This document shows positions 1 to 64,000 of a stretch of DNA of 64,000 nucleotides, piece after piece. Both the position numbers and the translations under genes were made by a program. Under the pieces are notes generated by a model. It saw only the letters and a program-made list of their open reading frames with translations. It searched no databases and was not told the origin of the DNA. The DNA is from Escherichia phage vB_EcoP_PE006, in sequence record OQ938541.1; one strand, given 5' to 3'. Within the stretch, counting starts at the first letter, position 1. Every line of letters begins with the position of its first letter.

Positions 1-148
1 ATGACCGTTGCTATAAATACACTCGCAAATGCACTTACAGCAACGCAAAAAGCCGCTCAAAGGCGGCTATGCGGAAGCTTCAAATGGGGAGAGGGCACGA
101 CGCCACAGAAAGAGCGTCATAGTACTAAAAGAGGGGGCTATATTCCTA

Positions 149-571
149 CTACTTAACCCTTGCCTCTTTGATGGGGTCAATGTATTTCTCAACGCCCCAC
201 TTGTGTTTACTGTCTGCGTAGAAAACATCAGGCGCACACTGGCTAGTCTTGGGAAACGCTTGAGGATCTTTTGTACTACCCTTAAACTTCTGTTTACCAC
301 GGGTGCGACCATTACAGAAGATTTCTAATTTCTTCTCCTCTTCTGTTTTAGCTCCCCCGCTCTTTAACAAAGAACGTTTATGATCGGCTAACAATAACGC
401 ATCAGCACGATGGACACGATGGCCTACACGTTTTGCCACACTAGAAGGGATATAGGATTCAGCTTCAGCTTTTGCAGCACGACGTTTTAAACTGCGCTTA
501 CTGACGTAATTGGTTGCCTTTGGCTTCTCTTTCTCCAGTTCAGAGATAGAAAAACAACGCCCACCTTTCAT
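149..571 (-). CDS. hypothetical basic protein (start moved to internal Met of track ORF 149..727)
   Basis: Open minus-strand frame, Lys/Arg-rich, no recognisable motif; start uncertain. Confidence 0.3.
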   Translation of the reverse strand: MKGGRCFSISELEKEKPKATNYVSKRSLKRRAAKAEAESYIPSSVAKRVGHRVHRADALLLADHKRSLLKSGGAKTEEEKKLEIFCNGRTRGKQKFKGSTKDPQAFPKTSQCAPDVFYADSKHKWGVEKYIDPIKEARVK

Positions 572-662
572 GCTGATTTTTGATTTAGTCACAATCTTAT
601 TCCTTTTTAGTGATAAATTATATCGGGCAAGCCCATCAAGGCGACGGGCTTGAACAAATAAC

Positions 663-872
663 TTAATCAAGTAAACTAAACGACTTCCAACTGCGCAGCA
701 GGATTGTACCGTCATCCATAGCCACACATAATTTTAGCAGTGTTTTGTTGGTACTGCTCACCGTTGTAATTTGTCCGGTTGTGCTTTTACCTTTGTTGCT
801 GTAAAGATATACAACACGACGGCCTAACAAACGAGATGGCGCTTTCTTAAATTCTGAAATATTAGTGATCAT
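663..872 (-). CDS. hypothetical protein (69 aa)
   Basis: ORF abutting neighbours on the same strand; no motif. Confidence 0.3.
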   Translation of the reverse strand: MITNISEFKKAPSRLLGRRVVYLYSNKGKSTTGQITTVSSTNKTLLKLCVAMDDGTILLRSWKSFSLLD

Positions 873-1090
873 TATCCGTATACCTTAACGTGATTGATTC
901 GACGTGAATGATGATAAGAAGACTCAACAGCCATTGCCTTTAATTCTTCCTTACGTTGGTTAGTGTGCACTGTACCCCAATGGTTGTTATCACGTTGGCG
1001 CTGTAATATCTTACTACATTTGCGATGGTTTCCCGTGCTGCGATGTTTCTCACAAATAGGACACTTGCCAAAGTTATTACTGAATATCAT
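872..1090 (-). CDS. hypothetical Cys/His-rich small protein
   Basis: CPICEKH...HRKC pattern suggests a zinc-binding ribbon; 4-nt overlap with the upstream gene. Confidence 0.35.
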   Translation of the reverse strand: MIFSNNFGKCPICEKHRSTGNHRKCSKILQRQRDNNHWGTVHTNQRKEELKAMAVESSYHHSRRINHVKVYG

Positions 1091-1314
1091 TTTCTTAATC
1101 CCAGCTTTCTTAAGATACGGCCTAACGTTGTTTCTTGCGTGATGATATAGCTGATCGCTTCACGTTCCAACGTTTCAATTTTCATTGGCGACGGATACCA
1201 TTCACCAGTAAGCACGCATTTACATTCAACGCCATACTTTTTAGATAGGCGGTAATGTTGACCGTTGACAAGATTCCGATAAATCGTGGTATGCGTAATT
1301 AACATGATCGTCAC
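1087..1314 (-). CDS. hypothetical protein (75 aa)
   Basis: ORF in operon-like packing with its neighbours. Confidence 0.35.
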   Translation of the reverse strand: MTIMLITHTTIYRNLVNGQHYRLSKKYGVECKCVLTGEWYPSPMKIETLEREAISYIITQETTLGRILRKLGLRK

Positions 1315-1416
1315 CTTTGATTAGATTCTTTGATTAATGCACTAAATCAATGCACTGATAAAAGAAAAGGCGCTACCCGTTAAGATAGCGCCTTATGCTT
1401 ATTTGAATTATCTTAC

Positions 1417-2325
1417 TTATGCTGCCTGACGTGCCGCCATAATCTCAGCTGCCTTGCGCAATACTTCTTCTTCTTCTGCTTTCGCAGCTTGTTCGGTACG
1501 GGTAGCAACCGTTGAAGAGATACGACCGCGCAGACTTTCTAACTTCTCCTGAATAGCCGCAATAGTCTTTTCCATTTCATCAGCGTATGAATCGAGTGAT
1601 TCTAATTCCTTGCTTGATGCGTTCATCAGATAATCGTCTGAGATCGCTACAGTTGAAGCCGTGACTTTCTTGATGAGTGAATCAAAGGACTTTTTAACTT
1701 TCCCCACGTCTTCACTTAAGGCGATAGTGTTGTCACTGGTAGCGCCATTGCGCTCATCAGCCAATAATTTGGCTTCAATACGGATTGCATTCAATCGTTC
1801 GACCAAAGCGTAAACATCTTGGTTAAAATCTTCCTTGTTTTTCGCCGGGATTTGCAGATGTGCCGCCACGTTGTCATTGCAACCCTTGTAGAAGTTAGGG
1901 TTATCGACTTCAATTTCACGGCCTAAAGCAAAGTTTTCGAAAGCATTTGACCAGCGAGCGCGGTTTTGTTCCATTTTGGCCTTAATTTGCGCTTCTTTCG
2001 CATCTTCTTTCGCTTTCGCTTCACCTTCCAGATTAATCCACTTTTTACGACCGTTTGCCGCATCAGTGTTAAACTTGATGGGAGTTAAGAAAGTAATTGC
2101 AGTGGCGATCACATCCATATCGCGGAAACGTTCAGTTAACAGAAAATCGACTGCCGACTGCAATACGTCCAGCTTTTTACCGTTACTGCGGAAGTGCTGC
2201 AAGTGCCCTAACAGAAAATTAGAAACATCTTGCTTAATCGCCGCGTTATTGCTACGAATGTTGTTAGCCAGTGCGTTAAAACCAGATTCTTTTACCAGAT
2301 TAAAAATTTTAGCCATGATATTCAC
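1417..2325 (-). CDS. hypothetical protein (302 aa)
   Basis: Long ORF with AGGTGA Shine-Dalgarno about 5 nt upstream of the ATG; Ala/Glu-rich helical C-terminus; no catalytic motif recognised. Confidence 0.6.
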   Translation of the reverse strand: MNIMAKIFNLVKESGFNALANNIRSNNAAIKQDVSNFLLGHLQHFRSNGKKLDVLQSAVDFLLTERFRDMDVIATAITFLTPIKFNTDAANGRKKWINLEGEAKAKEDAKEAQIKAKMEQNRARWSNAFENFALGREIEVDNPNFYKGCNDNVAAHLQIPAKNKEDFNQDVYALVERLNAIRIEAKLLADERNGATSDNTIALSEDVGKVKKSFDSLIKKVTASTVAISDDYLMNASSKELESLDSYADEMEKTIAAIQEKLESLRGRISSTVATRTEQAAKAEEEEVLRKAAEIMAARQAA

Positions 2326-3139
2326 CTTTCAATTGTAAGGGCACTATGCCCCGCTCTCTATGAGCTTTTTAAGTCGCCATTGACTTATCAATAAACACTC
2401 ATTGTTAAGTAATTATTGATAAGTGGGGCGGTCTTATCAGGAGTTAACCTTGCCGCCCCCTTATCTGTGATGTTTCATCTGGTATCTTTAATTAGTCGCT
2501 ATAAACGAAGCCGACCTGATAGCGATGATCAATCATCACAATAAGGCTATGCGTCCGACACTATTTAATTACATTGCTGTAACCGTCGGCAATATCGTTT
2601 ACTTTGTTTTCGCTCCCGCTTATCCTTTGTGCCAACTCCTAACCGCTAACCATCGCCCACTACGGGAGGTTATTGCGGAAAGAGATCATTGACCGCCTAA
2701 TATTCCGGCGTTTTATATCTTTCGGCGGGTTTACTACATAACCCGACTATGTACTTCCGTCATAAGACGAATCTCAAGCCGTTCACATCGTAAACGTTCG
2801 CATTAAACCTTATTGTTAAATAGCAATTTGCCACTTTTTAACCACTCCCCGCCGCTCTCAATTGAGCGTTAATTCGTCGGGATTGCCTACCCTGATTAAC
2901 TTCTTTCACTGTAGCACCGTGTTAGCGATGGCCGCCGCTACCCTTTAACCGTGGGCGATTAGTTTAAGCCGTTGCGTGTACTCAATGAATCCGTCTAACA
3001 GTGGTGACGTTTCCAGTTAAGGGATTGTAAGACTGTTTACCCTGATAGTTTAGGGGCCTTACACCGTTTTATCTGGTATGCTGTCCGATGGTTATTATCT
3101 TCCAGCATATGCAACCGATATATGGGAATGTTTAAATTA

Positions 3140-3967
3140 TTAAAGAGCGGTAAATCTGTCAGCGTGCTTTCTCACGCTACGCAACTGTTAGCCGTTGTTA
3201 CGCTTTTCACTGAAGCGGTGATTTGCTTAAGTGTGCTCATTATGGACCATGATGTTTTTGCTGTCAACCGCTTTTTTAATCTTTTTCGTCGTTCCCGCTA
3301 TTGGGAGGATATATCAACCAGCTTTATTTGATTGAAGATTAAGCGATGAGGCTAAAATCATGATTCACATTGTTAAAGAGCGGTTACTGCATTTACAGCT
3401 TAACACATCGTGTTAGCTTGTCAATCTCTTTTTTATCATCTTCTTTTATTCTTTTCCCTTATCTCGCGTGAATCTATGCGAAAGGGCAAGATGATAAATT
3501 TTTAAAGAGCGGGATGTTTCACGTCATCGCTGACTTAAGCTCATTATAGGTTAGGCTTTCCAGTTGTCAAATACTTTTTCAAGTATTTTTCACTTTCTAG
3601 CCTGATTTTTAAAGAGCGTTTAAAGCTGTATGGCTCCCATAACACCATTTGATAGTCAGATAACCTGCGACTATTCCGGGGCATGGTATCCGCCTGCCTG
3701 CGTCTGACTTGCTTCACTCACTAGGGAGTTACTTGAGCGGTCATCTTGTCTTTCTAAGCTCATTATAGTTCAGGCTTTCCAGCTGTCAAACACTTTTTCA
3801 AGTATTTTTCACTTTCTAGCCTGATTTTTAAAGAGCGGGGCAATTTCTTGCCTTGTATGTTTTACATCGTACCCGATGAAAATCAGTATACGCCAGCTTT
3901 CACGAAGTGCAATAGGGTAAGGCAAATTATTTTAAACTTTTTCACTATGGGGAAGATAAAAGAGCGG
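3140..3967. repeat. six dispersed copies of an 11-bp motif TTAAAGAGCGG (one or two 1-nt variants)
   Basis: Copies near 3140, 3373, 3502, 3609, 3828 and 3957, all in one orientation, in a region with no convincing ORF. Confidence 0.6.
3541..3837. repeat. pair of near-identical ~80-bp direct repeats, each ending in the TTAAAGAGCG motif
   Basis: aagctcattatag...ggctttccag(t/c)tgtcaaa(t/c)actttttcaagtatttttcactttctagcctgatttttaaagagcg occurs at about 3541-3618 and 3760-3837. Confidence 0.6.
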
Positions 3968-4067
3968 GCGCACGTGATACATCAAAGGAAACGGCTTGTA
4001 AAGCGATAAAAAGCGGCCTAAAACGCGCTACAGCGAACTAAAAGGGAGTAAGGTATACAATCACCTT

Positions 4068-4096
4068 AGAAAAGAAAAAAGCCTCATGGCGAGGCT
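4068..4096 (-). terminator. candidate rho-independent terminator (minus-strand sense)
   Basis: AGCCTC / GAGGCT stem with a 5-nt loop, followed on the minus-strand transcript by a U-run. Confidence 0.45.
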
Positions 4097-4395
4097 TTCA
4101 GGAGGCTTTAAAACATCAGATAGATTATGACCATAGGCATGACTACGGCACAATAAAGGAGAAAGATTAGTCCTATAGATTTAAGCATTACCCTAAACCG
4201 ATCTCAATTAGTTTAAGAATATCGAAAGCGGCAACAATCAGTAAATAGTTTAAAGAAACGAAGCCAATGACAAACAAAAACAGAAAGAACACAACCGGAC
4301 ACCTAAAAAACGTAAGAATAAAGCATATCAGCGACGAACAACGCCACTGCAACAACGAATAAGCAACGCAAAAAATAATCATGAATCATTAATTG

Positions 4396-4656
4396 CTACC
4401 CTTGCCAAAAAAATGCTACTCTAATCTGTTCCACTTCTTCCAGCGACAACAAAATCCCACGTTGCGCCAAATACTGACCAACTATCTGTAATCTTTCTAG
4501 AAGAGCGATAGCGGGGAAATCGATCGCATTAATATTATTACCTACAATAAACAAGATTAAGCACTTGTCAGAATCGTCAGTATATGAGAAATCGATCTCA
4601 CCATAATTATGAGATGGTATAGTAAAGCTGTATTCTTTATTCATTTTTATCACCAT
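4396..4656 (-). CDS. hypothetical protein (86 aa)
   Basis: Third ORF of a compact three-gene minus-strand cassette with 7-nt overlap. Confidence 0.4.
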   Translation of the reverse strand: MVIKMNKEYSFTIPSHNYGEIDFSYTDDSDKCLILFIVGNNINAIDFPAIALLERLQIVGQYLAQRGILLSLEEVEQIRVAFFWQG

Positions 4657-4901
4657 TTTGGCAGATCACAATCAAGAAGACCGGCAAGCGACAAATTACC
4701 GTCAACATAAATCGAACGGAAGTCATCGCGGTTAATATCAATGCGCACCAATTGGAGCCACCTTTTGGCCTCGCTAAAACTCATGGAACAAAAGGCAACG
4801 GTAGGCAGTATTACGTCACCTTCACGCAAGCCGAACGCAATAAAAGTATCACAAACAAAACAAGAAACACCGCTGGATAGTTTGATCACTTTGTTACTCA
4901 T
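4650..4901 (-). CDS. hypothetical protein (83 aa)
   Basis: Middle ORF of the cassette. Confidence 0.4.
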   Translation of the reverse strand: MSNKVIKLSSGVSCFVCDTFIAFGLREGDVILPTVAFCSMSFSEAKRWLQLVRIDINRDDFRSIYVDGNLSLAGLLDCDLPKW

Positions 4902-4928
4902 TTTTTGTTACTCCTGAAAATTGGTTAT

Positions 4929-5420
4929 TTACTTACTGGCCTTGATGCAGTTGGCTAAATTAATGTGAACGGTATAAACAGCGTTATCAGCGTTATTGTA
5001 AACAGTAGTCGCAATCATCGACTGATTAACCGGGCCATAACTCACTAGATTGGTGACAGCTTTAACGTCTTTGTAACGTTGTACAGTGCCATACGTCACC
5101 ATATCCGCATCGTTATCAGTACGCTTGAGAACTAGATCACTGTTAGGCTGATTATCTAGTGTTTTGGTACTAACGACCAGACCATCACGGGAAACGTTAC
5201 TAAATTTAACCTTTAAAACGACCTGATTGGTGTCACTATCAGCACCGTTGCAAATCATCCAACCTTTATTGATGGAACTAACGAAGACACTAGCCGCATC
5301 AGTTGCGGAAGTAGGGCCAGCGATAGCCTTGTCAGAAAGAGATGTGACCAGTGCACTAACACCGATCGCGGCGACTAGCGCATAACTTGCCAGATTAATC
5401 ATCTGCATCGGTTTAGTCAT
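4929..5420 (-). CDS. predicted secreted protein (N-terminal signal peptide)
   Basis: MTKPMQMINLASYALVAAIGVSALVTSLS...AIAG looks like a Sec signal peptide; rest is Ser/Thr/Asn/Val-rich. Confidence 0.5.
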   Translation of the reverse strand: MTKPMQMINLASYALVAAIGVSALVTSLSDKAIAGPTSATDAASVFVSSINKGWMICNGADSDTNQVVLKVKFSNVSRDGLVVSTKTLDNQPNSDLVLKRTDNDADMVTYGTVQRYKDVKAVTNLVSYGPVNQSMIATTVYNNADNAVYTVHINLANCIKASK

Positions 5421-5769
5421 TTGTGAAGCCTCATTGATATGTAATAGATAGGGATATAATAGGACACGCTTTCTTACATTGCAATCATCTTTCTAACTTT
5501 CTTTCTTTCTACTAAAAGTAGCGCCATTAAACTTACTAGGCTTATTTCTCGGGCTTAACTTGCTATCAGTGAACGACTCGACTACTTCACAAACAACCAA
5601 AACAAGTAAAGGAAACACCACAGCCATTGCCATCATTATTAAGATAATCATTTCTATCACTCCAATCACTCAATCAATAGGCTTCAATTTACTACTACTT
5701 AACAAGGAAGACAAGCGACCACGGATGTAACGCTATCGCTACGGGTAACAGACCAACATACCAGGACGA

Positions 5770-6186
5770 ACGGGGAACAAACATCCGCATAACAGACCAC
5801 GGGGAAACATAGCAAGATAATGCGGTAATAATATACCACTTAAATAATTGTATAACTCAAACATCAAAGATCATTCGCTACGCTCATGCACGCTGAAAAA
5901 GAAAGTAATAAAAGAAATAATAACATACATCAATCATTATCCACTTAATTAATACATACATCATTATTGCACTCATAATCATTACCATTGAAACTATTAT
6001 CAACGTAACTATGGGGAGCTGCGACTGTTACATGACGGTATTATATCGCCTTAAACTGATCGTTATACAGACCTTTATACAGTGCTAGCCTTTCTCCTAC
6101 TCTTTAAAGGGGAACTAAATAAACGGGTAGGTAATGAATAGGATGGTATACACGGGGAAAGAATAACGGGGAGTAGGCACGGGGAA
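5770..6186. repeat. iteron-like ACGGGGAA repeats (5 copies)
   Basis: ACGGGGA(A/G) at about 5770, 5799, 6152, 6166 and 6179 in non-coding DNA. Confidence 0.5.
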
Positions 6187-6572
6187 AAGCTGGAACGTTG
6201 ATAGGGATGTAAAGGCATTGCCAATAACCATTTTTTATTTGAGGACTCCCCCTTTTTGAGAAACACGCTGCGAGCGCCTAGCCCCATTCGGTCAAATCAG
6301 AATTTTAAACAGATGTATATAAGCTTAAGAGAGAACTTAATGAATCTAATTAAAGTATTTAGACGGATGAAGTGTAAGCACAATTACTATCTTCTTCGTA
6401 AAGCTTACGGGGATGAAAGAATACATGGTCTCTACTTATCAACATGGAAGTGTAGGGAATGTGGTAAGTTGAGATTCAGTACGTGGGTGGATAAGCCTTA
6501 ATGGAAATAATCTTTTGGTTAGTAATAGTCTTCTGTTTATTCATCTGCTTCTCTATAGCAAGGTGTATCAAG

Positions 6573-6708
6573 TATGACTAATGACATGGCCTTAACATGA
6601 GGGTGCCTTTATGACATGCCCTTTACTTCAGCGTACACGGGTTGTTGGTATGAGGTAGTCATCTTTGATGACGTGGCCTTTACGGGTTAGATATGACTAG
6701 CCCTTTAT
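6573..6708. repeat. iteron-like repeats ATGAC(A/G/T)(T/A)G(G/C)CCTTTA(C/T) (4 copies)
   Basis: Copies at about 6581, 6611, 6667 and 6693, just upstream of the first plus-strand genes. Confidence 0.5.
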
Positions 6709-6828
6709 ACTTTTATTCAGAGGATAGAATATGAAGTTTTTAAAAGAACTACACTCCTTGATTTATAAGGACATAGTGTACTCAGTATCCCGCAATGCAT
6801 GGTTCTACCAAAAAGGTGGCAACGGTGA

Positions 6829-7119
6829 ATGGGTAGATTGAATCTTATTCAGAGGAGAAGTATTATGGATTTAGTATTAGACTTTTTATCAGAGATGGTG
6901 CCTCGATTCAGAACGGAGACATACGCTTTCGTAATCAACAGTGACTCTGAAGATGGGATGGAAGCTACATGCCTAGGTCGACTTGTTGACTTGGATGATG
7001 ATGACGATTTCGATATTACAATTGATGTGAGTAGCTTAGGTTGGCTCTTCTTCAGAGCATTCCGCACTTACAAAGTAGAAACATACAAAGATTACAGCAA
7101 GGGAGATACAGATGAATAA
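6829..7119 (+). CDS. hypothetical acidic protein
   Basis: Asp-rich stretch (DLDDDDDFDITID); first ORF of the plus-strand block; true start may be the internal Met. Confidence 0.45.
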   Translation: MGRLNLIQRRSIMDLVLDFLSEMVPRFRTETYAFVINSDSEDGMEATCLGRLVDLDDDDDFDITIDVSSLGWLFFRAFRTYKVETYKDYSKGDTDE

Positions 7120-7681
7120 TTTAATCAAAGCGATGGACCTTAACGAGTATAATTCACAGCTATGTCGCTCTGGCTGTAGCTTACAACATTTAGAAACTAT
7201 GGGAAATGTTTCAGGGTTAGCTGTACAAGATTTGTATAGTGGAAGTATTCTTAAACCAAATATTACGGAGAACAAAAACATGTTAGATTTGATTCATACT
7301 ACTCGCCCTGATTCTAAAACTAAAACACAACCATCTACTCTGGAAGTAATTGAATACGAATCTACTAAACATGATCACCTCCCTGACTATGCTCGTGCAA
7401 TGATTGAGATGATTGAAGAAGCTGAATATGAAATGCTCCATGACTACATTACCTCCAAAGATGAATGGCATCGTGATGTTCGAATCGAAGAAGATGGTAC
7501 AGAAACAATTACGTGGATTCACAAGAGTGAGTTAGTAGACGACGCACTGCGAGACTACGAAAATTTTTTGGTCGACGGCTCTATTCTTTTAGAGGAAGAG
7601 AAGGGTGTAGAACTTCCGTGGGAGGGTGAGACGATTGCTTTAGGTAAGATGTTTAACCTGTCCGTTGGTGATTGTAAGTAA
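7112..7681 (+). CDS. hypothetical protein (189 aa)
   Basis: Acidic ORF overlapping the previous gene by 8 nt; followed by a hairpin. Confidence 0.55.
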   Translation: MNNLIKAMDLNEYNSQLCRSGCSLQHLETMGNVSGLAVQDLYSGSILKPNITENKNMLDLIHTTRPDSKTKTQPSTLEVIEYESTKHDHLPDYARAMIEMIEEAEYEMLHDYITSKDEWHRDVRIEEDGTETITWIHKSELVDDALRDYENFLVDGSILLEEEKGVELPWEGETIALGKMFNLSVGDCK

Positions 7682-7686
7682 TGTTT

Positions 7687-7709
7687 GCCTCCCTTGGGAG
7701 GCTTTTTGT
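7687..7709 (+). terminator. hairpin plus T-run (terminator or attenuator)
   Basis: GCCTCC / GGAGGC stem followed by TTTTTGTG. Confidence 0.45.
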
Positions 7710-7737
7710 GTTGTTGATAATGTAGAAGGAGTATAAA

Positions 7738-8211
7738 ATGTTTGGAGAAAACGGAGAACTCACGCCTGCACAGGTAGCTGAGATTACAGGAAGATTACCC
7801 GGAGTAACGGAAGAACTTGAAAGCCGTGGTATGAACCCAAGCAATGGGAAGTTTCAAAAGGGAAATAAATTCGGACGACCCAGAGGTAGTAGAGGTAAAC
7901 TGACACAATTAATGTTGGACCGTGTTGCTGCAAGTCATTTGTCTCCTGATGAAGTGTTAATTCAAATTTACGAAGATCCTAATATTCCACCTGATCTTAG
8001 ATTCAAGGCTGCATCAAAAGTTGCAGATCTGGTATATCCTAAGGCGGCCTCTGTTGAAGTTAAGATTGAGGAAGAGAATGTAATTAACGAAGAATCATTG
8101 AATGCACAAATCAAGGACTTCTTGACTGGAGCACTTGGTATCGACGTTATGCCTCCAGAAGAAGACAACTCTGAGGACGCTGAAAAGGGGGAGGAAGCGG
8201 ACGAGAGTTAA
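7738..8211 (+). CDS. putative terminase small subunit
   Basis: Immediately upstream of the large terminase; basic Gly/Arg motif KGNKFGRPRGSRG typical of small DNA-binding packaging proteins; acidic C-terminus. Assignment by position and motif only. Confidence 0.45.
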   Translation: MFGENGELTPAQVAEITGRLPGVTEELESRGMNPSNGKFQKGNKFGRPRGSRGKLTQLMLDRVAASHLSPDEVLIQIYEDPNIPPDLRFKAASKVADLVYPKAASVEVKIEEENVINEESLNAQIKDFLTGALGIDVMPPEEDNSEDAEKGEEADES

Positions 8212-8329
8212 GTAAAGGAAGCTGTATGGATGCTGGATTCATAAGTTAACCAGATATACAGCGAATAAGAGAGGGGGAGGTTCTTTGACGAAGGGACTTT
8301 CCCTTTTCTATTTTTAAACTGGAGGAAGT

Positions 8330-9871
8330 ATGTCATTAGATAAACAAATTTATGAAGCTCTAACTGGTAACAATCTTAGTGTAGAGGAAAAGAAAGCACT
8401 ATTGAATATGTTGAAAGAGCGTGACCAATGGAGGAAGTATAATAGGATTTTGTCTTTCAAGGCGTATGACTTCCAAAAGAAATTTTATGCAGCAGGATTG
8501 AAGCATCGCTTTAGATTCTTGTGTGCAGCGAACCGTGTTGGTAAATCTTATAGCGAGGCATACGAGTTTGCTTGTCATGTCACAGGTCGCTACCCAACTT
8601 GGTGGACAGGATATAAATTTAAAAGACCTATCTTAGCATGGGCAGTTGGTATTACAGGGGATTCCACAAGGAAGGTATTGCAAAAGGAATTGTTTGGTAC
8701 ACCTATCGGAAAGGATACAAATTTATTAGGGACAGGTGTCATTCCTCGTGATGCTATCGTCATTGATACGATAGAACGAGATGGTAACAAACTTCAAATC
8801 GTACAAATCAAACATCAAAATGAGAGAGGAGAGTTTGACGGTTTAAGTACATTAGAATTCCGTTCAACCCAACAGGGTGAACACACATTGATGGGTGCAA
8901 CAGTTGACTACATTTGGTTAGACGAAGAAGATCCATATGAGTCTATGGCTATATTCGCACAATGCGTCACACGTACACTCACAACTAAAGGTCTAGTTAC
9001 AATTACAGCTACACCAGAGAACGGTTTAACTGAACTGGTAGATAAATTTATGAAAGGTGAAGGGGATGAGAGCACAGGTTCTCTTTATTTCCAGAATGCT
9101 TCTTGGTGGGATGCTCATGCAGACCTAGGTGGACACATCACTGACCAAGATATAAAAGATATGACTGAAGGTATTCCAGCATGGCAGTTAGAGATGCGTT
9201 CAAAAGGTATGCCATTGTTAGGAAGTGGTTTGATATATGATGTATCGGATGACACAATTAAATGTGAACCATTCGAAATTCCTGATACGTGGAAACGTGT
9301 CTGTGCAATTGATATTGGTATTGATCACCCAACTGCTGCTGTTTGGACAGCTTACGACGCAAACACGGATACTATCTATGTTTACGACTCATATAAAGAA
9401 GGTGGCTTTACTCCAGTGTATCATGCTCCAGCTATTAATGGTCGTGGTCAGTGGATTCCTGTCATCCTACCGCATGATGCGGACAATACTGAGAAAGGTA
9501 GTGGCTCATCTGTTGCTCAATTCTATAAGAATGCAGGAGTTAACGTACAGAGTGAGACCTTCTACAACAAAATTGGAATGGATGGTAAAAAGAACTTCTT
9601 TGTAGAACCGGGAATCACAGATATCCGAGAAAGAATGATGAGTGGACGCTTTAAAGTCTTTAACACAGCCGCTAACGCTAAGCTATTCGAAGAGAAAGCT
9701 AGATATCATCGTAAGGTTGGTAAGATTATTAAAGAACATGATGACTTAATGGATGCAATGCGCTATTCAGCGTGCTCTGTTACACATCGTGGTCGCTCTA
9801 AGCATGATGTTAGCTACGGAAGCGCTTCTTTGTATGAGGCAAACGTAAGCAGATGGAATCAGAGCTACTAA
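8330..9871 (+). CDS. terL: terminase large subunit
   Basis: 513 aa with N-terminal Walker-A-like AANRVGKS, acidic Walker-B-like segment (YIWLDEED) and a C-terminal nuclease-like region; sits directly before the portal gene. Confidence 0.85.
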   Translation: MSLDKQIYEALTGNNLSVEEKKALLNMLKERDQWRKYNRILSFKAYDFQKKFYAAGLKHRFRFLCAANRVGKSYSEAYEFACHVTGRYPTWWTGYKFKRPILAWAVGITGDSTRKVLQKELFGTPIGKDTNLLGTGVIPRDAIVIDTIERDGNKLQIVQIKHQNERGEFDGLSTLEFRSTQQGEHTLMGATVDYIWLDEEDPYESMAIFAQCVTRTLTTKGLVTITATPENGLTELVDKFMKGEGDESTGSLYFQNASWWDAHADLGGHITDQDIKDMTEGIPAWQLEMRSKGMPLLGSGLIYDVSDDTIKCEPFEIPDTWKRVCAIDIGIDHPTAAVWTAYDANTDTIYVYDSYKEGGFTPVYHAPAINGRGQWIPVILPHDADNTEKGSGSSVAQFYKNAGVNVQSETFYNKIGMDGKKNFFVEPGITDIRERMMSGRFKVFNTAANAKLFEEKARYHRKVGKIIKEHDDLMDAMRYSACSVTHRGRSKHDVSYGSASLYEANVSRWNQSY

Positions 9872-9876
9872 AGTAA

Positions 9877-9905
9877 GGGGAGGTTTGTCCTCCCTTCTTT
9901 TATTT
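9877..9905 (+). terminator. hairpin plus T-run after the terminase gene
   Basis: GGGAGG / CCTCCC stem followed by TTCTTTTATTT. Confidence 0.45.
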
Positions 9906-9931
9906 AAGCTATCAACCGAGGGAGAGAATAG

Positions 9932-12175
9932 ATGGCTAAGCAAAAATATAGTGAAGAGGTGTTGGACGAGTTACGTGTTGACCTTCAACGTCGTTTTAAT
10001 TACGCTCAAGGTTACGTTGACATGGCTGTTAAGGGCTATGCTCGTGAAGCTTGGGAATATTTCTATGGTAACTTACCTGCACCAGTAACTGCTGGCAGCT
10101 CTAGTTGGGTAGATCGTACTGTTTGGGAATCTGTTAACGGTACACTGCAAGATATTATTAACGTATTCTGTTCTGGTGATGAAGCGGTTACTTTCGTAGC
10201 TGATAACCAACAGGATTCTGATGCTGCTGATGTAGCAACTAAATTAGTTAACCAAATCCTTCTGCGTGATAATCCGGGATACAATATTATCTCCTCTGCT
10301 GCACAAGAATGTCTGGTTACTCGTAACTCTTTTATTAAATATTATTGGGATGAGCACACTTCTACTCAAACTGAAGAAGCTGAAGGTGTACCACCGGAAG
10401 CATTGGCTGCATATGTTCAGGGATTAGAAGCTGGTGGACTCAAGAATCTGGAAATCTTCACTGAAGAAAATGAAGATGGTACAGTTGATGTTAAAGTCAC
10501 TTATGAACAAACTGTTAAACGTGTGAAAGTTGAATATGTTCCTTCAGAGCAAATCTTTGTTGATGAACATGCTACCTCTTTTGCAGATGCACAATATTTC
10601 TGTCATCGTGTACGTCGTTCTAAAGAAGATCTGGTTGCTATGGGCTTCCCTAAAGATGAGATTGAAGCATTTAATGACTGGACAGACACGATGGATACCA
10701 CTCAATCTACAGTTGCTTGGTCTCGTACTGACTGGCGTCAGGACATTGATGCTGACATTGGTACAGATACTGAAGATATTGCTACTATGGTTTGGGTTTA
10801 TGAGCACTACATCCGTACTGGTGTTCTAGATAAGAATAAAGAATCTAAACTCTATCAGGTTATTCAAGCTGGTGAGCATATCCTTCACACTGAAGAAGTA
10901 ACTCACATTCCGTTTGTAACCTTCTGTCCGTATCCGATTCCGGGTTCCTTCTACGGTCAATCAGTCTATGACATTACGAAAGATATTCAGGATTTACGTA
11001 CCGCGTTAGTTCGTGGTTATATTGATAACGTCAACAATGCTAACTATGGTCGATACAAAGCTCTTGTTGGTGCATACGATCGTCGCTCTCTGCTTGATAA
11101 CCGTCCCGGTGGAGTGGTTGAAATGGAACGTCAGGACGCTATCGACCTGTTCCCATACCATAACCTACCTCAAGGTATTGACGGCCTCCTAGGTATGTCT
11201 GAGGAGCTTAAAGAGACACGTACCGGTGTAACTAAACTTGGCATGGGTATCAACCCTGATGTGTTTAAGAATGACAACGCTTATGCAACCGTAGGCTTGA
11301 TGATGAATGCTGCACAGAACCGTCTCCGTATGGTATGTCGTAACATTGCTCACAATGGTATGGTTGAATTGATGCGTGGTATTTACAGCCTTATCAGAGA
11401 AAACGGTGAAGTTCCTATTGAGGTACAAACCCCTCGTGGTATGGTTCAGGTAAATCCGAAACAATTACCAGCTCGTCACAATCTTCAAGTAGTTGTAGCT
11501 ATCTCTCCTAATGAGAAAGCAGAACGTGCACAGAAACTGATTAGCTTGAAACAGCTGATTGCAGCAGATGCACAGTTAGCACCTCTCTTCGGTTTGGAGC
11601 AAGACCGTTACATGACTGCACAGATCTTTGAGTTGATGGGTATTAAGGACACTCATAAATACTTACTGCCTCTGGAACAGTATCAGCCTCCTGAGCCGTC
11701 TCCGATGGAAATCCTCCAGCTCGAGATGACTAAAGCGCAGGTTGAGAACGTACAGGCTTCTTCTCAGAAGATGATTGCTGATGCATTCGACCAGCGTGAA
11801 CGTACTACATTCGAACAGCAGAAAGCTGCGGATGAATTAAGTCTGCGTCAGGAAGAGTTGCAGTTCAAGCAAGAAAATGCAGCAGATGCTATGACTCTGG
11901 AAAACCGTAAAGAAGATAACAATGCAACTCTGGAACAAGCTAAGCACAAGTTAGCTCTTATGCAACAGCAGGTCCGTCAGTATGAGTCTGTACTGAAAGA
12001 ATTGCAGATGGTTATGGAGCATCAGGTTGACCAAGAGAAGATTGTTCAGCAAACTCGTGTTCAGGATAAAACTTTGGAACTCCAGAAGAAAGAAGCAAAT
12101 GTAACTAAGAAAGAGCAACAAGCTTCTCTCAAAGATTCACGGATTCCAGGCAAACGTCTTGGAAGTAAAAAGTAA
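9932..12175 (+). CDS. portal protein
   Basis: 747 aa directly after the terminase, with a C-terminal Glu/Gln-rich coiled-coil tail; assigned by size, position and composition. Confidence 0.75.
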   Translation: MAKQKYSEEVLDELRVDLQRRFNYAQGYVDMAVKGYAREAWEYFYGNLPAPVTAGSSSWVDRTVWESVNGTLQDIINVFCSGDEAVTFVADNQQDSDAADVATKLVNQILLRDNPGYNIISSAAQECLVTRNSFIKYYWDEHTSTQTEEAEGVPPEALAAYVQGLEAGGLKNLEIFTEENEDGTVDVKVTYEQTVKRVKVEYVPSEQIFVDEHATSFADAQYFCHRVRRSKEDLVAMGFPKDEIEAFNDWTDTMDTTQSTVAWSRTDWRQDIDADIGTDTEDIATMVWVYEHYIRTGVLDKNKESKLYQVIQAGEHILHTEEVTHIPFVTFCPYPIPGSFYGQSVYDITKDIQDLRTALVRGYIDNVNNANYGRYKALVGAYDRRSLLDNRPGGVVEMERQDAIDLFPYHNLPQGIDGLLGMSEELKETRTGVTKLGMGINPDVFKNDNAYATVGLMMNAAQNRLRMVCRNIAHNGMVELMRGIYSLIRENGEVPIEVQTPRGMVQVNPKQLPARHNLQVVVAISPNEKAERAQKLISLKQLIAADAQLAPLFGLEQDRYMTAQIFELMGIKDTHKYLLPLEQYQPPEPSPMEILQLEMTKAQVENVQASSQKMIADAFDQRERTTFEQQKAADELSLRQEELQFKQENAADAMTLENRKEDNNATLEQAKHKLALMQQQVRQYESVLKELQMVMEHQVDQEKIVQQTRVQDKTLELQKKEANVTKKEQQASLKDSRIPGKRLGSKK

Positions 12176-12184
12176 GGACGTCGA

Positions 12185-12421
12185 ATGAACATTAGGCATC
12201 AATTCAATAAAGAGCACGCCGCCGCTTTGGCGGCTCTCAATCTTAACGGCAGTCTTGACGCAGCATTAGAGGCATTGAAAGAAAGACTCATGACAGAGAT
12301 AGTTCAAACTGAACCTCATGAGAATAAGAAACGCGAAGATTGTTATCAAAAGTATAAAATGGTGGGTAGCTTAAAAGAGGTCATAAAAGCTGCTATCAAT
12401 AGTGCAGGAGATGTTTCATAA
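12185..12421 (+). CDS. hypothetical protein (78 aa)
   Basis: Small ORF between portal and scaffold; its stop overlaps the next start. Confidence 0.45.
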   Translation: MNIRHQFNKEHAAALAALNLNGSLDAALEALKERLMTEIVQTEPHENKKREDCYQKYKMVGSLKEVIKAAINSAGDVS

Positions 12422-13506
12422 TGCCACAAGATAATTATATTGACCCGAACGATTTTAAATCTTTCCTCCAACTGGATGACCTGAAAGGTTCTTTTAAAGA
12501 AGAGCTTGGTCGATTAGAATCTGAACAAGAACCAGAAGTGGACATTGACGATGAGTTCCCGGAAGATACCGGTGACAATTTCGACTTTGATACCGACCTT
12601 CTCGGTGAAAGCGATGAGCTTAAGTTCGAAGATGAAGATGGTTGGGAAGATCATGATGAGGAAGGCGAAGTCGAAGAAGATGGGGATGACTCTGATGAAG
12701 GTGATGAAAACACTGAAGTAGAAGAGGAAGACTCAAGCGATGCAGGATATGAAGATGATTCTGCTGACGGTGATGGTGAGGTCTTTGATGTAGACTACGA
12801 AACCGTTATCACCCTTCCTGATGGACGTGAGATGACTATTGAAGAACTCTCCAATGGCTATCTTACTGGTGCTGACATGACAGAACGAGAAACAACTCTT
12901 CAGCGTCATATGGAAGCATTTGAGGAACGTGTAGTAGGTTTGAAGGATGTATTAGAATTAGCGTCTTTAGAAGCAGACCGAGTAATTGAAGATTACAACG
13001 GATTTGATTGGGACAAGCTTGCAGTAGAAGATCCTCAAGCATATGTTGAAAACAAACGTTTCCTAGAGAAGTACACAGCTCGTCGTAACCAGCTTGAACA
13101 GGCTCAGATGCGTGTTAAGCAGGAAGCAGCAGCTAAAGAACAGGAAGCTTTCCAAGCCAAGAGTGTTGAGTGCGTTAATATTCTGAAACGTGAGATTCCA
13201 AATTGGGATGAAAACTTATATCAAAACTTAATGCAATATGCAATTGACTTAGGTGCTACTGAAGAAGAAGTATTGAAGGAAAACCGTCCGTCTATTTTCC
13301 TAGCTCTCCACAAAGCATACCAATTTGATAAAGGTAAGCAGCAGGTGATGGCTAAGATTAAACGTCCCGGTGCTCCACGCAAGGTTGTGAAGTCTGATGC
13401 TGCAAAGTCTCGTACTTCCAATAAGCCAGACAACGCTAAGGTTGCCAAGGCATTCGCAGAGGGTCGCGTTAGTCACGAAGACGCATTCAAATTCCTCGTA
13501 GATTAA
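12421..13506 (+). CDS. scaffolding protein (putative)
   Basis: Directly upstream of the capsid gene; extremely acidic N-terminal third (long Asp/Glu runs) followed by a helical, coiled-coil-like region. Confidence 0.6.
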   Translation: MPQDNYIDPNDFKSFLQLDDLKGSFKEELGRLESEQEPEVDIDDEFPEDTGDNFDFDTDLLGESDELKFEDEDGWEDHDEEGEVEEDGDDSDEGDENTEVEEEDSSDAGYEDDSADGDGEVFDVDYETVITLPDGREMTIEELSNGYLTGADMTERETTLQRHMEAFEERVVGLKDVLELASLEADRVIEDYNGFDWDKLAVEDPQAYVENKRFLEKYTARRNQLEQAQMRVKQEAAAKEQEAFQAKSVECVNILKREIPNWDENLYQNLMQYAIDLGATEEEVLKENRPSIFLALHKAYQFDKGKQQVMAKIKRPGAPRKVVKSDAAKSRTSNKPDNAKVAKAFAEGRVSHEDAFKFLVD

Positions 13507-13547
13507 TCGACAAATTAATTATTTAATAGTATAGGAGCTAACATAAC

Positions 13548-14609
13548 ATGGCTAATCCAACTTTATTTGTATCGTATGACCAGAATGGTAAAAAACTTTC
13601 TTTTGCTAACTGGATTTCTGTTCTGTCCCCTCAGGATACTCCGTTCGTATCTATGACCGGTAAAGAGTCTATCAACCAGACTATCTTTAGCTGGCAGACC
13701 GATGCACTGGCAAGCGTTGATGGTAATAACGCACACGTCGAAGGCTCTCGTGCTGAAGACGGTGAAATGAAACCGACTGTTATCAAGTCTAACGTTACTC
13801 AGATTCTGCGTAAGGTTGTTCGTGTTTCTGACACTGCTAACACCACCGCTAACTACGGTCGTGGTCGTGAACTGATGTATCAGCTGGAGAAGAAAGGTAA
13901 AGAGATCAAGCGTGACCTCGAGAAAATCCTTCTGTCCGGTCAGGCTCGTACCGACGTTCTGGCTGACCAGTATCTGACTAACTCCGCAGCTGATCCGACT
14001 CAGATTGGTAAGAACGACACCCATGCAGCTCGTAAGACTGGTGCATTCCAGTTCCTGTGTGCTCACGGTGGTCTGGCTGGCGGTGTTGTTGACAAGACCA
14101 AGAATGGTCCTGCTGACCCGGATACCGGTGCAATCACTGTTAAAGTTGCACAGAACGCATCTAACCCGGCTACTAACATCGGCTTTGATGAAGCAGATAT
14201 CTTTGACATGACTCTGCAACTGTACACCGCTGGTTCTGAAGCAGATATCATCATGATTAACCCGGCTCATGCTAAGATCTTCGCTGGCCTGCAAGAAAAT
14301 ACTCAGGGTTCACGTAAGCGTATCTTTGAGAACACCAAGCAGTTCATCTACGAAGTTAACAGCATCACTGACCCGCTGGGCCAGAGCTACAAAATCATCG
14401 TTAACCGTTGGATGCCTACCGATGCAGTTTACTTCTTCCGTAGCGCTGACTGGACTCAGATGGTTCTGCGTGCTCCGAAACGTACTGAACTGGCTAAAGA
14501 CGGTTCTTACGAGAAGTGGATGATTGAAATGGAAGTTGGTCTGCGTCACCGCAACCCGTATGCTTCCGGTGTTCTGTTCACTGCTGCGGGAAAGGCGGTG
14601 GCGGCGTAA
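13548..14609 (+). CDS. major capsid protein
   Basis: 353 aa, strong RBS (AGGAG), follows the scaffold gene; composition and size typical of an HK97-fold capsid protein. Confidence 0.8.
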   Translation: MANPTLFVSYDQNGKKLSFANWISVLSPQDTPFVSMTGKESINQTIFSWQTDALASVDGNNAHVEGSRAEDGEMKPTVIKSNVTQILRKVVRVSDTANTTANYGRGRELMYQLEKKGKEIKRDLEKILLSGQARTDVLADQYLTNSAADPTQIGKNDTHAARKTGAFQFLCAHGGLAGGVVDKTKNGPADPDTGAITVKVAQNASNPATNIGFDEADIFDMTLQLYTAGSEADIIMINPAHAKIFAGLQENTQGSRKRIFENTKQFIYEVNSITDPLGQSYKIIVNRWMPTDAVYFFRSADWTQMVLRAPKRTELAKDGSYEKWMIEMEVGLRHRNPYASGVLFTAAGKAVAA

Positions 14610-15136
14610 CAGTAGATACTATAACTGTTAGTCCTTCGTCGGTTGCAAGCCTTCCGACGGGGGCTACTCAGCAGTTTACAGCTACAGCACAAATGAGTGA
14701 TAGCTCCACATCAACAACTGGATTTGTTTGGTCCGTTGAGGGTGGTGGGGCTATTTCTGTTTCTGGACTGTACACTGCACCGAGTGCGTCGCAAGAAACC
14801 CCGATTACAGTGAAAGCTACTAAAGGTGGTAAATCTGGTACATCTACGATCTCAGCTATTGCTGACCCTGAACCTACCCTTGTTAGCCGAGGTCCGATTT
14901 CAGGGAAGGTGGGTGGATCAACAACCGCATTCTCTACTATGTTTACAGCAACAAACTCTACCGGAAGTGACTATACTTTTGAGGTAACTCCTCCGGAAGC
15001 GGGCACTGTTAGTGCAGCTGGTCTTTTGACTCTTGCTGATACTGCTACGGGTGCAGTCTCTGTTACAGCTACACACGAGACTAAACCTCTTGTAACAGCC
15101 ACTTGTGAATTCACAGGTGTTACCCCCAAAGCCTAA
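13548..15136 (+). CDS. major capsid protein, candidate -1 frameshift isoform with two C-terminal Ig-like (Big_2-type) domains (~529 aa)
   Basis: The -1 frame is open from 14528 to 15136 and encodes Ig-like sequence (ITVSPSSVASLPTGATQQFTATAQ...); a G_GGA_AAG heptamer lies 4 codons before the capsid stop. Confidence 0.55.
14588..14594 (+). other. candidate -1 programmed ribosomal frameshift slippery heptamer G_GGA_AAG
   Basis: Heptamer of the X_XXY_YYZ class in the capsid zero frame; shifting here yields ...AAGK-GGGGVTVDTITV... Confidence 0.55.
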
Positions 15137-15140
15137 AACT

Positions 15141-15170
15141 AAAGCTGCCTTCGGGTGGCTTTTCTTGTTT
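15141..15170 (+). terminator. rho-independent terminator with UUCG tetraloop
   Basis: GCUGCC-UUCG-GGUGGC hairpin (two G-U pairs) followed by TTTTCTTGTTTT. Confidence 0.6.
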
Positions 15171-15193
15171 TAAGACCTATACAAGCTAGTGTG

Positions 15194-15202
15194 TAATGTA
15201 TA
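15194..15202 (+). promoter_or_regulatory. TAATGTATA promoter-like motif
   Basis: Exact TAATGTATA 34 nt upstream of the ATG at 15236, just after a terminator. Confidence 0.45.
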
Positions 15203-15235
15203 TTCTTTGTCTACATATAACAAGGAGGACAACCT

Positions 15236-15988
15236 ATGGCGATGCCTGAAGTGCAAAACCCGATTAACACGTATGGCTGGCTTAAGAAAGCTGTTGCCTT
15301 GTGGGCCGATCGAGACGATGATGAATTTGTTAATCAAATTCCAAACTTTATTAACTTTGCAGAGAAAGAGATTTATCGTAACTTACGTATCCCTCCTCTG
15401 GAAAAAGAAGTGTATTTAGATATTAAAGATGGAGTAGCTTACATTCCTCCTGATTACTTAGAAGCTCAGTGGATGATGAGAGCCAAAGATGGTACAATCT
15501 TCCAAGTAACATCTCCTGAAGAGATTAGCTATCGTAGACAGCATGGAACAATTAACCCATCTCACTGGAATAACCAACCTGTTAACTTTGCTCGTTTCGG
15601 TAGTCGTTTCATTTTCTACCCTAGTATTGAAGCAGATACTCCTGTTTATCCTGATGATGGAAGTCCTTTGATTCCAGCAGAAAACTCAGTCATTCTTAGC
15701 TATTATGCAGACCCACCGGAGTTCCATGAAGATACAGATACCAGCGCTATTCTTACTATTGCACCAGAACTTCTTCTGTATTTCACTCTACGTCATGCTT
15801 GCTTGTTTGTTCAAGATGATAACGGAGTTCAGAAATGGTCTGCATTAGGAAAAGCTATCCTTGATGAAATGGTAGAGCAGAATAAGAAACAAGAGTACTC
15901 AGGTTCACCTATCGCAATTCCGAATAACATGACTCGACTTCAGAGCAGCTTGCCTGACATTTATGGTATTCGTACTTCTCGTGTATAA
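15236..15988 (+). CDS. virion structural protein, function unassigned (first gene after the capsid terminator)
   Basis: 250 aa ORF with RBS AAGGAGG; position suggests a neck or tail component; no motif recognised. Confidence 0.45.
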   Translation: MAMPEVQNPINTYGWLKKAVALWADRDDDEFVNQIPNFINFAEKEIYRNLRIPPLEKEVYLDIKDGVAYIPPDYLEAQWMMRAKDGTIFQVTSPEEISYRRQHGTINPSHWNNQPVNFARFGSRFIFYPSIEADTPVYPDDGSPLIPAENSVILSYYADPPEFHEDTDTSAILTIAPELLLYFTLRHACLFVQDDNGVQKWSALGKAILDEMVEQNKKQEYSGSPIAIPNNMTRLQSSLPDIYGIRTSRV

Positions 15989-15997
15989 GGAGATAAT

Positions 15998-18778
15998 ATG
16001 ATCGTTTATAATAACCAAGCACCTGATGCAGTGAATAACGTTGGGCAGTTTGGTGCTACTGAAGGCTCTATCGGAGCTTACAAGCAAGCAGCAGAATATG
16101 CAGCTGATTCTAAATATTGGGCACTGCTAGCGGAGTCTAAGTTTGGTACAATTGATGATTTAATCGCTGAAGTAGAACGTCTATATCAACAAGGTGTTCT
16201 GATGAAGCAGGATATTGAAGATCTTAAGCAGGATTTTATAGATCAAGATGCTCGTTTGATGACTCTGATTGCTCAAACTAATGCGGCAGTATCTGATGCA
16301 AACAACGCAGTTGCTTTAATTAATCAGAAACTTATTGAAGTTCAGAAGCAACTCGATGTTCTGTTGGGAATGTCCGTTGACGTAACTACACTTCCTCCGG
16401 GAACCCCAGCTACTGGTTCTTTTAATCCGACCACTGGTGTAATCTCTTTAGGTATTCCAGAAGGCGATCCCGGAAAGGATGGTTCTGTTAAGGATTTGGA
16501 TACAGCACCTACCGGTGTTCCAGAGTTAGGCGACTTAGGTTTCTACGTTGACAAAGATGACAATACTGTCCACAAAACTACTCTAGAGAGCATTGCTAAC
16601 TTAATCCCATCTGTTCGTTCTGTTTCTGTTAACGAGGGTCCAGCTCTTGATGGAGAAGTTGCTCTGACAATTAACAAGAATACAGTTGGTTTAGGGAACG
16701 TTCTGAACGTTGCTCAATATAGCCGTCAAGAGATTAACGATAAGTTTGACAAAACTACCAAGACATACCAATCAAAAGCAGAAGCAGATGCTGACGCTCA
16801 ATATCGTCAAGTTGGCGAGAAGGTCTTAGTTTGGGAAGCTACTAAGTATGAATTCTATACGGTTGCTGCCGACAAAACACTAACCCCTGTTAAGACTGAA
16901 GGTAGAATCCTTACTGTTAACTCTCGCTCTCCAGACTCAAGTGGTAACATTGATATCACGATTCCAACAGGAAACCCTTCTCTGTATCTCGGCGAGATGG
17001 TAATGTTTCCTTATGACCCGACGAAGAATATCTCATACCCAGGGGTTCTTCCTGCCGACGGTCGTCTGGTGTCAAAAGAGTCTGCTCTTGACTTAGGCCC
17101 ATCTCTTGTTAGTGGGCAGCTACCTGTTGTCTCTGAAACAGAATGGCAGGCTGGTGCTAAACAATACTTCTCTTGGGGTAAGCTTGCGGATGGCGTAACT
17201 GATGCAGATTCCACCAATTTCATCAATATCCGACTACCTGACTGGACTGGTGGAGAGGCAATTCGATCTCCAGATTCTACTAAAGACAGATCATATAAAG
17301 GTAGTGTTCAGAGTCAGATACCTTATGTAGTTACCGTCAATAATCAATCTCCTGATGAAGTCACAGGTAATGTCAGCATCACTAAAGAAATGATAGGGGC
17401 AGCCAGTTCTGGAGATAACTCGGATATTACATCATTGACTGGATTGACTACCGCTCTGTCTATCACGCAAGGAGGTACTGGGGCAACTACTAAAGAACAG
17501 GCTCGTATAAACTTGGGGGTTAGCAGCATAGTTAATGACGGTAGTTCACAAACTACCGTAAGCTCTCCAAATGGTAACACCATATTGGCAGTTCCTAATA
17601 ACGCTGGGCAGTGGGGGGTTATCCAATGGAACGGGTCATCCTACGACAACGTGCCGCTGAATATCATAGGGGGTGGTACTGGAGCAACAACCCTAACCCA
17701 AGCCCGGTCTAATTTTGAGGTTGACAGACTAGTTCAAGGGGAAGCAGAAACTGCTCTGTGGAGTGAGGATAGGTCAAATAAAATCGTTCTCTGGGGTACT
17801 GATAATAGCGTAGAGTGGGGTTGTTATGATAATAAAAACGCTAAATGGAATGCCCTCGGGCTAGGAAAGGGTGGTACTGGAGCAACAACAGCATCTGGTG
17901 CTAGGACCAACCTAAACGTCGACAGAGTTAACCAAGAGCCTACTTCTACAAGAATGTGGTCAGCAGATAAAAGTTTTTACTTTTTTGTAAATGACAACAA
18001 AGATTGGGGTGTGTGGGATGCAACTCTGAATAAATCTATCCCTCTCCATATTGACAAAGGTGGTACAGATGCATCTGATCCTTGGACGGCTACCCATAAC
18101 CTGAAAACATTCTCTCAGAAAACAGCTCGATTTGTTCCAGGGGACAATCCGTTGGATATTTTTTGGGCAAACTCTTATGGGTTTCTTACAGGACAGTATG
18201 AGCAAAGCTTAACTGGCCCTTGGATGGATGTTACCAGTTTTGACAACAAAGCAAGGATGCAGTTGATTGGGTTTTATGGTAGCTCACTCGGGACTAGTGG
18301 TTTTGCTTACAAAGTATTTGAGCCTAATGATAATACTTGGCTTCCCACTCGTATTGTAAAAGATTCTGGTAACACCACTATCGACGTTAACGGTTTCATA
18401 AAAGCTGCCTCTCCAATTGTAGACATCTTTCATGATGGAGCTTTTAAAACCAACCACGAAGCAGAGGGCGTTTCTGTAGAACGTATTTCTGTTGGTGAAT
18501 ACCTTGTCACCGGTTGCTTGGGTACTAATAGTGACAAAGGATGGGGCGGTGTTGATGGAGGGTTTGAAATACCTTTAGATAGGAATAAACAACCTCGAAT
18601 CTGGCTTGACTATGAGATTAAAGAAGATGGGTCTATCCTAGTCAAGACGTATCATAGAGAACACCCTAATGCTCCTAAATTCGCACAGAATATCATAGAA
18701 GGTGTATCTGACGGTGACCCAATTGATATTCCTGCTGATGCGTTCATTTCGGTTCGTGTTGAGATGCCTTCTGAGTAA
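15998..18778 (+). CDS. tail fiber protein with phage-fibre repeats
   Basis: 926 aa with repeated GGTGATT...AR.NL motifs (ITQGGTGATTKEQARINLGV, IIGGGTGATTLTQARSNFEV, LGKGGTGATTASGARTNLNV). Confidence 0.75.
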   Translation: MIVYNNQAPDAVNNVGQFGATEGSIGAYKQAAEYAADSKYWALLAESKFGTIDDLIAEVERLYQQGVLMKQDIEDLKQDFIDQDARLMTLIAQTNAAVSDANNAVALINQKLIEVQKQLDVLLGMSVDVTTLPPGTPATGSFNPTTGVISLGIPEGDPGKDGSVKDLDTAPTGVPELGDLGFYVDKDDNTVHKTTLESIANLIPSVRSVSVNEGPALDGEVALTINKNTVGLGNVLNVAQYSRQEINDKFDKTTKTYQSKAEADADAQYRQVGEKVLVWEATKYEFYTVAADKTLTPVKTEGRILTVNSRSPDSSGNIDITIPTGNPSLYLGEMVMFPYDPTKNISYPGVLPADGRLVSKESALDLGPSLVSGQLPVVSETEWQAGAKQYFSWGKLADGVTDADSTNFINIRLPDWTGGEAIRSPDSTKDRSYKGSVQSQIPYVVTVNNQSPDEVTGNVSITKEMIGAASSGDNSDITSLTGLTTALSITQGGTGATTKEQARINLGVSSIVNDGSSQTTVSSPNGNTILAVPNNAGQWGVIQWNGSSYDNVPLNIIGGGTGATTLTQARSNFEVDRLVQGEAETALWSEDRSNKIVLWGTDNSVEWGCYDNKNAKWNALGLGKGGTGATTASGARTNLNVDRVNQEPTSTRMWSADKSFYFFVNDNKDWGVWDATLNKSIPLHIDKGGTDASDPWTATHNLKTFSQKTARFVPGDNPLDIFWANSYGFLTGQYEQSLTGPWMDVTSFDNKARMQLIGFYGSSLGTSGFAYKVFEPNDNTWLPTRIVKDSGNTTIDVNGFIKAASPIVDIFHDGAFKTNHEAEGVSVERISVGEYLVTGCLGTNSDKGWGGVDGGFEIPLDRNKQPRIWLDYEIKEDGSILVKTYHREHPNAPKFAQNIIEGVSDGDPIDIPADAFISVRVEMPSE

Positions 18779-18787
18779 AACAATAAT

Positions 18788-18806
18788 GCTCCCTTCGGGG
18801 AGCTTT
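18788..18806 (+). terminator. intercistronic hairpin with UUCG loop (weak terminator or RNA-processing/stability element)
   Basis: GCTCCC-TTCG-GGGAGC followed by only TTT. Confidence 0.35.
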
Positions 18807-18818
18807 AAGGAGATTTAA

Positions 18819-20939
18819 ATGTCTAGAGAACTAATGCCTAAATCTGGCATAATGATGCCTCATGTAGTTGTAACCAGAGATGCGGCTGTTGTCGGTGTTT
18901 CTACTGTAGATGGACAGGCTGGTGCTGTTGACCTTACTGGAAAGTATTTACAGAAAACCGATGCGGCTGCTACATACCAAACTAAAGCAGAAGGTGCATC
19001 TAAAGATTTTGTACTGGATTCAATTCAACCTATTATGTCTGGTGCTTTATTCAGAGCAGACCCTTGGGTTGTTAACGACACCCCATTCCGATCTACTGGA
19101 GCTAACGGTGTAGAATCAGTTGATATGATGAAAGTAACCCCTGATAACTCAATCAAGATTGGTAGTTATGCCTCTTCAGTTCAAGGTGTAGAGATTCATT
19201 CTGCTGGTCGTCTTCAGGTTGTTGACCAGAATGATTCTGGGGTAGAAACTAAGTATCCGGTTTATTCTAAACGTTATCGTCCTGAGATTGAGGATTTGCC
19301 TTTTGCTGCAATTGGTTCTTATGTTAAAGATTCTAAGGGTCGTACTGTTGGGGTTACTCGTACAGGGATTAACTCTGATATCAAACAACTTACCCAGAAG
19401 GTAACTTTCACTCAACCAGTTACCGTTCCTGATGCAGTTGGGGATTATGATGCAGTTACTTTGAGACAGCTTCGTAATAGTGGTGGCGGTTCTGGTGGTC
19501 CTACAATGAGTGGTATATCTAACTTCGGTATTGGTGATTTCCACTTACGTGACAGTCGAGCTTTTATTCCAGCTTTTGAAGTAGTGTCTGACGGACAGCT
19601 TTTGAACCGTGCTGACTATCCAGACCTTTGGGCATACGCTCAATTGCTGTCTCCTATTGAAGACTCTCTGTGGTTGTCTGATAAATTTCAACGTGGCAGA
19701 TACTCAAAAGGTGATGGTTCTACTACATTTCGTGTTCCGGATAGGAATGGTGTTCAGGAAGGGTCTATTCGGGCTTTATATGGTAGAGGTGATGGTGGCT
19801 CTTCTACTACTAATGGAGCTATCTTTGATTCAGCTGCCCCTAACATAACAGGCGGTTTTGAAATCGTAACAAACACTACCGTACTTGAGAATGCTGATCT
19901 TGAAGGGGCAATATTTGGTGCGCGGAAAGGGTACAAATATGCCCAATTGAATACTATTGAACTTCCTTCTTCCGGTGATATATATCCCAAACAGATGCGG
20001 ATTGACGCGTCACGTTCAAGCCCTATCTACGGGGCGTCCTATGACGAGATTATGGGTCGTAACTTTGTAGGTGTTTGGACTATTCGTGCTCATGGTGGAT
20101 TCACAGCAGCTAACACTTCTTGGTCTGTTATTAACAGCGATGCAGATAAACCTAGCAGCGGAACTTCTGTAAGTGGTGGGTCAATTCTCTCCGAGTATAA
20201 AATAGGAACTGAAGTTGAAGGTTATGCGTCTTTTAGGATGGTGGGAACTATCGGTGCTACTTATGCTGCTCGTGTAACCGTTTTTAATAAGTCTTCAGGA
20301 GCCAACGAAACCTTCGATTTTGGAAGTGATGGAAACTTAAACATTCCGGGAAGTTTGCGTACTAACGAAGGTGACGTCATCGCTAAGAGTCAACTGATAT
20401 CTCAAGGAGGTCGGATAGTTCTTATAGGTAATAGTAATCAAAGCCAATCTTTTGTTGAATTTAAGAGCAACAATGGTTATACTGTGAATTCAAGAGTTTA
20501 TTCTGAGCGTGATGGCGAACTCACCATATCAACATCTACAGCTGGAGCTAATCAGAAATATTTTCAATTTCTTAAGGATGGTAGTGCTACAAGCTCTGGT
20601 GGCTGGATCCACTCTTCTGATATGAGAATTAAAGAGAATATTAAACCAATAGAAAACCCTCTGGAAAAGATGAAAAACATCAAAGGTGTTTCTTGGAAGC
20701 TTAGAAACGGGGGTAAGATTGGTTTTGGTTTCATAGCTCAAGATGTTGAAGTAGACTTCCCTGATGCGGTATCTATTTCTGGTGATATGGAGATGGAAGA
20801 TGGGTCTGTAGTTAAGGGTGTAAGATCGGTTGATACTTATGGTGTTTCCGCCGCTTTACACCACGAAGCTATTCTTGAACTTATGAAACAGATCGAAGAC
20901 CTTAAGAAAGAGATAGCAGAACTTAAATCTGGTAAATAA
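18819..20939 (+). CDS. tail fiber/spike with C-terminal intramolecular chaperone (peptidase S74-like) domain
   Basis: 706 aa; C-terminal ~106 aa begins ...HSSDMRIKENIKP..., resembling the auto-cleaving chaperone domains of endosialidase-type and L-shaped tail fibers. Confidence 0.7.
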   Translation: MSRELMPKSGIMMPHVVVTRDAAVVGVSTVDGQAGAVDLTGKYLQKTDAAATYQTKAEGASKDFVLDSIQPIMSGALFRADPWVVNDTPFRSTGANGVESVDMMKVTPDNSIKIGSYASSVQGVEIHSAGRLQVVDQNDSGVETKYPVYSKRYRPEIEDLPFAAIGSYVKDSKGRTVGVTRTGINSDIKQLTQKVTFTQPVTVPDAVGDYDAVTLRQLRNSGGGSGGPTMSGISNFGIGDFHLRDSRAFIPAFEVVSDGQLLNRADYPDLWAYAQLLSPIEDSLWLSDKFQRGRYSKGDGSTTFRVPDRNGVQEGSIRALYGRGDGGSSTTNGAIFDSAAPNITGGFEIVTNTTVLENADLEGAIFGARKGYKYAQLNTIELPSSGDIYPKQMRIDASRSSPIYGASYDEIMGRNFVGVWTIRAHGGFTAANTSWSVINSDADKPSSGTSVSGGSILSEYKIGTEVEGYASFRMVGTIGATYAARVTVFNKSSGANETFDFGSDGNLNIPGSLRTNEGDVIAKSQLISQGGRIVLIGNSNQSQSFVEFKSNNGYTVNSRVYSERDGELTISTSTAGANQKYFQFLKDGSATSSGGWIHSSDMRIKENIKPIENPLEKMKNIKGVSWKLRNGGKIGFGFIAQDVEVDFPDAVSISGDMEMEDGSVVKGVRSVDTYGVSAALHHEAILELMKQIEDLKKEIAELKSGK

Positions 20940-20945
20940 TCTATT

Positions 20946-20962
20946 GCCCCTTAGGGGGCTTT
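20946..20962 (+). terminator. intercistronic hairpin (weak terminator)
   Basis: GCCCC-TTAG-GGGGC followed by TTT. Confidence 0.3.
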
Positions 20963-21032
20963 AGTAGTAACTGGAGCTAGTAAGTAATGAAACTAATATA
21001 TCCCAAGAGGTTAATATATAGGAGACACTCAA

Positions 21033-21251
21033 ATGAAAATGATGAAACAAGCTGCATATGGTTTAATCTGTTTAGGTGCAGGTGTTGTGGTGTCAACCGC
21101 AGTTCCTGTAAGCGCAGTTCATCCATTAATAACTGTCCCTGCTCCAGTAGAGAAGCTTAGCTCTCAATGCAAGCAGAGAACAATTCAAAATAACCTAGTT
21201 GTTATTTGTCCTGATGCTGAATCTAACGCTCTGAGAAAGATACTACCTTAA
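21033..21251 (+). CDS. small membrane or secreted protein (possible holin-like protein)
   Basis: 72 aa with one N-terminal hydrophobic segment (AAYGLICLGAGVVVSTAVPV); lies directly upstream of a lysozyme gene. Confidence 0.35.
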   Translation: MKMMKQAAYGLICLGAGVVVSTAVPVSAVHPLITVPAPVEKLSSQCKQRTIQNNLVVICPDAESNALRKILP

Positions 21252-21280
21252 TTTAAAGGGACTACAAAAGGAGGTTAGAA

Positions 21281-21772
21281 ATGGATAACGTCGCATTGCC
21301 ACCTGTACAATTAAATTTAAGCCCAGCTGGAATGGAATTCATCATGAAGCATGAGGGTATGAGAACCAAGGCTTATAAAGATTCCGCAGGTATCTGGACT
21401 ATATGTGTAGGGGCTACGCGCGATATGAATGGTTATCCGGTTAGACAAGGATTAACGTATTCTATAGAGGATTGTCTAGCTCTGCTAGATAGAGACACAC
21501 AAGACTCTGTTCGTGCTACTCAGAAGAACATAAAGGTTCCTTTACTAATTCATGAGTTTGATGCACTCACTTCTTTCAACTTCAATGTTGGCAGTGGTGC
21601 TTTGAGCACATCTAAGTTAAGGAAGGTTATCAATGGAGACGTTAAGGGGGATGTTTATTCCGAATTTCTTCGTTGGGATAAAATAACGGTCAGGGGAGAA
21701 AAGCAGAGAAGTCAGGGTCTTCATAACAGAAGGGTTGCAGAAGCTGATCTTTACACTGAAGGTAAATATTAA
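21281..21772 (+). CDS. lysozyme, glycoside hydrolase family 24 (T4-lysozyme-like)
   Basis: N-terminal motif EG.RTKAYKDSAGIWTICVG matches the catalytic Glu/Asp/Thr region of GH24 phage lysozymes. Confidence 0.75.
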   Translation: MDNVALPPVQLNLSPAGMEFIMKHEGMRTKAYKDSAGIWTICVGATRDMNGYPVRQGLTYSIEDCLALLDRDTQDSVRATQKNIKVPLLIHEFDALTSFNFNVGSGALSTSKLRKVINGDVKGDVYSEFLRWDKITVRGEKQRSQGLHNRRVAEADLYTEGKY

Positions 21773-21784
21773 TGGAGGTGCCTT

Positions 21785-22588
21785 TTGGCTATCGAAACTA
21801 ATGCGGTAGTTATTACCGACTTAAACCCGCTCTATCCTAGAGACAGGGATTACATCTACGAAGGGGCGGCTCAAATCCGCCTCATTAAACAAACACTACA
21901 GAATACATTCCCTAATGTTACAGAACCAGTTGATATAGATTCTGACACCTTTAAGATTATGTCAGAGAAGCTCAAGTTTACTGGTGATGCAATGGATGTT
22001 GGTGGTCTGATGATTAAGAACGTCACTCCGGGGACTGGTGACAAAGATGTTGTCACTAAAGGCCAGATGGAAGCGTTCATGAAGAACTGGATGGAGAATA
22101 AGCTCTATCGAATTGGCTCTTACTACATCACTGAAGAAGATATTAACCCCGGTGATTCTATCTCCCTAGGGTTTGGCTCTTGGGCTAAAGTGACTGGTGT
22201 TATCATGGGTACTGGTGTTGTAAACCCTGATGGCTCTGTTCCTAATGCTCAGAGAGTCGAGTTCCAAGCAGGTGGCACAGGTGGTCGCGTCTTCAATACC
22301 ATTCGTACAGAGAACGTACCTCTGATGACAGTTAATGGCTCCAGCTTCTCCTTATCCAGCAACACCCATAGTCACAACATGGTGTTTGGTCGTGGGGATG
22401 CTAGTGGTCATAACAGCTCACCTAACTGGTATAGTCCGGGTGGTGGTTATAGTCAGAGAACTGAGAACGATACACACTCTCATACAATCTCTGGTAGTGT
22501 AAGTCTTGGTCGTGATGATATTTCTCGTCAACCTATTAACACTTTGCCACCATTCAGAGCGGCTCACATTTGGAGACGTATTAGCTAA
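21785..22588 (+). CDS. tail fiber-like / baseplate protein with His-rich C-terminus
   Basis: 267 aa, Gly/Ser/Thr-rich, with NTHSHN...DTHSHTISG motifs reminiscent of metal-binding fiber tips. Confidence 0.5.
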   Translation: MAIETNAVVITDLNPLYPRDRDYIYEGAAQIRLIKQTLQNTFPNVTEPVDIDSDTFKIMSEKLKFTGDAMDVGGLMIKNVTPGTGDKDVVTKGQMEAFMKNWMENKLYRIGSYYITEEDINPGDSISLGFGSWAKVTGVIMGTGVVNPDGSVPNAQRVEFQAGGTGGRVFNTIRTENVPLMTVNGSSFSLSSNTHSHNMVFGRGDASGHNSSPNWYSPGGGYSQRTENDTHSHTISGSVSLGRDDISRQPINTLPPFRAAHIWRRIS

Positions 22589-22597
22589 GGAGGAATT

Positions 22598-25500
22598 ATG
22601 GCGCTGTATCCAATAAAGTCGTTAGGTGCTGTAGGCGTTATCGCTGATCAGGCTCCGACAGACTTAGCTCCTAATGCTTTCACTAATGCTATAAATGCTC
22701 GATTTGTTGAGCAGAGAGTATTTAAGACGGGGGGCAATGCCCCTCTTTCTTATGTAGACGAAGATAAGGATTTAACCCCTCTGTCTTTCGTGTCTATGCC
22801 TTTCGATTATTATAGCGCAGGTAATAGCTTTCTTGTTGTAGGTACGGATAAGAAGTTATATAAACTGACAGATGAAAGCTTGACTGACATTAGCCGTAAG
22901 GTTGCTACAGTCACTAAGAAGGCTTCTGCCTCAATTAAGATTTATCCAGTTGTTTCTCAGATTGTTCCTAAAGAATCAACCATCTCAATGAACTTTAATC
23001 AGACTAAGAGTCTAGAAGTTTCTCTTCTTCCTGCTGATGCTAACAATACCGATCTTGTTTGGGAGGTTAGTAATTCAACCTATGGGAGTGTTACAGTAGA
23101 CCCTAGTGATTCTAAACTTGCTACTCTAACATCTTTTGAGAGAGAGGGTAATCTTGTAGTAACCATCTCTACTGCTGATGATTCTGTAGTGGCTCAGATT
23201 GCTGTGAACATTATAGATGGTGATTCAGGCATCTTCTTGAGTCAAGATACTGTTACTATCCGTAAAGGAGGGACTACCACTCTTACAGCTGTTACTGGTA
23301 AAACCCCTGTAACTTGGTCCAGCAATAACGCTTCTATTGTATCCGTGACCCCTAACGCTAATTCTCTAACTGCTGTTATTACTGCTAATGGTGAGGGCAA
23401 TGTAACAATAACTGCTGATAACGGAACGAAAACTGCTTCTTGTGAGGTTGTTTCCATCCCTCAGATTGACAGTATCACTTTGAGTCAGTCAGATGTGATC
23501 GTTAGTAGAGGTTCTCAATACATTTTAACTGCTACCCTTTCTCCTGCTAATGCCCCTAATCAAAACATTACTTGGACCTCTTCTAATCCAAATATTGCAA
23601 CAGTATCAGGGACCAGTACACAAGGGACGGTCAACGCCCTACTCGCTGGCTTTACTGAGATTACGGCTACCACTGAAGAAGGTAACAGAGTTGCTGTCTG
23701 TACTGTACGAGTAGACTTAGCTGGAAGGGCGATGAGAACAAGTGCTATGGCATTTGCTGCACCTGCATCAGAACCAATTGAATCACAAGAGGAAGAAGTA
23801 GTAACTCCTCCTGAAAGTGAAGAGACGATTTATTTTGCTGAGCCTACGTCTGGTATTGACACATCTGGTATGTACGAAGGTAACAGCTTCTACGACTACT
23901 CTAACGTGAATGATATTGAAGGTTTTGCAAGAGCTTCTTTACTGGCAACCCCTTTGTCATCTGTAACATTAGATGTTGTCAGCGCCTCTCTTGATGTTGG
24001 TGAAGAGATTGTTATCACAGCTACAGCCTCTCCAGAAGGTGATTATTCCTATCAGTGGTCTGTGGATAAGACAGGTTATGTTTCTACAACTTCAGTTACT
24101 GGTAAATCTATCAAACTGGTTGCTCTTCGTAAAGGAGAGATTAATGTAACATGTACTGTCAGCCAAATGACTCAGAAGGATTACGACGCTTTTGATGACT
24201 ACCCTTGGTATCACGCTGTTATCTCTAACTGTGCAGTTGCTACAACTCACTATGAAACTCCTCAGGTAAAAGAATTCGAATCAGAATACTTTGTAGACCT
24301 TCCGGGATGGGGTGAGCAAACAGTTGTTGATAATGATGGAAACCCTTCAGTCAAGAAGTTTAACTGGAAATGTGAAAGAGTAAGATCTTTTAATAACCGT
24401 CTTTTTGCTCTGAATATGAGAGAGGCTAATGCTTCTGGTGTTACCACTAACTACCCACTTCGTCTTCGTTGGTCTAACTTTGCCAATGAGAACAAAGCTC
24501 CTACACTGTGGGATGACTTTGCCTACGATCGGGTTGTGTCTTCGGACTTGGCTTCTAACATCGTAGGACAGACTCAGGCTTTAGAAAATGGATATGCTGG
24601 TTACATTGACCTAGCGGACTCTAACGGCAGCTTAATTGATATCTTACCTCTTAAAGATTACTTGTTCGTTTATACAGAGTTTGAAACGTATATTGGTTCT
24701 CCGACTAATAACACATACCAACCTCTGATGTTCAAGAAACTCTTTAATGACTCTGGTATCCTTGCTCCTGAGTGTGTGGTTGAAGTAGAAGGTAGCCACT
24801 TCGTAGTTACTCAGAACGATGTAATCCTACACAATGGTGCAACCAAGAAGTCAATTGCATCTAACCGTGTTAAGAACATGCTGATTAATGAGGTGTGTCT
24901 GGTTAACCCTCTAGCAACTCGAGTACACTTGCATCAGGATAAGAAAGAAGTTTGGGTTCTCTATGTAGGTCCGGGAGAGCCGAAAGAAAGCTTCGCTTGC
25001 ACTAAAGCTGCTGTATGGAACTACGAGTTTGATACTTGGTCTTTCCGTACTATCCCTTATGCTCAGTGTATCGGTCTGGTTGATCCTCCTGTTCTAGAGA
25101 GAGGTCCAATCTGGTCTGACTTCCAAGAGATCACTTGGGATGACCCATCTATCAAAGAACTCGTTTGGAGAAAGGATGCAACAAACTTTAGACAGAGGGT
25201 TACGATAGTAGGTTCGTTCTTGAGGGGATTCTACCAAGTGGATGTAGGTGCTCTTGATTATTTCTATGACAGGCTTAATGATAAGGTTATAGAAAAACCA
25301 CTGGAGATGAGATTAGAGAGAACTGGTATGGATTTTGATAACATCACTAACGAATGGAATCAGAAACATATCAATAGGTTCAGACCTCAGACGACAGGTT
25401 CCGGTACGTATACTTTTGAAGCAGGTGGTAGTCAATTCTCTAACGAGTATGGTCATCCACACACATCTAAGACGTATACGATTGGTGTTGATAGGCATGT

Positions 25501-25615
25501 CTCGGTGAGACTGAACCATCCATACCTTTTCTATAATGTTATAGATAATGATGTTAACAGTAATGCTGCTATCAATGGGTTAACGATAGAGTTTGCTGTT
25601 GGCGGACGGAGATAA
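22598..25615 (+). CDS. large tail structural protein with Ig-like (Big_2-type) domains
   Basis: 1005 aa with at least two Ig-like segments (e.g. ITLSQSDVIVSRGSQYILTATLSPANAPNQNITWTSSNPNIATV). Confidence 0.55.
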   Translation: MALYPIKSLGAVGVIADQAPTDLAPNAFTNAINARFVEQRVFKTGGNAPLSYVDEDKDLTPLSFVSMPFDYYSAGNSFLVVGTDKKLYKLTDESLTDISRKVATVTKKASASIKIYPVVSQIVPKESTISMNFNQTKSLEVSLLPADANNTDLVWEVSNSTYGSVTVDPSDSKLATLTSFEREGNLVVTISTADDSVVAQIAVNIIDGDSGIFLSQDTVTIRKGGTTTLTAVTGKTPVTWSSNNASIVSVTPNANSLTAVITANGEGNVTITADNGTKTASCEVVSIPQIDSITLSQSDVIVSRGSQYILTATLSPANAPNQNITWTSSNPNIATVSGTSTQGTVNALLAGFTEITATTEEGNRVAVCTVRVDLAGRAMRTSAMAFAAPASEPIESQEEEVVTPPESEETIYFAEPTSGIDTSGMYEGNSFYDYSNVNDIEGFARASLLATPLSSVTLDVVSASLDVGEEIVITATASPEGDYSYQWSVDKTGYVSTTSVTGKSIKLVALRKGEINVTCTVSQMTQKDYDAFDDYPWYHAVISNCAVATTHYETPQVKEFESEYFVDLPGWGEQTVVDNDGNPSVKKFNWKCERVRSFNNRLFALNMREANASGVTTNYPLRLRWSNFANENKAPTLWDDFAYDRVVSSDLASNIVGQTQALENGYAGYIDLADSNGSLIDILPLKDYLFVYTEFETYIGSPTNNTYQPLMFKKLFNDSGILAPECVVEVEGSHFVVTQNDVILHNGATKKSIASNRVKNMLINEVCLVNPLATRVHLHQDKKEVWVLYVGPGEPKESFACTKAAVWNYEFDTWSFRTIPYAQCIGLVDPPVLERGPIWSDFQEITWDDPSIKELVWRKDATNFRQRVTIVGSFLRGFYQVDVGALDYFYDRLNDKVIEKPLEMRLERTGMDFDNITNEWNQKHINRFRPQTTGSGTYTFEAGGSQFSNEYGHPHTSKTYTIGVDRHVSVRLNHPYLFYNVIDNDVNSNAAINGLTIEFAVGGRR

Positions 25616-25620
25616 CAACA

Positions 25621-25648
25621 AGGGGCTTCGTGCCCCTTTTATTGTTTT
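25621..25648 (+). terminator. rho-independent terminator
   Basis: AGGGGC-TTCGT-GCCCCT followed by TTTATTGTTTT. Confidence 0.55.
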
Positions 25649-25658
25649 GGAGGAACTT

Positions 25659-26627
25659 ATGGGTGCAGGTGGTTTTCGTAAGAACACTGGTCGTAATAAC
25701 ACCACACTCCCGTACAACGTTGGGTTTCTCAATAATGTACAGGACACAGAAACATATAACGTAGCCGTATATGACGAGCTACAGAAAGTTAGTACAGCTA
25801 CTAACCAAATGTTCCAAGCTATTGATGAGATTCATGATGAGATTGATGTTCGTATCAAAGCTCTTCATGCGATGAACTTACAATTTGATGAGCTTGAGAA
25901 TAGAATTACTACAGAGATAGAGACAGCTATTGCAGATATTATAACACAGATGGGGAACCTCTCCACTGAAGATATTTGGGATAATTCTGTTCAACCTCCT
26001 GTAAAATTAGAAAGCACTGTATCTGGCTTTAAAACAAGTATTGAAGGTAACACAACTAAGATTCAAACGGTAGAAGGGATTGTTAACGACCAAGGTCAAG
26101 AGATTGCTTTAGTTCAGACAGAGATTCAAAATATTAATGGAAGCCTATCTCAGTATATGAAGCTTTCTGAGTATGAAGCTACATGGGGAGTTAACTCTAC
26201 AGTCAACGGAAGATATGCTGGGGTCAAGTTAACTAACAACGGAACAAACAGTCAATTCCAAGTAACAGCTAACAAGTTTATTGTTGGTGATGGTAGCTCT
26301 GGTAACACCCCTTTTGTGTTTGAGGGTGGAAGAGCTAGGATGGAGTTCGCTGACATAAAGAACGTCAACATCACAACAGCTCAGATTGCCAACGCTAGAA
26401 TCCAATGGGCACAGATTGATAACGTATCTATCTCCAATGCTCAGATTCAGAACTTGTCAGCGGATAAGATTACTGCTGGTTCTATGTGGGGTTCTAACTG
26501 GAGACTTACGGTTGGTGGTGATTTTGTTATGGGTGGTACAGGTGGTTCTCAGTTGTGGATGAATGGTAATAGAATAGATTTTTATGATGGGAGTGGGACT
26601 CTTCGCATAAGAATAGGGAGTTGGTAA
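25659..26627 (+). CDS. tail fiber-like protein
   Basis: Start placed at the ATG preceded by GGAGGA; the track start at 25593 lies inside the preceding terminator. Contains repetitive ...AQIANARIQWAQIDNVSISNAQIQNLSADKITAG... Confidence 0.55.
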   Translation: MGAGGFRKNTGRNNTTLPYNVGFLNNVQDTETYNVAVYDELQKVSTATNQMFQAIDEIHDEIDVRIKALHAMNLQFDELENRITTEIETAIADIITQMGNLSTEDIWDNSVQPPVKLESTVSGFKTSIEGNTTKIQTVEGIVNDQGQEIALVQTEIQNINGSLSQYMKLSEYEATWGVNSTVNGRYAGVKLTNNGTNSQFQVTANKFIVGDGSSGNTPFVFEGGRARMEFADIKNVNITTAQIANARIQWAQIDNVSISNAQIQNLSADKITAGSMWGSNWRLTVGGDFVMGGTGGSQLWMNGNRIDFYDGSGTLRIRIGSW

Positions 26628-26628
26628 T

Positions 26629-27663
26629 ATGGCATATGGAATATGGACACGCCCGGTCGGTCCGGGTCCAGCGGCACCTGCTGATATTTACATTGATAGT
26701 GGTAGCACATTTCCTCAACTCAGAAACAGGGTCAGTGGGAATTTCTCTTTTAGTGGAAATACCTGTGACTTGCCTATAAGCGGTTGGGATGGAAGTGGTC
26801 AGATAGTTGTAGTTCCAACAGGATCTGTTGTTTGGGAGAGATACATACCTCCTAACGTAACATCTGATGTGTATTGGCTAACGGATATATCTGTTATTAA
26901 CAACTCAACCTTCAGAGTTACTATGGATTATAACGTAAACGGTTGGGTATTTGATATGGCTTTTAATGTGTATCAAATATGGCCTAGAGCTAATAGAAAC
27001 TATGGAATCACATTCTCCAACTCTGCTGACTATTTCTCAATCTCTGATTCTGGGGTTGTTGGTCAATGTATTTGGGCTTGGGAGGGTGATATAAACGGTT
27101 CTCTTCAAATACCAGATATTGGTGGTTTTGACATGAGCCGAGCAACTGTCTACGCGAATTGGAGTAACGGCGGAGCAGGTCTGCTATACAACCCATCCAA
27201 TAGGGTTGTTTATGTGTACCAGAACAGGTCTCATGATAATGGTAACACAAACCAAACAGGGTACATTGGTGGTGTTAGGATTGCCGTCTTCTGTGATGGT
27301 TCGGGAGTACCAACCCACAATGGAGGTTTAAATATCTTTTCTCCAAATGGATCTCAGTGTGTATTTTCTACATATAGAACCCCTTTTAGAGTTGAGGGCT
27401 TTATGCCTATGAGTGGTGGTAACACATCTTTGGCCTATCCAATGATACCTCTATCTTATGGTGCTGGTGCAATAAGAGGTAAGGCTAGTGGTTGGTATTT
27501 TCAACACACAAGATCCCACATGATGAATGGCTCTTCTTTCGGTACAGGTTTCGGAAGGATGATTTACTCTTGGAGTAGTCAATATGATTTAGGAGGGGGT
27601 GGTGCCCTCGGGTTAAGTATTCCAGTATTAGATGCTAGAAAGATATTCAGGAGTATACAATAA
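26629..27663 (+). CDS. virion structural protein (Gly/Ser/Asn-rich, probable fiber-associated)
   Basis: 344 aa, beta-rich composition, 1-nt overlap with the upstream gene. Confidence 0.45.
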   Translation: MAYGIWTRPVGPGPAAPADIYIDSGSTFPQLRNRVSGNFSFSGNTCDLPISGWDGSGQIVVVPTGSVVWERYIPPNVTSDVYWLTDISVINNSTFRVTMDYNVNGWVFDMAFNVYQIWPRANRNYGITFSNSADYFSISDSGVVGQCIWAWEGDINGSLQIPDIGGFDMSRATVYANWSNGGAGLLYNPSNRVVYVYQNRSHDNGNTNQTGYIGGVRIAVFCDGSGVPTHNGGLNIFSPNGSQCVFSTYRTPFRVEGFMPMSGGNTSLAYPMIPLSYGAGAIRGKASGWYFQHTRSHMMNGSSFGTGFGRMIYSWSSQYDLGGGGALGLSIPVLDARKIFRSIQ

Positions 27664-27672
27664 GGAGATATT

Positions 27673-28455
27673 ATGGCAATTAGAATGGGTATCGAAGAAC
27701 TAGACCCAATGGTACAGCAAGCTTCAAAGAAGTACGGGATTCCTGCTGCTTTGATTCATGCTGTAATCCAAAGAGAGTCTAGTGGACGTCCTAAAGTAGC
27801 CTCTGGAACTGGTCCTGTAGGTTTAATGCAGATCAGTAAAGGGTTGGCTAAAGACTATGGATACAAACTAGAAGATAGACTGGACCCAGCAAAGAATATT
27901 GACATGGGTGCTCGTTATATCAGAGATAACTTAAAAGCTTTTAATGGCGATGTTAAGAAAGCAATGGTTGGTTACTCTGAAGGGACAGGGGGTGCTAGGC
28001 AGATGTTTGCTGGTAAGAAAGGGTTTACCCCTCAGGCTCTAGACTCAATGAACAACAAACACTTTCTTCCTTTTTACGGTGATGCAGCTTCTCAGATTGC
28101 TAACCCAATTGGGGCTTTGCAAGCTGTTCAACCATCCAATCAGTTTAATCCTGACTTGTTAGATAGAGAGAAGGCTGCACAAGCTCCCACTCAGGCAGAG
28201 ATTGCTGCTTCTAAGACGGGTGCTTTAGGTGGTAATCCGGTAGAGTTTTACTCTGATGAAGTACAGGAGGGTGAAGACCAGAAGCCTCAACAGAACTTTG
28301 GTAATGCAGTATTAGGAGTAGCTGCTATGCTTGCTGGTAAACCTCCTACTTCTCAAACAGTTCAGAGGGCAAGTGCACCTCATGCAGCAGGTTCTCAGTA
28401 CAGTCCACAAACACAAGCAGTGCTTAGACGTTTGGCTAGCATTGGTGTTAAGTAA
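27673..28455 (+). CDS. lytic transglycosylase (SLT domain), probably virion-associated
   Basis: Motif IQRESSGRPKVASGTGPVGLMQI matches the SLT catalytic E-S...GLMQ signature. Confidence 0.75.
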   Translation: MAIRMGIEELDPMVQQASKKYGIPAALIHAVIQRESSGRPKVASGTGPVGLMQISKGLAKDYGYKLEDRLDPAKNIDMGARYIRDNLKAFNGDVKKAMVGYSEGTGGARQMFAGKKGFTPQALDSMNNKHFLPFYGDAASQIANPIGALQAVQPSNQFNPDLLDREKAAQAPTQAEIAASKTGALGGNPVEFYSDEVQEGEDQKPQQNFGNAVLGVAAMLAGKPPTSQTVQRASAPHAAGSQYSPQTQAVLRRLASIGVK

Positions 28456-28474
28456 TAGTCATTAAGGAGGACTT

Positions 28475-29527
28475 ATGTCTTTATTTGGAAAATCAGCTTC
28501 TAGCAAAACCACAGTGGCTCCTTCCTCTCAGGTTGATGCCCTGCTGAAGCAGATTGTTGCTAATGCTCAGAATATGCAGAACAACGATCAGGGATTTATT
28601 TCCCAACAGCTGGCTGGGTTTAATGGCAACCAACAAGGTGCTCTGAATAACTTAGCAGCTTCTACAACTCAAAAACAATTGGCTGATATGTACACACCTC
28701 GTACACAGCAAGGTTTGGACCAACTGAACTCTCTTGCCAAACAGTATCAGAATATTGTTAATGGTGGCGGTTTAACTGCTGATGGTGTTAACAACTTTAG
28801 TAAAGGATTAAATAGCTCAGCTCTTGCTCAGGCTACTAGCAAAGCAGCTTCTAATGTTTCTCTTGGCAATGGCTCTGATTCAGGCTCTCTCCGTAGGGCT
28901 GCGGCTCAAGGGGCGGCTTTGAATGGTGCTAATACAAATCTATCTCGTACCATCAATGGTAAGAACATGGGAATCAGTGCTCTTCAACAAGACCAGAACT
29001 TCCAGAGAGGTTTGCTTGGTGCTCAGTCTGGTTTAGCTGGACAGAATCTCAATCTTGGTGCTCAAGGTGTTCAGTCAACTCAGCAAGCTATCCAGAATCA
29101 ACTTATGGCTGGTAATCTACAACAGCAACAAGCTCAAGCTCAAGCAGATATCAATTGGCAAAACGCTATTGGTTCTCAGCAGTATGGATGGAATCAGCTT
29201 AACAACCAGCTTAATGTATTAAACAGTGTAAGCCCGATGGCTGGATACACAATTAAGAATGCTGCTCCGGGAGTTAATACTGGACAACAGCTCCTAGGTG
29301 CTGGTATCACTGGCTTGGGTATTGCAGGTCGTTTGGGTGCTTTCTCTCCTAACCAACAGACCCAGAATGCTTGGAGTTCCTATAACAACTCAGGTGGGCA
29401 GTCTGGTATGGCTGGTCCTATGATTGGAGGTTCTAATCTTTCTCAACAGAAAGGTCAGTCTAACTGGTTATCCACAACGGGTAATAATATCTTAGGCGGC
29501 GTCTTAGGGGCATTCGGAGCAAACTAA
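28475..29527 (+). CDS. Gln/Asn/Gly-rich low-complexity virion protein (putative internal/ejection protein)
   Basis: 350 aa dominated by Q, N, G, A, S. Confidence 0.5.
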   Translation: MSLFGKSASSKTTVAPSSQVDALLKQIVANAQNMQNNDQGFISQQLAGFNGNQQGALNNLAASTTQKQLADMYTPRTQQGLDQLNSLAKQYQNIVNGGGLTADGVNNFSKGLNSSALAQATSKAASNVSLGNGSDSGSLRRAAAQGAALNGANTNLSRTINGKNMGISALQQDQNFQRGLLGAQSGLAGQNLNLGAQGVQSTQQAIQNQLMAGNLQQQQAQAQADINWQNAIGSQQYGWNQLNNQLNVLNSVSPMAGYTIKNAAPGVNTGQQLLGAGITGLGIAGRLGAFSPNQQTQNAWSSYNNSGGQSGMAGPMIGGSNLSQQKGQSNWLSTTGNNILGGVLGAFGAN

Positions 29528-29539
29528 AGGAGATTTAAT

Positions 29540-30508
29540 ATGGCACTTTTCGGAGGCGGGGGTAGTAAGACTACTTCTCAAATGATTCGCCCTGAATATA
29601 TTCAACAGTATATTGACCAGCTTAATCAACAGATTGGTAATACTAGTTCAGGGGATTATGTTTATCGTGACAATGTAGGATTCAATAACAACCAGACAGA
29701 AGCTCTTAACAACTTAGCACAATCTGGTGCCCTAGGGACTCTCTCACAGCAATACATAGATGCAGCAGGTCAAGGGTTGGGTTATCTAGATAATGCCTAT
29801 AAAGGCTATCAGAGCCTCTCTGGACAAGGTGGGATTACTGGGGAACAGATTGGTGCTCTTGCTGGTCAACTGTATGATGACGATGCTGTTCAGGCAGCTA
29901 TTACAGCTAATAATGAACAAGTTCAGCAGAACCTAGCACGCAACGCTCTTCCTCAGCTAGCTCAGCAGTATGCTGGTCAGCAGGGTTCAGGTGCTCGTAT
30001 GGCTAAATCTTTTGCTCAAGGTGATGCTCTGAATCAGATGCAAAGCCAAGCAACAGATATTACTAACAGTGCTTATAACTCGGCTATCAACCAAGCTGAA
30101 AGCATTCTCTCTGGTAATAGACAGAATCAGGCAGCTGCTCTCTCAGGTCTTTCTACTATTGGTTCTAACCTTTCCAATTTAGGTCAACAAGGTGCTGATC
30201 TATCTCAACAACAAATATTAAACCAATGGAAGGCTGGGTTGCAGCAACAACAGCAACAACAGAATGAATATGATAATGCCTACCAGAATGCTCAGAACGC
30301 AGCTAATTGGGGATGGCAAGATATCAACAACCAACTCGGTGCAGCAGGTGTACTTAACGGCGCTCTCGGACAAACTACAACTACTAAAACATCTGGTGGG
30401 GGTGGTGGCTTCTTAGGTGGAGCTATGAGTGGTGCAGCAGCTGGCTCTTCTTTTGGTCCTTGGGGTGCCTTGGCTGGAGGGGTGATTGGCGGGATGGCTA
30501 GTTCTTAA
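29540..30508 (+). CDS. Gln/Asn/Gly-rich low-complexity virion protein, paralog-like to the preceding gene
   Basis: 322 aa with similar composition and shared motifs (e.g. ALNNLA, NNQLN). Confidence 0.5.
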   Translation: MALFGGGGSKTTSQMIRPEYIQQYIDQLNQQIGNTSSGDYVYRDNVGFNNNQTEALNNLAQSGALGTLSQQYIDAAGQGLGYLDNAYKGYQSLSGQGGITGEQIGALAGQLYDDDAVQAAITANNEQVQQNLARNALPQLAQQYAGQQGSGARMAKSFAQGDALNQMQSQATDITNSAYNSAINQAESILSGNRQNQAAALSGLSTIGSNLSNLGQQGADLSQQQILNQWKAGLQQQQQQQNEYDNAYQNAQNAANWGWQDINNQLGAAGVLNGALGQTTTTKTSGGGGGFLGGAMSGAAAGSSFGPWGALAGGVIGGMASS

Positions 30509-30521
30509 TTAGGAGATAAAT

Positions 30522-32201
30522 ATGCAACAGACAACTTACGCTCAGGTCAGAAGTCGTGACCCGAGAAATACTTTCTATGGTGTTAATCCGGGAGCGGCTT
30601 CGGCCTCTCCTTATATGGCTAGACCTACTCAGACAGCGGATGTTTCTATGTACCAGCGTCCTGCTGTACCTTCATCTCTCGCAGGTCTTGTCTCTCAGGC
30701 AGAAGAAGATCAGAATGCTATGGTGAATCCGGGATTCCAGCAACGTCTTATGGAACAACAGAATCAAGGAACCCCAACAAGTCTTCAGGGTATTGACATT
30801 GGAGCACCAGCCCCTGTAGCAGCTAATCCTAATTTATCTACTGATCAAGGTTTGCAGGATGCTGGACTTATGCCTAGTGACCCTCTTCCGGTGACACCTC
30901 CTGCCAAGCCACTAGAAACTGGTCCTATGGAGTTTACTCCTTCTCAGGTTGAACAAGCACAAGGTGTTGTTAATACTCTTGCTCAAGGACAAGACACTGG
31001 TGACGGAATGGCTGCTGCTACTCGTACTAAAGATCAAGAGCGTGTTAACAATGATATCTTGCAAGTTGCAAAAGCTAAAGATCCTTCAGAAGCTTGGAAG
31101 AAGTTACAGAAAGAACCTTTCTATCAGAACTCTAGTTTCTATACAGGTTTAATGGGTGTAGGTCTTTCTATCATGTCAGGTAAATCTCCTATCGAAGCAT
31201 TCCAGATTGGTCAGGGGATGGCTAATCAAGATGAGACTAAAAAGCAACTGGAAGCTAACCGTGATGCTCTGATTGAACAAGGTTTCTCTCAAGACTCAAT
31301 TGCAGCTGCTATTGCTCAGGGTGATCCATCTCTTCTGAAGATGAAAGCTAAAGACCCTCTTCAACAGGAAGATCTGTATGCTGCTCGTGAAGAACGTCAG
31401 AATGCTGAGTGGGATAGACGTCAAGCTATCAATGAAGAATCTGCTGAGAGAAACCGTAAGGCTACTTTGGAAAATCAGTTAGCTCTGGCGGAAGCGCGTG
31501 GTGAGATTACTCGCGACAACCTTTTGTTCAAGAAGGATCACAATGTTCGTAGAACATCTCCTAAGTGGGAAAAATCAGAGGAGCTTGGTGGTATTACCCC
31601 TAACTTACGAGATAAGTTACAGCAATCTTATCGTCCTGTTATTAATGTCCTAGCTTCTCGAAACAAGTGGATGGCTCCTACAGAAGCTGCTATTTCTAAA
31701 TTAGGAACTGGTGCAAACTCTCAAGAGAACTCAGCTCAGCAACGTGCTGCTATTGAGAACTTGACTAAACTTATTCAGGGTGGTTTAGCTTCTATTAACG
31801 GAGAAGTTATGAATGAGCTTACAGGTGATCCAGATTGGGTTAACAACAAGTTGAACAAGATTCAGATGATGGCAGGTCAAGGCCCAACCGAAGCAAATAT
31901 CAAGTGGCTTAAAGCACTCGGTACAGAGATTCAAGAGATTGATAAAGAGGCAACTAAATACCAAGTAGCCCCTCTAGTAGAATCTTTGATTCTTGACAGC
32001 GGTTTGGCTCCTGAAAATGCTATTAGAGCTGCTAACTCTATTTTTGCTCCTGGCTCTGTTCGACTCACTACTGAAGAGTTTAAAGAATGGTCTCGTGGAC
32101 ACAGTAAAGTTCATGATAAAACATTCCCTGATGACAAGCCTCCTAAATTGAAGGGTGGTGCTTTATCCGATTCTTCAGATACTAGCTGGTTCACTCAATA
32201 A
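30522..32201 (+). CDS. putative internal virion protein (559 aa)
   Basis: Large ORF in the virion module; Gln/Pro-rich N-terminus, helical C-terminus. Confidence 0.5.
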   Translation: MQQTTYAQVRSRDPRNTFYGVNPGAASASPYMARPTQTADVSMYQRPAVPSSLAGLVSQAEEDQNAMVNPGFQQRLMEQQNQGTPTSLQGIDIGAPAPVAANPNLSTDQGLQDAGLMPSDPLPVTPPAKPLETGPMEFTPSQVEQAQGVVNTLAQGQDTGDGMAAATRTKDQERVNNDILQVAKAKDPSEAWKKLQKEPFYQNSSFYTGLMGVGLSIMSGKSPIEAFQIGQGMANQDETKKQLEANRDALIEQGFSQDSIAAAIAQGDPSLLKMKAKDPLQQEDLYAAREERQNAEWDRRQAINEESAERNRKATLENQLALAEARGEITRDNLLFKKDHNVRRTSPKWEKSEELGGITPNLRDKLQQSYRPVINVLASRNKWMAPTEAAISKLGTGANSQENSAQQRAAIENLTKLIQGGLASINGEVMNELTGDPDWVNNKLNKIQMMAGQGPTEANIKWLKALGTEIQEIDKEATKYQVAPLVESLILDSGLAPENAIRAANSIFAPGSVRLTTEEFKEWSRGHSKVHDKTFPDDKPPKLKGGALSDSSDTSWFTQ

Positions 32202-32221
32202 GACCTAAGTCCTGCCTTCTA

Positions 32222-32230
32222 TAATGTATA
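32222..32230 (+). promoter_or_regulatory. TAATGTATA promoter-like motif
   Basis: Exact TAATGTATA 39 nt upstream of the RBS-backed ATG at 32269; it overlaps the track's upstream ATG at 32224. Confidence 0.45.
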
Positions 32231-32268
32231 TAGGGGGTAGGACATTTTTATTTATAAAAGGAGACGTT

Positions 32269-35200
32269 ATGGCTAACATTAAACCGTGGGAAGAAGCTTC
32301 CAAAGCTCCTGCGTATCTGAATGCCTCTCCAGAGCAGCAAGCTCAGATGAGAGAACAATATAAGGCAGCAGGTGGCTCTATTCCTGAGGAACAACCAGCA
32401 GCACAACCACAACAAGAAGAACGTGGTGTTATTGGTGAGTTTGCTCAAGGTGTGTCAAATGCTCTTCAATCTGGTGGTGCAAACATTGCAGCTAGTACTA
32501 CTAGAGGTATTGGTGGTTTGGTTGAGCTTGGAGAAAACCTAGCTGGAGCACAAACTAGTTATGGTAAGCGTATCCAAGAGAATGCTCAAAACCTCTTGAA
32601 AGAACGTATGGATAAGATTGAGGATGGGATTGGTAAAACTGCCGGTCAGTACGCTGGAGTGGCTGCCGATATCGGTTTGACAGTTGCTAGCCCATTAACT
32701 GCCGCTGCTGTCATCGCAGGTCGTGAGACAGGTCGTGCATATGCAGACCAAACCCCTGAAGAGGGAGAAGATAAGTCTGTTCTGGATGCAGCTCTAGTCG
32801 GTGGTGCTAACTATGCAGCTATGAGAATCCTTCCGGGTGCTGTTGGTACAGCTGAGTCCACACTTGGACGTATTGGTCAGAACGTTGCTTCTAACGCAGT
32901 GGCTGGTGCTAAAGGTGGTGCTCTTATTGGTGCTGCTGAAGCTCAGAACAAATATGGTGATGACAATGATCTAGCTAAGACATTAGAAGGTGTTATCACA
33001 GAAGGGGCTATGGGTGCTGCATTCGGTGGTGCAGTTGGTGGTGTTCATGGTTTGATTAGTCGTCCAGGTTCTGCTGTCTTTAAGAATACTCCAGAGTATG
33101 CAAAGACTGACATTGCTGCTGATGATGAACTGATTCGTAGTGCTAAGAATATTGATGAATTGAAAGAAGCTTATTCTAAAGCTGAAACCGCTAATGCTGC
33201 TTCTGCTCTGAATCTTCTAGATGAGAATGGATTCCGTATTACAGATGCTGTTGCTGTAGATTCTCCTGCTGCTCAGCGTATTCTTAATACAGACCAAGCT
33301 CGTGCTGAGAAAGCTGCTTCTGCTCAGAAAGAACACTCTAACATTCCGGGCCTTAATCCTTTGGCTGCCCCTGCTAAGACTCGTGGTAAAGCTTTCGCTG
33401 ATAATGAGCACAACCAGAAACAGGCTGTTGCTATGAAAGATGCAATGGCTGACTACACCAAGGATAACACGAAAGCCCTTACAGATGTTCTAGACAACCT
33501 AGATCGTGAATTAACCTCTCTTAGAGCATCTGGACACTTCACCGGTAGTCCACTTGATGTTAAGAATCGCACACAAGCTGACCGTGATTTCATTGATGCT
33601 TACAAGACTTTCTACAACGAGGCAAATCGATTCAAAGCTCGTGATGGTGAAGACTTTAATAACTTTGTAGAGAAAGCTGCTGAGCTACAGAAGATGGCTG
33701 ATAACGTTTCTCCAGAGATGAAACAGGCTATTGATGGGTTAAAGAAACTGAAGGGTATGCCTGAAGGTTTTAATCCTATTCAAGATTCTTATACTCTGAA
33801 TAATATGGCTAAGTTCATGAGCAACCAAGACCGTGGTTGGACTTCCCTAACTGATGATGGCTTCCGTGAGGCTTCTTCTCCTAGTCTGGTTATGAACACC
33901 CTTGGTGCTGCTAAGTATGCTCTGAATCGCTTCTCTTCTCAGCGTGCTCGTTCTCAACGTGTCAAGCAACAAGAGTCTAACAGTGAAGCTATCCGCTCTC
34001 TGGCTCGTGGTGATTTGGAAGTTGCTCGTGCTAAGTCTACTGTTGATGAAGCTCGCGCTAAGATGGAAGAAGAACCAGTTGTTGATGACATTAATTTTAA
34101 GACGCAAAATGACGTAGAAACCGAACCGGTTCGGGAGCCTTCTTCTAGTACTGTGACGGAAGAAAATCTTCCTTCTTCTGCTCTTCAAGATTCCCCTCTT
34201 ACAGCTCGTGATTTAGTTGCGCAAAGACGTGCTATCCGTCAGGCTGAACAGCGTCGTGCTGAAGAAGAGGCAGCTGCTGCTCAAGAAGCTCCGATTGAAC
34301 AAGCTCCGAAAACTGAACCACTCCCTGCTCGTAACCCTTTAGAGGAACGTCGTGCGATGGAGCAGCAACGTGCTCAAGAAGAGGGCCAAAAGGCTGCATC
34401 AGAGGATGCATCTTCTGTTACTAAAGAATCCCTCTCTCACTACGCTGAAGATGGGATACTTTCTCAAGATTTAAATGGCAACATGGCTCTTCGCCTAAAC
34501 CAGTTCACCCCGGCTGAGCAACAATTTTTGCGTAACCATAATTTGGTTGACTCAAATGATATGGTCAAAGCTAGTTCTCTAAGACAAGCTGATCCATTAC
34601 CTGCTAGTGCTCCTAAAGCTCCTAAGGAAGCTGTACAGGACGTTAAACCGGAAAGCGGTGTAGAGTTCCTAGCTTCTATGTCAAGCACTGCTCGTCAAGT
34701 TGCTAAAGATCGTGCAACACGTTTTGCTAAATCTTTATACTCTAAGGCTGCTAAAGCTAAAGCTACTGCTGAAAACTTCTTGGCTTACAAGGGAGATCCT
34801 TTGGAGTTGATGCGGCGTATTCGTCGGGAAGATAATGCTATCAACACTGAACGTCATGAAGAGATGGCTCGTAATCAGAGAGCTACTCAGAAAGGTATTG
34901 CTACTGCTAAGAACAACGCTGTACGATCCGAGTTTGCTGAATGGGTTAAAGAACGTGGTCTGCCAGAAGATATTGCTACTAAGGCATTACGTGCTGAAGA
35001 GAGTGGTTTAGGTGGGAACGTAACTAACTTGGAAAGCCTGAAACGCAGATCTGAAAGGTTGTATCAGAAGCAACGTGAGGCTGAGTTTGATAGATTATAT
35101 CAAGAAGCTCTGGAAGAAAACAAAGCTTTCGATAAGAAGGATGCTCCTAAACTGGTTGACCAGAAGAAAGAACTTCAGTCTGAGATTGATACTTTGATTG

Positions 35201-36849
35201 ATTCAGAACCTTTACGTCCTGCTCAGAAAGATGCTATGCGTAGGCTGATGAATGATTATGTGGACGGGAAGTTTAAATCTTCAGAGAAGGCTGGTAGGGA
35301 AGAGGCTTTGGAAGTTGGTCAGATGAAGGATGTTTGGGATGGGTTTATTAACACCTATAACAGAGAAGTGAATGCCTTCAACAAAGCTAACAAGAACTCT
35401 CAATACGAAGCTGCTGCTAAACACTTGCAGGCTCGTGAAGAACGTCTTGCTACTCTGAGAAATAAGGCACAGGCTCGTTCAGATGCTAAAGCTGCTGTTG
35501 AGAATGAACGTAAAACTCTAGAGGCTATTGCAGCTCAGAAGAGTGAGATTGAGAAGATGATGGAAGGTTTACCTAAGCCTGTTCGTGAAGCTCAGGAATC
35601 TCGTACATTGAAACAGTTGGCTGCTCACCATGATAAGAACTCTCCAGTTCCTCCAGAGAAGTTCCGTAGTTACATTGAACGTATCCACAACGCCGAGTCA
35701 GATTACCTTGACCGTCAGCGTCGTTTAACTGATGCAGAGGAGGATGCTCGTCAGGCTAAGTGGAACAAGATGTATGAGCAAGCGGAAGAGATGGACCGTA
35801 AGTTTGATATAGACAAAAGAGTTAAGCGCAGTGAAGAGCTTAAAGCGGCTCAGAAGCGTGAGAATGACCTTATGGCAGTACAACGTCAACGTGATGACAT
35901 TCATCGCCGTCTGGTGCGTACTATGGAAGATAAGGGCATATCTAGAGAGGATGCTGAAGCATTTGCTGGTTCCTACATGGATAACCGTTATGCACTTCTT
36001 GATAAGCCTATGACTCCTACTGAACATCAGAATGCTCGTTCTCGTATCGAGACTGACGTTGAGAAGTTTGCTAAGAAGTATGAATCAATGACTCCTATCG
36101 AGAAAGAGATTGTTAAGGTTACTGGAGATACTGAAGGTAAGCTTGATAACTTGGATGCGGATACTAGGAAGGCTGTTGAGGAGGCTCAGAAGGTTGACTC
36201 TGATATTAAGAAACTGCAAGAGGAAGAGATGGAGATGGAGAAGATTCGTTCTGCTCTGCCTGACGATGAAAAATCTCAAGCAAATTCTGATATCTTGGAA
36301 AGTATTAAGCAGCAGGAAGAAGTCTTTGCTGATAAAGTAGAGAAAGCTTTCTTGAGTGGGAAGAGCTTGGATGAGTTAGCTAGTGTGGCTGAAGTTTTAG
36401 ACAGGGTTCATGGTGCAGACAAGGCTGGTAACAACCGTCGCTTTGTACGTGCATTGCAGACTGCTGCTGAAAACAAGAAGAAGTATGGTGATAATCCGGT
36501 AGCTTGGTTTAGTGCTGATGATTACTCTGCTATTGCTAAACTTGGTGCTTCTTCCGCAGGTGGTAACAAATCTAGAGCACTGGAGAAAATCTTTGGTTCT
36601 ACAGCTGAACAGGCTAAGAGTAAGTTGCTTGGTAGGGATGATGTAGCGAAGATGAGACGTGTAATTGAAGAGAACCCTGATATTAAGATTCCTTCTTACA
36701 AGACAACTAATCGTACTGAGTACTTGCAGTTCTTGGAGAAGTTTAATGACGAAGGGAAGCCGAAGATTAAACGTGGCTCATTGTCAGAGAAGCTTGAACG
36801 CAGTAAGCGTCAATCGAGACTCCGTGTAAGAGTTCGACCTAAGGAGTGA
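32269..36849 (+). CDS. giant virion protein (~1527 aa), putative internal core / DNA-ejection protein
   Basis: Start placed at ATG 32269 preceded by AAAGGAG; very long, largely helical, charged protein at the end of the virion module. Confidence 0.6.
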   Translation: MANIKPWEEASKAPAYLNASPEQQAQMREQYKAAGGSIPEEQPAAQPQQEERGVIGEFAQGVSNALQSGGANIAASTTRGIGGLVELGENLAGAQTSYGKRIQENAQNLLKERMDKIEDGIGKTAGQYAGVAADIGLTVASPLTAAAVIAGRETGRAYADQTPEEGEDKSVLDAALVGGANYAAMRILPGAVGTAESTLGRIGQNVASNAVAGAKGGALIGAAEAQNKYGDDNDLAKTLEGVITEGAMGAAFGGAVGGVHGLISRPGSAVFKNTPEYAKTDIAADDELIRSAKNIDELKEAYSKAETANAASALNLLDENGFRITDAVAVDSPAAQRILNTDQARAEKAASAQKEHSNIPGLNPLAAPAKTRGKAFADNEHNQKQAVAMKDAMADYTKDNTKALTDVLDNLDRELTSLRASGHFTGSPLDVKNRTQADRDFIDAYKTFYNEANRFKARDGEDFNNFVEKAAELQKMADNVSPEMKQAIDGLKKLKGMPEGFNPIQDSYTLNNMAKFMSNQDRGWTSLTDDGFREASSPSLVMNTLGAAKYALNRFSSQRARSQRVKQQESNSEAIRSLARGDLEVARAKSTVDEARAKMEEEPVVDDINFKTQNDVETEPVREPSSSTVTEENLPSSALQDSPLTARDLVAQRRAIRQAEQRRAEEEAAAAQEAPIEQAPKTEPLPARNPLEERRAMEQQRAQEEGQKAASEDASSVTKESLSHYAEDGILSQDLNGNMALRLNQFTPAEQQFLRNHNLVDSNDMVKASSLRQADPLPASAPKAPKEAVQDVKPESGVEFLASMSSTARQVAKDRATRFAKSLYSKAAKAKATAENFLAYKGDPLELMRRIRREDNAINTERHEEMARNQRATQKGIATAKNNAVRSEFAEWVKERGLPEDIATKALRAEESGLGGNVTNLESLKRRSERLYQKQREAEFDRLYQEALEENKAFDKKDAPKLVDQKKELQSEIDTLIDSEPLRPAQKDAMRRLMNDYVDGKFKSSEKAGREEALEVGQMKDVWDGFINTYNREVNAFNKANKNSQYEAAAKHLQAREERLATLRNKAQARSDAKAAVENERKTLEAIAAQKSEIEKMMEGLPKPVREAQESRTLKQLAAHHDKNSPVPPEKFRSYIERIHNAESDYLDRQRRLTDAEEDARQAKWNKMYEQAEEMDRKFDIDKRVKRSEELKAAQKRENDLMAVQRQRDDIHRRLVRTMEDKGISREDAEAFAGSYMDNRYALLDKPMTPTEHQNARSRIETDVEKFAKKYESMTPIEKEIVKVTGDTEGKLDNLDADTRKAVEEAQKVDSDIKKLQEEEMEMEKIRSALPDDEKSQANSDILESIKQQEEVFADKVEKAFLSGKSLDELASVAEVLDRVHGADKAGNNRRFVRALQTAAENKKKYGDNPVAWFSADDYSAIAKLGASSAGGNKSRALEKIFGSTAEQAKSKLLGRDDVAKMRRVIEENPDIKIPSYKTTNRTEYLQFLEKFNDEGKPKIKRGSLSEKLERSKRQSRLRVRVRPKE

Positions 36850-36859
36850 TAAAAGAAAA

Positions 36860-36893
36860 GCCCTCAACCGAAAGGAAGAGGGCTTTATTGTTT
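36860..36893. terminator. bidirectional terminator between convergent modules
   Basis: GCCCTC / GAGGGC stem with 12-nt loop, flanked by A-run upstream and TTTATTGTTT downstream; lies where plus- and minus-strand gene blocks meet. Confidence 0.6.
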
Positions 36894-37063
36894 CTAGAGG
36901 TTATTGATGAAATTAATTAGACGTTCTTCACTATCATCAAAAGCTTTTCCAGCTGCTTCCATGTCCCAAGTATCTGCATGGTCAATGAAGCTTTGAGCTT
37001 CTAATAGGTCGTGGATTAAGTCGAAGAGTTTATTTTTATCTGCTTGTGTGATCATGTCAGTTC

Positions 37064-37321
37064 CTAGATTAAATCGTAATACTGAATAATGTCAGAGAGT
37101 TTGAACTCTCGAATCTCATCTTTCTCTACATCTATCGCTGTCATAATCCAACAAGGTTTGCCACCGTTATGAAAACGGGAGCTAGCAACGGAGGTTCGGA
37201 GTGGAATAACGGACCGGTCAGCAACCTCGCCTCTCCAATTGCGATAGCGAAAGCGAAGCACTTGTTGCGTAGATTTTTGATCATCACTCATTTCCTTTTT
37301 TGAATTGTTTTCTTGCATCAT
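37064..37321 (-). CDS. hypothetical protein (start moved to internal Met pair)
   Basis: Track ORF 37064..37432 overlaps the upstream gene by ~150 nt; an internal start (MMQENN...) removes most of the overlap. Confidence 0.35.
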   Translation of the reverse strand: MMQENNSKKEMSDDQKSTQQVLRFRYRNWRGEVADRSVIPLRTSVASSRFHNGGKPCWIMTAIDVEKDEIREFKLSDIIQYYDLI

Positions 37322-37685
37322 TTTCCATCTTTGTTTTAATCTTATGACAAGGGTCTTTACACAGAACCTGAAAACCTTCTTTTTCACATAGAGCACGAGA
37401 GATGATTTCATCCCAAGTTGCTTCATGGTCAAGAGGGACTATAGGCTCTATGTGGTCAATAGCCATATCCTTTACAGGGTGGTCAGAACCACACATGGCA
37501 CACTTAAAGTGCATTGCCAGTCTTCCTGTCTTTGGATTAATTTTCTGCTCTGTCTTGGCGTCTGCTAGTGCATCGAACATAGGCTTCCACTTTCTAGTCA
37601 GAGAACGAATCCCTGACTTGATGAAAGAATTGTAACGAGCTTCAGTCCACATTCCAGAGCATCTAGTCTTCTCAGCCTTCGCCAT
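37284..37685 (-). CDS. HNH endonuclease-like protein
   Basis: CAMCG...AIDHIEPI...CKDPCH pattern (Cys pairs flanking a His-Asp-His core). Confidence 0.5.
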   Translation of the reverse strand: MAKAEKTRCSGMWTEARYNSFIKSGIRSLTRKWKPMFDALADAKTEQKINPKTGRLAMHFKCAMCGSDHPVKDMAIDHIEPIVPLDHEATWDEIISRALCEKEGFQVLCKDPCHKIKTKMENDARKQFKKGNE

Positions 37686-37863
37686 AACCTACACTCATAT
37701 CATCTTCTTCCCATACACGTTTATCCACTCGATGTGATACTTTTTCACGCTTTTCTTTAATATAGCGATTGCCTAATTCATGACTATATTTAATACGCTG
37801 CTCTTTTCGAGATTCGCGATTGGAGGAGTTTTCATCATATGAACGATAGTCAAATTTACCCAT
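37672..37863 (-). CDS. hypothetical basic protein (start moved to internal Met)
   Basis: Track ORF 37672..37971 overlaps the exonuclease gene; the internal Met (MGKFDYRSY...) avoids this. Confidence 0.3.
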   Translation of the reverse strand: MGKFDYRSYDENSSNRESRKEQRIKYSHELGNRYIKEKREKVSHRVDKRVWEEDDMSVGYGEG

Positions 37864-37873
37864 TATAATATCC

Positions 37874-38695
37874 TTATTCCCAAGTTTTTTCGAGCCACGA
37901 CCAATCAAATAGGTCTTCCGGAGTCTGACCAACAAAGAGCAGCCGAGCATTCTCAAGCATCTTCTCTTCATCTTCAGTATCGAACTTCTTATAATATTCC
38001 ATTCGTACTATATGATACATGGTCCACTTGTCTGTAACACCAGCCAATAACTTAGCTGCTGCTTTCTTCCCTATTCCTTGACGTCGAAGCTGAAGCTTAC
38101 CGCCCCACATAACTTCTTTACGTTCTCCACATCCGGGGATATTATCTGTACCATCTCCAACCAACATCTGATAGAAGAAGTTTTGCCATGAAACTAAATC
38201 AGATACATAGTGAGGAGGGACTTCTTTCTGTCTTTCTCCACAAGCCCAACGGTAGTGCCATCCGGGAGTTATCAACAAATCCTTGTCTCTAGTACAGATG
38301 ATAGTGTTCTTATCCCTACGTTGCCTTTCAGCTAGTGCATCATCAGCCTCTCTCCCAAATACATCTATATATTCATACTTACCTTTAATGTAATCACCAA
38401 CGTTCTGCCAGTGAAAAGGTCTTTCTCCGGGAGGTCTGTTTGCTTTGTAGTCTTGCTGCTTAGCAACATCAAAACGGAAGTTACCGCCTTCGCTGAAGTA
38501 GAACACAACCTTACTGCAACCTGAGCGAGCAATGATAGTATCTATCTTGTACTGAAGTCGTTCAATCATGAAATTGTAATCAACTGGAACACGTCCTGTG
38601 TCAAGAAAGGGATGCTCCTGAGTAAGAGCACCCACTTCATATCGAAGAACGTCAGCATCCACTATAGCTACTTCAGGGAGCTTAACGTCTTCCAT
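37874..38695 (-). CDS. 5'-3' exonuclease / flap endonuclease (FEN family)
   Basis: Motif VGDGTDNIPGCG...GKKAAAKLL matches the H3TH region of phage 5'-3' exonucleases. Confidence 0.7.
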   Translation of the reverse strand: MEDVKLPEVAIVDADVLRYEVGALTQEHPFLDTGRVPVDYNFMIERLQYKIDTIIARSGCSKVVFYFSEGGNFRFDVAKQQDYKANRPPGERPFHWQNVGDYIKGKYEYIDVFGREADDALAERQRRDKNTIICTRDKDLLITPGWHYRWACGERQKEVPPHYVSDLVSWQNFFYQMLVGDGTDNIPGCGERKEVMWGGKLQLRRQGIGKKAAAKLLAGVTDKWTMYHIVRMEYYKKFDTEDEEKMLENARLLFVGQTPEDLFDWSWLEKTWE

Positions 38696-38696
38696 A

Positions 38697-39220
38697 TTAT
38701 TCTCCTAACAGCTTACGAATTTCACTACGGAAATTATTATACTCTTCAGGGTATTCAAACCCACATTCGAGAAGAGCGTAGTGAACAACCTTCAACAAAT
38801 CCTGAGACTTATTCTTATCTTTATGTCGATAAGCGTATTTGATCATATTGGTTTGTTGGAAGTTCAACTGAGGGTTTGCATGGTAGAACTCAATAGGTTG
38901 AATCATCTTATTATTGGGATTGTAGTGAGAGCCTCCCACCATAGATTCTAATGCTGGATTGCCTTGAGATGCCATTTCTAATTGCTCTGTGTGGTCATGT
39001 GAATAGTCTACTGGAGAGGTTTTGTTACCGGTAATTTTAGGCAAAATCGCTCTAGTTGTTTCTATGTATTTACCGCCATCAACATTAATTTGAAACTCTA
39101 CAAGCTCATTCTGTAACTCATATCCTGATATGTTTGATAGCATGTCCAACTCATCCCTGAGAAAATTTAAAAGTTTGCTTTTAATTGCAAGAGCTTTCTT
39201 TAAATCTGTCATCTCTTCAC

Positions 39221-39230
<10 letters not shown>
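38697..39230 (-). CDS. hypothetical protein (177 aa)
   Basis: Conserved-looking ORF; C-terminal pattern P.NP..NF...N.IKYAYRHKDKN; family not confidently identified. Confidence 0.45.
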
Positions 39231-40514
<1,284 letters not shown>

Positions 40515-40806
40515 AATGCATCTCTTTATAAATGGTTTCCGTGTTCTTCTTCCAGCTAGATAAACCGGTAAGAACTCTCTGGGCAACTTCATCAGCTGCC
40601 TTGCTTCTTTCAATCTCTAATTCTTGCTGGTGCTTCTCTTTGTCCAGATTACTACTGTCTGTTTGATATTCGTTAAACTTCATACCACCAAAGAATACAA
40701 GAGCTGAGAAAACGATAAACCCTAAGTTATCACTTAACGTGTTTTGCATGTTGTCTCCAACGAAAAAAGCCACCCGAAGGTGGCTAAGCTATAACAAGGA
40801 GAGTTA

Positions 40807-41553
40807 TCAGAATGGGCTGTCGTTGTCATCTTCATAAGTAGAAGCAGGCTCTTTATCAATCGTAGGGATTGAAGGAGTAGCTTCTTTCTGCTCTGTTTCA
40901 GAAGCACGAGTAATTTCACGACCAGCCAGAGGCATGTTCTTAGCGTCGTTAGCTTGAGTAAGCAGGTTGCGCTGGAACGGGAACATCAGTTGATAGGATG
41001 CTACGTTCTCATCGGTTTCAGCATACGGTTCGAAGAATACCAGAGGACTACGAGCTTCACCAACTGCTGCACGATATTTGGTTGGGATTGGAGAAATGGT
41101 TTTGATGGAGTTTTTAACTTCACCAGCTTTATTAGTGTAAGAGTTAACCAGAATGTTGACAGGCTGACCTAACAGTACATCCTTAAACCAAGACAGATCA
41201 CCTTTCAGTGCTTGAATGCTTGGGTCAATCATCTTGCAGAGATCAAGGATACCAGAGTTCTTAGCTCGTGGGTTTACATCATAGCTCTTGAACTGGCAAG
41301 CAGGACGTGGTTCTAATGCCTTACCATCGGAATCTTTACCAGTAGCATCAACACCAATCAGCTCGAAAGCCAAATCCATACGGAAAGCTGGATTCTTAGG
41401 AGTTACTGCTTTGGTCTTCGGGTCAATCCAAGGGTCACGATTGTGAACACCCAAACCTACTACACGAACAATACGTGCTTCGTACTCACCATCAGGGATG
41501 ATGTCGTAGTTGGATTTACGGGAAGAGGTTGCGATAGTTGGAATCATAGACAT
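40807..41553 (-). CDS. ssb: single-stranded DNA-binding protein
   Basis: 248 aa with an acidic C-terminal tail ending ...YEDDNDSPF, like the protein-interaction tail of SSBs; sits in the replication module. Confidence 0.6.
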   Translation of the reverse strand: MSMIPTIATSSRKSNYDIIPDGEYEARIVRVVGLGVHNRDPWIDPKTKAVTPKNPAFRMDLAFELIGVDATGKDSDGKALEPRPACQFKSYDVNPRAKNSGILDLCKMIDPSIQALKGDLSWFKDVLLGQPVNILVNSYTNKAGEVKNSIKTISPIPTKYRAAVGEARSPLVFFEPYAETDENVASYQLMFPFQRNLLTQANDAKNMPLAGREITRASETEQKEATPSIPTIDKEPASTYEDDNDSPF

Positions 41554-41612
41554 ATTTTAATTTCCTTATTTAATTTGAAAGATTGTTGCTCTCTTTGAGC
41601 GGTTATGTATAG

Positions 41613-41621
41613 TATACATTA
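41613..41621 (-). promoter_or_regulatory. TAATGTATA promoter-like motif (minus-strand sense) upstream of ssb
   Basis: Reverse complement of tatacatta, ~59 nt upstream of the SSB ATG, inside the palindrome ATGTATAGTATACAT. Confidence 0.4.
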
Positions 41622-41759
41622 CGCTTATACCGATAAGAGTACTATGTAATATAAGTATCTTTGGTAGTAGATATAACACACTAGTAATGTATATATTGTA
41701 TAGCTGATAAAGTTATTGCAGGCTTGTATATTGGGCAATTCACAGAATCCCTTGCAAGT

Positions 41760-41860
41760 ACCGAAGGGCAGGAGCCACCTGCGAGATAAAAATAGAGAAT
41801 TAAGGAATCCTTGATTTAGGTTGTAGGGACTCCTAGGGACTTTGATTCTCTATTTAAAAG
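41760..41860. repeat. structured intergenic element: 11-bp inverted repeat AAATAGAGAAT / ATTCTCTATTT flanking tandem TAGGGACT repeats and a small palindrome
   Basis: Read directly in the 394-bp intergenic region upstream of ssb. Confidence 0.5.
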
Positions 41861-41947
41861 AATATTAATTACTTACTTAAAACCAATTCAAAAAGAGAAT
41901 AGCTAAAAGAACTATTCCTAGTAAAGCTAAGAAGTAAATGATATAAG

Positions 41948-42175
41948 TTACCATTCAAGTAAACCTTTAAAGTTAGACTGTTCTACTATCCTCTGATAAC
42001 GAAGATTAGAATCAGCTTGTTTCTTTAACATCTCATTATATTGGTCTCTGATAGAGTCTTTATAAACTACAGGTTCTTTAAATAATGAGATCTTCTTTTC
42101 TTCAGAGTTAGATAGTACATCCGTCACAAATGAAATCCCCACTAAGTGATTCTTGTAACAAGCGACTCTGTTCAT
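41948..42175 (-). CDS. hypothetical protein (75 aa)
   Basis: ORF only; overlaps the next ORF in another frame, so one of the pair may be spurious. Confidence 0.3.
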   Translation of the reverse strand: MNRVACYKNHLVGISFVTDVLSNSEEKKISLFKEPVVYKDSIRDQYNEMLKKQADSNLRYQRIVEQSNFKGLLEW

Positions 42176-42302
42176 CAGAGACTAATTGATTCACCACTTT
42201 CTGTAGTTCTAATAAATCATCAAAATCGATCATCATGCCTTCATCAAGCTTATCAGTATCAACAGACCAAAAAGGATTATCTCCTAGTATTTTACTAATC
42301 AT
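42108..42302 (-). CDS. hypothetical acidic protein (64 aa)
   Basis: ORF only. Confidence 0.3.
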   Translation of the reverse strand: MISKILGDNPFWSVDTDKLDEGMMIDFDDLLELQKVVNQLVSDEQSRLLQESLSGDFICDGCTI

Positions 42303-42522
42303 TCTACATCCCCTCTCACTTCAGCGTCTTTTGAATCTTCACTTGAGTATTTATCAATATATTCCATTTTTACCCCTATTAATTATGACCAAGATTTAGC
42401 TTTTACTTCAACATATGTTTTAACTTCACCTTTCAAGACCTCCTGAGAAGCATTTGCACTTTCTTCAGAGTGGTGTACAACGGTGATCTCTTTCTTTCCA
42501 ATCTTATAAGTGTGAATCCAAA

Positions 42523-42723
42523 TCATTCCTCTTCCTCATATTCCCAATTTCTTTCATAATATCCAGAGTTGTAGTTTAGGGTGCATTTCTCAGCCTCTTC
42601 TATGTCATCGGTGTTTAGGATATTAACCCATCCTCCAGCCTCATCAAAACCTTCTTCTTCCTCATTAATCCATACACTATATTTCTTCATCGAGAAGTTC
42701 TCCCCCAATCTTTTACATAGCAT
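42523..42723 (-). CDS. hypothetical highly acidic protein (66 aa)
   Basis: Glu-rich, ends in EEEE. Confidence 0.35.
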   Translation of the reverse strand: MLCKRLGENFSMKKYSVWINEEEEGFDEAGGWVNILNTDDIEEAEKCTLNYNSGYYERNWEYEEEE

Positions 42724-42859
42724 CGACCGTTAACCCACTTTGTCTCTGACTTAAATTCCTGAGACATTCGTACTTCACAGTCTTCTCTACTGGCATCCCC
42801 TCCGATATCAATCAGATACAGGAATAGAGCTATACCTAAAGTCCAAAGGATTATCTTCT

Positions 42860-43252
42860 TCATCGAATCACCAGAGGCTCTTCAGAGTACACAGGAGCGG
42901 CTATTTCTACAGGAGGTGCTGCCCTAAGGTCATTAAGTCTTACACCCTTCAGCATCCCGTCTAGGTGATCTTTCTTAGGGATTCCAACAGGGAAGTCGTC
43001 AATCCAAATATCTACAAAGAAACCTAGCTGACGACATACATCATCCTTCTGAACACCATTGCAAAAGATGATAGGAATCTGCAAACACTCTGCATCAATC
43101 TTAATGTCGTGATTATCGTACCCATTAGGCTCTGCAAAGCGATAAGTTACAAAACGTACATCATAACCTTTGGCTTGCATTAATGCCACCACAGAGCGCC
43201 ACAGCTTCTTATCTGAGGTGTAAGTATCATCGTAATCTAAACCAATATTCAT
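42860..43252 (-). CDS. hypothetical protein with HAD-like DxDxT motif (start at ATG two codons inside the track's TTG start)
   Basis: N-terminal NIGLDYDDT resembles HAD phosphatase motif I; fold not confirmed. Confidence 0.4.
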   Translation of the reverse strand: MNIGLDYDDTYTSDKKLWRSVVALMQAKGYDVRFVTYRFAEPNGYDNHDIKIDAECLQIPIIFCNGVQKDDVCRQLGFFVDIWIDDFPVGIPKKDHLDGMLKGVRLNDLRAAPPVEIAAPVYSEEPLVIR

Positions 43253-43485
43253 ATCCAAATCCTTTAGACAAGAAAAGCCGCCCTAAGGCAGCTCTTTATT
43301 TAGTCGGTCACTTTAGCTTCAAGTGCTTCATTTTCGATACTCAAGTCAATCACTACACCAGTAAGCTCAACAACTGCTTGGCGAAGGGCATCTTTACCCA
43401 TAGAGTGTACTTGAGTTAGGAAGAAAGCTTTACCTTCTTCGGTGGACAGGGTTTCTTTTAATTCAGAAGCAGTCATTGATATTCC

Positions 43486-43680
43486 TTATGTTATGTTATA
43501 AATTCGCATGATTGTACCGCCATTGGCTTCAATAGCAGCAACCATTTGGTTTCGTTCTTCATCCGTATAAACTAACACACTTCTAAATTCACCTGTTGCG
43601 TCAGTGTAAAGGATGTTATACTTCGGAGGTGGCTTACGGTAGATACCTTCCATCACTCTTTCTCCTCTCGTTCTTTCCAC
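43486..43680 (-). CDS. hypothetical protein (64 aa)
   Basis: ORF only. Confidence 0.35.
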   Translation of the reverse strand: MERTRGERVMEGIYRKPPPKYNILYTDATGEFRSVLVYTDEERNQMVAAIEANGGTIMRIYNIT

Positions 43681-43849
43681 AGTTCAGCGAGTTCTAAATA
43701 AAACTCAGCTTCATCAGGACGTCCTTGTTCATTACAGATGGCGCTCTGACGATAACACCAATCCGATGGCATCTCTTCCACTTCAATCTCCTTATTATGA
43801 ACTAATCAATAAGACTAGTTCATTTGTTTTCTAAACTTTCAGTCCTGAA

Positions 43850-44005
43850 TCAATGTGTGTGCATCCAATTCAATCCAATCTGACAATCAGATGCCAGAGG
43901 ACATTCCATGTTCAAGTACTCACCAGCTTTCTTAACACAAAGCTCGGTATGTTCTTTGAGTTTATGTACATCATTACGGTTCACTGAGAATTGGCCCTCA
44001 TCCAT
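43850..44005 (-). CDS. DNA polymerase C-terminal fragment (motif C region), separated from the main pol ORF
   Basis: Manual translation MDEGQFSVNRNDVHKLKEHTELCVKKAGEYLNMECPLASDCQIGLNWMHTH; resembles the T7 DNA polymerase C-terminus around the catalytic DE of motif C. An in-frame TAA directly precedes the ATG. Below the track's length cut-off. Confidence 0.5.
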   Translation of the reverse strand: MDEGQFSVNRNDVHKLKEHTELCVKKAGEYLNMECPLASDCQIGLNWMHTH

Positions 44006-44122
44006 TTATGTTATTCCCAAATTACTTCGGGTATCGGACTATATCATAACAGCATAGCTAATTTGCTGTTGTTGGCGCTTCGAGGGTTTCCCTGTTAACC
44101 CCCTACTCCCGCAGGATAGTCT

Positions 44123-44518
44123 CTACACTTTCCACTTTCGAATCCATCTACAAGCGATTCCAAAGCTCACACCAAATCTTTCTGCAAGAGCAACACCAGT
44201 ACATTCATTATTAAGCCAGAACTCTTTAGCAGCATCCTGTCTTTCTCTGTTTCTACCAGTATTTGATTCTATGGCATGTGCACTACCTTCTAATATCTCT
44301 AGATGATCAGTGTTACAACATGCCCTATTCTTGCATTTGTGATTAACTTCGTAGCCGTCAGGAATACTTCCAAACTTCTCTTCCATGACATACCTATGAT
44401 ACATGACCCATTTGCCATTTATCACTTTTCGAAAGTAGCCATCTTTATTTAATTTGTGTGAGATAGGGATGATACATCCTGTGCTAGTTGTTTCTAGCAC
44501 TAGATCTTTCTTAGCCAT
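44123..44518 (-). mobile_element. HNH homing endonuclease gene inserted within the DNA polymerase coding region
   Basis: GYEVNHKCKNRACCNTDHLEILEG is a classic HNH motif; the ORF lies between polymerase motif B and motif C. Confidence 0.75.
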
Positions 44519-44579
44519 ATCACCTCCTAATAGCTTAGCTCGGTATTGCCCTCAACTTAATGGTCGGGTTTCACCGAGT

Positions 44580-46301
44580 TCACCAACTTTTACATGCACA
44601 ATGAAGTTTATGCATATCAATTACCTTAGCACAGCGAACCCCATCTTTCTCAATCCACTTGTTAAGGAACATCATAGCATATTTCATAACAACAGCACCA
44701 GCACATTGCAGGAGAGTGTTAAGTGCTTTATGAACCATAACTTTACCAGTGGCATCTCGTCTCATTGTAATCTTACGACCATCAACACCAATCAAGTACC
44801 CTTGAGCAGCTTTCTCTGTCATACGATCAATGAGGATTGCAATACATGGGTTCTCTGCCAAGAAACGTGCTCGCATCACTGAACCTTCGTCAGCCCCACC
44901 ACCTACAATTGAACCGAGCTTGGCATCACCAGCACCATAGTTGAATGCGTAGATAAATGTCTTAGCGTTGTCACGAGTAGGAAGACCAGCAAGTTTCTGG
45001 TTGTGGGAGTGGATATCACCTTCAAGGAGAATATCACGATACATAATAGCAGAAGCTAAACCACGCTCTGCCAGAGCTTTCTTAGCTGGATTATTCTCTT
45101 CGATTGCTTCAGCAAGCATATCCCTACACTCTTTAATGAGGTAGTGTGCAAGCATACGCAATTCTAATCCAGAACCATCATACCCTAAGAATACTTCTTT
45201 ACCAGCGGGTATGTAATATTTGTAAGCACCTACAGGTTTGTCTTTCTTCCCCGGCTTACCTTTCTCATAAATTACGTTAGTACCTTTTCGTATATAACAA
45301 CCATCAGGAACAACGTTAGTAATAACGAAAGGACGAGAGTGATCATCATCTGAGTTATAGTCAGATTCAAACAAACTGCGACACTCGTGACCAAACAAAC
45401 CACGGGAGGGAATATTAACCACGATACGATGTTTGAATCGAAAAGTCGGCGTAGCGCAGCTGTTAGCTTCTGCCGAAAGTTTACCATCTTCGCGTTCCTT
45501 TGCTATGAGTCCACTAATAAGACCTAGCCTGTGAGCCGCTACAACGCGTCTCTTAAGCAAACTTCCGACACTCCCTAGCTCACCCCCTAACCCTTCTTCA
45601 AGAGTCTCCTCGAGGTTTGTAGGAGCTGTAGGCCACTTGTTTGAGGTAGCTAGTGCTATCTTAATCTCATCAAAAGTGATAGGTCTACGTCGGTTAGGAT
45701 TTAAACCTAAACCAAATACATAAGCCTTCATATAGTTCTTAGTCTTAAACCTAAAATGCTTCTCTAAGAACTTCCTAATATCAGCGTCAACCATCTCGGC
45801 TGTCTGCTTCTGTTTAGCATTACCTCGCATCCAAGCTGAATACCATGCTTGGTATGTTCCATACTTTCGCATATCTTTCTTGATTTCAAAAGTATTCCAA
45901 GGCTTCTTAGATACGTTAAACTCTGGAGGAAGAAAGCCCTCATCCATAAGGGCTTCTTTAACTCGTGCATCTTTCGATGGGTCAAAGTCCACGTATTCAA
46001 CACAGGTGAATGCTCCACCAATGTCTTCTCTCTTAAGACCAACTCTATCACAATAGGCTTGAGGCCACTTCTGTAAAGCTCCAGACTTCTTAAATGGCTT
46101 CATATAAGTAGAGCCATCTAATCTCATCTTAGGTAAGAGAGGAATCAGTTCTTTGTCAATATTAACAATAATCTCTTTAAGGAGGTGAACATACCACCGA
46201 GCATTTCTTCGGTTGAAACTCACTCCGTGCTTCGCTTGCTTAGAGATTATATCAGCGACAGTCATCTCTGTCAAAAATGGGAGAGCGTCCGGGTTGCTCA
46301 C
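44580..46301 (-). CDS. DNA polymerase, family A (T7-like), polymerase domain with motifs A and B
   Basis: Motif A DGSGLELR and motif B RDNAKTFIYAFNYGAGDAKLG closely match T7 gp5 (DASGLELR; RDNAKTFIYGFLYGAGDEKIG); ORF stops before motif C. Confidence 0.85.
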   Translation of the reverse strand: MSNPDALPFLTEMTVADIISKQAKHGVSFNRRNARWYVHLLKEIIVNIDKELIPLLPKMRLDGSTYMKPFKKSGALQKWPQAYCDRVGLKREDIGGAFTCVEYVDFDPSKDARVKEALMDEGFLPPEFNVSKKPWNTFEIKKDMRKYGTYQAWYSAWMRGNAKQKQTAEMVDADIRKFLEKHFRFKTKNYMKAYVFGLGLNPNRRRPITFDEIKIALATSNKWPTAPTNLEETLEEGLGGELGSVGSLLKRRVVAAHRLGLISGLIAKEREDGKLSAEANSCATPTFRFKHRIVVNIPSRGLFGHECRSLFESDYNSDDDHSRPFVITNVVPDGCYIRKGTNVIYEKGKPGKKDKPVGAYKYYIPAGKEVFLGYDGSGLELRMLAHYLIKECRDMLAEAIEENNPAKKALAERGLASAIMYRDILLEGDIHSHNQKLAGLPTRDNAKTFIYAFNYGAGDAKLGSIVGGGADEGSVMRARFLAENPCIAILIDRMTEKAAQGYLIGVDGRKITMRRDATGKVMVHKALNTLLQCAGAVVMKYAMMFLNKWIEKDGVRCAKVIDMHKLHCACKSW

Positions 46302-46317
46302 TTTATACTCCTTTAAA

Positions 46318-46740
46318 TTATTGGTAAATCAAATCCGTAAATGCTTGATTGTCTTCTATCACATCTAACACGGTAGCTTCATAACTGTAAGCCCTAACCG
46401 CCCCGTTAACAACTATCCGAGGAGTAGGTGGAGGTGGTGCATGGTTAGCCCTAGCTTCACGAGGTTGCTCTCGTACTAGATGAGCCACAACCCTTTGGTT
46501 AGCGACTTCTTCTCTTTCTCGAATAGCTCTCTGGATATAAGCCAGCTTCATGCCCCAAGCCTCTTCGAACTCTTGAGGGTGTTTATCACTGATAACCACA
46601 TACTGACGTTCAGGGATACCAGAGCGAATCTCTGATAATAGCTCATGGAACAAATCCAGTTCATGTTCAGTGAGATTCATTTCGATATCATCCCACTTGA
46701 GAACTAAGAAACGGTTTTGGTGTCTAGCTGGTAATGGCAT
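46318..46740 (-). CDS. hypothetical protein (140 aa)
   Basis: ORF with Pro-rich segment; no motif. Confidence 0.45.
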   Translation of the reverse strand: MPLPARHQNRFLVLKWDDIEMNLTEHELDLFHELLSEIRSGIPERQYVVISDKHPQEFEEAWGMKLAYIQRAIREREEVANQRVVAHLVREQPREARANHAPPPPTPRIVVNGAVRAYSYEATVLDVIEDNQAFTDLIYQ

Positions 46741-46903
46741 TCTACTCCACCTCTACTCTAACGTAAGTTCTCTCGCCAACATCATCTTTCCAGACCCATG
46801 CCTTGGCATCTTCTTCAGACTTAAAAGCTTTCACAACGCTGTATCCACCTTCCCATTCATCACCGAACCAGCGCTGTCCTACGTAAACATATTCTTTCAT
46901 TAT

Positions 46904-47188
46904 TTAACCTTTTGGGAATGGCATTAAAGATTCCATAGCAGATTTAATTTCGCTATTGATTCGAGCATCTCGATAAGAGATAAACTTACCTTTGCTATCT
47001 CGTAACATCACATGGGTTCTAGCTGTTACGTGGGGAAGTAATGTAATACTAGTTGGGATAGCGTCAATCCTTACAGAAAATTTGTCAATAGTCTTGCTTT
47101 CACTTAACAGATAAGACCAAGTACGTGGTTTCTGCTCCGGATGATTAGGGTGTGTATCTACGATTTGAACCATAGCTAACTTATTCAT
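46904..47188 (-). CDS. hypothetical protein, paralog of 47190..47441
   Basis: Shares TART.V.LR...GKFISY...L.PFPKG with the adjacent gene. Confidence 0.5.
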   Translation of the reverse strand: MNKLAMVQIVDTHPNHPEQKPRTWSYLLSESKTIDKFSVRIDAIPTSITLLPHVTARTHVMLRDSKGKFISYRDARINSEIKSAMESLMPFPKG

Positions 47189-47189
47189 A

Positions 47190-47441
47190 TTAAACTCCTT
47201 TAGGGAACGGGATGAGGTTTTCTACTGCAACACGGAACTCTTTCTCTACACCTTTATTCTTATAAGAAATGAATTTACCATCAGCCCCACGGAGGATTAC
47301 GTTAGTACGAGCTGTTTTTGGGTTATGACCAATCTGGTTTGCAATGATATTAGCAATGCCGTGATTATTGGTGAATTTCCATTTAACCATACGATTGTTA
47401 GACATTACATCAATGATATTTACAGATTTTACAATAGACAT
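47190..47441 (-). CDS. hypothetical protein, paralog of 46904..47188
   Basis: Tandem duplicate, 1-nt spacing. Confidence 0.5.
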   Translation of the reverse strand: MSIVKSVNIIDVMSNNRMVKWKFTNNHGIANIIANQIGHNPKTARTNVILRGADGKFISYKNKGVEKEFRVAVENLIPFPKGV

Positions 47442-47470
47442 ATTTATTACCTAAGAAGTTTAATTTGGTT

Positions 47471-47504
47471 TATATAAAAGAAAAGGCCACCCATTTGGGT
47501 AGCC
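47471..47504 (-). terminator. rho-independent terminator (minus-strand sense)
   Basis: GGCUACCC / GGGUGGCC stem (one G-U) followed on the minus transcript by UUUUCUUUUAUAUA. Confidence 0.5.
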
Positions 47505-47509
47505 TCATG

Positions 47510-47833
47510 TTACGTTGAGCTTAAAGCTCCTTTTCGCTTAGCAGCACCAGCTGCTTTTCCAGCTCGATCACCACTTTTGCCGCCGTTTGAACGGTTTGAG
47601 CTGACTGATTCAACACGTAAGTTGCTTGACGCATTAGAGCCTCCAGACTTGACAGCTCGTTTGTGTCCAACATCTTTACCTCTGACAGCAGCTTTTCCAT
47701 CGCGCTTTTCAACGATGCGACGTGCACGGTGGCGCTGAGCATCTCCGCTCTTGCTCCCAACGCCTGTTTCACCACGGGCAATTGCGGTACGTCTTTCTTG
47801 TGCATAATCTCTCTTTCCTACATGGTCTGCCAT
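47510..47833 (-). CDS. small basic Gly/Lys/Arg-rich protein (possible nucleic-acid-binding or KGG-repeat-like)
   Basis: 107 aa, AAGGAG RBS, own upstream TAATGTATA motif and downstream terminator; the overlapping 47521..47805 ORF is the alternative reading. Confidence 0.45.
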   Translation of the reverse strand: MADHVGKRDYAQERRTAIARGETGVGSKSGDAQRHRARRIVEKRDGKAAVRGKDVGHKRAVKSGGSNASSNLRVESVSSNRSNGGKSGDRAGKAAGAAKRKGALSST

Positions 47834-47869
47834 TTAGAACTCCTTAATATATCAGTGTACACTAAGGAG

Positions 47870-47878
47870 TATACATTA
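47870..47878 (-). promoter_or_regulatory. TAATGTATA promoter-like motif (minus-strand sense)
   Basis: Reverse complement of tatacatta, 36 nt upstream of the ATG at 47833. Confidence 0.45.
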
Positions 47879-47887
47879 TGGATGCTA

Positions 47888-48136
47888 TTAAAACTCTGCT
47901 AAGTATTTAATATCAGAGGCATATACCTCATCAAAGGAAATAGGCTCTCCGTTGTAAAGAAGTTCTATCTTCAATATACCAGAGCATTTGGTGTCTTTAG
48001 AATCAACTCTGATAGAGAGTTTATCAACTATCTGAGCTTTAATCTCTTCTATTACCAACTCTTGAGTGTTATTCACTCCACCCTCCCGGTGGCACAAAAT
48101 CATCAGGAACGTCAATGATAGTAGGTTCTCCATCAT
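47888..48136 (-). CDS. hypothetical protein (82 aa)
   Basis: ORF only. Confidence 0.35.
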   Translation of the reverse strand: MMENLLSLTFLMILCHREGGVNNTQELVIEEIKAQIVDKLSIRVDSKDTKCSGILKIELLYNGEPISFDEVYASDIKYLAEF

Positions 48137-48254
48137 TCATGCAGGTGTCTTCATTTAACTCTTCACACTCAAAACATGCTCGTTCGATATTTTTGTAGAA
48201 GTCGATGGTTGCTGAACCATCACCACAATCTCGGATAACTAGAGCTACTTTCAC
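48069..48254 (-). CDS. hypothetical acidic protein (61 aa)
   Basis: ORF only; overlaps the previous ORF in another frame. Confidence 0.3.
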   Translation of the reverse strand: MKVALVIRDCGDGSATIDFYKNIERACFECEELNEDTCMNDGEPTIIDVPDDFVPPGGWSE

Positions 48255-48994
48255 TTCTCTTGTCCTTTTTCCATTGCTTTAACAATAGCTTTACAGAAAC
48301 CAGAACGAACAATGTCATCTGATTCGCCGTCTACAATCTCAGCGAACTCATACAGATCATGTTCATCAATAAAGTTAGTAGCCCAAGTAAGACCACTCTC
48401 ACGACCACGCATATCATGCTGGTTAGTATCACCCATGCAGAACAGCTGAGAGGTTTCTCCCAATCGAGTCATGATTGAGAAGGCTTCATCTTTAGTTGTG
48501 TTCTGGAACTCATCAACGATAACGATAGCATCATTGAAAGAACGACCACGGAGATATTCCAGAGGTACGAACTCAATGTTACTGTTACCGAGCTGGCATT
48601 CATAGAACCCTTTACCATATCGCTGAGTAATAACATCAATGATAGGCATCAAATATGGTTCAAACTTCTCACGCATCCCTCCCGGAAGCAACCCAAGAGA
48701 ATTACCCATGCCGACCGAAGGGCGACTCAGGATAATCTTCTGAATCTTACCACTCTTCAGTGCATCGATAACCGTGGAAGTGATTACAAAGGTCTTACCA
48801 CAGCCCGCAGGAGCGTCTGTGAACACAACTTGTTTAGTCTTGATAGCATTGAGCAGTTCAGACTGGAACTGGTTCTGAGGGACTACAGGCTTTGCTAAAA
48901 CCACCTCTTCAAACTCGCGCTTACCCTTACGAGTGACAAGTGCTTCCCGACGAAGGTCTTTCCGTGATTCTTTCCGTGATTGACGACGACTCAT
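48251..48994 (-). CDS. phoH: PhoH-like ATPase
   Basis: Walker A DAPAGCGKT and Walker B VIVDEFQN in the spacing typical of PhoH-family proteins. Confidence 0.75.
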   Translation of the reverse strand: MSRRQSRKESRKDLRREALVTRKGKREFEEVVLAKPVVPQNQFQSELLNAIKTKQVVFTDAPAGCGKTFVITSTVIDALKSGKIQKIILSRPSVGMGNSLGLLPGGMREKFEPYLMPIIDVITQRYGKGFYECQLGNSNIEFVPLEYLRGRSFNDAIVIVDEFQNTTKDEAFSIMTRLGETSQLFCMGDTNQHDMRGRESGLTWATNFIDEHDLYEFAEIVDGESDDIVRSGFCKAIVKAMEKGQEK

Positions 48995-49203
48995 TTACGC
49001 TCTCCAATTTCTTCGTAATGACATTCAGTAGTTAAACAATCTTTACAGATTGCTGTATAAACCCTGACGTTAGTAAATCGTTTGTTCTTCCCTTTGGTTG
49101 GAGAGCCTTTAGCAAGCTCTCTGATAACCTTGTTACTTAAGTGAAGGTTTGTCCCTTCACACCTAGAGCACTTCACCACAATGTCCATTCGGTAAGAGAC
49201 CAC
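48991..49203 (-). CDS. small zinc-ribbon protein
   Basis: CSRCEG...CKDCLTTECH Cys pairs; 4-nt overlap with phoH. Confidence 0.4.
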   Translation of the reverse strand: MVSYRMDIVVKCSRCEGTNLHLSNKVIRELAKGSPTKGKNKRFTNVRVYTAICKDCLTTECHYEEIGERK

Positions 49204-49373
49204 AGAGAGTCGCCTATGTGGGCATTGTCATTCCTGATGAGGTCTTTGATTTTATCAACATTAGTTAAGTGAGTCACATTCAAAATATCCTCAACATCTG
49301 GGGCATATTTAAATATGGCAACAATACTGTTGTGATCTTCAGCATATCTTTCTAGAACATAAACTACGCTCAT
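49173..49373 (-). CDS. hypothetical protein (66 aa)
   Basis: ORF only. Confidence 0.35.
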   Translation of the reverse strand: MSVVYVLERYAEDHNSIVAIFKYAPDVEDILNVTHLTNVDKIKDLIRNDNAHIGDSLWSLTEWTLW

Positions 49374-49693
49374 GCGAAGTTAACCTCTTTATGAAGTCTG
49401 TAAACAGCTGTCGCCATACAAGCAACAGCTTCGTTATGTGGGAGATGCATCCCTGTAGAACCATCCCAATCTTTGAACTCATTGTCAAAGACTCCGGTAG
49501 GCTCTGGATACAAGGCTTGCAACTCAACCAAATCATTAGCAACTTGTTGCCATTTATCATCAGACCAGATAGGGTCATCCAACCAGTAATACAAATAGGA
49601 ATGGATGATCAATTGCCTTCTATGCCGATTAATCACTTCAGCGGGACTTATCTCACTTCCATTTGAAGTCCTAAATGTATTACTGTTAATCAT
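49370..49693 (-). CDS. stand-alone protein resembling NAD-dependent DNA ligase domain Ia
   Basis: RHRRQLIIHSYLYYWLDDPIWSDDKWQQVANDLVELQALYPEP follows the LigA N-terminal pattern (H..YLYY..D.P.ISD..YD.L...L..LE..YPE). Confidence 0.45.
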   Translation of the reverse strand: MINSNTFRTSNGSEISPAEVINRHRRQLIIHSYLYYWLDDPIWSDDKWQQVANDLVELQALYPEPTGVFDNEFKDWDGSTGMHLPHNEAVACMATAVYRLHKEVNFA

Positions 49694-49896
49694 TATGAAA
49701 ATTTCCGTTCTGTTAAAAAATACTGAACTTCTTTATCTGGAGACCAAACCTTTTCTCCATTTACCAACTTCTTAGCATCTTCATACGAAGCACAATCCAA
49801 AGCAGGGCTATCAGGTGTCGGTTTCCCTAGGAAATATTTCCAAGTCCAACGCTCTCCGTCATCATCTTGACAGTCAAGAGTCCATAATGTTTTCAT
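49693..49896 (-). CDS. hypothetical protein (67 aa)
   Basis: ORF only. Confidence 0.35.
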   Translation of the reverse strand: MKTLWTLDCQDDDGERWTWKYFLGKPTPDSPALDCASYEDAKKLVNGEKVWSPDKEVQYFLTERKFS

Positions 49897-50117
49897 TTAA
49901 CAACCTTAAATTTGAATGTTGTTGGGTGATAATAATGCAATCTGTTAATGGTGTGCTTTGTTTCAAGATATATCCTACAAGAGTGACACATGACATGAGA
50001 CAGACCAGTCACAGGGTTGGGTTTGAAGTTGGCGATAGGCTTCTCTTTCTTACAGAAGCTACACATTTTCTTATCCATCTTTTCTCCTGCTAATCCTCTG
50101 AGTTGTGGGGACAGCAA
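49893..50117 (-). CDS. small Cys/His-rich (zinc-finger-like) protein
   Basis: CSFCKK...CHSCR pattern; true start may be the internal Met. Confidence 0.35.
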   Translation of the reverse strand: MLSPQLRGLAGEKMDKKMCSFCKKEKPIANFKPNPVTGLSHVMCHSCRIYLETKHTINRLHYYHPTTFKFKVVK

Positions 50118-50223
50118 TATTCACATACTCCACAACAAGGGCAAATTTCTACACTTGGGTCATATGCATCATCAACTGTCATCCCACACTTGGTGCAGAA
50201 CACATCATCATCTTCTTCCAATA

Positions 50224-50880
50224 TTAACTCTCCAAAGTTTTCTTCAGAGCTGCCCACGAGATTGGGTAGAGTTTAGCCATCTCTTCATCCAGAGATTGAG
50301 CAAACACTCGAACTTCATACTGAGCATGGGAGGATAGTCGCTGACGACACAACTCAAACCAACCATACAAAGAACCAGTCCACACCCACTCCGTGATCAT
50401 TCCCTGAGGAAGAACAAATCGGGCTTGCTCTGGTGCAACGAATTCAATCAACTTGTCATATGCTGCTAGAGAAGCTTCATATGCATCGTTAATCAACATT
50501 AATGCTTCAGCTCGTTCTCCATTGATGAGTTGAACCCCTGAACCTGCATGGAGGTCCGAAGGTCTCGCAAAAATCTCTTTAGGGATGAAGACTTCAACTG
50601 CTCCATCTTTATACCGCCGGGACATTTCGTTCCACGAGAATCCAACCTGATGCTTGCCCAACTGTCTCGCAATTGCGATAGGTGCTTTGCATCGGAAACT
50701 GACTTGCGGGTGCCTGAAAGGCGTGACATGCTTCTCTCTCGCGAGGAAGTTGATGAGACGTTCATCACGTTCATTTAAATCACCTTCACGGGTTACGCCA
50801 AAGGAAACTCGAGCTGCGTTTACTACGCTACGATCACTTCCCATAGCTTCGATTAATGTTGCTTGTAATTGTTCATTCAT
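50224..50880 (-). CDS. ThyX-like flavin-dependent thymidylate synthase homolog (divergent signature)
   Basis: IARQLGKHQVGFSWNEMSRRY aligns with the ThyX signature region (..RHR..S.NE.S.RY) but has KHQ in place of RHR. Confidence 0.55.
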   Translation of the reverse strand: MNEQLQATLIEAMGSDRSVVNAARVSFGVTREGDLNERDERLINFLAREKHVTPFRHPQVSFRCKAPIAIARQLGKHQVGFSWNEMSRRYKDGAVEVFIPKEIFARPSDLHAGSGVQLINGERAEALMLINDAYEASLAAYDKLIEFVAPEQARFVLPQGMITEWVWTGSLYGWFELCRQRLSSHAQYEVRVFAQSLDEEMAKLYPISWAALKKTLES

Positions 50881-50895
50881 CCGTGAATTTCCTTA

Positions 50896-59153: not shown

Positions 59154-60350
59154 TTAGTAGTTTACAACAGTGCCATCATTCAGGGTAAGGCTATTAATCT
59201 GCAACACACGACCAAGCTGACGATCACTAATCGGTGCGTTCCAGCCAGAGCGGTAGAAGTTACGACCACAGAAGAACAAGATCACATTACTTGCTACAGT
59301 TGAACCGTTCTCAGGGTGCTTGATGTTAGCAATATAATAGCCACGACGTAAAGTACGACGGGTTACAGGGTTGATCTCTAACCCTTGTTCTTCAACTTGC
59401 ATTGTTTCAGGAACAGGTTCCGAAGACTCTTCAGCAACTGGTTCAGCTGTCAATGCAAAGTTCTCGTCATCTGCCGATTCAGCAAATTCTTCTTCCACTT
59501 CTTCAACAGGCAGTTCGTAAGCAACGCGGTAGTCAGGGTCAACACCAGAGAAGCTCTTAACAAACTCAACGATGTTGTGAGTATAAGTTTCCAGAGTTGT
59601 TCCAGTCAGGCCCGGAGCTGTATTAACTTCCAGAACCCATGCGTTAGTACCTTTGCTAATCAGGTCAACAGCACCGAAGTTCAAACCCAGAGCAGATACA
59701 GCTTTGTGAGCTTGAATCAGAACTTGATCAGGAGGGGCTTCAGTGAATGCGTTAGAATAAACCCAACCAGTGTGATGGTTACGAATATCTTCACGATAGC
59801 TTTCCAGTTCACGATAACCGTTACGACGAATCTTCTTCTGAACGTAAGTGATAACACCTTCGAACACATGAACACGCCATTCACGACGCGGGCCTTGAAT
59901 ACCACGGGTATAGAGAGGGGCGGGAGCTATACCTTCACCCGGAAGACGAACAGTGATGCCTTCTCCAGAATGGCCATTCAGAATAGCACGTTCATAAACA
60001 ACACTATCCAGATTCCATTCTGACGCCTGAGCAGCACGGATTGAGTACTCTACAGTGGATACCCCAGCAGCTTCCAAAGTTTGAAATGCTGTAACCTTAT
60101 TAGCTGCTCGGTTCAAGGCAACCACAGAGTTCAACACAGTTGCCCCACCAAAGAAAGAATCGTTGTATCGACGGTTTCCGTAGTTGACAACAATATCACC
60201 AACCCGAGAACGATAACGAGAACCCTCTGATACCAGAGACATTACGTTAGCATTTAAGCGGAGTTCCTGAATCTTAGTATTGATTGCAGAAGTAAGTTCA
60301 CGAACTGAATCAGAAGGGCCATAAGGAAGAACACGGATACGAGTAGTCAT
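59154..60350 (-). CDS. ATP-grasp family ligase
   Basis: GAVDLISKGTNAWVLEVNTAPGLTG resembles the ATP-grasp C-terminal nucleotide-binding block; acidic linker and extra C-terminal domain. Confidence 0.6.
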   Translation of the reverse strand: MTTRIRVLPYGPSDSVRELTSAINTKIQELRLNANVMSLVSEGSRYRSRVGDIVVNYGNRRYNDSFFGGATVLNSVVALNRAANKVTAFQTLEAAGVSTVEYSIRAAQASEWNLDSVVYERAILNGHSGEGITVRLPGEGIAPAPLYTRGIQGPRREWRVHVFEGVITYVQKKIRRNGYRELESYREDIRNHHTGWVYSNAFTEAPPDQVLIQAHKAVSALGLNFGAVDLISKGTNAWVLEVNTAPGLTGTTLETYTHNIVEFVKSFSGVDPDYRVAYELPVEEVEEEFAESADDENFALTAEPVAEESSEPVPETMQVEEQGLEINPVTRRTLRRGYYIANIKHPENGSTVASNVILFFCGRNFYRSGWNAPISDRQLGRVLQINSLTLNDGTVVNY

Positions 60351-60352
60351 TG

Positions 60353-60577
60353 TTAGATACCTTTAAGTTTAAGAATTTCGTTACGAGTTTTTTGAATCTG
60401 AGCTTCAATTTCGAAGTAGTCGTTGAACGCATCGTTCTCTACTTCATCGGATGGTGCATCAATCAGACCGAAAGCGAACGGATACAGCTTTCGCTGCTCC
60501 GTTACTAATTCGATATGAACTCCTATGTAGTACTGTAGGAGAGTGATCTTTGGTTTCTTAGGAACCAGATTTGACAT
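60353..60577 (-). CDS. hypothetical protein (74 aa)
   Basis: Small ORF inside the ligase cluster. Confidence 0.35.
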   Translation of the reverse strand: MSNLVPKKPKITLLQYYIGVHIELVTEQRKLYPFAFGLIDAPSDEVENDAFNDYFEIEAQIQKTRNEILKLKGI

Positions 60578-60791
60578 GAGGTTCTACCTTAATGCCTTTG
60601 ATTTTTACATAATCAGCAAGTACATTATTGATCACAGTTGGGAATGGAACCTCAACCTGTGTCTCAAGTACTTGACCAATACCAGCTTGCATCCACTTCT
60701 GGATTGCACGAAGGTTATCACATCCTGTGCTCGTCATCGGGATACGTCGAGTAGTTACAACGTTATCCAGCATCATCTTACGAATTTCCAT
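60558..60791 (-). CDS. hypothetical protein (77 aa)
   Basis: Small ORF inside the ligase cluster. Confidence 0.35.
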   Translation of the reverse strand: MEIRKMMLDNVVTTRRIPMTSTGCDNLRAIQKWMQAGIGQVLETQVEVPFPTVINNVLADYVKIKGIKVEPHVKSGS

Positions 60792-60793
60792 AC

Positions 60794-62824
60794 TTAACCT
60801 CTATTCAATGAACATTTAGGAGAATTACAATAAACTTGATTCATAGAACCAAGCGTACAACTTTCAGCATCGCGCCACGGAATCTGCTTAAAACACTCTG
60901 AGCAGTAGCCGAGGGTTGACCACATGGCTTTGGTGAAGTCAGTGCTTCGGTTTCCGTCGAAGCTGACAACAGTTTTGCGGAGAGCTGTTCGTGATTCAGG
61001 AAACACACCTGCTTTCTCAGCAGGTTCCTCCTTTTTTGGCTTAGTTGAGATTGCAAAAACACTGTTGCTACGTTTCTCAACATAAGCATCAACAACATCC
61101 TCCAGAGTGATGCCTGTCTGTTTCGCTGAGGAAGGTAATACAGTCATACGACCAATCATATCTTCAGTTACACGTAAAGCAAATTCAGGACGACGGGCGT
61201 TTGTTGTATCTGTTGCTTTAATCCAGATATAACCATCTTTGATCGTAGCATTAGACACTTTCTTCTTTACATCTACAGCGCAGACTTTACAGATATCTTC
61301 ACCACGAAGACGGCTGAGTTCTTCATCAAACTCGTTTTCTGTTTTAACTTCACCACAGATTTCACAAACACCGATAGGAGTTTCCTCCTCTTCTTCATCC
61401 TTTGGTTTAGTCAAACCTTCCAGACATTCAGGGTGCCAGTAGCATTGATATGCGAAGACTGCTTTAGGTGCATCCTTCCAATCAATGTGTTTGTCACAAC
61501 CACCACAATCACCATGAGAGTGCGCTTCCCAGAATTTACGAGTGATAGTAACGCCATTCTTGTTGACGAAACTATCATTCATATCAAAAGGGATATCATC
61601 ATCAAAGTCAGCAGTAGTAGACTCAGGCTCCTTTTTCTCCAGAGATGGGTCAACAAAACGACCTGCTGTGATTACTAAACGAACCATAGCATTAACTTCG
61701 GAGATGCAGGATACTGTCCCACGGTAAACAATTTTAGGGTCTTTCAGGGCATCCTGATAAGCCTTAATGTCTACGTTATGAACATCACCCTCGATATACT
61801 CTTGAGACTTCTCATCGTAGATATAACCGATCATCTTACCACGAGAAGGAACAGCACCAGCTGTTGCATAAGGAACAAACTCATGTGGTGTGATTTCTAC
61901 AGTCATGTCGCGGCGAATGTCAATGTTTCGATCGCTTGCGATTTTGTTTTGACTTACCACTGCGTTTCTTCGACGAACGTCTGCCGCTGTCACTCCCGGC
62001 TTCGTGTCGTAAGGATTGCTTGTACTGCTTTTTGAGGAACTTTGATAGTTGCTTTGGCTGTAGTTGTTCGAGTAGTAATTGCCCCAACGATTGATTACCG
62101 TAAAAACCGGAAGCTCGTGGGCGACCTCTTCAACCAGAGTCATGCTGTTGTTTGACATATCAAAGATATACTCTGTACCAACTTTACATTCAAAGTGCTC
62201 ATCAATTCGGTTCTTGTGAGACTTAGAACGCTTCAGAATCCACATCAACATATCTTCTTCAGAAGCACCAAACCAATCTCTGTTACAACGTGCGAGATGG
62301 AAAGGACGCTCTTCGTTACGGATGATATGAAGGCGGTTATCAGAAGCATCATGCCAGATTAAGGTGAAAGCACCATCCAGCTTTTGAATAGTCTCTGCTG
62401 CACCAATAGTATTAATAGAGTGGCAGATGTTCTCACTATCTACCTCGAAGTTTTTACTGTCAGGTAACAGATCTTGGTCCATCAAGGTTCCGTTATGAAC
62501 CAGAGTGATGTTACCATGTTGGAAAGGATGGGCGTTCTTGGCGTTAACTGCACCTTTCGTTGCATGACGGCTGTGACCAACAATCCATGAAGGTGCTACA
62601 GTGTAAGCTGTTTCACCAGTGGTGTGCTTCTTGTACTCATCTTGAAGGATGAATGCGAAAGAAGGAAGTGCCTCTTTATAAGTGAAGACTTCCTTAGTGC
62701 TCTTACGCTGACCAAAGATACCAGAGGAATGTTGCCCTCGGAATACCCCAGCATAAAAGAGTTGGTTAAATACGTCTAAATCGGTGCTTGACAGATTACC
62801 GCCAGCTAATACGATGCCACAAAT
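60794..62824 (-). CDS. class-II glutamine amidotransferase (Ntn-hydrolase) domain protein with Cys-rich C-terminal zinc-ribbon-like segments; proposed non-canonical ATT start
   Basis: The frame is open 113 codons upstream of the track's TTG start and encodes (I)CGIVLAGG...GHSRHATKG...NAHPF...LVHNGTL, a GAT-II signature with N-terminal Cys. An in-frame TAG lies two codons before the Cys; the only codon before Cys is ATT, with AGGTGG 8 nt upstream. Confidence 0.55.
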   Translation of the reverse strand: MCGIVLAGGNLSSTDLDVFNQLFYAGVFRGQHSSGIFGQRKSTKEVFTYKEALPSFAFILQDEYKKHTTGETAYTVAPSWIVGHSRHATKGAVNAKNAHPFQHGNITLVHNGTLMDQDLLPDSKNFEVDSENICHSINTIGAAETIQKLDGAFTLIWHDASDNRLHIIRNEERPFHLARCNRDWFGASEEDMLMWILKRSKSHKNRIDEHFECKVGTEYIFDMSNNSMTLVEEVAHELPVFTVINRWGNYYSNNYSQSNYQSSSKSSTSNPYDTKPGVTAADVRRRNAVVSQNKIASDRNIDIRRDMTVEITPHEFVPYATAGAVPSRGKMIGYIYDEKSQEYIEGDVHNVDIKAYQDALKDPKIVYRGTVSCISEVNAMVRLVITAGRFVDPSLEKKEPESTTADFDDDIPFDMNDSFVNKNGVTITRKFWEAHSHGDCGGCDKHIDWKDAPKAVFAYQCYWHPECLEGLTKPKDEEEEETPIGVCEICGEVKTENEFDEELSRLRGEDICKVCAVDVKKKVSNATIKDGYIWIKATDTTNARRPEFALRVTEDMIGRMTVLPSSAKQTGITLEDVVDAYVEKRSNSVFAISTKPKKEEPAEKAGVFPESRTALRKTVVSFDGNRSTDFTKAMWSTLGYCSECFKQIPWRDAESCTLGSMNQVYCNSPKCSLNRG

Positions 62825-62903
62825 TTTCTAATCCACCTGAAGGGTAAACCCTTTCATCTAATTAACCTTTAAATTGTGCCCCTTTATCAGAGGCACCCAT
62901 TGA

Positions 62904-63878
62904 TTACAGCGCTTGCTCTAACTGATTTTCCAGATGATCTGGAATGTACCCTGTGATATTGCTATCGCTGTGACCTGACTCACGCAGTAAGTCAAAGATA
63001 GCACGGATACGTTGTTCTGGAGCGTGTCTTACTTGAGACAGGTCAGTTGTACGAAGCATAACCAGAATCTCTTGGTATAAGTTGTTAGCGTTCCCTCGGA
63101 TATACCCAAGGAATCCGTAGAAGTCTGACATATAACGTAAGTCAACAAGAACATCTCCGTTGGAGTTGGTTCGACGTAAACGAATACGACCAGACTGCTC
63201 TACTCCATGAGAACGACAATACAAAACATCACGGGCCATACAATACCCTGAATGCAAATCCGATTCGTCCAGATTGTAATCCAGAGGAAGGTAAGTAAGC
63301 ATTGGGGCAAATCGTACAGTATTTAAATGCTCAATAAACTGATCATTGCTCATCTCTGCGTTATCTAATGCAAGCTTCTTCAACATCAAGAAGCGGTTAA
63401 CCAGATTGAGAAGTTGACCACGTTTCCACTTAGGCTCACTGATACGGAACTCAATCGAACCATATTGGGCAAGTGGCAGAAGGTTCAGAGATGTATACTT
63501 ATCCCATGAACGAACCAGACGGTTGAAGAACTCTTCATCGTCGTAGTTAAATGCGTCAGAGGCATTCATTACCTGTGCTTGTACCACTGCGAAAGCAGGG
63601 CAGAAGTTGCTACGGTAACGATGGTAGCCTGAACACTTGAACAACATCTTTTCATAGAAGGTCCAAGCGAGAATGGTTTTCTTGAGGATATTACTATCAG
63701 CATCCCTCATATCCATATGAACGTGAGTAGAGCAACGCCAAGTCCCCTCGGCGTGCGATTCAGCTACTGCTTCACTCAGGTTGTTGATAGCGTCTAACAA
63801 CTCCTGTCCGTTGTAAGGTCGTGAACATACCATTTCACAACCATTACGCAGGGAACCATCCTCTGTACAATCCCACAT
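62904..63878 (-). CDS. hypothetical protein (324 aa), part of the ATP-grasp/amidotransferase cluster; possible amide ligase by context only
   Basis: Conserved-looking ORF (EGTWRCSTHVHMD...); family not identified from sequence. Confidence 0.4.
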   Translation of the reverse strand: MWDCTEDGSLRNGCEMVCSRPYNGQELLDAINNLSEAVAESHAEGTWRCSTHVHMDMRDADSNILKKTILAWTFYEKMLFKCSGYHRYRSNFCPAFAVVQAQVMNASDAFNYDDEEFFNRLVRSWDKYTSLNLLPLAQYGSIEFRISEPKWKRGQLLNLVNRFLMLKKLALDNAEMSNDQFIEHLNTVRFAPMLTYLPLDYNLDESDLHSGYCMARDVLYCRSHGVEQSGRIRLRRTNSNGDVLVDLRYMSDFYGFLGYIRGNANNLYQEILVMLRTTDLSQVRHAPEQRIRAIFDLLRESGHSDSNITGYIPDHLENQLEQAL

Positions 63879-64000
63879 ATCTACTTCGATATGATCGGAA
63901 CCTTCGAGTTCAAGTTCAATACCGACACCGCACTGAAGTGCAATTGAACTATGCGCCTCAGTTAAACGACCTTCTCGATATCCAAAAGTTTGCGCTACAG

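Follow-up and report, generated by a model that had tools for sequence, protein, structure and literature searches.

The 64,000 nucleotides of the window, from Escherichia phage vB_EcoP_PE006, belong to a phiEco32-like phage (Gordonclarkvirinae) and form a permuted assembly. The original prediction described positions 2340-6830 as gene-poor and without coding capacity; this holds for 2317-4187 and about 5670-6339, the stretches truly free of genes, but not for 4188-5669 or 6340-6501, and the coding share of the interval comes to about 1.5 kb. Based on the ORF list and on homologous CDSs annotated in MN05 and phiEco32, five small early ORFs were placed on the minus strand (4188-4382, 4396-4656, 4650-4901, 4929-5420 and 5493-5669), all except the first having PHROG matches with E values of 1e-14 to 1e-100. 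They make up a right-end operon of small genes that runs from 5669 to 4188 and stops at a minus-strand intrinsic terminator (4099-4077), the homologue of the SU10 terminator at 74441. On the plus strand, the first small ORF of the left end (6340-6501, 53 aa) matched PHROG 7696 (E 8e-16).

Direct terminal repeats of 193 bp are among the published genome features of phiEco32, SU10 and YF01, and are also known for Paul; in the Paul and YF01 records the repeat is annotated with the same length. When aligned with both phiEco32 ends, the repeat was located at 6087-6279 (plus strand), in single copy in the permuted assembly, and records with mapped ends begin at the position corresponding to 6087. 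The idea of a genome terminus with a terminal repeat in this region was upheld by this alignment, which puts the physical ends of the genome at the predicted positions 6087 (left) and 6279 (right).

The four repeat families reported earlier were all recovered by sequence search and their coordinates confirmed. For ACGGGGA, the five copies listed as iterons were present on the plus strand (5770, 5799, 6152, 6166 and 6179), together with a sixth at 6407, but the total is not above chance (six against 2.66 expected). All six are on a single strand within 644 bp (5770-6413), three of them inside the terminal repeat, and phiEco32, Paul and YF01 also have this trio (6152-6185), of which 4E8 keeps a part. 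Four ATGAnnnSSCCTTWA repeats (6581-6707, plus strand) lie between genes in a gap of 230 bp, at 300-430 bp inward of the left end. The four copies claimed for ATGANNNSSCCTTWA were found, only at this place, against 0.06 expected, and arrays of one to five copies exist at the equivalent place in relatives; no significant RNA fold was detected in this repeat region (z -1.1). Judged by position only, both repeat families at the termini, ACGGGGA and ATGAnnnSSCCTTWA, are candidates for sites recognised during packaging or end processing.

The early regulatory region with clustered early promoters that had been proposed was confirmed as a leftward row of sigma-70 promoters, three of consensus grade (P1, P3 and P4), one predicted in the literature (P2) and one weak (P5), which alternate with copies of boxA, the order on the transcript being promoter then boxA. 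All are on the minus strand. The promoter scan found P1 (3239-3267) as TTGACA-17-CATAAT, with 11/12 matches and an A-rich UP-like element upstream; neither its -35 nor its -10 varies among 21 genomes, and it appears in the list of SU10 early promoters. P2 (3397-3424, TTGACA-16-TAAGCT) has a weak -10 and was below the scan threshold; an identical sequence is listed as an SU10 early promoter, and relatives carry TTGACA-16-TAGAAT at this position. P3 (3543-3570) and P4 (3762-3789) both read TTGACA-16-TATAAT, with 12/12 matches in the scan, and lie in copies 1 and 2, respectively, of the direct repeat. Inspection of the sequence pointed to a possible weak promoter P5 (3885-3912, TTGCAC-16-TATACT), which was not reported by the scan. 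The direct repeat of ~80 bp proved to be real, as two copies of 83 nt (3536-3618 and 3755-3837) with 95% identity, but it is a duplicated promoter-plus-boxA module and not an iteron. Published features of phiEco32, SU10 and YF01 include sigma-70 early promoters in the gene 124-gene 125 spacer and a terminator. In the window, the early promoters are 2.4-3.0 kb from the right physical end, behind the separate small operon.

The family described as six copies of TTAAAGAGCGG in 3140-3967 was exact at 3140, 3373, 3502 and 3828; the other two copies are also present, but those at 3608 (TTAAAGAGCGT) and 3957 (TAAAAGAGCGG) carry one mismatch. Read on the minus strand the motif is CGCUCUUUAA, which comparison with boxA reference sequences (PMC2724277 and the MG1655 rrnB leader) identifies as the boxA antitermination signal of the rRNA type. 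Transcripts initiating at this 11-bp motif, as once suggested, are not supported, the motif being the reverse complement of the boxA RNA signal, downstream of opposite-strand promoters. The 10-mer core CGCTCTTTAA (minus strand) occurs six times in the 64-kb window against 0.15 expected (0/100 shuffles), and five of these copies are clustered on the minus strand in 3140-3837. After each promoter, the form on the transcript is CGCUCUUUAA(A/C/U)AA.

The proximal boxA with its spacer, CGCUCUUUAAUAA (3137-3149), lies about +82 from the P1 transcription start; it reads CGCUCUUUAACAAUUUA in most relatives, where a 16-nt exact match to the E. coli rrn boxA and spacer was observed, and GCUCUUUAACAAUUUA is identical to the rrnB boxA-spacer. 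Immediately 5' of it is a boxB-like hairpin, AGCGUG-AGAAAG-CACGCU (3161-3178), which shows compensatory changes in the alignment (GCGUG/CACGC to GUGUG/CACAC, AACGUG/CACGUU and GAGGUG/CACCUC). Copy 2 (CGCUCUUUAACAA, 3370-3382) is about +14 from P2, and copy 3 (CGCUCUUUAAAAAUUUAUCA, 3499-3511), identical to the rrnB leader at 18/20 positions, is preceded by the hairpin GAUG-ACGUGAAA-CAUC (3528-3513). Motif search also gave copy 4 (3606-3618), which reads CGCUCUUUAAAAA as does copy 5 (3825-3837), the latter preceded by a GAAA-loop hairpin, GGCAA-GAAA-UUGCC (3852-3839); a degenerate boxA-like copy, CGCUCUUUUA, is found at 3957-3966. All these elements are on the minus strand. Several copies thus have a small purine-loop hairpin directly 5', in the boxB-then-boxA order of E. 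coli rrn, and comparison with the rrnB leader revealed no boxC-like UGUGUGGG after any of them. Three to five copies of boxA, each downstream of a promoter, were present in all relatives examined (three genera, the most divergent included). The T7 genome has CGCTCTTTAACAA at 812-824, 62 nt after promoter A3; to our knowledge, the importance of this boxA for T7 growth is not established. Points against antitermination are the missing boxC and the variable distance of boxA from its promoter (about +14 to about +143).

The last boxA is separated from the first early gene by ~810 nt of non-coding sequence that is conserved as strongly as the gene: 61% of its columns are invariant, compared with 28% for third codon positions in the adjacent gene, indels are very rare and the alignment of 22 genomes is nearly free of gaps. 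The consensus fold (RNAalifold) contained 233 pairs, 66 of them with compensatory changes, compared to 24.8±2.7 in shuffles and 3-8 in slid controls; 99.2% of cells in the consensus structure were paired, and the MFE z-score was -5.5. In held-out genomes, NC-B kept 228/232 pairs and TH34 222/232 (96-98%). The RNA was assigned to the minus strand because G-U accounted for 10.6% of pair cells and A-C for 0.4%. The predicted structure, of ~800 nt (2338-3136), has two large domains (about 3136-2837 and 2816-2538) and 3' hairpins, one of which is the GGGGCGG/CCGCCCC hairpin noticed near 2430 and present at 2425-2431/2453-2459. No conserved ORF reaching 20 aa and no 3-nt periodicity were found in the leader, nor any match in Rfam or similarity in E. 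coli genomes. It was found full length and in single copy in 96/96 subfamily records, in which the spacer is unannotated or filled with spurious small CDSs, and neither boxA nor a structured RNA in the spacer is mentioned in the published accounts of phiEco32-like genomes that were consulted. Its G content exceeds that of C (23.8% and 19.4%), the opposite of a C-rich Rho-loading site.

The alignment and the modelled fold together show a multi-domain, covariation-supported untranslated RNA that continues into the opening gene of the main early operon, a long leftward one, and the order of elements places the whole promoter row where it would feed this one previously unannotated RNA. The earlier suggestion of small RNAs was therefore right in that the region encodes non-coding RNA, but wrong about size, as it is one structured leader of ~0.8 kb. 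Selection this strong over ~800 nt argues that the RNA has its own function, as a stable RNA released by processing or as the scaffold of a ribonucleoprotein, and is not a passive spacer.

As a whole, the interval is likely to comprise the joined ends of the genome and the region of early control in a phiEco32-like coliphage (Gordonclarkvirinae), in which early transcription is most likely organised as a Nus-protected unit resembling an rRNA operon. Host RNA polymerase starting at the early promoters would transcribe boxA within the first 15-90 nt; NusB-S10 would bind it and be joined by NusA and NusG, as at rrn leaders, making the elongation complex fast and Rho-resistant. The leader would need such protection: it puts 0.8 kb of highly expressed, untranslated RNA ahead of the first ribosome-binding site and would otherwise be a Rho target. 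Tandem UP-element promoters, an rrn-type nut-like site and a long structured RNA would copy the rRNA operon design, and the layout would extend that of T7, in which promoters A1-A3 are followed by the identical 13-mer.

The transcribed boxA copies, and perhaps the structured RNA, could instead act mainly in trans as a decoy that titrates NusB-S10 (or SuhB or ribosomal proteins); the resulting collapse of rRNA transcription and ribosome assembly in the host would be part of host shut-off. For lambda, transcribed boxA has been described as competing for a host factor. The phage has five to six boxA per genome against one in T7, all behind consensus promoters, and their extended identity to the rrn boxA-spacer corresponds to the high-affinity form (Kd of 5-8 nM for rrnG BoxA, 80-90 nM for lambda nut). 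However, one boxA per promoter is equally expected of a cis-acting design after module duplication, and relatives have anything from 3 to 5 copies, so that the dose is not fixed. As the main role this seems doubtful, although it is compatible with antitermination and could be an added function.

It is improbable that the 11-bp motif works as double-stranded DNA, bound as an operator or activator site by a regulator (of phage or host origin) that controls the early promoters, and not as an RNA signal. The copies do sit between promoters and, in the duplicated module, the motif is fixed 38 bp upstream of the next -35, but the duplication explains this spacing, the remaining ones being about 62 to 105 bp. 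Moreover, the clustered copies are all in one orientation, that of the transcript, the match runs past the core into the rrn spacer (16-18 nt), the identical 13-mer is present in the T7 early leader, and downstream of the proximal copy there is only the leader and no promoter.

In E. coli, mRNA-borne boxA in some cases (suhB) promotes rather than prevents termination. A similar negative role, with Nus factors aiding Rho termination or blocking translation of the first gene, would control the dosage of early expression or switch its timing. In single-sequence as well as consensus folds, the boxA flank (AUUUACC) pairs with the ribosome-binding site (GGUGAAU), and boxA with UAGAGAGCGG at 2360-2347. 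These long-range pairs are invariant, so covariation is no test of them, but the boxA/anti-boxA pairing is broken in three relatives, while a local hairpin at this place has a compensatory change, and the ribosome-binding site is ~800 nt from boxA, unlike in suhB, which makes this reading quite improbable.

Finally, a replication origin, also considered in the original prediction, is highly improbable; in the reading weighed, iterons would be combined with a transcription-activated origin and the leader would be conserved for a DNA-level function. Several repeat families do lie within non-coding DNA, the T7 primary origin sits behind tandem promoters and the cumulative GC-skew minimum falls at ~5700-6300, but on balance nothing was found that points to an origin, as each family can be explained or placed more specifically (promoter modules, boxA, terminal repeat), the compensatory changes and the G-U versus A-C asymmetry imply selection on a single strand in one sense, the skew minimum is not independent evidence because it coincides with the physical ends and the switch in transcription direction, and both an AT-rich unwinding element and an adjacent initiator gene are absent.

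The rRNA-operon-like reading was compared with known systems. The E. coli rrn leader has tandem P1/P2 promoters with UP elements, a boxB-boxA-boxC nut-like site, an antitermination complex of NusA/B/E/G, SuhB and S4, and a long RNA that is structured and not translated. In the phage, likewise, strong sigma-70 promoters stand in tandem with A-rich sequence upstream, boxA comes after a hairpin, boxA and spacer are identical to those of rrn over 16-18 nt, GCUCUUUAACAAUUUA(UC), and the product is a long, purine-rich, highly structured, untranslated RNA. Unlike rrn, it has no boxC, boxA carries C and not U at position 1 (lambda and T7 have C too), one boxA per promoter is repeated 3-6 times, and the RNA, without detectable similarity to rRNA or any E. 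coli sequence, runs into early protein genes.

In the T7 early region, promoters A1, A2 and A3 are followed by boxA, the RNase III site R0.3 and gene 0.3. Both are virulent coliphages whose direct terminal repeats are short; in both, host-type early promoters stand in tandem close to a genome end and the untranslated leader contains the identical 13-mer CGCTCTTTAACAA. T7 has one boxA after three promoters, located 0.5-0.75 kb from the end, and a leader of ~100 nt before gene 0.3, whereas in the phage each promoter, at 2.4-3.0 kb, has its own boxA and ~810 nt of structured RNA precede the first gene. The lambda nutL/nutR sites, composed of boxA CGCUCUUA, spacer and boxB and used by N protein with Nus factors, share the CGCUCUU core, and the distal phage copies CGCUCUUUAAAAAU resemble nutL cgcucuuaaaaauuaa; in contrast to lambda, the phage hairpin is 5' and not 3' of boxA, its boxA contains an extra U, as the rrn or 'consensus' form does, and no N-like protein was identified, short of a systematic search.

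The large RNAs GOLLD and ROOL are also located in phages and belong to the same 0.6-0.8 kb size class, and we know of no coupling of either to boxA or early promoters. HK022 put and EAR are, like the phage leader, leader RNAs upstream of a long operon, where they act in cis as antiterminators, but they are only ~70-120 nt compared to ~800 nt. The terminal repeat, three promoters and terminator published for phiEco32, SU10 and YF01 are direct homologues of those in the window.

Read on the minus strand, the region at 2340-6830 contained sigma-70 promoters, followed by a hairpin and boxA, then by a 0.8-kb structured untranslated RNA and then by the early operon; this anatomy was conserved among relatives, and its signals matched those of the rrn operons and of T7. 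By megablast, the region matched 95 phage records, all of them phiEco32-like podophages of E. coli or Shigella at 85-90% identity, which belong to the Gordonclarkvirinae (Kuravirus and allies). The records with mapped ends (Paul, YF01, SU10 and others) started at position 438 of the query 5650-6900, which is 6087 of the window, and a 193-bp direct terminal repeat is annotated as the first 193 bases of Paul and YF01. According to the papers on SU10 and YF01, phages of this group have 193-bp repeats with blunt ends and package concatemers in the manner of T7. End-to-end alignment with phiEco32 (both ends), Paul and YF01 located the direct terminal repeat at 6087-6279, with boundaries identical to those of the experimentally mapped repeats. 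This makes the window a permuted assembly, in which the repeat is present once. Judging from the mapped ends of the relatives, the genome has its right end to the left of 6279 and its left end to the right of 6087.

The four repeat families and the GGGGCGG/CCGCCCC hairpin of the original prediction were all found in the sequence. Its description of the region as gene-poor held for a 1.9-kb gene-free spacer, but not for 4188-5669 (minus strand) and 6340-6501 (plus strand), which are occupied by small ORFs. Four of the five minus-strand ORFs at 4188-5669, as well as that at 6340-6501, gave PHROG-type family matches (E 1e-14 to 1e-100), and homologues of the small ORFs are annotated in MN05 and phiEco32, the latter having an equal 1.9-kb spacer without genes between genes 124 and 125. 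In the public records of relatives, the tiny ORFs (80-130 aa) of the right-end operon bear implausible transferred names, such as 'terminase', 'polymerase', 'DNA polymerase B region', 'tail protein', 'ABC transporter' and 'DNA helicase'.

A promoter scan of the minus strand detected TTGACA-16-TATAAT at 3789-3762 (P4) and at 3570-3543 (P3) and TTGACA-17-CATAAT at 3267-3239 (P1), which match the sigma-70 hexamers at 11-12 of 12 positions. Homologues of these three, together with TTGACA-16-TAAGCT (P2, 3424-3397, minus strand), are listed in the SU10 paper as sigma-70 early promoters 'in the spacer', along with a terminator corresponding to 4099-4077. A weak candidate, P5 (3912-3885, minus strand), was added by reading of the sequence, and an A/T-rich segment was present upstream of every promoter from P1 to P5. 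The total of promoter-like matches in the region, 12 vs 13.2 expected, was not above chance, so the case rests on match quality, on the literature and on the conservation of P1, whose -35 and -10 hexamers were invariant in 21 genomes. Middle or late promoters of the gp36 type were absent from the interval, the nearest (TAATGTATA) being at 15194.

The 11-bp motif of the original prediction, TTAAAGAGCGG, becomes CCGCUCUUUAA when read on the minus strand, and by its sequence it appears to be boxA. Its core, CGCTCTTTAA, was found six times in the 64 kb, vs 0.15 expected, with five copies on the minus strand at 3140-3837. The copies could be extended by three bases to CGCUCUUUAA(U/C/A)AA, with five exact CGCUCUUUAA and one CGCUCUUUUA. 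Published boxA sequences are UGCUCUUUA for rrn, or ugcucuuuaacaauuua with the spacer, and CGCUCUUA for lambda, with cgcucuuaaaaauuaa in nutL and cgcucuuacacauucca in nutR (PMC2724277). The rrnB leader of MG1655, checked directly, reads CACTGCTCTTTAACAATTTATCAGACAATCTGTGTGGGCAC, and boxA copy 3 of the window, CGCUCUUUAAAAAUUUAUCA, matched it at 18 of 20 positions. The proximal boxA of most relatives, CGCUCUUUAACAAUUUA, was identical to rrn over 16 nt, and one copy in the relative NC-B over 18 nt.

The position of the motif was also that of a boxA, as all the clustered copies lay on the minus strand, 3' of a minus-strand sigma-70 promoter and within the untranslated part of the transcript, an arrangement likewise found in the 13 relatives mapped. 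Directly 5' of the proximal boxA (3137-3149), a boxB-type hairpin, AGCGUG-AGAAAG-CACGCU, showed several compensatory changes, and hairpins with GAAA-containing loops preceded copies 3 and 5 (copy 5 at 3825-3837), though not clearly copies 2 and 4. A GU-rich element like the boxC of rrn (UGUGUGGG) was not found within 45 nt downstream of any boxA copy. A sixth exact boxA 13-mer, CGCTCTTTAACAA, was present at 358-370 on the plus strand, antisense inside the minus-strand ORF 149-727, and also at the homologous site of NJ01 (7953); it could reflect chance conservation in a coding region or be a signal on an antisense transcript.

The two copies of an 83-bp direct repeat, at 3536-3618 and 3755-3837, each comprised a boxA, a UP-like element, a -35, a -10 and a start, and the repeat is best described as a duplicated promoter-boxA module. 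Promoters alternated with boxA copies in the same way in 13 relatives from three genera. In these, the proximal module (start near -915 and boxA at -833 from the ATG) and the second one (start near -1080 and boxA at -1066) were fixed, and the distal modules differed in number.

A stretch of about 830 nt on the minus strand, which separates the proximal boxA (3149) from the first early gene (ATG at 2316), contained no conserved ORF. Among 11 genomes, invariant columns amounted to 61% in this leader, 63% in the adjacent gene and 28% at the third codon positions of the gene, and there were almost no indels in the leader; against SU7, the leader was 89% and the gene 74% identical. A coding leader was rejected, as 3-nt periodicity and conserved ORFs of at least 20 aa were both absent, and a host origin was rejected by a blastn of 5,426 E. 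coli genomes that gave no match. The leader element (3136-2338) was found at full length and once per genome in 96 of 96 records of the subfamily, where it mostly lacks annotation or has small 'hypothetical' CDSs drawn over it; several of the relatives' records annotate 3-5 'hypothetical proteins' over the structured RNA. In IMG/VR, the matches of an invariant leader 22-mer were confined to five contigs of the same phages. The leader matched no covariance model of Rfam 15, which includes GOLLD, ROOL, OLE, group I/II introns, RNase P, tmRNA and 6S; a permissive scan of both strands of 1500-7500 returned a single chance-level match, Ysr197 (17.7 bits, with the gathering score at 167). A dedicated search for tRNA and tmRNA genes was also negative.

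The RNAalifold consensus of the leader alignment of 22 genomes consisted of 233 pairs in 41 helices, with 99.2% of the cells paired. Pair-preserving changes on both sides were observed in 66 pairs, vs 24.8±2.7 in column shuffles, none of 500 shuffles reaching 66, and vs 3-8 when the 3' partners were slid by 1-3 columns. G-U cells made up 10.6% and A-C cells 0.4%, which identifies the minus-sense transcript as the strand that folds. The leader of the window alone folded at -259.6 kcal/mol (z = -5.5). Thus, both compensatory changes above the controls and strand asymmetry were present, as expected of a structured RNA under selection. As the consensus structure was derived from the same alignment used for counting, which favours it, two unused genomes, NC-B and TH34, were added. 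NC-B, 77% identical to the window, kept 228 of 232 pairs, with 37 changed on both sides, and TH34, 75% identical, kept 222 of 232, with 35 changed on both sides. The long-range helix closing the second domain, which had been invariant until then, showed a compensatory change from C-G to U-A in TH34. The GGGGCGG/CCGCCCC hairpin of the original prediction proved to be a helix of the leader RNA in which five pairs covary.

Two segments within the leader resemble boxA or its complement. The first, UGCUAUUUAACAA at 2813-2825 (minus strand), was invariant in 22 of 22 genomes and differs by one base from the rrn boxA; the change, C to A, is that of the lambda boxA16 mutant, described as binding NusB-S10 about 40-fold worse. 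As it is base-paired in the consensus fold (helices 18 and 19), this segment is more likely to be part of the structure than to serve as a Nus site. The second, UAGAGAGCGGGGCA at 2347-2360 (minus strand), lies just 5' of the ribosome-binding site; it is the complement of boxA copy 5 and a partial complement of the remaining copies, and the single-sequence minimum-energy fold joined the proximal boxA region to it and to the Shine-Dalgarno region. A boxA/anti-boxA pairing (3842-3829 with 2360-2347) was present in the single-sequence fold and was rejected, because three relatives break it and covariation does not support it.

The first early gene (1417-2316, minus strand) adjoins the RNA in 96 of 96 genomes. 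Its 299-aa product had no match in Pfam or PDB and no informative PHROG match, and it looks helical or coiled-coil from a reading of the translation; it is a candidate for an RNA partner or a host-takeover factor. In the distantly related Salmonella phage 7-11, of C3 morphotype, about 1 kb of the minus strand (8868-9917) is also non-coding and lies between the right end and the first early gene (gene 151). This stretch has no boxA and folded well below shuffles (z -3.9), and it may represent a comparable structured early leader from a different family.

Two repeat families were located around the genome ends. Three copies of ACGGGGA, conserved in relatives, lay inside the terminal repeat; the other three were internal to the ends, two of them about 300 bp from the right one and the third about 130 bp from the left one. 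The ATGAnnnSSCCTTWA array, statistically clear and kept as an array in relatives, was found 300-430 bp inside the left end, flanked by two small ORFs. The T7 terminal repeat is also flanked by short repeat arrays. From their position, both families are suggested to be candidate recognition sites for packaging or end processing. One left-end copy, GGGUGCCUUUAUGAC, resembles the T7 motif GSCCTTTATGA at T7 882 and 1460, as does GGGTGCCTTTATGAC at 6597-6615 (plus strand) in the left-end array (T7 882-892 and 1460-1470); motifs of this type were also detected in a few relatives, and the T7 ones are the RNase III sites R0.3 and R0.5. That the left-end repeats could themselves be RNase III sites is an unproven idea, the RNA fold of the region being no better than that of shuffles (z -1.1).

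In the mechanism that we propose, NusB-S10 would bind the boxA of the nascent transcript, at a time when synthesis of any 3' pairing partner is still far off, and would turn the polymerase into an rrn-type, fast, Rho-resistant elongation complex. Such a complex would be needed to cross the long untranslated RNA and may help it to fold. The leader RNA was purine-rich and C-poor, a composition that likewise makes Rho loading less likely. That selection runs so deep over about 800 nt argues for a leader RNA with a function of its own. Along this line, we consider it possible, though rather unlikely, that the ~0.8-kb RNA represents a novel class of large phage non-coding RNAs with complex folds, produced early and abundantly from a mini rRNA-operon mimic and acting in trans in host takeover. 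The mimic would then consist of the tandem UP-element promoters and the rrn-type boxB-boxA site, and the RNA would be more than a 5' leader; it could, for example, act as a scaffold or as a decoy, with Nus factors, ribosomal proteins or some other host machinery as its target. Other, less likely explanations are a role of the boxA sites as a decoy for Nus factors, a role of the 11-bp motif as a DNA operator, and a negative control of the suhB type. The replication origin offered by the original prediction appears the weakest, as the iteron spacings were irregular, no AT-rich block stood out and the neighbouring proteins had no replication-initiator signature, so that the region did not resemble iteron-type origins.

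The phiEco32-like phages are a model for phage control of host RNA polymerase, through the sigma factor gp36 and through gp79. For close relatives, earlier publications already contain the terminal repeat, three of the promoters and the terminator, whereas neither boxA nor a structured RNA was mentioned in the literature covered, which comprised the papers on SU10 and YF01 among others. The addition made here would be an rRNA-operon-like transcription unit in a virulent phage, predicted to be protected by boxA, with an RNA family outside Rfam. If this is true, these virulent phages borrow the host rRNA antitermination system for early transcription, a phage group for which this was unconsidered becomes tied to the Nus factors and to Rho in its role of a barrier against phages, and host nus, rho and suhB are predicted to affect infection. 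The ~800-nt RNA would extend the very short list of large, well-supported phage structured RNAs, and E. coli, with its tractable genetics, offers direct access to its function. These phages are widely isolated for therapy, with 1.9 kb per genome blank or mis-annotated; annotators can now place the terminal repeat, promoters, boxA sites and RNA by their exact coordinates, and engineers are warned that the 'spacer' is not a neutral insertion site.

The 14-mer CGCTCTTTAACAAT matched at least 120 viral contigs in an IMG/VR scan, by our own estimate roughly the chance number for such a collection. In five contigs of about 40 kb (L043, L050, L059, L066 and L107), it lay about 620-800 nt from a contig end, and T7-like contigs seem to have the motif ~750-850 nt from an end. 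This suggests that a boxA behind the early promoters is conserved among T7-like phages, the contigs being presumed T7-like by their size of 39-41 kb. T7 itself has an exact CGCTCTTTAACAA at 812-824, 62 nt past promoter A3 and ahead of gene 0.3, and the order of hairpin and then boxA found here is that of boxB and then boxA in rrn.

Follow-up and report, generated by a model that had tools for sequence, protein, structure and literature searches.

Gene content and boundaries of the locus

The window, that is, the whole stretch of 64,000 nt that was analysed, holds the genome of a Kuravirus (phiEco32-like, Gordonclarkvirinae). Region 3900-6100 is matched by 84 phage records, nearly all of them from Escherichia Kuravirus phages; the best matches are phages 172-1 (92%) and NJ01 (88%), and identity to these and other relatives ranges from 77 to 92%. 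The region carries a group of small minus-strand genes, here called the unit and numbered 0 to 3 in the direction of reading, together with the following features.

6087..6279, no strand assigned: homologue of the 193-bp direct terminal repeat of phiEco32, present in single copy (alignment of the phiEco32 ends)
5822..5849, minus strand: conserved 28-nt element AATTATTTAAGTGGTATATTATTACCGC, which includes an extended -10 (TGGTATATT) and is a candidate promoter of the whole unit, gene 0 included (sequence)
5493..5651, minus strand: gene 0, 52 aa, with a transmembrane helix predicted at its N-terminus and a basic tail at its C-terminus (phrog_7482, E 3e-14)
5456..5484, minus strand: TTGCAA-17-TATTAT, a putative promoter of the sigma70 type in the gap that separates genes 0 and 1 (promoter scan)
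4929..5420, minus strand: gene 1, 163 aa, core gene of the unit (ORF, PHROG family, dN/dS)
4650..4901, minus strand: gene 2, 83 aa, acidic (pI 5.1), orphan, homologue of phiEco32 gp127 (PHROG family, dN/dS)
4396..4644, minus strand: gene 3, 82 aa (86 aa from ATG 4656), acidic (pI 4.4), orphan, homologue of phiEco32 gp126 (phrog_16976)
4329..4349, minus strand: conserved hairpin with an 8-bp stem and no adjacent U-tract, just 3' of gene 3 (terminator scan)
4188..4382, minus strand: 64-aa hydrophobic ORF, probably not a gene (ORF list)
4173..4209, minus strand: remnant, the last 12 codons, of a homologue of phiEco32 gp125 (alignment with contig L019)
4065..4099, minus strand: intrinsic terminator closing the unit, GAAAGCCUC-GCCAU-GAGGCUUUU then UUCUUUUCU (terminator scan)
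3239..3789, minus strand: three predicted sigma70 promoters downstream of the terminator, at 3789-3762, 3570-3543 and 3267-3239 (scan)

The position of the unit becomes clear when the ends of phiEco32 are aligned with the window. Bases 1-193 of phiEco32 are the same as its last 193 bases; its left end aligns with the window from 6087 onward and its right end up to 6279, which means that the assembly in the window is circularly permuted and contains the terminal repeat once. From this alignment, we infer physical ends at about 6087 (left) and about 6279 (right). Read on the minus strand, gene 0 begins 628 nt and gene 1 begins 859 nt from the inferred right end, and the unit consists of the first genes inside that end, read inward. 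Beyond it are the plus-strand genes for the large terminase (8330-9871) and then the portal (9932-12175). The earlier note had described an isolated cassette within a non-coding region. Non-coding DNA does flank the genes on both sides, but they are better described as a right-terminal transcription unit adjoining the terminal repeat.

The three minus-strand ORFs originally noted, 4929-5420 (163 aa), 4650-4901 (83 aa) and 4396-4656 (86 aa), are genuine genes by several measures. All three have PHROG families, all are under purifying selection, with pairwise Nei-Gojobori dN/dS values against up to 15 relatives of 0.12-0.21 (gene 1), 0.06-0.40 (gene 2) and 0.19-0.52 (gene 3), and all were called by an independent gene caller on L020, a metagenomic contig whose gene 1 protein is identical and whose DNA is about 92% identical. 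Genes 1 and 2 have good ribosome-binding sites (GAGG and AGGAG, respectively). A count of three genes nevertheless fell short, for gene 0 had been missed upstream (5493-5651). It has a GGAG ribosome-binding site 8 nt before its ATG, and it was called independently as a 52-aa gene on L020. Purifying selection acts on it too: dN/dS is about 0.08 in comparisons with three relatives and 0.48 in the comparison with NJ01.

The compact overlap attributed to the genes needs correction as well. A 27-nt gap separates genes 1 and 2, and overlap is possible for genes 2 and 3 only, by 7 nt if gene 3 starts at ATG 4656. That codon has no ribosome-binding site and ATG 4644 has GGTGA five bases upstream; because of this better site, the junction between genes 2 and 3 is probably a 5-nt gap rather than an overlap.

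Loss of a gene downstream of gene 3

The 300 nt that separate the terminator from gene 3 have lost a gene. In phiEco32, gp125 is a 121-aa secreted protein with a homologue in most relatives. Compared with contig L019, the window lacks 347 nt at a junction between positions 4210 and 4209, immediately next to the remnant of the gp125 homologue, and the independent contig L020 has the same gp125-less form. Judging from this alignment, the phage of the window deleted its second secreted protein. The hydrophobic ORF at 4188-4382 was considered as an additional gene and rejected: it has neither a ribosome-binding site nor a family, its frame is broken in several relatives, its dN/dS rises to about 1, it was left uncalled on L020, and its 3' end runs into the deletion scar. 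The hairpin just 3' of gene 3 was found also in phage EcoN5, and about 75 nt around it are kept in nearly all relatives. A 111-nt fold around it (4290-4400) was not more stable than shuffled sequence (z -0.6), and Rfam gave no match in 2300-6800.

Promoter-like elements and terminator

Two sites may direct transcription of the unit. The first is the 28-nt element, which is identical (28/28 bases) across nine related loci irrespective of the gene that follows it and would be a promoter carrying an extended -10. The second, the TTGCAA-17-TATTAT site, is kept in 172-1, NJ01, MN05 and O18-011, the four relatives that also carry gene 0; in phiEco32, a near-consensus TTGACA-16-TATAGT lies about 50 nt upstream of gene 128. 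Both elements of the unit are moderate matches, and in our scan promoter-like sites were not more numerous in the region than in shuffled sequence. No promoter of the phiEco32 gp36 type (TAATGTATA) was found within one mismatch upstream of the unit; its AATGTA core alone occurs inside the TTGCAA promoter, as expected by chance.

At the other side of the unit, the terminator comprises a G+C-rich 9-bp stem at 4099-4077 followed by the U-tract UUUUUUCUUUUCU. It is conserved in eight related loci and is annotated as a terminator in SU10 and SU7. The terminator that the earlier note had placed at about 4068-4096 is thus confirmed. The unit is self-contained, with promoter-like elements and a terminator of its own. 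The three promoters downstream, whose scan matches to the sigma70 consensus are 12/12, 12/12 and 11/12, are the predicted main early promoters of the leftward early genes. Three sigma70 promoters have been reported in the equivalent spacer of SU10 (PMC4281155).

The phiEco32 homologues of the genes of the unit are genes 125-128, the final genes of its record, and gene order matches. The unit lies inside the right direct terminal repeat and is oriented inward; it encodes homologues of gp128 (C-terminal part), gp127 and gp126, with gp125 deleted; and its sequence has a sigma70-like promoter upstream, a terminator and then a three-promoter spacer, in agreement with the published description. On these grounds we regard its identity and architecture as very likely.

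A conserved hydrophobic helix and a predicted barrel in gene 1

In the gene 1 protein, a short N-terminus leads into a conserved hydrophobic helix at residues 8-28; after this comes a predicted helix plus 8-stranded beta-barrel, modelled with a pLDDT of about 87, in which Cys57 and Cys158 are invariant. The first residues are MTKPMQM, and INLASYALVAAIGVSALVTSL comes next. Clades with 44% identity elsewhere in the protein have this segment unchanged or almost unchanged, and the NLASYxLxxxIGxS motif is invariant across clades at the same 44% identity. The codons of the helix differ synonymously between clades (AGT/TCT, CTG/CTA, GCA/GCG/GCT), which indicates that the constraint acts on the protein.

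Is this helix a signal peptide, as the earlier note had concluded from the first gene of its cassette? Sec signal peptides were judged by a positive n-region, a hydrophobic core of 7-15 residues and small residues at -3/-1. Gene 1 has Lys3 and plausible cleavage sites, after SLS (before D) or after AIA (before G), and after VQA (before K) in the second clade; its hydrophobic stretch of 18-21 residues is long for a signal peptide. Signal peptides of exported proteins usually vary between homologues, and that of the neighbouring gp125-like secreted protein is completely different between the same clades, a looseness that gene 1 does not show. Furthermore, in the 286-290-aa forms of the protein (phiEco32, SU10, EP335 and Bas87) the helix is internal, placed after a 125-aa domain and a Lys-rich stretch. 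This internal position, together with an invariance that stands against the variable signal peptide of the gp125-like protein, leads us to think an uncleaved anchor of N-in, C-out topology likelier than a signal peptide that is removed, though the small -3/-1 residues would permit cleavage. Of the earlier claim, then, the hydrophobic N-terminal segment and the plausible -3/-1 residues stand, while the length and near-invariance of the segment make cleavage uncertain. Small residues spaced four apart in the helix, NLASYALVAAIGVSA, suggest helix-helix contacts in the membrane.

The helix has a composition of 48% Gly, Ala, Ser and Thr, like signal-anchor-release domains, and this raises the idea of a periplasmic lysis regulator, either an antiholin like T4 RI or a spanin-like component. 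T4 RI carries a small periplasmic domain, and so, by prediction, does gene 1. We consider this idea very improbable: the late and lysis genes lie a long way from the unit, the predicted periplasmic domain is a beta-barrel rather than the coiled coil of an i-spanin, and gene 1 has neither a lipobox nor an adjacent holin gene. The SU10 homologues are moreover placed in the early class (PMC4281155).

Structure comparison gave no functional clue, the fold being generic. The top matches of the gene 1 model were de novo designed barrels. Lipocalin/calycin-like proteins, the Cap15 barrel and the PknI sensor domain have the fold class alone in common with it, and small 8-stranded barrels show 4-15% sequence identity to gene 1 and no common motif or ligand site. 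At the sequence level, a word-based search of 5.8 billion proteins returned family members only, as did a HMMER profile search of 1.84 billion representative proteins, in which no member lay outside Gordonclarkvirinae. Weak matches to giant repetitive proteins in the remote-homology searches were treated as compositional, and a paralogous relation between gene 1 and the gp125-like protein was rejected (hhalign probability 0.1%).

Products of the remaining genes

Genes 2 and 3 have no hydrophobic segment, and the gene 2 product is presumably cytoplasmic. Neither gene has relatives outside this group of phages or a sequence match in the PDB, and a model of gene 2 (pLDDT 84) had no significant fold match or structural neighbour. 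Homologues of gene 2 are labelled DNA polymerase in GenBank, an assignment that we reject, having found neither a polymerase domain nor a polymerase fold; the PHROG labels phrog_14176 and phrog_13168 are the origin of the unsupported "polymerase" and "terminase" names given to homologues of gene 2 and of the gp125-like gene. Scans of all products against Pfam, PHROGs, NCBIfam and PADLOC gave PHROGs of unknown function or sub-threshold noise only (PknH_C at 15 bits, EF-hand_10, Imm19), and PADLOC, Pfam and NCBIfam gave no match to anti-phage defence or counter-defence families.

By prediction, two products of the unit are directed to the inner membrane or periplasm and two are cytoplasmic, and up to four are envelope-directed in relatives. 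That the gene 0 and gene 1 products are targeted to the envelope is, in our judgement, quite likely. The products are largely envelope-directed by this account, and the gene 1 protein, a secreted one in the earlier note, is favoured as a membrane-anchored form.

A core gene among variable slots

We took as reference set the 95 phage records that have TerL at 90% identity or more. Homologues of gene 1 occur in 92 of about 95 Gordonclarkvirinae records, including Suseptimavirus and Nieuwekanaalvirus, down to about 44% identity. Homologues of gene 2 are present in 75 and those of gene 3 in 62 of these records; gene 3 never exceeds 75% identity and is absent from 172-1, NJ01, MN05 and O18-011. Gene 0 has homologues in 14 phage records and is the sole sporadic gene of the unit. 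Among more distant TerL relatives (Aeromonas, Proteus and Vibrio phages, 56-64% identity) and in phage 7-11, no match to gene 1 was found.

The slot upstream of gene 1 exists in several versions. It holds gene 0 in the window and a 108-aa lipoprotein with an LLGC lipobox on contig L019, and in phiEco32, SU10, EP335 and Bas87 it is taken by the 125-aa domain fused in frame to gene 1; PHROGs has a separate family of 125 positions, phrog_15368, that matches the fused domain alone. A 73-aa gene and the gp125-like gene are variably present among relatives. Several of the products gathered in this way across relatives are envelope-directed, namely the gene 0 peptide, the L019 lipoprotein and the gp125-like protein. 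On these comparisons, gene 1 is a lineage-specific core gene around which the slots change.

The unit as a whole can also move. In EcoN5, IMEP8 and Bas94 it is relocated about 3-5 kb further in, after homologues of genes 124-120. Two terminators and a promoter-like site precede the relocated unit of EcoN5, and in Bas94 a second copy of gene 2 remains at the terminus together with gene 0.

These observations bear on a reading along the lines of the earlier note, in which the locus is a horizontally acquired, dispensable moron cassette encoding an exclusion function. The unit does have promoter-like elements and a terminator of its own, as morons have; gene 0, gene 3, the 73-aa gene, the gp125-like gene and the lipoprotein vary among relatives; the unit sits elsewhere in EcoN5, IMEP8 and Bas94, where terminators and a promoter-like site delimit it; and the phage of the window lost its gp125-like gene without obvious harm. 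Neither the sporadic distribution nor the atypical composition of a moron was found, however. Gene 1 is present throughout the subfamily, and it has no homologue outside it among the 1.84 billion representative proteins, so that there is no visible donor. The comparison of codon usage and GC that had been proposed as a check gave no support to a foreign origin, since the unit resembles the other small early genes of the phage: GC is 0.437 for genes 1 and 2 and 0.431 for long ORFs, and codon adaptation is 0.58-0.66, inside the 0.56-0.68 range of those genes. We therefore find a moron origin unlikely. The earlier note had weighed against its own view a universal conservation coupled to a defined structural or replication role; gene 1 is near-universal, and no such role is defined for it. 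A structural role is argued against by virion proteomics of SU10, which identified 34 proteins, none of them from CDS121-125.

The same data bear on a reading in which the unit is a "pre-early" leading-end unit whose envelope proteins aid entry of the phage's own DNA or set up the cell, comparable to the first-step-transfer genes of T5. The right terminus is 630-860 nt away, and the main early promoters, from which the unit is insulated, lie downstream; gene 1 is near-universal and strongly constrained, membrane helix included; and in the related phage 7-11 early transcription begins at the very right end. The relocated units of EcoN5, IMEP8 and Bas94 imply, on the other hand, that a leading-end position is not required, and the comparisons showed no resemblance to T5 A1/A2 or other known entry proteins. 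We rate this reading as rather improbable.

A proposed role at the host envelope

Our preferred reading, to which we give moderate confidence, is that the unit is this phage's copy of the phiEco32-like right-terminal early unit and that it alters the host envelope early in infection. Host sigma70 RNA polymerase would start at the extended -10 (about 5835) and/or at TTGCAA-17-TATTAT (5484-5456) and transcribe genes 0, 1, 2 and 3 leftward. Transcription would stop at the 4099-4065 terminator, which would insulate the unit from the three strong early promoters downstream. The gene 0 product would be a 52-aa single-pass membrane peptide; the gene 1 product would be a single-pass inner-membrane, possibly secreted, protein exposing a disulfide-bonded 8-stranded beta-barrel in the periplasm; and the gene 2 and gene 3 products would be small acidic cytoplasmic proteins. 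The host envelope would in this way be altered early, the likeliest purpose being to block entry of, or damage by, later phages in the manner of T4 Imm and Sp and T5 Llp.

An envelope change right after infection fits best with the combination of early envelope-directed proteins, an insulated unit, and variable content around a fixed core. Exclusion as the specific function is argued by analogy and is a tentative proposal, one we hold to be possible rather than probable. The near-universal presence of gene 1 and its dN/dS of about 0.15-0.2 would be more usual for a gene that the phage needs to complete its own infection than for an exclusion gene it could do without. Searching the literature, the original phiEco32 papers aside, we found no transcript, topology or phenotype data and no assigned function for the genes of the unit in any phage.

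A different combination of roles can also be imagined, in which gene 1 represents a new inner-membrane family, confined to Gordonclarkvirinae, that engages the host envelope, and genes 2 and 3 encode restriction inhibitors. Through its sequence-specific helix and modelled periplasmic barrel, gene 1 may engage an envelope component and either block the DNA entry of competitors or control entry of its own DNA. The acidic proteins of genes 2 and 3, made from the first-entering DNA, may be behind the restriction resistance of these phages, which have been reported to resist restriction-modification systems (PMC11990801). Taken jointly, these two proposals seem doubtful to us.

Whichever role applies, the gene 1 family, being conserved throughout the subfamily and absent elsewhere, is likely to reflect something that this lineage alone does at the host envelope. 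Kuraviruses are frequently isolated as therapeutic coliphages, and their early genes are almost wholly uncharacterised. The unit is compact, self-contained and simple to clone or delete, and its function would reveal how these phages handle the envelope early on, be it by exclusion, protection or entry control. In addition, the misleading "polymerase" and "terminase" labels in dozens of GenBank records could be corrected.

Comparison with known systems

The unit itself is not new, since it is already known from phiEco32 and SU10. The published description is of an early unit preceded by one promoter and followed by a terminator, past which a spacer holds three sigma70 promoters; the SU10 homologues are classed as early by analogy and promoter prediction only, and the class of phiEco32 genes 125-128 is given as summarised in the SU10 paper (PMC4281155). 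The present analysis adds the evidence that gene 1 has a membrane anchor, the prediction of its beta-barrel, a map of the slots that vary around it, the finding that the unit is relocated and duplicated in some relatives, and the loss of the gp125-like gene from this phage.

Like phiEco32 125-128, SU10 CDS121-125 and SU7_115-118, the unit adjoins the right terminal repeat and is oriented leftward, and, as in phiEco32 and SU10, it has a promoter upstream and a terminator downstream, followed by the spacer with three sigma70 promoters. The SU7 annotation likewise gives a promoter, four genes and a terminator. Identity to phiEco32 is 85% for gene 1 (to the C-terminal part of gp128), 57% for gene 2 (to gp127) and 48% for gene 3 (to gp126). 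Unlike phiEco32 and SU10, the window has no gp125-like gene, owing to the 347-nt deletion, and no 73-aa gene, and it has the 52-aa gene 0 in place of the 125-aa N-terminal domain fused to gene 1. It differs from its closest relatives, 172-1 and NJ01, in possessing gene 3.

T4 Imm and Sp (spackle) and T5 Llp are early membrane, periplasmic or lipoprotein proteins that cause superinfection exclusion. The unit resembles these systems in encoding small, predicted envelope-directed and early proteins behind putative host-type promoters, with a lipoprotein in the unit of relatives. In contrast, its proteins show no sequence or fold similarity to them, and the conservation of gene 1 across its subfamily goes far beyond what is typical of exclusion genes.

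Finally, the class I early region of T7 consists of leading-end genes that the host RNA polymerase reads, with a terminator as their boundary. The unit shares with it predicted host-polymerase promoters in the first kilobase inside a short terminal repeat, small early genes and a terminator. The early products of T7 (Ocr, the kinase, the RNA polymerase) are cytoplasmic, whereas the unit has predicted envelope-directed products, and the main strong promoters of its phage would lie beyond the terminator of the unit.

Repeated elements around the early promoters and the terminal repeat

Six plus-strand copies of TTAAAGAGCGG are packed into 830 nt (window 3140-3967), and over the whole window the motif occurs 7 times, against 0.97 expected. 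The six copies are interspersed with three consensus or near-consensus sigma70 promoters (3239-3789, minus strand) and with a long direct repeat:

3536-3618 and 3755-3837: the two copies of an 83-nt direct repeat

The motif may be a regulator-binding or UP-like element serving these main early promoters. Between the promoters and the first early gene there is an apparently untranslated leader of ~0.9-1.4 kb, and an Rfam search of this leader (window 2326-3232) returned no match.

1417-2325: first early gene, homologue of phiEco32 gene 124

A second motif, TCCCCGT, is confined to another region, since all six of its minus-strand copies in the 64-kb window fall within 5770-6413, in or adjoining the homologue of the phiEco32 direct terminal repeat. 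These copies are candidate sites of packaging or end recognition.

6152-6185, minus strand: three TCCCCGT copies
5770-5805, minus strand: two copies
6407, minus strand: one copy

A hairpin was also found shortly past gene 3:

4329-4349, minus strand: hairpin with an 8-bp stem, directly 3′ of gene 3

No U-tract follows it. The ~75-nt stretch around the hairpin is kept in nearly all relatives, whereas the overlapping ORF is not maintained.

Gene content and position of the gene 1 unit

The window has lost the gene corresponding to phiEco32 gp125, a secreted protein of 121 aa in which two cysteines are invariant, through a 347-nt deletion whose scar lies within 4173-4210; the junction (4210|4209) leaves behind the last 12 codons of the gene. 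The Logan contig L020 has the same gp125-less form. In another metagenomic relative, L019, the slot upstream of gene 1 is occupied by a different gene, preceded by a promoter-like site (TTGACA-17-TAAGAT):

L019 1845-2171: predicted lipoprotein of 108 aa, starting MTNGKALAILATVMLLGC

This protein would be a further envelope-directed product of the gene 1 unit.

Two database names in these families are unsupported, namely 'polymerase / DNA polymerase B region' for the 83-aa gene 2 family (phrog_14176; window 4650-4901) and 'terminase' for the 121-aa secreted gp125 family (phrog_13168; locus L004, 8732-9097). Both labels have been propagated across dozens of Kuravirus GenBank records.

In phages EcoN5, IMEP8 and Bas94, the gene 1 unit has the gene 120 homologue on one side and the gene 117 homologue on the other, and does not lie at the terminus.

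L014 (EcoN5) 2501-4011: relocated gene 1 unit
L006 (IMEP8) 2501-4090: relocated gene 1 unit
L022 (Bas94) 1127-2343 and 6629-7054: unit regions

In Bas94, gene 0 remains at the terminus together with an additional gene 2 copy. Because of this additional copy and of the non-terminal position in the three phages, the gene 1 unit has been relocated or duplicated inside their genomes.

Follow-up and report, generated by a model that had tools for sequence, protein, structure and literature searches.

Results

We analysed a window of 64,000 nucleotides from Escherichia phage vB_EcoP_PE006 (sequence record OQ938541.1), in which the capsid region is encoded on the plus strand. The open reading frame at 13548-14609 encodes a major capsid protein of 353 amino acids and 38.8 kDa, which matches the Pfam family SU10_MCP (E=5.7e-77). 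The codons of this gene begin at positions divisible by 3, and its 3' end reads ACT GCT GCG GGA AAG GCG GTG GCG GCG TAA, with the TAA stop codon at 14607-14609. Within these last codons lies the slippery heptamer G_GGA_AAG (14588-14594), in the X_XXY_YYZ register, with the codon GGA at 14589 and the codon AAG at 14592, and with four sense codons between the heptamer and the stop. The -1 frame is bounded by a TGA at 14525-14527 on the upstream side and by a TAA at 15134-15136 on the downstream side, and its open stretch covers 14528-15136. The initial annotation had placed a candidate frameshift site four codons ahead of the capsid stop, within a long open -1 frame; the register and coordinates of the heptamer and both of the bounding stop codons were verified in the sequence. 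The part of the -1 frame that would be read after a shift, at 14594-15136, comprises 180 codons plus the TAA, and so the predicted fusion consists of capsid residues 1-349 followed by 180 amino acids, for a total of 529 amino acids and 56.0 kDa. Across the junction, the post-shift product reads ...VLFTAAGK-GGGGVTVDTITVSPSS..., and the first 33 residues of the extension are GGGGVTVDTITVSPSSVASLPTGATQQFTATAQ. Both products would share the Shine-Dalgarno sequence of the capsid gene, an AGGAG at 13533-13537 (anti-Shine-Dalgarno duplex energy of -6.5 kcal/mol). Stop codon readthrough was ruled out, since the Ig frame lies in the -1 frame relative to the capsid gene, and not in the 0 frame.

The heptamer GGGAAAG occurs 5 times in the window where 6.6 occurrences are expected, so it is not enriched, and the motif by itself carries no weight. 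We therefore give its context: in a census of open reading frames of at least 100 amino acids on both strands of the window, 30 in-register X_XXY_YYZ sites (Y = A or T) were found, and the capsid heptamer is the only one of them whose -1 frame continues far beyond the 0-frame stop, for 175 codons versus 16 at the next best site. A tRNA scan found no tRNA gene in the window, and thus there is no phage tRNA-Lys or tRNA-Gly in it to alter slippage. An intrinsic terminator with a 9-bp stem followed by a T-run lies after the Ig-coding frame (15141-15172), where terminators are also annotated in Paul, SU10, and 4E8, and no terminator-like site was found between the capsid stop and the Ig frame. With the terminator only past the Ig frame, both products come from one mRNA. 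At another place in the window, the adjacent 344-amino-acid open reading frames at 25593-26627 and 26629-27663 were considered as a tandem duplication, which was ruled out, the two being unrelated.

In the -1 frame, the extension starts with the glycine linker GGGG (14594-14605), followed by two Ig-like domains. The first, a Big_2 domain at 14606-14857, covers about residues 5-88 of the extension, with its best stretch against Pfam at residues 7-79; the second, at 14867-15127, is delimited by the strands of the structural model and covers about residues 92-178. When searched as a whole, the extension scores 33 bits against Pfam Big_2 (PF02368), for which the gathering cut-off is 22.8. Domain 2 alone scores 18.3 bits, which is under that cut-off, and the model gives it a beta-sandwich fold. 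The AlphaFold model of the extension, built with an alignment of 26 sequences, has a mean pLDDT of 96.1 and consists of two beta-sandwich domains, with the predicted strands of domain 1 at residues 7-13, 25-27, 29-34, 45-49, 59-61, 71-77, and 80-86. The best match of this two-domain model in the PDB is to the tandem Big domains of Leptospira LigA (8gyr, E=2.7e-11), below which come many other tandem Ig proteins. The Big_2-like domains behind a glycine linker that had been read from the sequence are thus upheld, by a Pfam score above the cut-off and by the two predicted beta-sandwiches.

By its sequence, the phage is placed in the genus Kuravirus, in the phiEco32/SU10 group (Gordonclarkvirinae). 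Over the capsid-Ig region, DNA identity amounts to 98% with Escherichia phages XT18, XT73, and SDYTW1 and to 95.7% with NJ01; the capsid protein is 97-99% identical in amino acids to those of phiEco32, SU10, and NJ01, and 96-98% identical over the set of phiEco32, SU10, and Paul; and the gene downstream of the capsid-Ig region matches Pfam SU10_adaptor. We compared 17 distinct Gordonclarkvirinae sequences, made up of 16 loci plus the window and drawn from the genera Kuravirus, Nieuwekanaalvirus, and Suseptimavirus. The heptamer is in register and at the same place in all 17, and the extension is open in 16. In the relatives, the extension starts with a short linker (GSGG, GSSG, GGG, or GGS, with the exception of VGS in Bas92) and continues with (V/A)TV(D/E)xxTVSP. 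This linker is of the Gly/Ser type in the -1 frame of 16 of the 17 sequences, and the 0 frame encodes Ala/Val/Gly at the same place. The extensions are 178, 179, 180, 264, 372, 541, or 545 amino acids long, not counting two that are cut by the end of the locus, and this spread indicates that the Ig array gains and loses whole domains while the frame stays unbroken. Across the group, the array comprises from 2 to about 6 domains, and the shift site is undisturbed. A metagenome scan with the pattern TTCACNGCTGCGGGAAAG returned 120 loci, nearly all of them chance matches, with 8 Kuravirus contigs that have open extensions of 178-545 amino acids; because the pattern includes the heptamer, the open frame is the sole independent evidence that these contigs provide.

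Beyond this group, the heptamer is also in register in two Privateervirus genomes, where the capsid protein shows just 57% identity. There, GGGAAAG is found directly before the stop, and the extension of 169 amino acids is composed of an I-set domain and a Big_2 domain. No heptamer was found in SeKF_80, A24, and BUCT695; instead, these have a second capsid gene that is fused in frame to one or more Big_2 domains. Such in-frame paralogues are an independent sign that the C-terminus is the proper place of Ig domains in this capsid family.

No canonical stimulatory structure was found 5-9 nt downstream of the heptamer, and inspection by eye of the 30 nt upstream gave no clear Shine-Dalgarno-like element. 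To our knowledge, a stimulator is not obligatory for G_GGA_AAG in E. coli. Two hairpins were found further downstream. The first is weak and AU-rich, pairing UAACAGU with ACUGUUA over 7 bp (14607-14630), and begins 12 nt past the heptamer (9 nt past it in phiEco32). It is no more stable than synonymous recodings of the same stretch (fraction 0.08-0.27), and since 6 of its 7 pairs never vary, it offers no evidence from covariation. The second is GC-rich and stable (14633-14663), and begins 38 nt past the heptamer. The 12-codon segment that contains it (14630-14665) has a native folding energy of -17.0 kcal/mol versus a mean of -6.1 kcal/mol in synonymous recodings, with none of 2000 recodings as stable. 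Of the 507 segments in a sliding scan over the whole fused frame, this one comes second by z-score, and none of the other segments among the 15 listed at the top of the ranking has a native energy as low. The same excess stability is seen in four other lineage variants of the hairpin (fractions 0 to 0.02), which gives it the look of a selected structure, and the 8 metagenomic Kuravirus contigs held no additional variant.

The covariation test, run for the two hairpins on 15 distinct sequences, gave only one truly covarying pair (GC/UA/AU), which lies in the GC-rich hairpin and joins the third position of a Ser codon to the second position in a codon for Pro, Gln, Leu, or Glu. A control in which the partner was slid by -1 scored as high (0.131 versus 0.109), which leaves the covariation unconvincing when taken by itself. 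The outer stem put forward by RNAalifold was a different one and showed little covariation, and dinucleotide shuffles of the downstream 71-nt and 106-nt regions gave z-scores of -1.2 and -1.5, neither of them significant. At a distance of 38 nt, the GC-rich hairpin is too far out for a classical stimulator. It might act as a distal regulatory element that tunes the shift rate, or that shields the Ig-coding part of the mRNA, thinly translated because most ribosomes would stop at 14609, from Rho or RNases; we put either role forward tentatively and hold it to be rather doubtful. In T7 gene 10, a distant 3' element affects shifting, and the hairpin at 14633-14663 could act likewise. The Kuravirus papers cited here do not mention this hairpin.

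The deposited sequence of SU10 carries a 1-nt insertion (alignment column 36), as a result of which the -1 frame meets a stop after 11 codons. By frame arithmetic, the insertion moves the Ig frame into the 0 frame of the capsid gene, where it lies behind a TAA and then a TAG, which agrees with a remark by the YF01 authors (PMC9965538). In the cryo-EM study of SU10, no density for minor capsid proteins was found on the head (PMC9509320), and the YF01 authors, where they comment on that study, say that its SDS-PAGE also had no band for the long form (PMC9965538). The insertion may be what accounts for the missing minor-capsid density.

It could be argued from SU10 that the whole arrangement is a relic, with negligible frameshifting and a long form that serves no purpose, which seems to be the situation in the sequenced SU10 stock. 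There the open frame is lost and, as far as the accounts cited above go, both the density and the gel band are missing. If SU10 does without the long form, then this form is dispensable, at least under laboratory conditions, and the lack of a strong canonical stimulator would also fit with negligible shifting. However, with its -1 frame closed, SU10 is neither a fair test of frameshifting in the intact genomes nor evidence against it. In all of the other lineages the frame is intact and has a low dN/dS; its length has gone from 178 to 545 amino acids through the gain and loss of whole domains without the frame ever being broken; and the heptamer has persisted in Privateervirus, at 57% capsid identity. 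Furthermore, the Privateer paper reports the long form in virions of that phage, as two capsid bands and by detection with mass spectrometry, and cites one for phiEco32, stating that the frameshifted product was seen in both phiEco32 and SU10 (PMC7881722). We therefore consider a relic to be very unlikely.

The other place from which the Ig frame might be translated is the internal ATG at 14693-14695, Met34 of the extension, which is the start chosen by gene callers. The Ig frame would then be a separate gene for a free decoration protein of 147 amino acids. It is annotated in this way by the gene callers and in many GenBank records, including those of NJ01 and XT18; coverage of the query is about 81% for most homologues in the database, which is to say that they begin at Met34; and the authors of the SU10 cryo-EM paper regard gp10 as perhaps being a separate minor capsid protein (PMC9509320). 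The ATG is the first ATG, GTG, or TTG in the -1 frame, with none from 14528 up to 14693. The initial annotation had described it as lacking an obvious ribosomal binding site and as lying inside the first Ig domain, and both descriptions proved accurate. Its anti-Shine-Dalgarno energy is +1.2 kcal/mol, compared to -6.1 to -11.4 kcal/mol for six neighbouring genes, and its Shine-Dalgarno pairing is weaker than that at 93% of all ATG triplets on this strand. In the model, three strands of domain 1 (residues 7-13, 25-27, and 29-34) precede Met34, and a start at this codon would be predicted to remove them; cellular Big_2 homologues, moreover, align over the stretch ahead of the ATG (VTVSPS..GA.QQFTA). 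Met34 is itself absent from the phiEco32 lineage, which has ...SAEKSDGS there, and the annotators of that lineage use a GTG at codon 8 instead.

For the 29 codons that run from the linker to the ATG, dN is 0.09-0.19 and dS is 0.35-2.4 in divergent pairs of sequences when these codons are read in the -1 frame, for a dN/dS of about 0.1-0.25, and this holds in the -1 frame only, since dN exceeds dS in the other two frames. Such purifying selection on the codons ahead of the ATG means that the stretch is translated in the -1 frame. The frame is also open all the way back to the heptamer in every intact relative. In this lineage, ribosomes can enter the stretch ahead of the ATG only from the capsid frame, and the ATG at 14693 does not make a credible start. 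A separate gene for the Ig domains is accordingly hard to maintain, and we give it only a slim chance. That transcriptional slippage or an uncorrected sequencing indel, rather than ribosomal slippage, joins the two frames is possible in principle, with nothing specific in its favour, and has close to no probability: long homopolymer runs are required for transcriptional slippage and no run here exceeds 3 bases, while a sequencing error is ruled out by the same frame arrangement in 17 distinct sequences that were deposited separately.

Discussion

We conclude, with a probability of about 90%, that this one gene gives rise to two capsid proteins through a -1 programmed ribosomal frameshift at G_GGA_AAG. 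The slippery site, its register, the open frame, the fold, the selection ahead of the ATG, and the conservation of the arrangement are established here, and the occurrence of two forms in virions is taken from the literature on the relatives. In this model, most ribosomes would read GGA-AAG in the 0 frame and terminate at the stop four codons on, making the capsid protein of 353 amino acids. In a minority of ribosomes, the tRNA-Gly and the tRNA-Lys bound to GGA and AAG would slip back one base and re-pair with GGG and AAA, after which translation would continue through GGC GGT GGC GGC GTA... to give a protein of 529 amino acids that is composed of the capsid protein, the glycine linker, and the two tandem Big_2 domains. 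The long form would then co-assemble as a minor subunit in the prolate head, with its Ig domains presumably displayed on the exterior, where they may have a role in weak adhesion.

The frameshift in the capsid gene is already known for this group of phages, having been published for phiEco32, SU10, Paul, YF01, and Privateer. In the GenBank record of Paul, the capsid CDS is a joined one and bears the note 'Frameshift at GGGAAAG', which adds that the capsid product of phiEco32 has a frameshift too (PMID: 18294652). The SU10 genome paper reported GGGAAAG and the fusion to an Ig-like CDS 'as in phage phiEco32', with forms of 38.5 and 55.4 kDa (PMC4281155), and the YF01 paper describes two capsid isoforms across the group, with a length of about 500-550 amino acids for the long one in most members (PMC9965538). 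The system in the window resembles those of phiEco32 (gp11/gp12), Paul, YF01, and SU10 as first described: the capsid protein belongs to the same SU10_MCP family, GGGAAAG is at the same place, the extension starts with the same linker plus VTVD..TVSP, and the gene order of portal, small open reading frame, scaffold, capsid (with Ig), adaptor, and fibre is common to them. The differences are in the details. There are three sense codons before the stop in phiEco32, compared to four, and the linker GGGG, in the window; the extension of Paul is 545 amino acids long, whereas that in the window has 180 amino acids and two domains, as in NJ01; and domain 2 in the window is of the NJ01/XT18 sequence type. 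The viruses of the genus Privateervirus (Proteus phages Privateer and P59, and Cronobacter phage vB_CsaP_009) likewise have GGGAAAG at the C-terminus of the capsid protein and two Ig-type domains, but differ in that the stop directly follows the heptamer, the first domain is I-set and not Big_2, and the capsid protein is 57% identical.

Phage lambda G/GT has the identical heptamer, the same host, and tRNA-Lys(UUU) at the second position, and we know of no strong stimulator described for it. The lambda products differ in kind, being assembly chaperones that stay outside the virion, while the product in the window is a structural subunit of the capsid. In lambda, the 0 frame is kept about 96% of the time and the shift occurs about 4% of the time, and shifting is sensitive to the thiolation of U34 in tRNA-Lys (PMC3296357). 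The review by Atkins et al. calls G_GGA_AAG 'highly shift-prone' in E. coli, and also covers frameshift-added Ig domains on phage coat proteins (PMC5009743). By analogy with lambda, the efficiency of the shift in the capsid gene would be a few percent. Since 715 copies of the capsid protein were counted in the SU10 head (PMC9509320), the lambda rate would translate into perhaps a few tens of long subunits per head.

The likeness to T7 10A/10B that was drawn in the initial annotation holds for the mechanism but not for the Ig-like nature of the extension. In both T3 and T7, a -1 shift near the end of the major capsid gene yields a minor subunit that is extended at its C-terminus; the 10B extension of T3 is Ig-like, and that of T7 is not (PMC5009743). 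T7 also differs in having a G_GU-type site and a distal element in the terminator (PMC5009743), and no T7-type capsid gene was present among the 60 relatives listed for the capsid protein. The system in the window therefore works like that of T7 and T3 without being a member of it, as it has a different heptamer and an SU10_MCP capsid. Moazamivirus, Crifsvirus, and Libingvirus (SeKF_80, A24, and BUCT695) have the same capsid family with a C-terminal Big_2 domain, encoded beside a plain capsid gene, and so reach two forms from two genes, in contrast to the one gene with a frameshift in the window.

In practical terms, the annotation should be corrected to a joined capsid CDS, 13548..14594 joined to 14594..15136. 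In most deposited Kuravirus genomes, those of the closest relatives among them, the Ig frame is entered on its own, as a 'hypothetical' or 'Ig domain' protein that is truncated at its N-terminus. The finding of the frameshift leaves the current understanding unchanged. Related phages reach one function in two ways, by a frameshift or by a duplicated capsid gene, and both lead to plain subunits alongside subunits that are decorated with Ig domains. The group is thus a convenient system for asking what the Ig domains on capsids do.

Results

Within the coding sequence of the first Ig domain, 38 nt 3′ of the slippery heptamer, the + strand holds a GC-rich, stable hairpin (14633-14663), of which we found no mention in published Kuravirus descriptions. 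Its stability is far above that of synonymous recodings (five lineage variants), and one of its pairs covaries, appearing as GC, UA or AU. Third-position GC is 0.49 in the capsid gene (13548-14606) versus 0.31 in the extension (14594-15133), a fall that fits either a highly expressed capsid gene followed by a little-translated extension or an extension gained by recombination.

In Kuravirus, three to five sense codons separate the heptamer from the capsid stop, whereas in Privateervirus (L017, L018 3448-3457) there are none, the stop following directly as GGGAAAG TAA. In a distant relative whose capsid protein is 55% identical (L015, an IMG/VR contig of 124,877 bases), the sequence A_AAA_AAG stands one codon ahead of the capsid stop (~4400-4431) and the -1 frame spans only 42 codons; this contig also carries a 450-aa capsid paralogue upstream.

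The deposited genome of phage SU10 (L004, KM044272) has a 1-nt insertion at ~2570-2580, in column 36 of our alignment of distinct related sequences, that is absent from all 14 of the others. The extra base leaves 11 codons of the -1 frame open and places the Ig frame in register with the capsid gene (0 frame), with two stops ahead of it. This is at odds with the 55.4-kDa ‘gp9+10’ product described for SU10 in 2014 (PMC4281155). The insertion is either a genuine loss in the sequenced stock or a sequencing error.

Discussion

Three related genera, represented by SeKF_80, A24 and BUCT695, lack the heptamer, and each has two adjoining capsid genes, the second fused in frame to at least one Big_2 domain (SeKF_80, L022 2501-4270, 589 aa; A24, L023 3511-4596, 361 aa; BUCT695, L021 3549-4781, 410 aa). 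In these phages the pair of plain and decorated capsid subunits is reached by gene duplication rather than by frameshifting.

When seven related loci (L001, L024, L025, L028, L101, L125 and L149) were compared with the window (14594-15136), the extension ranged from 178 to 545 aa, or about two to six Ig-type domains, among near-identical capsid genes, and in many relatives the DNA similarity to the window ends midway through the extension. This spread of lengths and these internal breaks in similarity suggest that Ig domains are often shuffled 3′ of an unchanging shift site.

Follow-up and report, generated by a model that had tools for sequence, protein, structure and literature searches.

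A predicted Peptidase S74 intramolecular chaperone domain at the C-terminus of the distal long tail fibre protein of Escherichia phage vB_EcoP_PE006

The C-terminal 106 residues (D601–K706) of the distal long tail fibre protein of Escherichia phage vB_EcoP_PE006 (PE006) very probably form a Peptidase S74 C-terminal intramolecular chaperone/autocleavage domain. The protein is encoded in the window, the whole stretch of 64,000 nucleotides analysed from sequence record OQ938541.1. Its gene was taken from the ORF list and extends on the plus strand from an ATG start at 18819 to 20939 (706 aa; stop codon 20937–20939). A preliminary description, made from the letters alone, had called the product a tail fibre, and this identity was confirmed by a PHROG profile match (phrog_6921, E=1.6e-296) and by orthologues annotated as tail fibre. 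The same description had placed a chaperone domain in the last 106 of the 706 residues, at 20619–20936 on the plus strand. Translation of this interval gave 106 codons, exactly D601–K706 (DMRIKENIK...AELKSGK), with the opening DMRIKENIKPIENPLEKMKNIKGVSWKL and the ending KKEIAELKSGK, and the S74 domain was located in these last 106 residues. The string that had been quoted as the start of the domain, HSSDMRIKENIK, is present in the protein but begins at H598 (nt 20610), three residues before the interval. H598, S599 and S600 lie directly N-terminal of D601, whose codon begins at nt 20619. Because the interval begins at D601, it corresponds to the fragment that a cut after S600 would release, predicted to be 106 aa and 11.74 kDa in size.

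The assignment to the S74 family is based on profile, sequence and fold searches. Pfam PF13884 (Peptidase_S74, "chaperone of endosialidase") matched aa 600–651 of the fibre over profile positions 1–57 of 58, with E=1e-13 and a score of 51.8 bits, where the curated gathering cut-off is 22 bits. The resemblance to S74-type chaperones read from the letters was thus upheld by the profile that had been named as its test. In a database search with the C-terminal 237 aa as the query (aa 470–706, E<=1e-5), PF13884 was present in all of the 117 homologues, which are mostly tail fibre proteins of enterobacterial prophages. Among the PDB sequences, the C-terminal 129 aa matched the phage S16 gp37 chain of 6F45 (E=1.8e-7). 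In this alignment, which stops at most three residues from the C-terminus, SSDMRIKENIKPIENP of PE006 is paired with SSDRRIKKDIKAFENP of 6F45, and the 6F45 motif SSDRRIKKDIK is aligned. The same search matched MyRF's intramolecular chaperone autocleavage (ICA) domain, 7DC3 (E=2e-3).

An AlphaFold2 (AF2) monomer was modelled from an alignment of 32 diverse homologues. The domain was predicted confidently, as a block with pLDDT 87–97 from about residue 600, and its fold consists of a small unit of mixed alpha/beta type, after which aa 673–705 (20835..20933, plus strand; model residues 204–236, pLDDT about 90–97) form a long C-terminal helix. From the model, this helix is predicted to be the coiled coil through which the chaperone domain trimerises, by analogy with the trimeric coiled coils described in the domains of T5 pb1 (PMC4690869) and MyRF (PMC8326128). 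Fold searches with the AF2 model retrieved the MyRF ICA domain, and the phage chaperone-domain structures 3GW6, 4UW8 and 6F45 were absent from the fold-search matches.

The predicted catalytic and scissile serine is Ser600 (codon 20616..20618, plus strand), which aligns with Ser621 of EP335 gp13. Lys605 (codon 20631..20633, plus strand), at Ser+5, is the predicted general base of a Ser-Lys dyad. The spacing of S600 and K605 equals that of S1264/K1269 in T5 pb1 and of S587/K592 in MyRF. The MyRF pair has been equated with S911/K916 of endoNF (PMC8326128); the endoNF numbering was taken from that paper, and a full-text literature search for Ser911 / Lys916 gave no match. Among the 32 diverse homologues aligned, every sequence has D601 and K605, and S600 is found in at least 90%. 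When PE006 is compared with EcoN5, KBNP1711, EP335 and NJ01, the residues S600, D601, R603 and K605 are invariant in all five orthologues. In T5 pb1, the oxyanion-stabilising Arg1250 is supplied by the neighbouring chain of the upstream triple beta-helix (PMC4690869). An Arg of a neighbouring chain has this role in endoNF too. K586 of PE006, at Ser-14, is as far from its serine as R1250 is in T5, but EP335 does not share it, and the surrounding region is of low confidence in the monomer model; the region upstream of S600 as a whole has pLDDT 35–70 (AF2) and is not conserved with EP335.

Experimental precedents for cleavage come from an orthologue and from more remote proteins. For EP335 gp13, Witte et al. 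(2021) assigned the C-terminal 114 residues to a predicted chaperone domain (PMC8217332). The protein self-cleaves at Ser621|Asp622 with the loss of 11.8 kDa as determined by LC-ESI-MS, the C-terminal domain was gone from a GFP fusion purified on Ni-NTA, and the cleaved gp13 forms SDS-resistant oligomers and binds O157 and O26 cells (PMC8217332). EP335 Ser621 is the serine of the SDERIK motif, which aligns column for column with the PE006 sequence so that S621-D622 corresponds to S600-D601. In T5 pb1, the S1264A mutation blocks auto-proteolysis, Ser1264 adjoins Lys1269 in the structure, and an arginine of the neighbouring chain makes trimer formation a precondition of cleavage (PMC4690869). 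In MyRF, cleavage is abolished by S587A and by K592A (PMC8326128). From these relatives we infer, by analogy, the self-cleavage of the PE006 fibre, the chaperone role of its C-terminal domain and the site of receptor binding.

The preliminary description had proposed auto-excision at a Ser-Asp junction. The proposal holds in that the serine and the lysine are conserved and the cut at Ser621|Asp622 has been shown for EP335; in view of T5 and MyRF, the bond is known only to within one residue. With the same S74 domain, the bond that is cut may instead be S599|S600, so that the mature fibre would end at S599 and the fragment would begin with Ser600, a possibility to which we give a rather low probability. 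The cut of T5 pb1 was assigned to Thr1263|Ser1264, the serine leaving with the chaperone, and the authors report the same for K1F (PMC4690869); mass spectrometry of MyRF likewise placed the cleavage at P586|S587, N-terminal of the catalytic serine (PMC8326128). However, EP335 gp13 is the closest characterised relative, and its LC-ESI-MS assignment with the 11.8-kDa loss puts the serine on the fibre side (PMC8217332). The EP335 fragment from D622 to the end was computed as 108 aa and 11,838 Da, which means a loss of ~11,820 Da, versus ~11,907 Da if the serine also leaves. The bond could therefore break on either side of Ser600, a point on which the T5 pb1 and MyRF literature and the EP335 literature disagree. 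For PE006, the full-length chain has a computed average mass of 75,774 Da; a cut at Ser600|Asp601 gives computed masses of 64,049 Da (1–600) and 11,742 Da (601–706), and a cut at S599|S600 gives ~63,962 Da and ~11,830 Da. Since residues 599 and 600 are both serines, the mature C-terminus would be serine either way and the two models differ by only 87 Da.

Two further readings concern the fate and the reality of the domain. The S74-like domain might stay in the virion and form a structural knob at the distal end that aids host recognition, either without cleavage or cleaved and still bound. Cleaved chaperone domains can remain associated before release, and the interface of chaperone and fibre has been discussed for T5 (PMC4690869); moreover, the cleavage of the PE006 fibre is deduced from an experiment on its orthologue. 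Against a retained knob, the catalytic serine and lysine are intact and conserved in PE006, and the Ni-NTA-purified GFP fusion of the EP335 orthologue was without the domain (PMC8217332); we consider such retention improbable. Still further down the scale stands a match due to chance or low complexity, as with a coiled-coil tail, and an absence of S74 function; the probability of this is negligible. The charged helix in the last 34 residues could draw spurious coiled-coil matches, and weak PDB matches to gasdermin-B and uL29 (E>0.1) did appear, but the PF13884 match at aa 600–651 falls outside the helix. Together with the profile found in 117/117 homologues and the structural match to the MyRF ICA domain, it effectively refutes a chance resemblance.

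For the favoured reading, a released chaperone with a cut after Ser600, we propose the following maturation. Three nascent chains would associate through the C-terminal helix (aa 673–705) as a trimeric coiled coil, and the chaperone domains would serve as a template on which the distal fibre upstream of them folds into its trimeric beta-structure. Ser600 would be positioned against Lys605 only after correct trimer formation, and each chain would then cut itself at the S600 junction. The 11.7-kDa fragment would be discarded and absent from the virion, leaving a mature subunit of about 600 aa and ~64 kDa. The mature 64-kDa subunits would build the long tail fibre's distal half, their N-termini docking on the proximal fibre (ORF 15998..18778) and their distal parts contacting the host surface. 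The SU10 counterpart, gp13 ("long tail fiber distal protein"), forms trimers. By analogy with these trimers and with the SDS-resistant oligomers of EP335 gp13, the PE006 fibre is probably trimeric as well.

The fibre was compared segment by segment with four orthologues (EcoN5, KBNP1711, EP335 and NJ01). The N-terminal part, aa 1–340 (18819..19838, plus strand), is conserved with 85–94% identity to the four and includes the start of a DT57C-LtfA-like / T4 gp12-like region; aa 203–509 match the DT57C-type LtfA of PDB 8HQZ chain d (E=3e-101). A conserved N-terminus of the phiEco32 gp15 type is reported to dock on the proximal fibre and to yield a branched or jointed fibre (PMC4728585), and by analogy the N-terminus of the PE006 fibre would dock onto its proximal fibre. 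The next segment, aa 341–413 (19839..20057, plus strand), is hypervariable, with 18–29% identity to all four orthologues. It is the most variable stretch of the protein, has conserved flanks and is located inside the region homologous to DT57C-type LtfA. Identity to the orthologues returns to 65–85% in aa 414–467. The distal domain found just before the cleavage site, aa 468–597 (20220..20609, plus strand), is beta-rich and appears as an exchangeable module, with 69–75% identity to EcoN5/KBNP1711 and 20% to EP335/NJ01; the AF2 model of aa 470–597 is beta-rich at low confidence (pLDDT 35–70). In the chaperone domain (aa 598–706), identity is 84% to EcoN5, 82% to KBNP1711, 65% to EP335 and 28% to NJ01. 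At the DNA level, most relatives match only nt 1–1402 of the fibre gene, and a match along the whole gene was obtained only in EcoN5 (83%) and KBNP1711 (81%). Judged by these comparisons, it is the fibre gene that makes the locus mosaic.

The preliminary description had located the receptor-binding tip just upstream of the cleavage site. This placement is plausible in view of the variation of aa 468–597 as an exchangeable module and, by analogy, of DT57C LtfA, whose specificity region has been reported to lie in the divergent C-terminal portion, on the upstream side of the predicted cleavage site (PMC4728585). The tip model is of low confidence, however, and the variation is greatest in aa 341–413; judged from the sequence, this segment is a candidate for determining specificity apart from the distal tip. 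A doubtful extension is that specificity rests wholly or partly on aa 341–413 (nt 19839–20057) and not just on the cleavage-adjacent domain; the S74 domain would then chaperone the aa 468–597 cassette, with which it would be exchanged as one unit, and specificity would evolve independently at two sites of the fibre. Variation in the tip is not strictly matched by variation in the chaperone domain: EP335 has 65% identity in the chaperone domain and 20% in the tip, and the chaperone domain of NJ01 has 28%. The pattern of identities suggests recombination breakpoints at or near the boundary of tip and chaperone. An NJ01 fibre lacking the S74 domain was considered, as BLASTP gave no significant alignment in the C-terminal third, but it was rejected when MAFFT aligned S-D-x-R-x-K. 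By its alignment, the NJ01 fibre carries a divergent subtype of the chaperone domain (28% identity).

A stretch of 20 kb around the fibre gene shares ~96% identity with the Escherichia phages NJ01 and 172-1, both placed in Gordonclarkvirinae, genus Kuravirus. By this sequence identity, PE006 is a Kuravirus-like E. coli podophage. On the basis of the common gene order in NJ01, EP335 and KBNP1711, its fibre is assigned as the orthologue of phiEco32 gp15, SU10 gp13, EP335 gp13 and NJ01_025. The Kuravirus order is adaptor, proximal fibre, distal fibre, holin, lysozyme, short fibre and nozzle, followed in PE006 by the needle. In the window, these are an SU10-type adaptor (15236..15988; PF24175, SU10_adaptor), a proximal fibre of 926 aa (15998..18778, plus strand; Phage_tail_C_2, PF25670, E=4e-60), the distal fibre, a holin-like ORF of 72 aa (21033–21251) whose counterpart in NJ01 and EcoN5 carries a holin annotation, a phage lysozyme (21281–21772; PF00959), a short-tail-fibre-like protein (21785–22588, plus strand; Gp10_C, PF21939), a Big_2-bearing nozzle-type protein of 1005 aa located after the short fibre, and a Phage_Tail_Tip needle-type protein (25593–26627, plus strand; mechanical ORF with a TTG start). 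PF13884 was absent from the eleven neighbouring products checked by Pfam, which include the 926-aa fibre, the holin-like ORF, the lysozyme, the short fibre, the nozzle, the needle, the adaptor, a DUF6453 protein, an SLT protein and a 1541-aa protein. Since the proximal fibre has no S74 domain and ends in Phage_tail_C_2, the route of maturation must differ between the two fibre proteins that make up the one appendage. The 926-aa proximal fibre has EP335 gp12 as its orthologue, which as a recombinant protein showed no binding to cells (PMC8217332).

Some features of the neighbourhood are reported as observed. With the holin-like ORF and the lysozyme located between the long- and short-fibre genes, the tail module encloses lysis genes, and the same arrangement is seen in NJ01, EP335 and KBNP1711. 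The short-fibre gene was called with a TTG start; its NJ01 orthologue is annotated with the same length (804 nt), and therefore the non-ATG start seems to be conserved with NJ01. The needle ORF overlaps the preceding 1005-aa gene by 23 nt, and its EP335 homologue starts ~50 nt past the preceding stop. From this spacing in EP335, the true start of the PE006 needle gene is probably an internal codon.

At the fibre gene itself, a Shine-Dalgarno-like AAGGAG (18807..18812, plus strand), read from the sequence, is located 6 nt 5' of the ATG. A short GC-rich hairpin, GCTCCCTTCGGGGAGC, is found at 18788–18803, directly 5' of this ribosome-binding site, and another, GCCCCTTAGGGGGC, followed by TTTAGT, is found at 20946–20959, 7 nt 3' of the stop codon. 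A consensus scan flagged only the hairpin at 18788–18803, in a minus-strand reading. The two hairpins could be weak terminators or RNA-stability elements. A Pfam Collar match at aa 295–311 of the fibre (E=0.0055) was sub-threshold and was set aside as evidence.

The assignment has practical consequences for annotation and protein engineering. The mature virion fibre subunit should be ~64 kDa and not 75.8 kDa. A C-terminal tag or fusion on the PE006 fibre would be lost on cleavage. Chimeric fibres designed to alter host range should probably carry a matching tip together with its chaperone module. The self-cleaving S74 domain on this fibre type is already known, and the exact protein sequence is already in NCBI. 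Because the domain family, the mechanism and the occurrence on the fibres of this phage group have been published, the call on the PE006 fibre is correct but ordinary, and no new biological question is opened by it.

Among known systems, EP335 gp13 is the orthologous gene and has the corresponding place in its genome. Its identity to the PE006 fibre is 64% overall and 65% within the chaperone domain, its S-D-x-R-x-K is aligned with that of PE006, and it binds host cells bearing O-antigen (PMC8217332). It differs in the distal domain, where aa 468–597 are ~20% identical, in the segment aa 341–413, and in the released fragment, which is 108 aa versus 106 aa in PE006. As the distal domain and the hypervariable segment differ, the host specificity of the PE006 fibre is likely to differ from that of EP335. 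The EcoN5 fibre, with 80% amino acid identity over the full length, is the closest in the phage collection searched, and the KBNP1711 fibre is 78% identical over the C-terminal 239 aa. Both share the tip type and the chaperone-domain type of PE006 and diverge strongly in aa 341–413 (18–29%); both are experimentally uncharacterised.

The PE006 domain is a textbook member of the S74 family, shows no departure from it and is ordinary in this respect. The endoNF of K1F, the founding member of Peptidase S74, belongs to the same Pfam family and has the same dyad of Ser and Ser+5 Lys (S911/K916) at the C-terminus of a trimeric receptor-binding protein. Its passenger is a sialidase tailspike, whereas that of PE006 is a fibre, and the endoNF structure 3GW6 gave no direct sequence or fold match from the PE006 domain. 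T5 pb1 and the DT57C fibres carry a C-terminal S74 chaperone domain as the PE006 fibre does. The domain of T5 pb1 has 133 aa with long beta-hairpin 'tentacles', versus 106 aa in PE006, and is cut N-terminal of the serine. DT57C LtfB has an N-terminus of the phiEco32 gp15 type, which is used for branching (PMC4728585). S16 gp37 (6F45) is the distal subunit of the long tail fibre of a Salmonella-phage myovirus. MyRF (7DC3) is a membrane-bound transcription factor of eukaryotes; there the domain acts in regulated release and not in the maturation of a fibre.

Follow-up and report, generated by a model that had tools for sequence, protein, structure and literature searches.

We analysed a stretch of 64,000 nucleotides from Escherichia phage vB_EcoP_PE006 (OQ938541.1), referred to here as the window, and focused on positions 41554-41947, which lie immediately upstream of a homolog of phiEco32 gene 40 (phi32_40). 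The 1.6 kb around this region match 97 phage records, all of them phiEco32-like coliphages (subfamily Gordonclarkvirinae), and phiEco32 itself is 95% identical over the 1.6-kb stretch. A blastn search against 5,426 E. coli genomes returned no match to the region. All genes annotated in this part of the genome are on the minus strand, and the block of replication genes around the locus includes the DNA polymerase phi32_53. The phage sigma factor gp36 (phi32_36) is encoded approximately 1 kb downstream of the gene 40 homolog. The features discussed below are collected in Table 1.

We found that the gene 40 product combines an OB fold with an acidic C-terminal tail, as single-stranded-DNA-binding (SSB) proteins do. 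The protein gave no hit in Pfam and no sequence match in the PDB, belongs to PHROG 6599, where its function is recorded as unknown, and falls outside the curated SSB sequence family. On the opposite side of the region, the upstream operon ends with a small hydrophobic open reading frame (ORF) that matches phrog_24970 (E 7e-8), is annotated in phiEco32 as phi32_41, and is absent from ECBP2, Paul, Bas87, XT32, and TH34. An earlier description of the region, made from its sequence without database searches (here, the sequence-only reading), had called it intergenic. This is true of most of the span; the final 71 bases are part of the small gene.

The base composition of the region differs from that of its surroundings. 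Locally, the plus strand is rich in G and in purines, with a GC skew of +0.2 vs -0.18 to -0.25 in the flanks, and positions 41861-41947, directly past the long hairpin H3, have a GC content of 23%. The cumulative GC skew follows the direction of transcription and has its turning point near 38 kb, away from the region.

Table 1. Genes, promoter elements, repeats, and predicted RNA elements at the locus (window coordinates).
Feature	Position	Strand	Description
Gene 40 homolog (phi32_40)	40807..41553	-	248 aa; OB-fold, SSB-like; acidic C-terminal tail with Phe as last residue
Predicted gene 40 5' UTR	41554..41606	-	Invariant block AACCGCTCAAAGAGAGCAACAATC and Shine-Dalgarno AAGGAAA
Palindrome ATGTATAGTATACAT	41605-41619		15 nt; spans -13 to +2 of P40
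P40 -10 element TAATGTATA	41621..41613	-	Exact match; predicted start 41606; invariant in 20 aligned sequences
Divergent promoter -35 block TTGGTAGTAGATAT	41661-41674	+	14 nt; identical to P68 -35 block, same register
Divergent promoter -10 element TAATGTATA	41685-41693	+	Exact match; predicted start A at 41700
H1 hairpin AUAGCU-GAUAA-AGUUAU	41700..41716	+	Begins exactly at predicted +1, 7 nt past motif
Domain 2	41717..41767	+	Variable module between H1 and P3; at least 4 non-homologous versions among relatives
P3 hairpin GCAGG-AGCCA-CCUGC	41768..41782	+	Stem invariant, loop centre varies
H3 long hairpin	41790..41855		Perfect 11-nt arms enclosing AAGGAATCCTT and tandem TAGGGACT; 43-nt interior
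Inverted repeat AAATAGAGAAT / ATTCTCTATTT	41790-41800 and 41845-41855		11 nt; arms of H3
Palindrome AAGGAATCCTT	41802-41812		Inside H3
Tandem TAGGGACT	41824-41831 and 41834-41841		Inside H3
Small hydrophobic ORF (MVTYIIYFLALLGIVLLAILFLNWF)	41877..41954	-	25 aa; homologous to phi32_41; last gene of upstream operon

The minus-strand motif is the published promoter P40

Promoters read by E. coli RNA polymerase with gp36 share a single consensus element, tAATGTAtA, and initiate 6-8 bp downstream of this motif (PMC8948821). The gp36 promoters listed for phiEco32 and its relatives are P6, P13, P26, P40, P58, and P68 (PMC4331800; PMC8948821 Table S3; PMC4281155). We found that these six promoters correspond one-to-one to motifs in the window at 7718+, 15194+, 32222+, 41621-, 47878-, and 52934-. 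P40 has been placed upstream of gene 40 as a middle promoter (PMC4331800; PMC8948821 Table S3), and the minus-strand TAATGTATA in our region is this already published, gp36-dependent promoter serving gene 40. The sequence-only reading was thus right that a promoter motif lies on the minus strand, but missed its identity with P40. We placed the P40 transcript start by the published 6-8 bp rule (PMC8948821). In the predicted 5' UTR, the AACCGCTCAAAGAGAGCAACAATC block is kept in the 20 aligned sequences and contains a small hairpin, GCTC-AAAGA-GAGC (41600..41588, minus strand), one loop base of which differs in two phages.

All motifs named in the sequence-only reading are present, no more than two bases from where it had placed them, and we compared their frequency with chance. 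We counted 9 perfect palindromes with arms of 7 nt or longer in the window vs 8.1 +/- 2.7 in shuffled sequences, and 3 inverted repeats of 11 bp with a loop of 20-60 nt vs 0.8 expected (maximum 4). Allowing one mismatch, TAATGTATA occurs 19 times vs 19.8 expected, which is the chance level. The features that are not due to chance are conservation and the identity of four of the five exact TAATGTATA copies with published promoters. Relatives differ in the spacing of the ATGTATAGTATACAT arms (1, 3, or 5 nt) or lack the symmetry; the palindrome probably arises simply because the -10 core TGTATA lies beside the conserved transcript start TATACA. A second divergent promoter within the palindrome (TTATGTATA, 41603-41611, plus strand) was considered and rejected, as it is not conserved and reads TTTGTATAC in the SU7 group.

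A predicted divergent promoter is a twin of P68

The copy of TAATGTATA at 41685+ is the sole exact copy in the window outside the listed promoters, and it is preceded by the 14-nt block TTGGTAGTAGATAT. Only two exact copies of this block occur in the 64 kb, the other one (52958..52945, minus strand) being upstream of the AAATGTATA of P68. The distance from the block to an (A/T)AATGTATA -10 element is equal in the two promoters. According to the cryo-EM structure of its open complex, P68 is read by the gp36 C-terminal domain at -37G and -34A, and mutation of either base abolishes transcription from P68 (PMC12276001). In P68 numbering, the divergent promoter carries both bases, -37G at 41663 and -34A at 41666. 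Furthermore, the P68-type -35 block and the -10 element of both promoters are conserved in every relative examined, and the twin arrangement recurs in all five of the other complete genomes examined.

We found that TAATGTATATA and TGGTAGTA are fixed across 20 relatives while their flanks vary. Across 31 related sequences with divergent flanks, the -10 motif and the -35 core are kept, with rare variants of the -10 element: the metagenome contig L064 has a G to A change at -11 (TAATATATA for TAATGTATA), and four distant relatives carry TAATGAATA. Five distant contigs, whose gp40 is 71-81% identical, retain the TGGTAGT block and the AATG core with a spacing one base shorter, and the element is entirely absent beside gp40 homologs that are further removed (64-69% identical). 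The 63-bp inter-promoter spacer has a mean identity of approximately 72% and carries an insertion of approximately 130 nt in one lineage. The -35 regions of P40 and the divergent promoter are only approximately 20 bp apart.

The divergent promoter points rightward, opposite to all neighbouring genes. P68 heads a minus-strand operon of protein-coding genes, whereas the divergent promoter faces the other way, is not on the published lists, and stands ahead of no expressed gene that we could recognise, since no conserved plus-strand ORF lies downstream. The sequence-only reading had likewise seen a plus-strand TAATGTATA with no gene behind it. The plus-strand ORFs are at most 32 aa long, lie within domain 2, and are non-homologous between phages. 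Coding potential of the gap as a whole was rejected, as it contains only ORFs of at most 37 aa that are disrupted or non-homologous in relatives. Annotated relatives have genes only on the minus strand at this locus, apart from two CDS that run across the promoters (4E8 g037c and 101114UKE3_039), which we treated as spurious. Given its elements, the plus-strand TAATGTATA together with TTGGTAGTAGATAT is most likely a seventh gp36 promoter, predicted here as a twin of P68. Neither this promoter nor an RNA from it appears in Rfam, in the record annotations of relatives, or in the six-promoter lists (PMC4331800, PMC8948821, PMC4281155), which are all later than the primary phiEco32 studies (Savalia 2008; Pavlova 2012).

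Some hairpins downstream of the predicted divergent promoter covary, and several favour the plus strand

We asked whether the sequence that follows the divergent promoter has the properties of a structured RNA. The first hairpin, H1, has a fold energy of -2.9 kcal/mol on the plus strand vs 0 on the minus strand. Among relatives, H1 occurs as eight sequence variants built on four unrelated stems (ATAGCT, AGAGTTA, ACATC, and ATCTCT), all of which are anchored at +1. Compensatory changes are seen among AUAGCU/AGCUAU, AUAGUU/AACUAU, and AUAGA/UCUAU, and the unrelated stems found elsewhere pair as AGAGUUA/UAACUCU, ACAUC/GAUGU, and AUCUCU/AGAGGU. In the window, a hairpin of 5 bp or more is anchored at any given position with a background probability of 0.051, so that four independent stems anchored at +1 are very unlikely to have arisen by chance. 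In three of the eight variants the fold depends on a G·U pair, which becomes an A·C mismatch on the minus strand, and the hairpin therefore exists only on the plus strand.

In domain 2, comparison of L086 with L082 (version C) and of L002 with ECBP2 (version B) reveals compensatory changes, and the helices of these versions are supported by two or three compensatory pairs. Neither strand is consistently preferred in this domain, with the minus strand giving the better fold in L088. The P3 hairpin shows one compensatory pair, a change from A-U to U-A in L082.

H3 forms a 16-bp stem with two G·U pairs on the plus strand and only the perfect 11-bp arms on the minus strand; an A to G substitution in XT32 creates a third G·U pair. 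Its fold energy is -23.5 kcal/mol on the plus strand vs -18.2 kcal/mol on the minus strand, with a z of about -3.4 for both. For H3, the plus strand is the more stable one in all 26 sequences, and over the full length it is so in 25 of the 26 (mean -44.5 vs -38.3 kcal/mol); since the sequences are related, these are not independent counts. RNAalifold consensus energies agree with this bias: the plus strand of version A scores -39.1 and its minus strand -29.4, and for version B the corresponding values are -48.5 and -40.5. Covariation in P3 and H3 is limited to one compensatory pair, with a score that 36 of 500 shuffles reach, as these hairpins vary too little. No Rfam family reached its gathering score in the window, positions 41550-41960 giving only noise at E values of at least 2, and ARAGORN found no tRNA or tmRNA match.

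The P3-H3 core is conserved above coding sequence

The core of approximately 90 nt that comprises P3 and H3 (41768-41855) is single-copy, and its identity stays at 96% even in phages where that of the neighbouring protein falls to 71%. Over 16 distinct sequences, including those of phages with 71% gp40 identity, the mean column identity of P3-H3 is 96%, and 81 of 97 columns are invariant. Measured against the window and averaged over 19 relatives, identity is highest in H3 (98%) and in the 23-nt stretch running from the end of H3 through P3 (97.7%), and decreases through the gene 40 5' UTR (92%), the gene 40 coding sequence (90%), and domain 2 plus H1 (82.5%) to the inter-promoter spacer (72.5%).

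We found that the interiors of the hairpins are fixed as well, except for the centre of AAGG(N3-4)CCUU and for single-base deletions, which hit both GGGACU repeats together. At the DNA level, AAGGA(N1-2)TCCTT has invariant arms and a centre that varies. Invariant hairpin interiors suggest that the sequence itself is recognised, whether by a protein or through a constraint on both strands, and that selection is not merely for a stem.

To look beyond these relatives, we scanned IMG/VR for the pattern, which gave mostly chance hits, and metagenomes, which added only six close relatives.

H3 has features of a terminator for the upstream operon

On the minus strand, the AT-rich 11-bp stem of H3 is followed by UUUUUAU, and the U-tract AUUCUCUAUUUUUAUC is invariant in relatives. 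The final stop codon of the upstream operon lies 20 nt before H3. Given this U-tract and this position, H3 plausibly terminates the upstream operon. The U-tract that follows H3 on the plus strand is weak (UAUUUAAAA), which suggests that read-through is possible in this direction and that the end of a plus-strand transcript might depend on Rho or on processing. A scan for consensus terminators did not call H3.

Bidirectional intrinsic terminators, in which a hairpin stands between an A-tract and a T-tract, offer a comparison. H3 is flanked by AAAAA and UAUUU and resembles such terminators in that its hairpin has AAAAA before it and TTT behind it, so that it could stop convergent transcripts. 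It differs from them in its AT-rich stem, its sequence-invariant interior of 43 nt, and its short U-tract on the plus strand.

A candidate non-coding RNA and its possible roles

The promoter anatomy, the conservation, the covariation in the H1 and domain 2 hairpins, and the plus-strand bias were observed directly, and from them we infer the production, 3' end, and role of an RNA. On balance we think it probable that the divergent gp36 promoter drives a structured non-coding RNA of approximately 157 nt (41700 to approximately 41857) that contains no conserved ORF. Of the options raised in the sequence-only reading, the source of a small non-coding RNA is therefore the one we favour, given a conserved and complete gp36-type promoter, the lack of an ORF, hairpins that covary, and G·U pairs that form on the plus strand.

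We propose that, in the middle phase, gp36 polymerase stimulated by gp79 would fire from both of the back-to-back promoters. P40 would transcribe leftward to give the gene 40 mRNA, and the divergent promoter would transcribe rightward from approximately 41700 to give the RNA of approximately 157 nt, in which H1, domain 2 (swapped between phages), P3, and H3 would follow one another. H1 might shield the 5' end of the RNA, and H3 might set its 3' end. H3 would work both ways, terminating the upstream operon on the minus strand and stopping or stabilising the RNA on the plus strand. Termination of the RNA may be partial, in which case Rho could act on the untranslated, C-rich antisense RNA past H3 (plus-strand GC skew -0.25), and exonucleases could then trim the transcript back to H3.

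By its geometry, such an RNA is complementary to the 3' end and to the read-through of upstream operon transcripts. We tentatively suggest, by analogy with the OOP RNA of phage lambda, that it may pair with the 3' end of the upstream operon mRNA or with its read-through, and that the P3-H3 core may additionally be bound by a protein. An antisense role alone leaves the invariant sequence of the core unexplained. It is also conceivable, and in our view doubtful, that the RNA of approximately 157 nt is an essential functional RNA and no simple antisense by-product, being either a primer or R-loop that defines an origin or a protein-binding RNA with an effect on the replication or transcription machinery.

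OOP is a short antisense RNA with its own promoter that is transcribed against the direction of the pR operon; it adjoins replication functions and was once proposed as a replication primer. The predicted RNA resembles OOP in being a short, promoter-to-hairpin non-coding transcript between operon segments that runs against the surrounding genes, in its complementarity to the 3' end of the upstream message, and in its position near replication functions. However, the two have no similarity in sequence or structure, and the RNA predicted for the phiEco32 group is approximately twice as long, has a phage-sigma promoter, and in most relatives overlaps only the 3' UTR and the terminator, not the coding 3' end.

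Several other partners were considered and rejected. Host mimicry or a decoy that resembles a CRISPR repeat finds no E. coli match, and the likeness of P3 to type I-E/I-F repeats is superficial. A target in trans within the phage would have only complementarities of 9-11 nt with E-values at chance level: an 11-nt match in gene 26 (32368-32378) is located within the coding sequence, approximately 100 nt from its start, and was not retained, and a 15-nt identity at 50895-50909 falls at an AT-rich gene junction.

Alternative readings of the region

The region was also suggested in the sequence-only reading to be a replication origin. As we would phrase this alternative, a P68-type promoter transcribes into the P3-H3 core, the transcript or an R-loop opens AT-rich DNA and thereby activates or primes the origin, and the core and the tandem TAGGGACT serve as sites for the replisome or an initiator protein. 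In phage T7 the primary origin consists of promoters followed by an AT-rich stretch, and in phage T4 oriF and oriG have a middle promoter followed by an unwinding element. Our region shares with these origins a phage-specific promoter that lacks an obvious gene product, AT-rich DNA further on (23% GC just past H3), and a location among replication genes, here beside the SSB-like gene. Furthermore, the middle-class promoter has no gene behind it, a single-copy core conserved above coding sequence is what would be expected of an essential cis site, and the G-rich and purine-rich plus strand would be expected to favour a stable RNA-DNA hybrid. In contrast to the T7 and T4 origins, approximately 155 nt of structured, conserved sequence separate the promoter from the AT-rich stretch, which is itself coding in many relatives and unrelated in sequence in others. 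There is no iteron array, and the GC skew, which turns near 38 kb, tracks the direction of transcription. Covariation in H1, together with the G·U pairs, indicates that a folded RNA is under selection, which fits a primer RNA and is not specific to one. We found no origin mapping for phiEco32-like phages in the literature. Overall, we consider an origin unlikely on these data.

An alternative that requires no separate RNA gene is that H3 is simply the terminator of the upstream operon and that the plus-strand motif belongs to the control of P40, for example as a docking site for gp36. A second gp36 holoenzyme at this site might tune P40 or block read-through by occupancy, and with -35 regions approximately 20 bp apart, two polymerases would interact. 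The invariant minus-strand U-tract and the short distance between H3 and the final stop codon of the upstream operon fit the terminator part of this proposal. However, the loop of a plain terminator should tolerate changes, and the H3 interior and P3 are nearly invariant. The AT-rich minus-strand stem and the 43-nt interior are atypical of an intrinsic terminator, and the consensus scan was silent here. Neither the anchoring of H1 at +1 through four unrelated stems nor the G·U pairs that form only on the plus strand are explained by this proposal, and we regard it as decidedly improbable.

The sequence-only reading also raised an operator; as we would frame it, ATGTATAGTATACAT, AAGGAATCCTT, and CCTAGG would bind a dimeric phage protein regulating gene 40. 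Such an operator would account for the several short palindromes and the invariant AAGGA(N1-2)TCCTT arms, but found no support and is very improbable: the 15-nt palindrome is statistically ordinary, loses its spacing or symmetry in relatives, and is explicable as a -10 core beside a transcript start, the other palindromes are 180-230 bp from the P40 start and inside H3, fixed arms around a variable centre fit a hairpin loop equally well, and no candidate repressor gene was identified.

Significance for the phiEco32 group

phiEco32 is a model for the re-programming of host RNA polymerase, through gp36 and gp79, and its transcription map has been treated as complete with six gp36 promoters. P40 was known already; relative to the later lists, Rfam, and existing annotations, the predicted divergent promoter and the candidate RNA are new. 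If our prediction is correct, a seventh promoter that serves no protein would add a non-coding output to the phiEco32 programme, and it would provide a second natural template with a P68-type -35 element. If the RNA binds protein or acts as a primer, it would represent a new family of phage RNAs with a dedicated phage-sigma promoter. If it is only an antisense by-product, the outcome would be a modest correction to annotation.

We know of no origin or regulatory RNA for the phiEco32 group. A core that proved to be an origin or a protein-binding RNA would fill this gap, and would mark a site to avoid or exploit in the engineering of phages that are therapeutic candidates. We give a modest probability to the invariant core being a marker of something of greater importance. 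These approximately 90 nt are kept more faithfully than the neighbouring genes.

Variation of the promoters and predicted RNA element among relatives

Comparison with three related phage sequences (L002, L079 and L088) revealed at least four versions of domain 2 of the predicted plus-strand non-coding RNA, none related to another. The borders of the domain stay fixed (left, UUGCA; right, ACCG/GAAGGGC) while the versions between them are swapped, a pattern that suggests recombination of modules within the predicted RNA gene. One lineage (L002, L015, L023, L064, L067, L068, L072 and L074) has a non-homologous domain 2 and also carries an insertion of approximately 130 nt between P40, the middle promoter of gene 40, and the divergent promoter (L002, about 2270-2400). 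The insertion contains a second copy of CTACTACC and a hairpin, CUACC-UUCC-GGUAG. The metagenome contig L064 (ERZ1034915 NODE-75) has TAATATATA as its divergent promoter; here G is replaced by A at -11, a base contacted by the phage sigma factor gp36, and the element is otherwise intact. Neither promoter nor the RNA element is present in relatives in which gp40 is 64-69% identical (L007-L009 and L083-L085); a different conserved, repeat-rich block, GCATATAGCTTAGCTTAGCTTTGATATGCTAGCTTTGCTAG, lies just upstream of the gene 40 homolog instead.

Published gp36 promoters differ in their -35 regions. The late promoters P13 and P26 have TAAGACCTA in common at -38 to -30. P68 and the divergent promoter carry a different block, TTGGTAGTAGATAT, and a third pattern, TAC-TAG-A, is common to P40 and P58. 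Judging from these three sequence patterns, gp36 promoters may comprise -35 classes that match promoter timing.

Two coding sequences annotated in GenBank records span both promoters, g037c of phage 4E8 (L011, 417-611, minus strand) and 101114UKE3_039 (L020, 417-578, minus strand). Since their reading frames are not kept among relatives, both are probably over-annotations.

Gene 40 transcript and upstream reading frame

The 5' UTR of gene 40, which encodes the SSB-like protein gp40, contains a block, AACCGCTCAAAGAGAGCAACAATC, that is kept across 20 aligned relatives except for one loop base in two phages. Within it is a 4-bp hairpin, GCUC-AAAGA-GAGC (+7 to +19). The block could possibly stabilize the mRNA or serve as an operator controlling translation of the SSB-like protein. 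Approximately 20 nt downstream of the gene 40 stop codon lies a canonical intrinsic terminator (AGCCACC-TTCG-GGTGGCT, then TTTTTT), so the gene 40 transcript may be monocistronic.

A hydrophobic ORF of 25 amino acids, MVTYIIYFLALLGIVLLAILFLNWF, is homologous to phi32_41 (35 amino acids); in the window, a 24-nt deletion has shortened the ORF. The ATG start codon and the stop codon of the preceding ORF overlap (ATGgTAA). The phi32_41 homolog is entirely missing from ECBP2, Paul, Bas87, XT32 and TH34.

Positions of the features in the window
Feature	Position	Strand
Late promoter P13	15164-15202	+
Late promoter P26	32192-32230	+
Gene 40 terminator	40768-40785	-
Gene 40 5' UTR block	41583-41606	-
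Domain 2 of the predicted RNA	41717-41767	+
Hydrophobic ORF (phi32_41 homolog)	41877-41954	-

Follow-up and report, generated by a model that had tools for sequence, protein, structure and literature searches.

Middle and late transcription in phage phiEco32 is described in papers that followed the primary reports as starting from promoters made up of a single element, tAATGTAtA, with no requirement for a -35 sequence, and this element is read by the host RNA polymerase together with the phage sigma factor gp36 (PMC8948821, PMC4331800, PMC4281155, PMC12276001). The start of transcription has been placed 6-8 bp downstream of this element (PMC8948821), and six gp36 promoters have been mapped experimentally, those of genes 6, 13, 26, 40, 58 and 68 (PMC8948821, PMC4331800, PMC4281155), three of them being middle and three late (PMC8948821, PMC4331800, PMC4281155, PMC12276001). 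The product of gene 58, phi32_58, is annotated as hypothetical. The region studied here shares 91-95% identity with phiEco32 and other coliphages of the Kuravirus group and includes the ortholog of gene 58, and by sequence the window (the whole 64,000-nt stretch of DNA analysed) is assigned to a Kuravirus, i.e. a phiEco32-like coliphage.

The gene 58 transcription unit

The initial annotation had described a self-contained unit consisting of a 107-aa gene, a motif 36 nt upstream, a strong RBS and a terminator just downstream, and each of these parts was confirmed in place on the minus strand (Table 1). The distance from the motif, TAATGTATA, to the ATG at 47833, as read from the sequence, is exactly 36 nt. 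It is a genuine gp36 promoter element, and gene 58 is among the six with a mapped promoter in phiEco32 (PMC8948821, PMC4331800, PMC4281155).

Table 1. Features of the gene 58 unit and other copies of the gp36 element in the window. Names from P6-like to P68-like were given here by order and strand.
Feature	Position	Strand	Remark
Upstream ORF	stop at 47888	-	
Weak sigma-70-like promoter TTAGCA-16-CATAAT	47875..47902	-	overlaps gp36 element; 9/12 in consensus scan
gp36 promoter element TAATGTATA	47878..47870	-	exact match; ortholog of phiEco32 middle promoter P58
Putative transcription start	47862..47864	-	from published 6-8 bp spacing; 5' UTR ~30 nt
Shine-Dalgarno AAGGAG	47845..47840	-	read from sequence; 6-nt spacer to ATG; kept in Kuravirus relatives
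CDS, 107-aa basic protein	47833..47510	-	ortholog of phiEco32 gp58 and SU10 gp56; PHROG 4590
Overlapping +1-frame ORF, 94 aa	47805..47521	-	composition by-product, not a conserved coding frame
Predicted HNH (beta-beta-alpha-metal) core, residues 53-86	47576..47677	-	beta1 to H57, GG loop, N71-L72, beta2 with E75, helix with N80
Intrinsic terminator: 10-bp stem, 4-nt loop, then TTTTCTTTT	47476..47506	-	
gp36 ortholog (cognate sigma gene)	39610..40254	-	encoded in window
P6-like element TAATGTAGA	7718	+	copy or near-copy of gp36 element
P13-like element	15194	+	copy or near-copy
P26-like element	32222	+	copy or near-copy
P40-like element	41613	-	copy or near-copy
P68-like element AAATGTATA	52926	-	copy or near-copy of gp36 element

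Five exact copies of the 9-mer are present in the window (0.82 expected), a number that none of 100 shuffles reached, and its one-mismatch copies are at chance level (19 against 19.8 expected). The strands of the copies and near-copies fit the published map for P6, P13, P26, P40, P58 and P68. From promoter to RBS, the sequence upstream of the 107-aa gene is that of phiEco32, and the stretch comprising promoter, 5' UTR and RBS has 0-1 differences when compared with nine relatives in Kuravirus, including those with another gene upstream. A gp36-dependent start at P58 in this phage is thus carried over from phiEco32 by sequence identity; host RNA polymerase with gp36 would start at this single-element promoter in the middle phase, and the consensus RBS would drive translation of the 107-aa frame. 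The sigma-70-like match above TAATGTATA, with a score of 9/12, is at chance frequency for the region in a consensus scan and is a candidate only; a sigma-70 promoter with a poor -35 has also been given at the same position for SU10 (PMC4281155). Upstream of the phage 7-11 homolog, the late-promoter pattern of that phage had one match at a distance of ~270 nt, and the pattern occurs at chance frequency.

The terminator hairpin, GAGGCTACCC-AAAT-GGGTGGCCTT at 47506..47483 on the minus strand, begins 3 nt past the stop codon and has a folding energy of -17.9 kcal/mol (z = -4.0), with none of 200 shuffles folding equally well. It is kept in the Kuravirus relatives, SU10 and Ptacy1532 carrying one compensatory change of a C-G to a T-A pair. 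A scan of the window found no exact gp36 element on the minus strand between 47870 and 41621. As there is no other such element on this strand before P40, read-through would be needed for genes 57 to 41, and it is probable that the terminator is leaky and serves as an attenuator in front of these genes, which include that for DNA polymerase. The hairpin would end most transcripts, with the rest continuing into the replication genes. If so, gene 58 would be expressed well above its downstream neighbours, and high expression of the gene is predicted.

The initial annotation left open that an overlapping +1-frame ORF might be the translated one. This ORF is open for 94-98 codons in the window and is long in many homologs. 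When the 107-aa gene was compared with 38 homologous genes, however, differences from the closest relatives at codon positions 1, 2 and 3 of the 107-aa frame numbered 0-3, 0 and 5-6, and those from L005, which is 87% identical, numbered 16, 10 and 30; most nucleotide changes fall on the second codon position of the +1 ORF. Protein identity to relatives is 17-38% in the +1 frame where the main frame holds 60-71%, several homologs have 4-7 stops in the +1 frame, and the ORF has no PHROG or Pfam support. Its openness is due to the scarcity of main-frame codons with a middle T (only 13 of 108), and an open stretch of at least 98 codons arose in the +1 frame in 4-10% of codon-order or synonymous shuffles. 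The main frame is further represented by SU10_056, a 10.8 kDa protein that mass spectrometry detected through 2 peptides (18.3% coverage; PMC4281155 Table 2). Residues 1-97 of SU10_056 are identical to the window protein, and its calculated mass of 10,827 Da fits the tabulated value. The comparison of homologs thus identifies the 107-aa frame as the gene and excludes the +1 frame as a conserved coding frame, and the chance that the latter yields the real product or a second one is negligible.

The transcription unit and reading frame as described are considered almost certain. Since gene 58 is among the six genes with mapped gp36 promoters in phiEco32, the unit with its promoter P58 is already known, and nothing in the transcription unit itself is new.

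Family and fold of the gene 58 protein

The 107-aa protein has a pI of 11.5 and contains 26 Lys and Arg residues, 45 Gly, Ala and Ser residues and no Cys. A search of PHROGs assigned it to family 4590 (E = 1e-39), which has no function assigned there. The window protein itself matched nothing in Pfam or NCBIfam, HNH models included, a profile search against the PDB sequences returned nothing at E<=10, and among relatives NCBIfam gave no family, with one relative showing a sub-threshold match to the IscB HNH region only. By eye, the segment DVGHKRAVKSGGSNASSNLRVESVSSNRS resembles the HNH motif DH-x6-GG-x5-NL-x3-C-x2-C-N, with Ser replacing Cys.

Homologs were collected as 179 matches in 5.8 billion sequences and 390 clusters (50% identity) in a library of 1.8 billion representatives. 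Over 302 unique relatives, H57 is conserved in 98%, G64 and G65 in 94-95%, N71 in 94% and N80 in 95%, and the triad H57, N71 and N80 (H-N-N/H) is complete in the window protein. Pfam HNH was matched at E<=1 by 20 of 27 diverse relatives, with a best value of 8.8e-5, and HNH or HNH_3 at E<=1e-3 by 13 of 117, with no other Pfam family appearing; one family member (P0214) exceeds the Pfam HNH cut-off with 24.1 against 21.4 bits. In an AlphaFold model built with 117 sequences, the mean pLDDT is 71 and rises to ~82 over residues 30-80. The model has strands at residues 53-57 and 72-76 followed by a helix at 77-86, i.e. a beta-beta-alpha arrangement in which H57 ends the first strand, and the basic flanking segments at both ends are of low confidence. 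Of 18 Foldseek matches in the PDB, 17 are HNH nucleases, all at E-values above 1, and BFVD gave seven matches at E<=1e-3, the top one being an uncharacterised Cronobacter phage relative and the two named ones both an 'HNHc domain containing protein'.

The CxxC/CxxH pairs of the zinc-finger type (CCCC/CCCH; McrA/PF01844) are absent, the corresponding helix positions in the window protein being Ser76 and Ser79. Cys is lacking in 92% of family members, and none has four or more. The protein is assigned with high confidence to the HNH fold, as a cysteine-free, zinc-free member. Some public sources label relatives 'HNH endonuclease' or 'McrA', and other labels in the family are probably mistaken, namely 'Cas8 protein' (Ptacy1532), 'contains transmembrane domain' (LUZ24 gp26), 'cytidyltransferase' (SeKF_80) and autotransporter. 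In five proteins of 252-958 aa in which the domain forms the C-terminal part (P0188, P0220, P0233, P0257 and P0262), the N-terminal parts matched no Pfam or PHROG family.

The composition of the protein had been read as that of a nucleic-acid-binding or KGG-repeat stress protein. The first part of this reading goes in the right direction, the fold being that of a DNA nuclease; the second is not supported. The Gly/Lys/Arg/Ser-rich composition and the low-confidence C-terminal tail would be in keeping with a stress protein of the KGG-repeat kind or a disordered chaperone for nucleic acids, but the model gives the central 50 residues with confidence as a folded HNH core, and conservation follows a motif pattern rather than a repeat pattern. 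A KGG match was not obtained for the window protein even at E<=10, nor for any of 117 relatives at E<=1e-3, where only HNH families matched, and this explanation is regarded as highly improbable.

In well-studied HNH enzymes, the residue before the catalytic His, an Asp or His, is the second metal ligand, as with D839 of Cas9 and D40 of T4 endonuclease VII. In the window protein, an Asp or His is not found in this position, which is occupied by Gly in this phage and its closest relatives (G56); across the family it is D in 78%, G in 11% and H in 3%. Relatives that are ~80% identical have D56/R75/D83, as compared with G56/E75/N83 in the window. Among 284 sequences, 233 combine an acidic residue or His at 56 with a residue other than E or Q at 75, 37 combine a non-acidic residue at 56 with E or Q at 75, and 14 are exceptions, giving a Fisher value of 3e-32 that ignores shared ancestry. 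In a neighbour-joining tree from which columns 56 and 75 were left out, the non-acidic-56 type turns up in scattered positions. Given the strand register of the model, positions 56 and 75 would lie diagonally on one face of the hairpin. This coupling suggests that, in some lineages, a carboxylate or amide metal ligand has shifted to strand 2 from strand 1; a salt-bridge swap of purely structural significance is just as possible. A single protein ligand is enough for some beta-beta-alpha nucleases, and G56 therefore does not exclude activity.

Genomic setting and possible function

Genes of the PHROG 4590 type were found in 252 phage records, including those of Pseudomonas (105), Escherichia (93), Aeromonas (11), Proteus (8), Salmonella (7), Cronobacter (6) and Vibrio (4) phages. 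A family-A DNA polymerase gene lies 150-2300 nt downstream on the same strand at 30 of 45 loci, in at least 8 lineages when the loci are grouped by polymerase identity. The gene immediately upstream encodes PhoH in Kuravirus and Vibrio phage Vp_R1, the PHROG 4590 gene is placed between DNA polymerase part I and part II in LUZ24-like phages, and the neighbours in other phages include genes for ribonucleotide reductase, DNA ligase, a split polymerase and a PD-(D/E)XK nuclease. Terminase genes never adjoined the gene in the contexts examined. The association of the gene is with replication and nucleotide metabolism rather than packaging or homing.

Packaging factors of ~100 aa are known among the small HNH proteins of phages (Kala et al. 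2014, cited in PMC9965538), and a terminase-associated role like that of HK97 gp74 was considered on this ground. Gene 58 lies in the middle (replication) cluster under a middle promoter, however, far from the terminase genes in every context examined, and its product is without the zinc-finger cysteines typical of the HK97 gp74-type group. Such a role is regarded as highly improbable.

HNH is the commonest homing-endonuclease fold in phages, and a selfish homing endonuclease that merely resides in the replication module would account for the position of the gene between the split polymerase pieces of LUZ24-like phages; canonical HNH homing endonucleases also insert at this very locus in EcoN5. 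Against this, all five phages of the C3 morphotype with a genome sequence by 2014 are reported to carry the gene (PMC4281155), and its position is conserved in the at least 8 lineages noted above. The gene holds 52-74% identity across loci in IMG/VR that lie outside Kuravirus and come, in several cases, from distinct phage lineages, and it is under purifying selection. The protein is of ~100 aa with HNH as its only Pfam domain, and the gene has its own regulated promoter; sporadic occurrence, an extra DNA-binding module and insertion in or next to a conserved target gene, the hallmarks of HNH homing endonucleases, were not seen. Homing is thus considered very unlikely.

The main rival is a non-catalytic DNA binder, an abundant architectural protein on a degenerate HNH scaffold, which, without any cutting, would coat or organise the phage DNA during replication or act as a competitor of host nucleoid proteins. 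This would agree with the replacement of the metal-ligand Asp by G56 in the phiEco32 clade, with the high pI and poorly modelled ends, and with the fact that the most conserved block of the family is not the HNH loop but the N-terminal RGETGxGSxSGDAxRHRARR. The promoter, consensus RBS and terminator of its own suggest a high copy number, and the SU10 protein was one of no more than eleven middle proteins that mass spectrometry detected in a crude preparation (PMC4281155). A strong promoter and RBS followed by a terminator suggest an abundant protein; this would fit an enzyme no better than a DNA binder acting in stoichiometric amounts, and counts against the enzyme. On the other hand, H57, N71 and N80 are kept at 94-98% over the 302 sequences, including those of the G56 type, which is hard to explain without catalysis or metal binding, and the loss of D56 is almost always accompanied by the gain of E or Q at 75, as if a functional group were being preserved. 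A non-catalytic role is possible on this evidence but is the less likely one.

The preferred explanation as a whole, in which the gp36-driven gene 58 unit produces an HNH-fold nuclease or nickase, is given a probability of about 0.55, and for its functional part, an active DNA nuclease or nickase tied to replication, the odds are judged to be even. DNA would be bound by the arginine-rich N-terminal helix (RHRARR) together with the Gly/Lys tail of the protein, and cut or nicked with H57 as the general base and N80, probably together with E75, as metal ligands, E75 standing in for the usual Asp before His. A nuclease assay for any member of PHROG 4590 was not found in the literature.

A more specific proposal concerns the Pseudomonas phages. 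LUZ24-like and tf-like genomes carry site-specific single-strand interruptions at TACTRTGMC, and the nicking enzyme is not named in the papers that describe them (PMC3517423, PMC11780129). The PHROG 4590 gene stands next to the DNA polymerase gene in all LUZ24-like and tf-like genomes examined, a co-occurrence that weighs little because these phages share most of their genes. In the window, TACTRTGMC occurs twice against 1.74 expected and is not enriched. A scan for strand-biased 8-10-mers recovered GTACTATGAC at 7:0 in LUZ24, which served as the positive control, and gave the borderline candidates ATACCAGAG (8:1) and CTTCAGAG (12:2) in the window, with no flank conservation and not at the same places in relatives. 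Nicks also occur in T5 and phiKMV-like phages. Neither T5 nor a phiKMV-group genus member was among the 60 listed of the 252 phage-collection matches. A literature search on LUZ24 gp26 or on an HNH nickase in nicked phages found nothing on the PHROG 4590 protein. That PHROG 4590 is the nickase behind the TACTRTGMC interruptions is a speculative and improbable proposal; more generally, the family could be a replication-coupled nickase. If the family does nick, the metal ligand would have changed place in the G56/E75 type of Kuravirus, and the specificity of this variant would be altered or lost.

Relation to known systems

The novelty is modest and has two parts: a widely conserved protein usually called 'hypothetical' can be filed as a zinc-free HNH fold of phage replication modules, and the clear covariation of positions 56 and 75 suggests a shift of the metal-binding carboxylate in some lineages. 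Should nickase activity be present, the protein becomes a candidate enzyme for the genome nicks of LUZ24-like phages and, at ~100 aa and zinc-free, would be a compact nuclease scaffold.

The KGG-repeat stress proteins (PF10685, YciG-like) share with the window protein a small size, a basic or Gly-rich composition and a low-complexity appearance, but have no detectable homology to it, and its central part is a predicted folded HNH core and not a set of repeats. The closest known systems also include the small stand-alone HNH nicking endonucleases Gme HNH (4h9d) and phage GVE2 HNH (5h0o), and the McrA-type HNH domain 6ghc. PHROG 4590, represented by LUZ24 gp26, phage 7-11 gp068 and SU10 gp56, is the direct sequence family and shares the location in the replication module. 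Most of its members differ from the window protein in having D56/R75 in place of G56/E75/N83, and a dedicated gp36 promoter is known only for the Kuravirus members.

Within Kuravirus, the relatives differ in the small ORFs between PhoH and gene 58. The most closely related system is gene 58 with its promoter P58 in phiEco32, where promoter, UTR and RBS are the same, the terminator is the same except for the loop, and the gene order, PhoH, small ORFs, 58, 57 and onwards to DNA polymerase, is shared. The two proteins are ~99% identical and differ by a 2-residue insertion in the C-terminal tail (AAKRKGALSST as compared with ARKGALSSS).

Variation at the 3' end of gene 58

Comparison of the window with its Kuravirus relatives at the 3' end of gene 58 (Table) points to this position as a hot spot for insertion. 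SU10 and Ptacy1532 carry an additional 97-aa ORF here. The insert in EcoN5 is a canonical HNH homing endonuclease, which is followed by a remnant encoding KGALSSS* and then by the terminator. In SU10 and Ptacy1532, the gene 58 terminator differs from that of the window by one compensatory change of a C-G to a T-A pair and by one A-T to G-T change. These changes support the conservation of a predicted RNA hairpin.

Features at and around gene 58 (positions are those of the window unless a locus is named)
Feature	Position	Strand	Sequence or comment
Compared stretches, gene 58 3' end	47442-47512; L039 4303-4675 and L046 844-1216 (SU10/Ptacy1532 pair); L047 838-1411 (EcoN5)
Window terminator	47483-47506		GGCTACCC-AAAT-GGGTGGCC
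Terminator variant, SU10 and Ptacy1532	L039 about 4310-4345; L046 about 850-885		GGCTGCCT-AATC-AGGTGGCC
Two small genes directly downstream of gene 58	46904-47188, 47190-47441	-	orthologs of phi32_56, phi32_57
gp36 element, exact TAATGTATA	41613-41621	-	upstream of gene-40 ortholog (40807..41553)
gp36 element, exact TAATGTATA	41685-41693	+	aimed antisense into 41948..42175(-)
Exonuclease/polymerase observation	37874-38695, 44580-46301	-	one separate weak 5'-3' exonuclease-like protein; Pfam match below cut-off
LUZ24 polymerase locus	L048 15146-20305

Neighbouring genes and short motifs

The products of the two small genes that follow gene 58 share the C-terminal pattern ...GKFISY(R/K)...L(M/I)PFPKG and look like tandem paralogs. 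Neither was matched by any Pfam family. The second is annotated in EcoN5 as an 'autotransporter adhesin', a label that looks wrong.

Two exact, divergent copies of TAATGTATA, the promoter element of the phage sigma factor gp36, lie within a single 390-bp intergenic region near gene 40. No plus-strand ORF was found behind the plus-strand copy, which may be an antisense or additional gp36 promoter, or may have arisen by chance. Another 9-mer, ATACCAGAG, is present in eight copies on the plus strand versus one on the minus strand, all confined to the leftward-transcribed region (41037-62726). As the flanks show no conservation and the sites are not retained in relatives, this strand bias is probably a coding bias.

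Gene-58-type domains and polymerase loci in other phages

Five metagenomic proteins of 252-958 aa (P0188, P0220, P0233, P0257 and P0262) from uncultured phages end in a gene-58-type domain at the C-terminus, and no Pfam or PHROG family was found for their N-terminal parts.

The DNA polymerase of phiEco32 is annotated in its record as being without both exonuclease domains. In the LUZ24-like Pseudomonas phage LUZ24, the polymerase annotation is split into three parts (LUZ24 gp25, gp34 and gp36), with the gene 58 homologue gp26 located after part I and the endonuclease gp35 between parts II and III. LUZ24 gp26 is annotated as 'contains transmembrane domain', but this label does not fit a protein that is very basic and has few hydrophobic residues.
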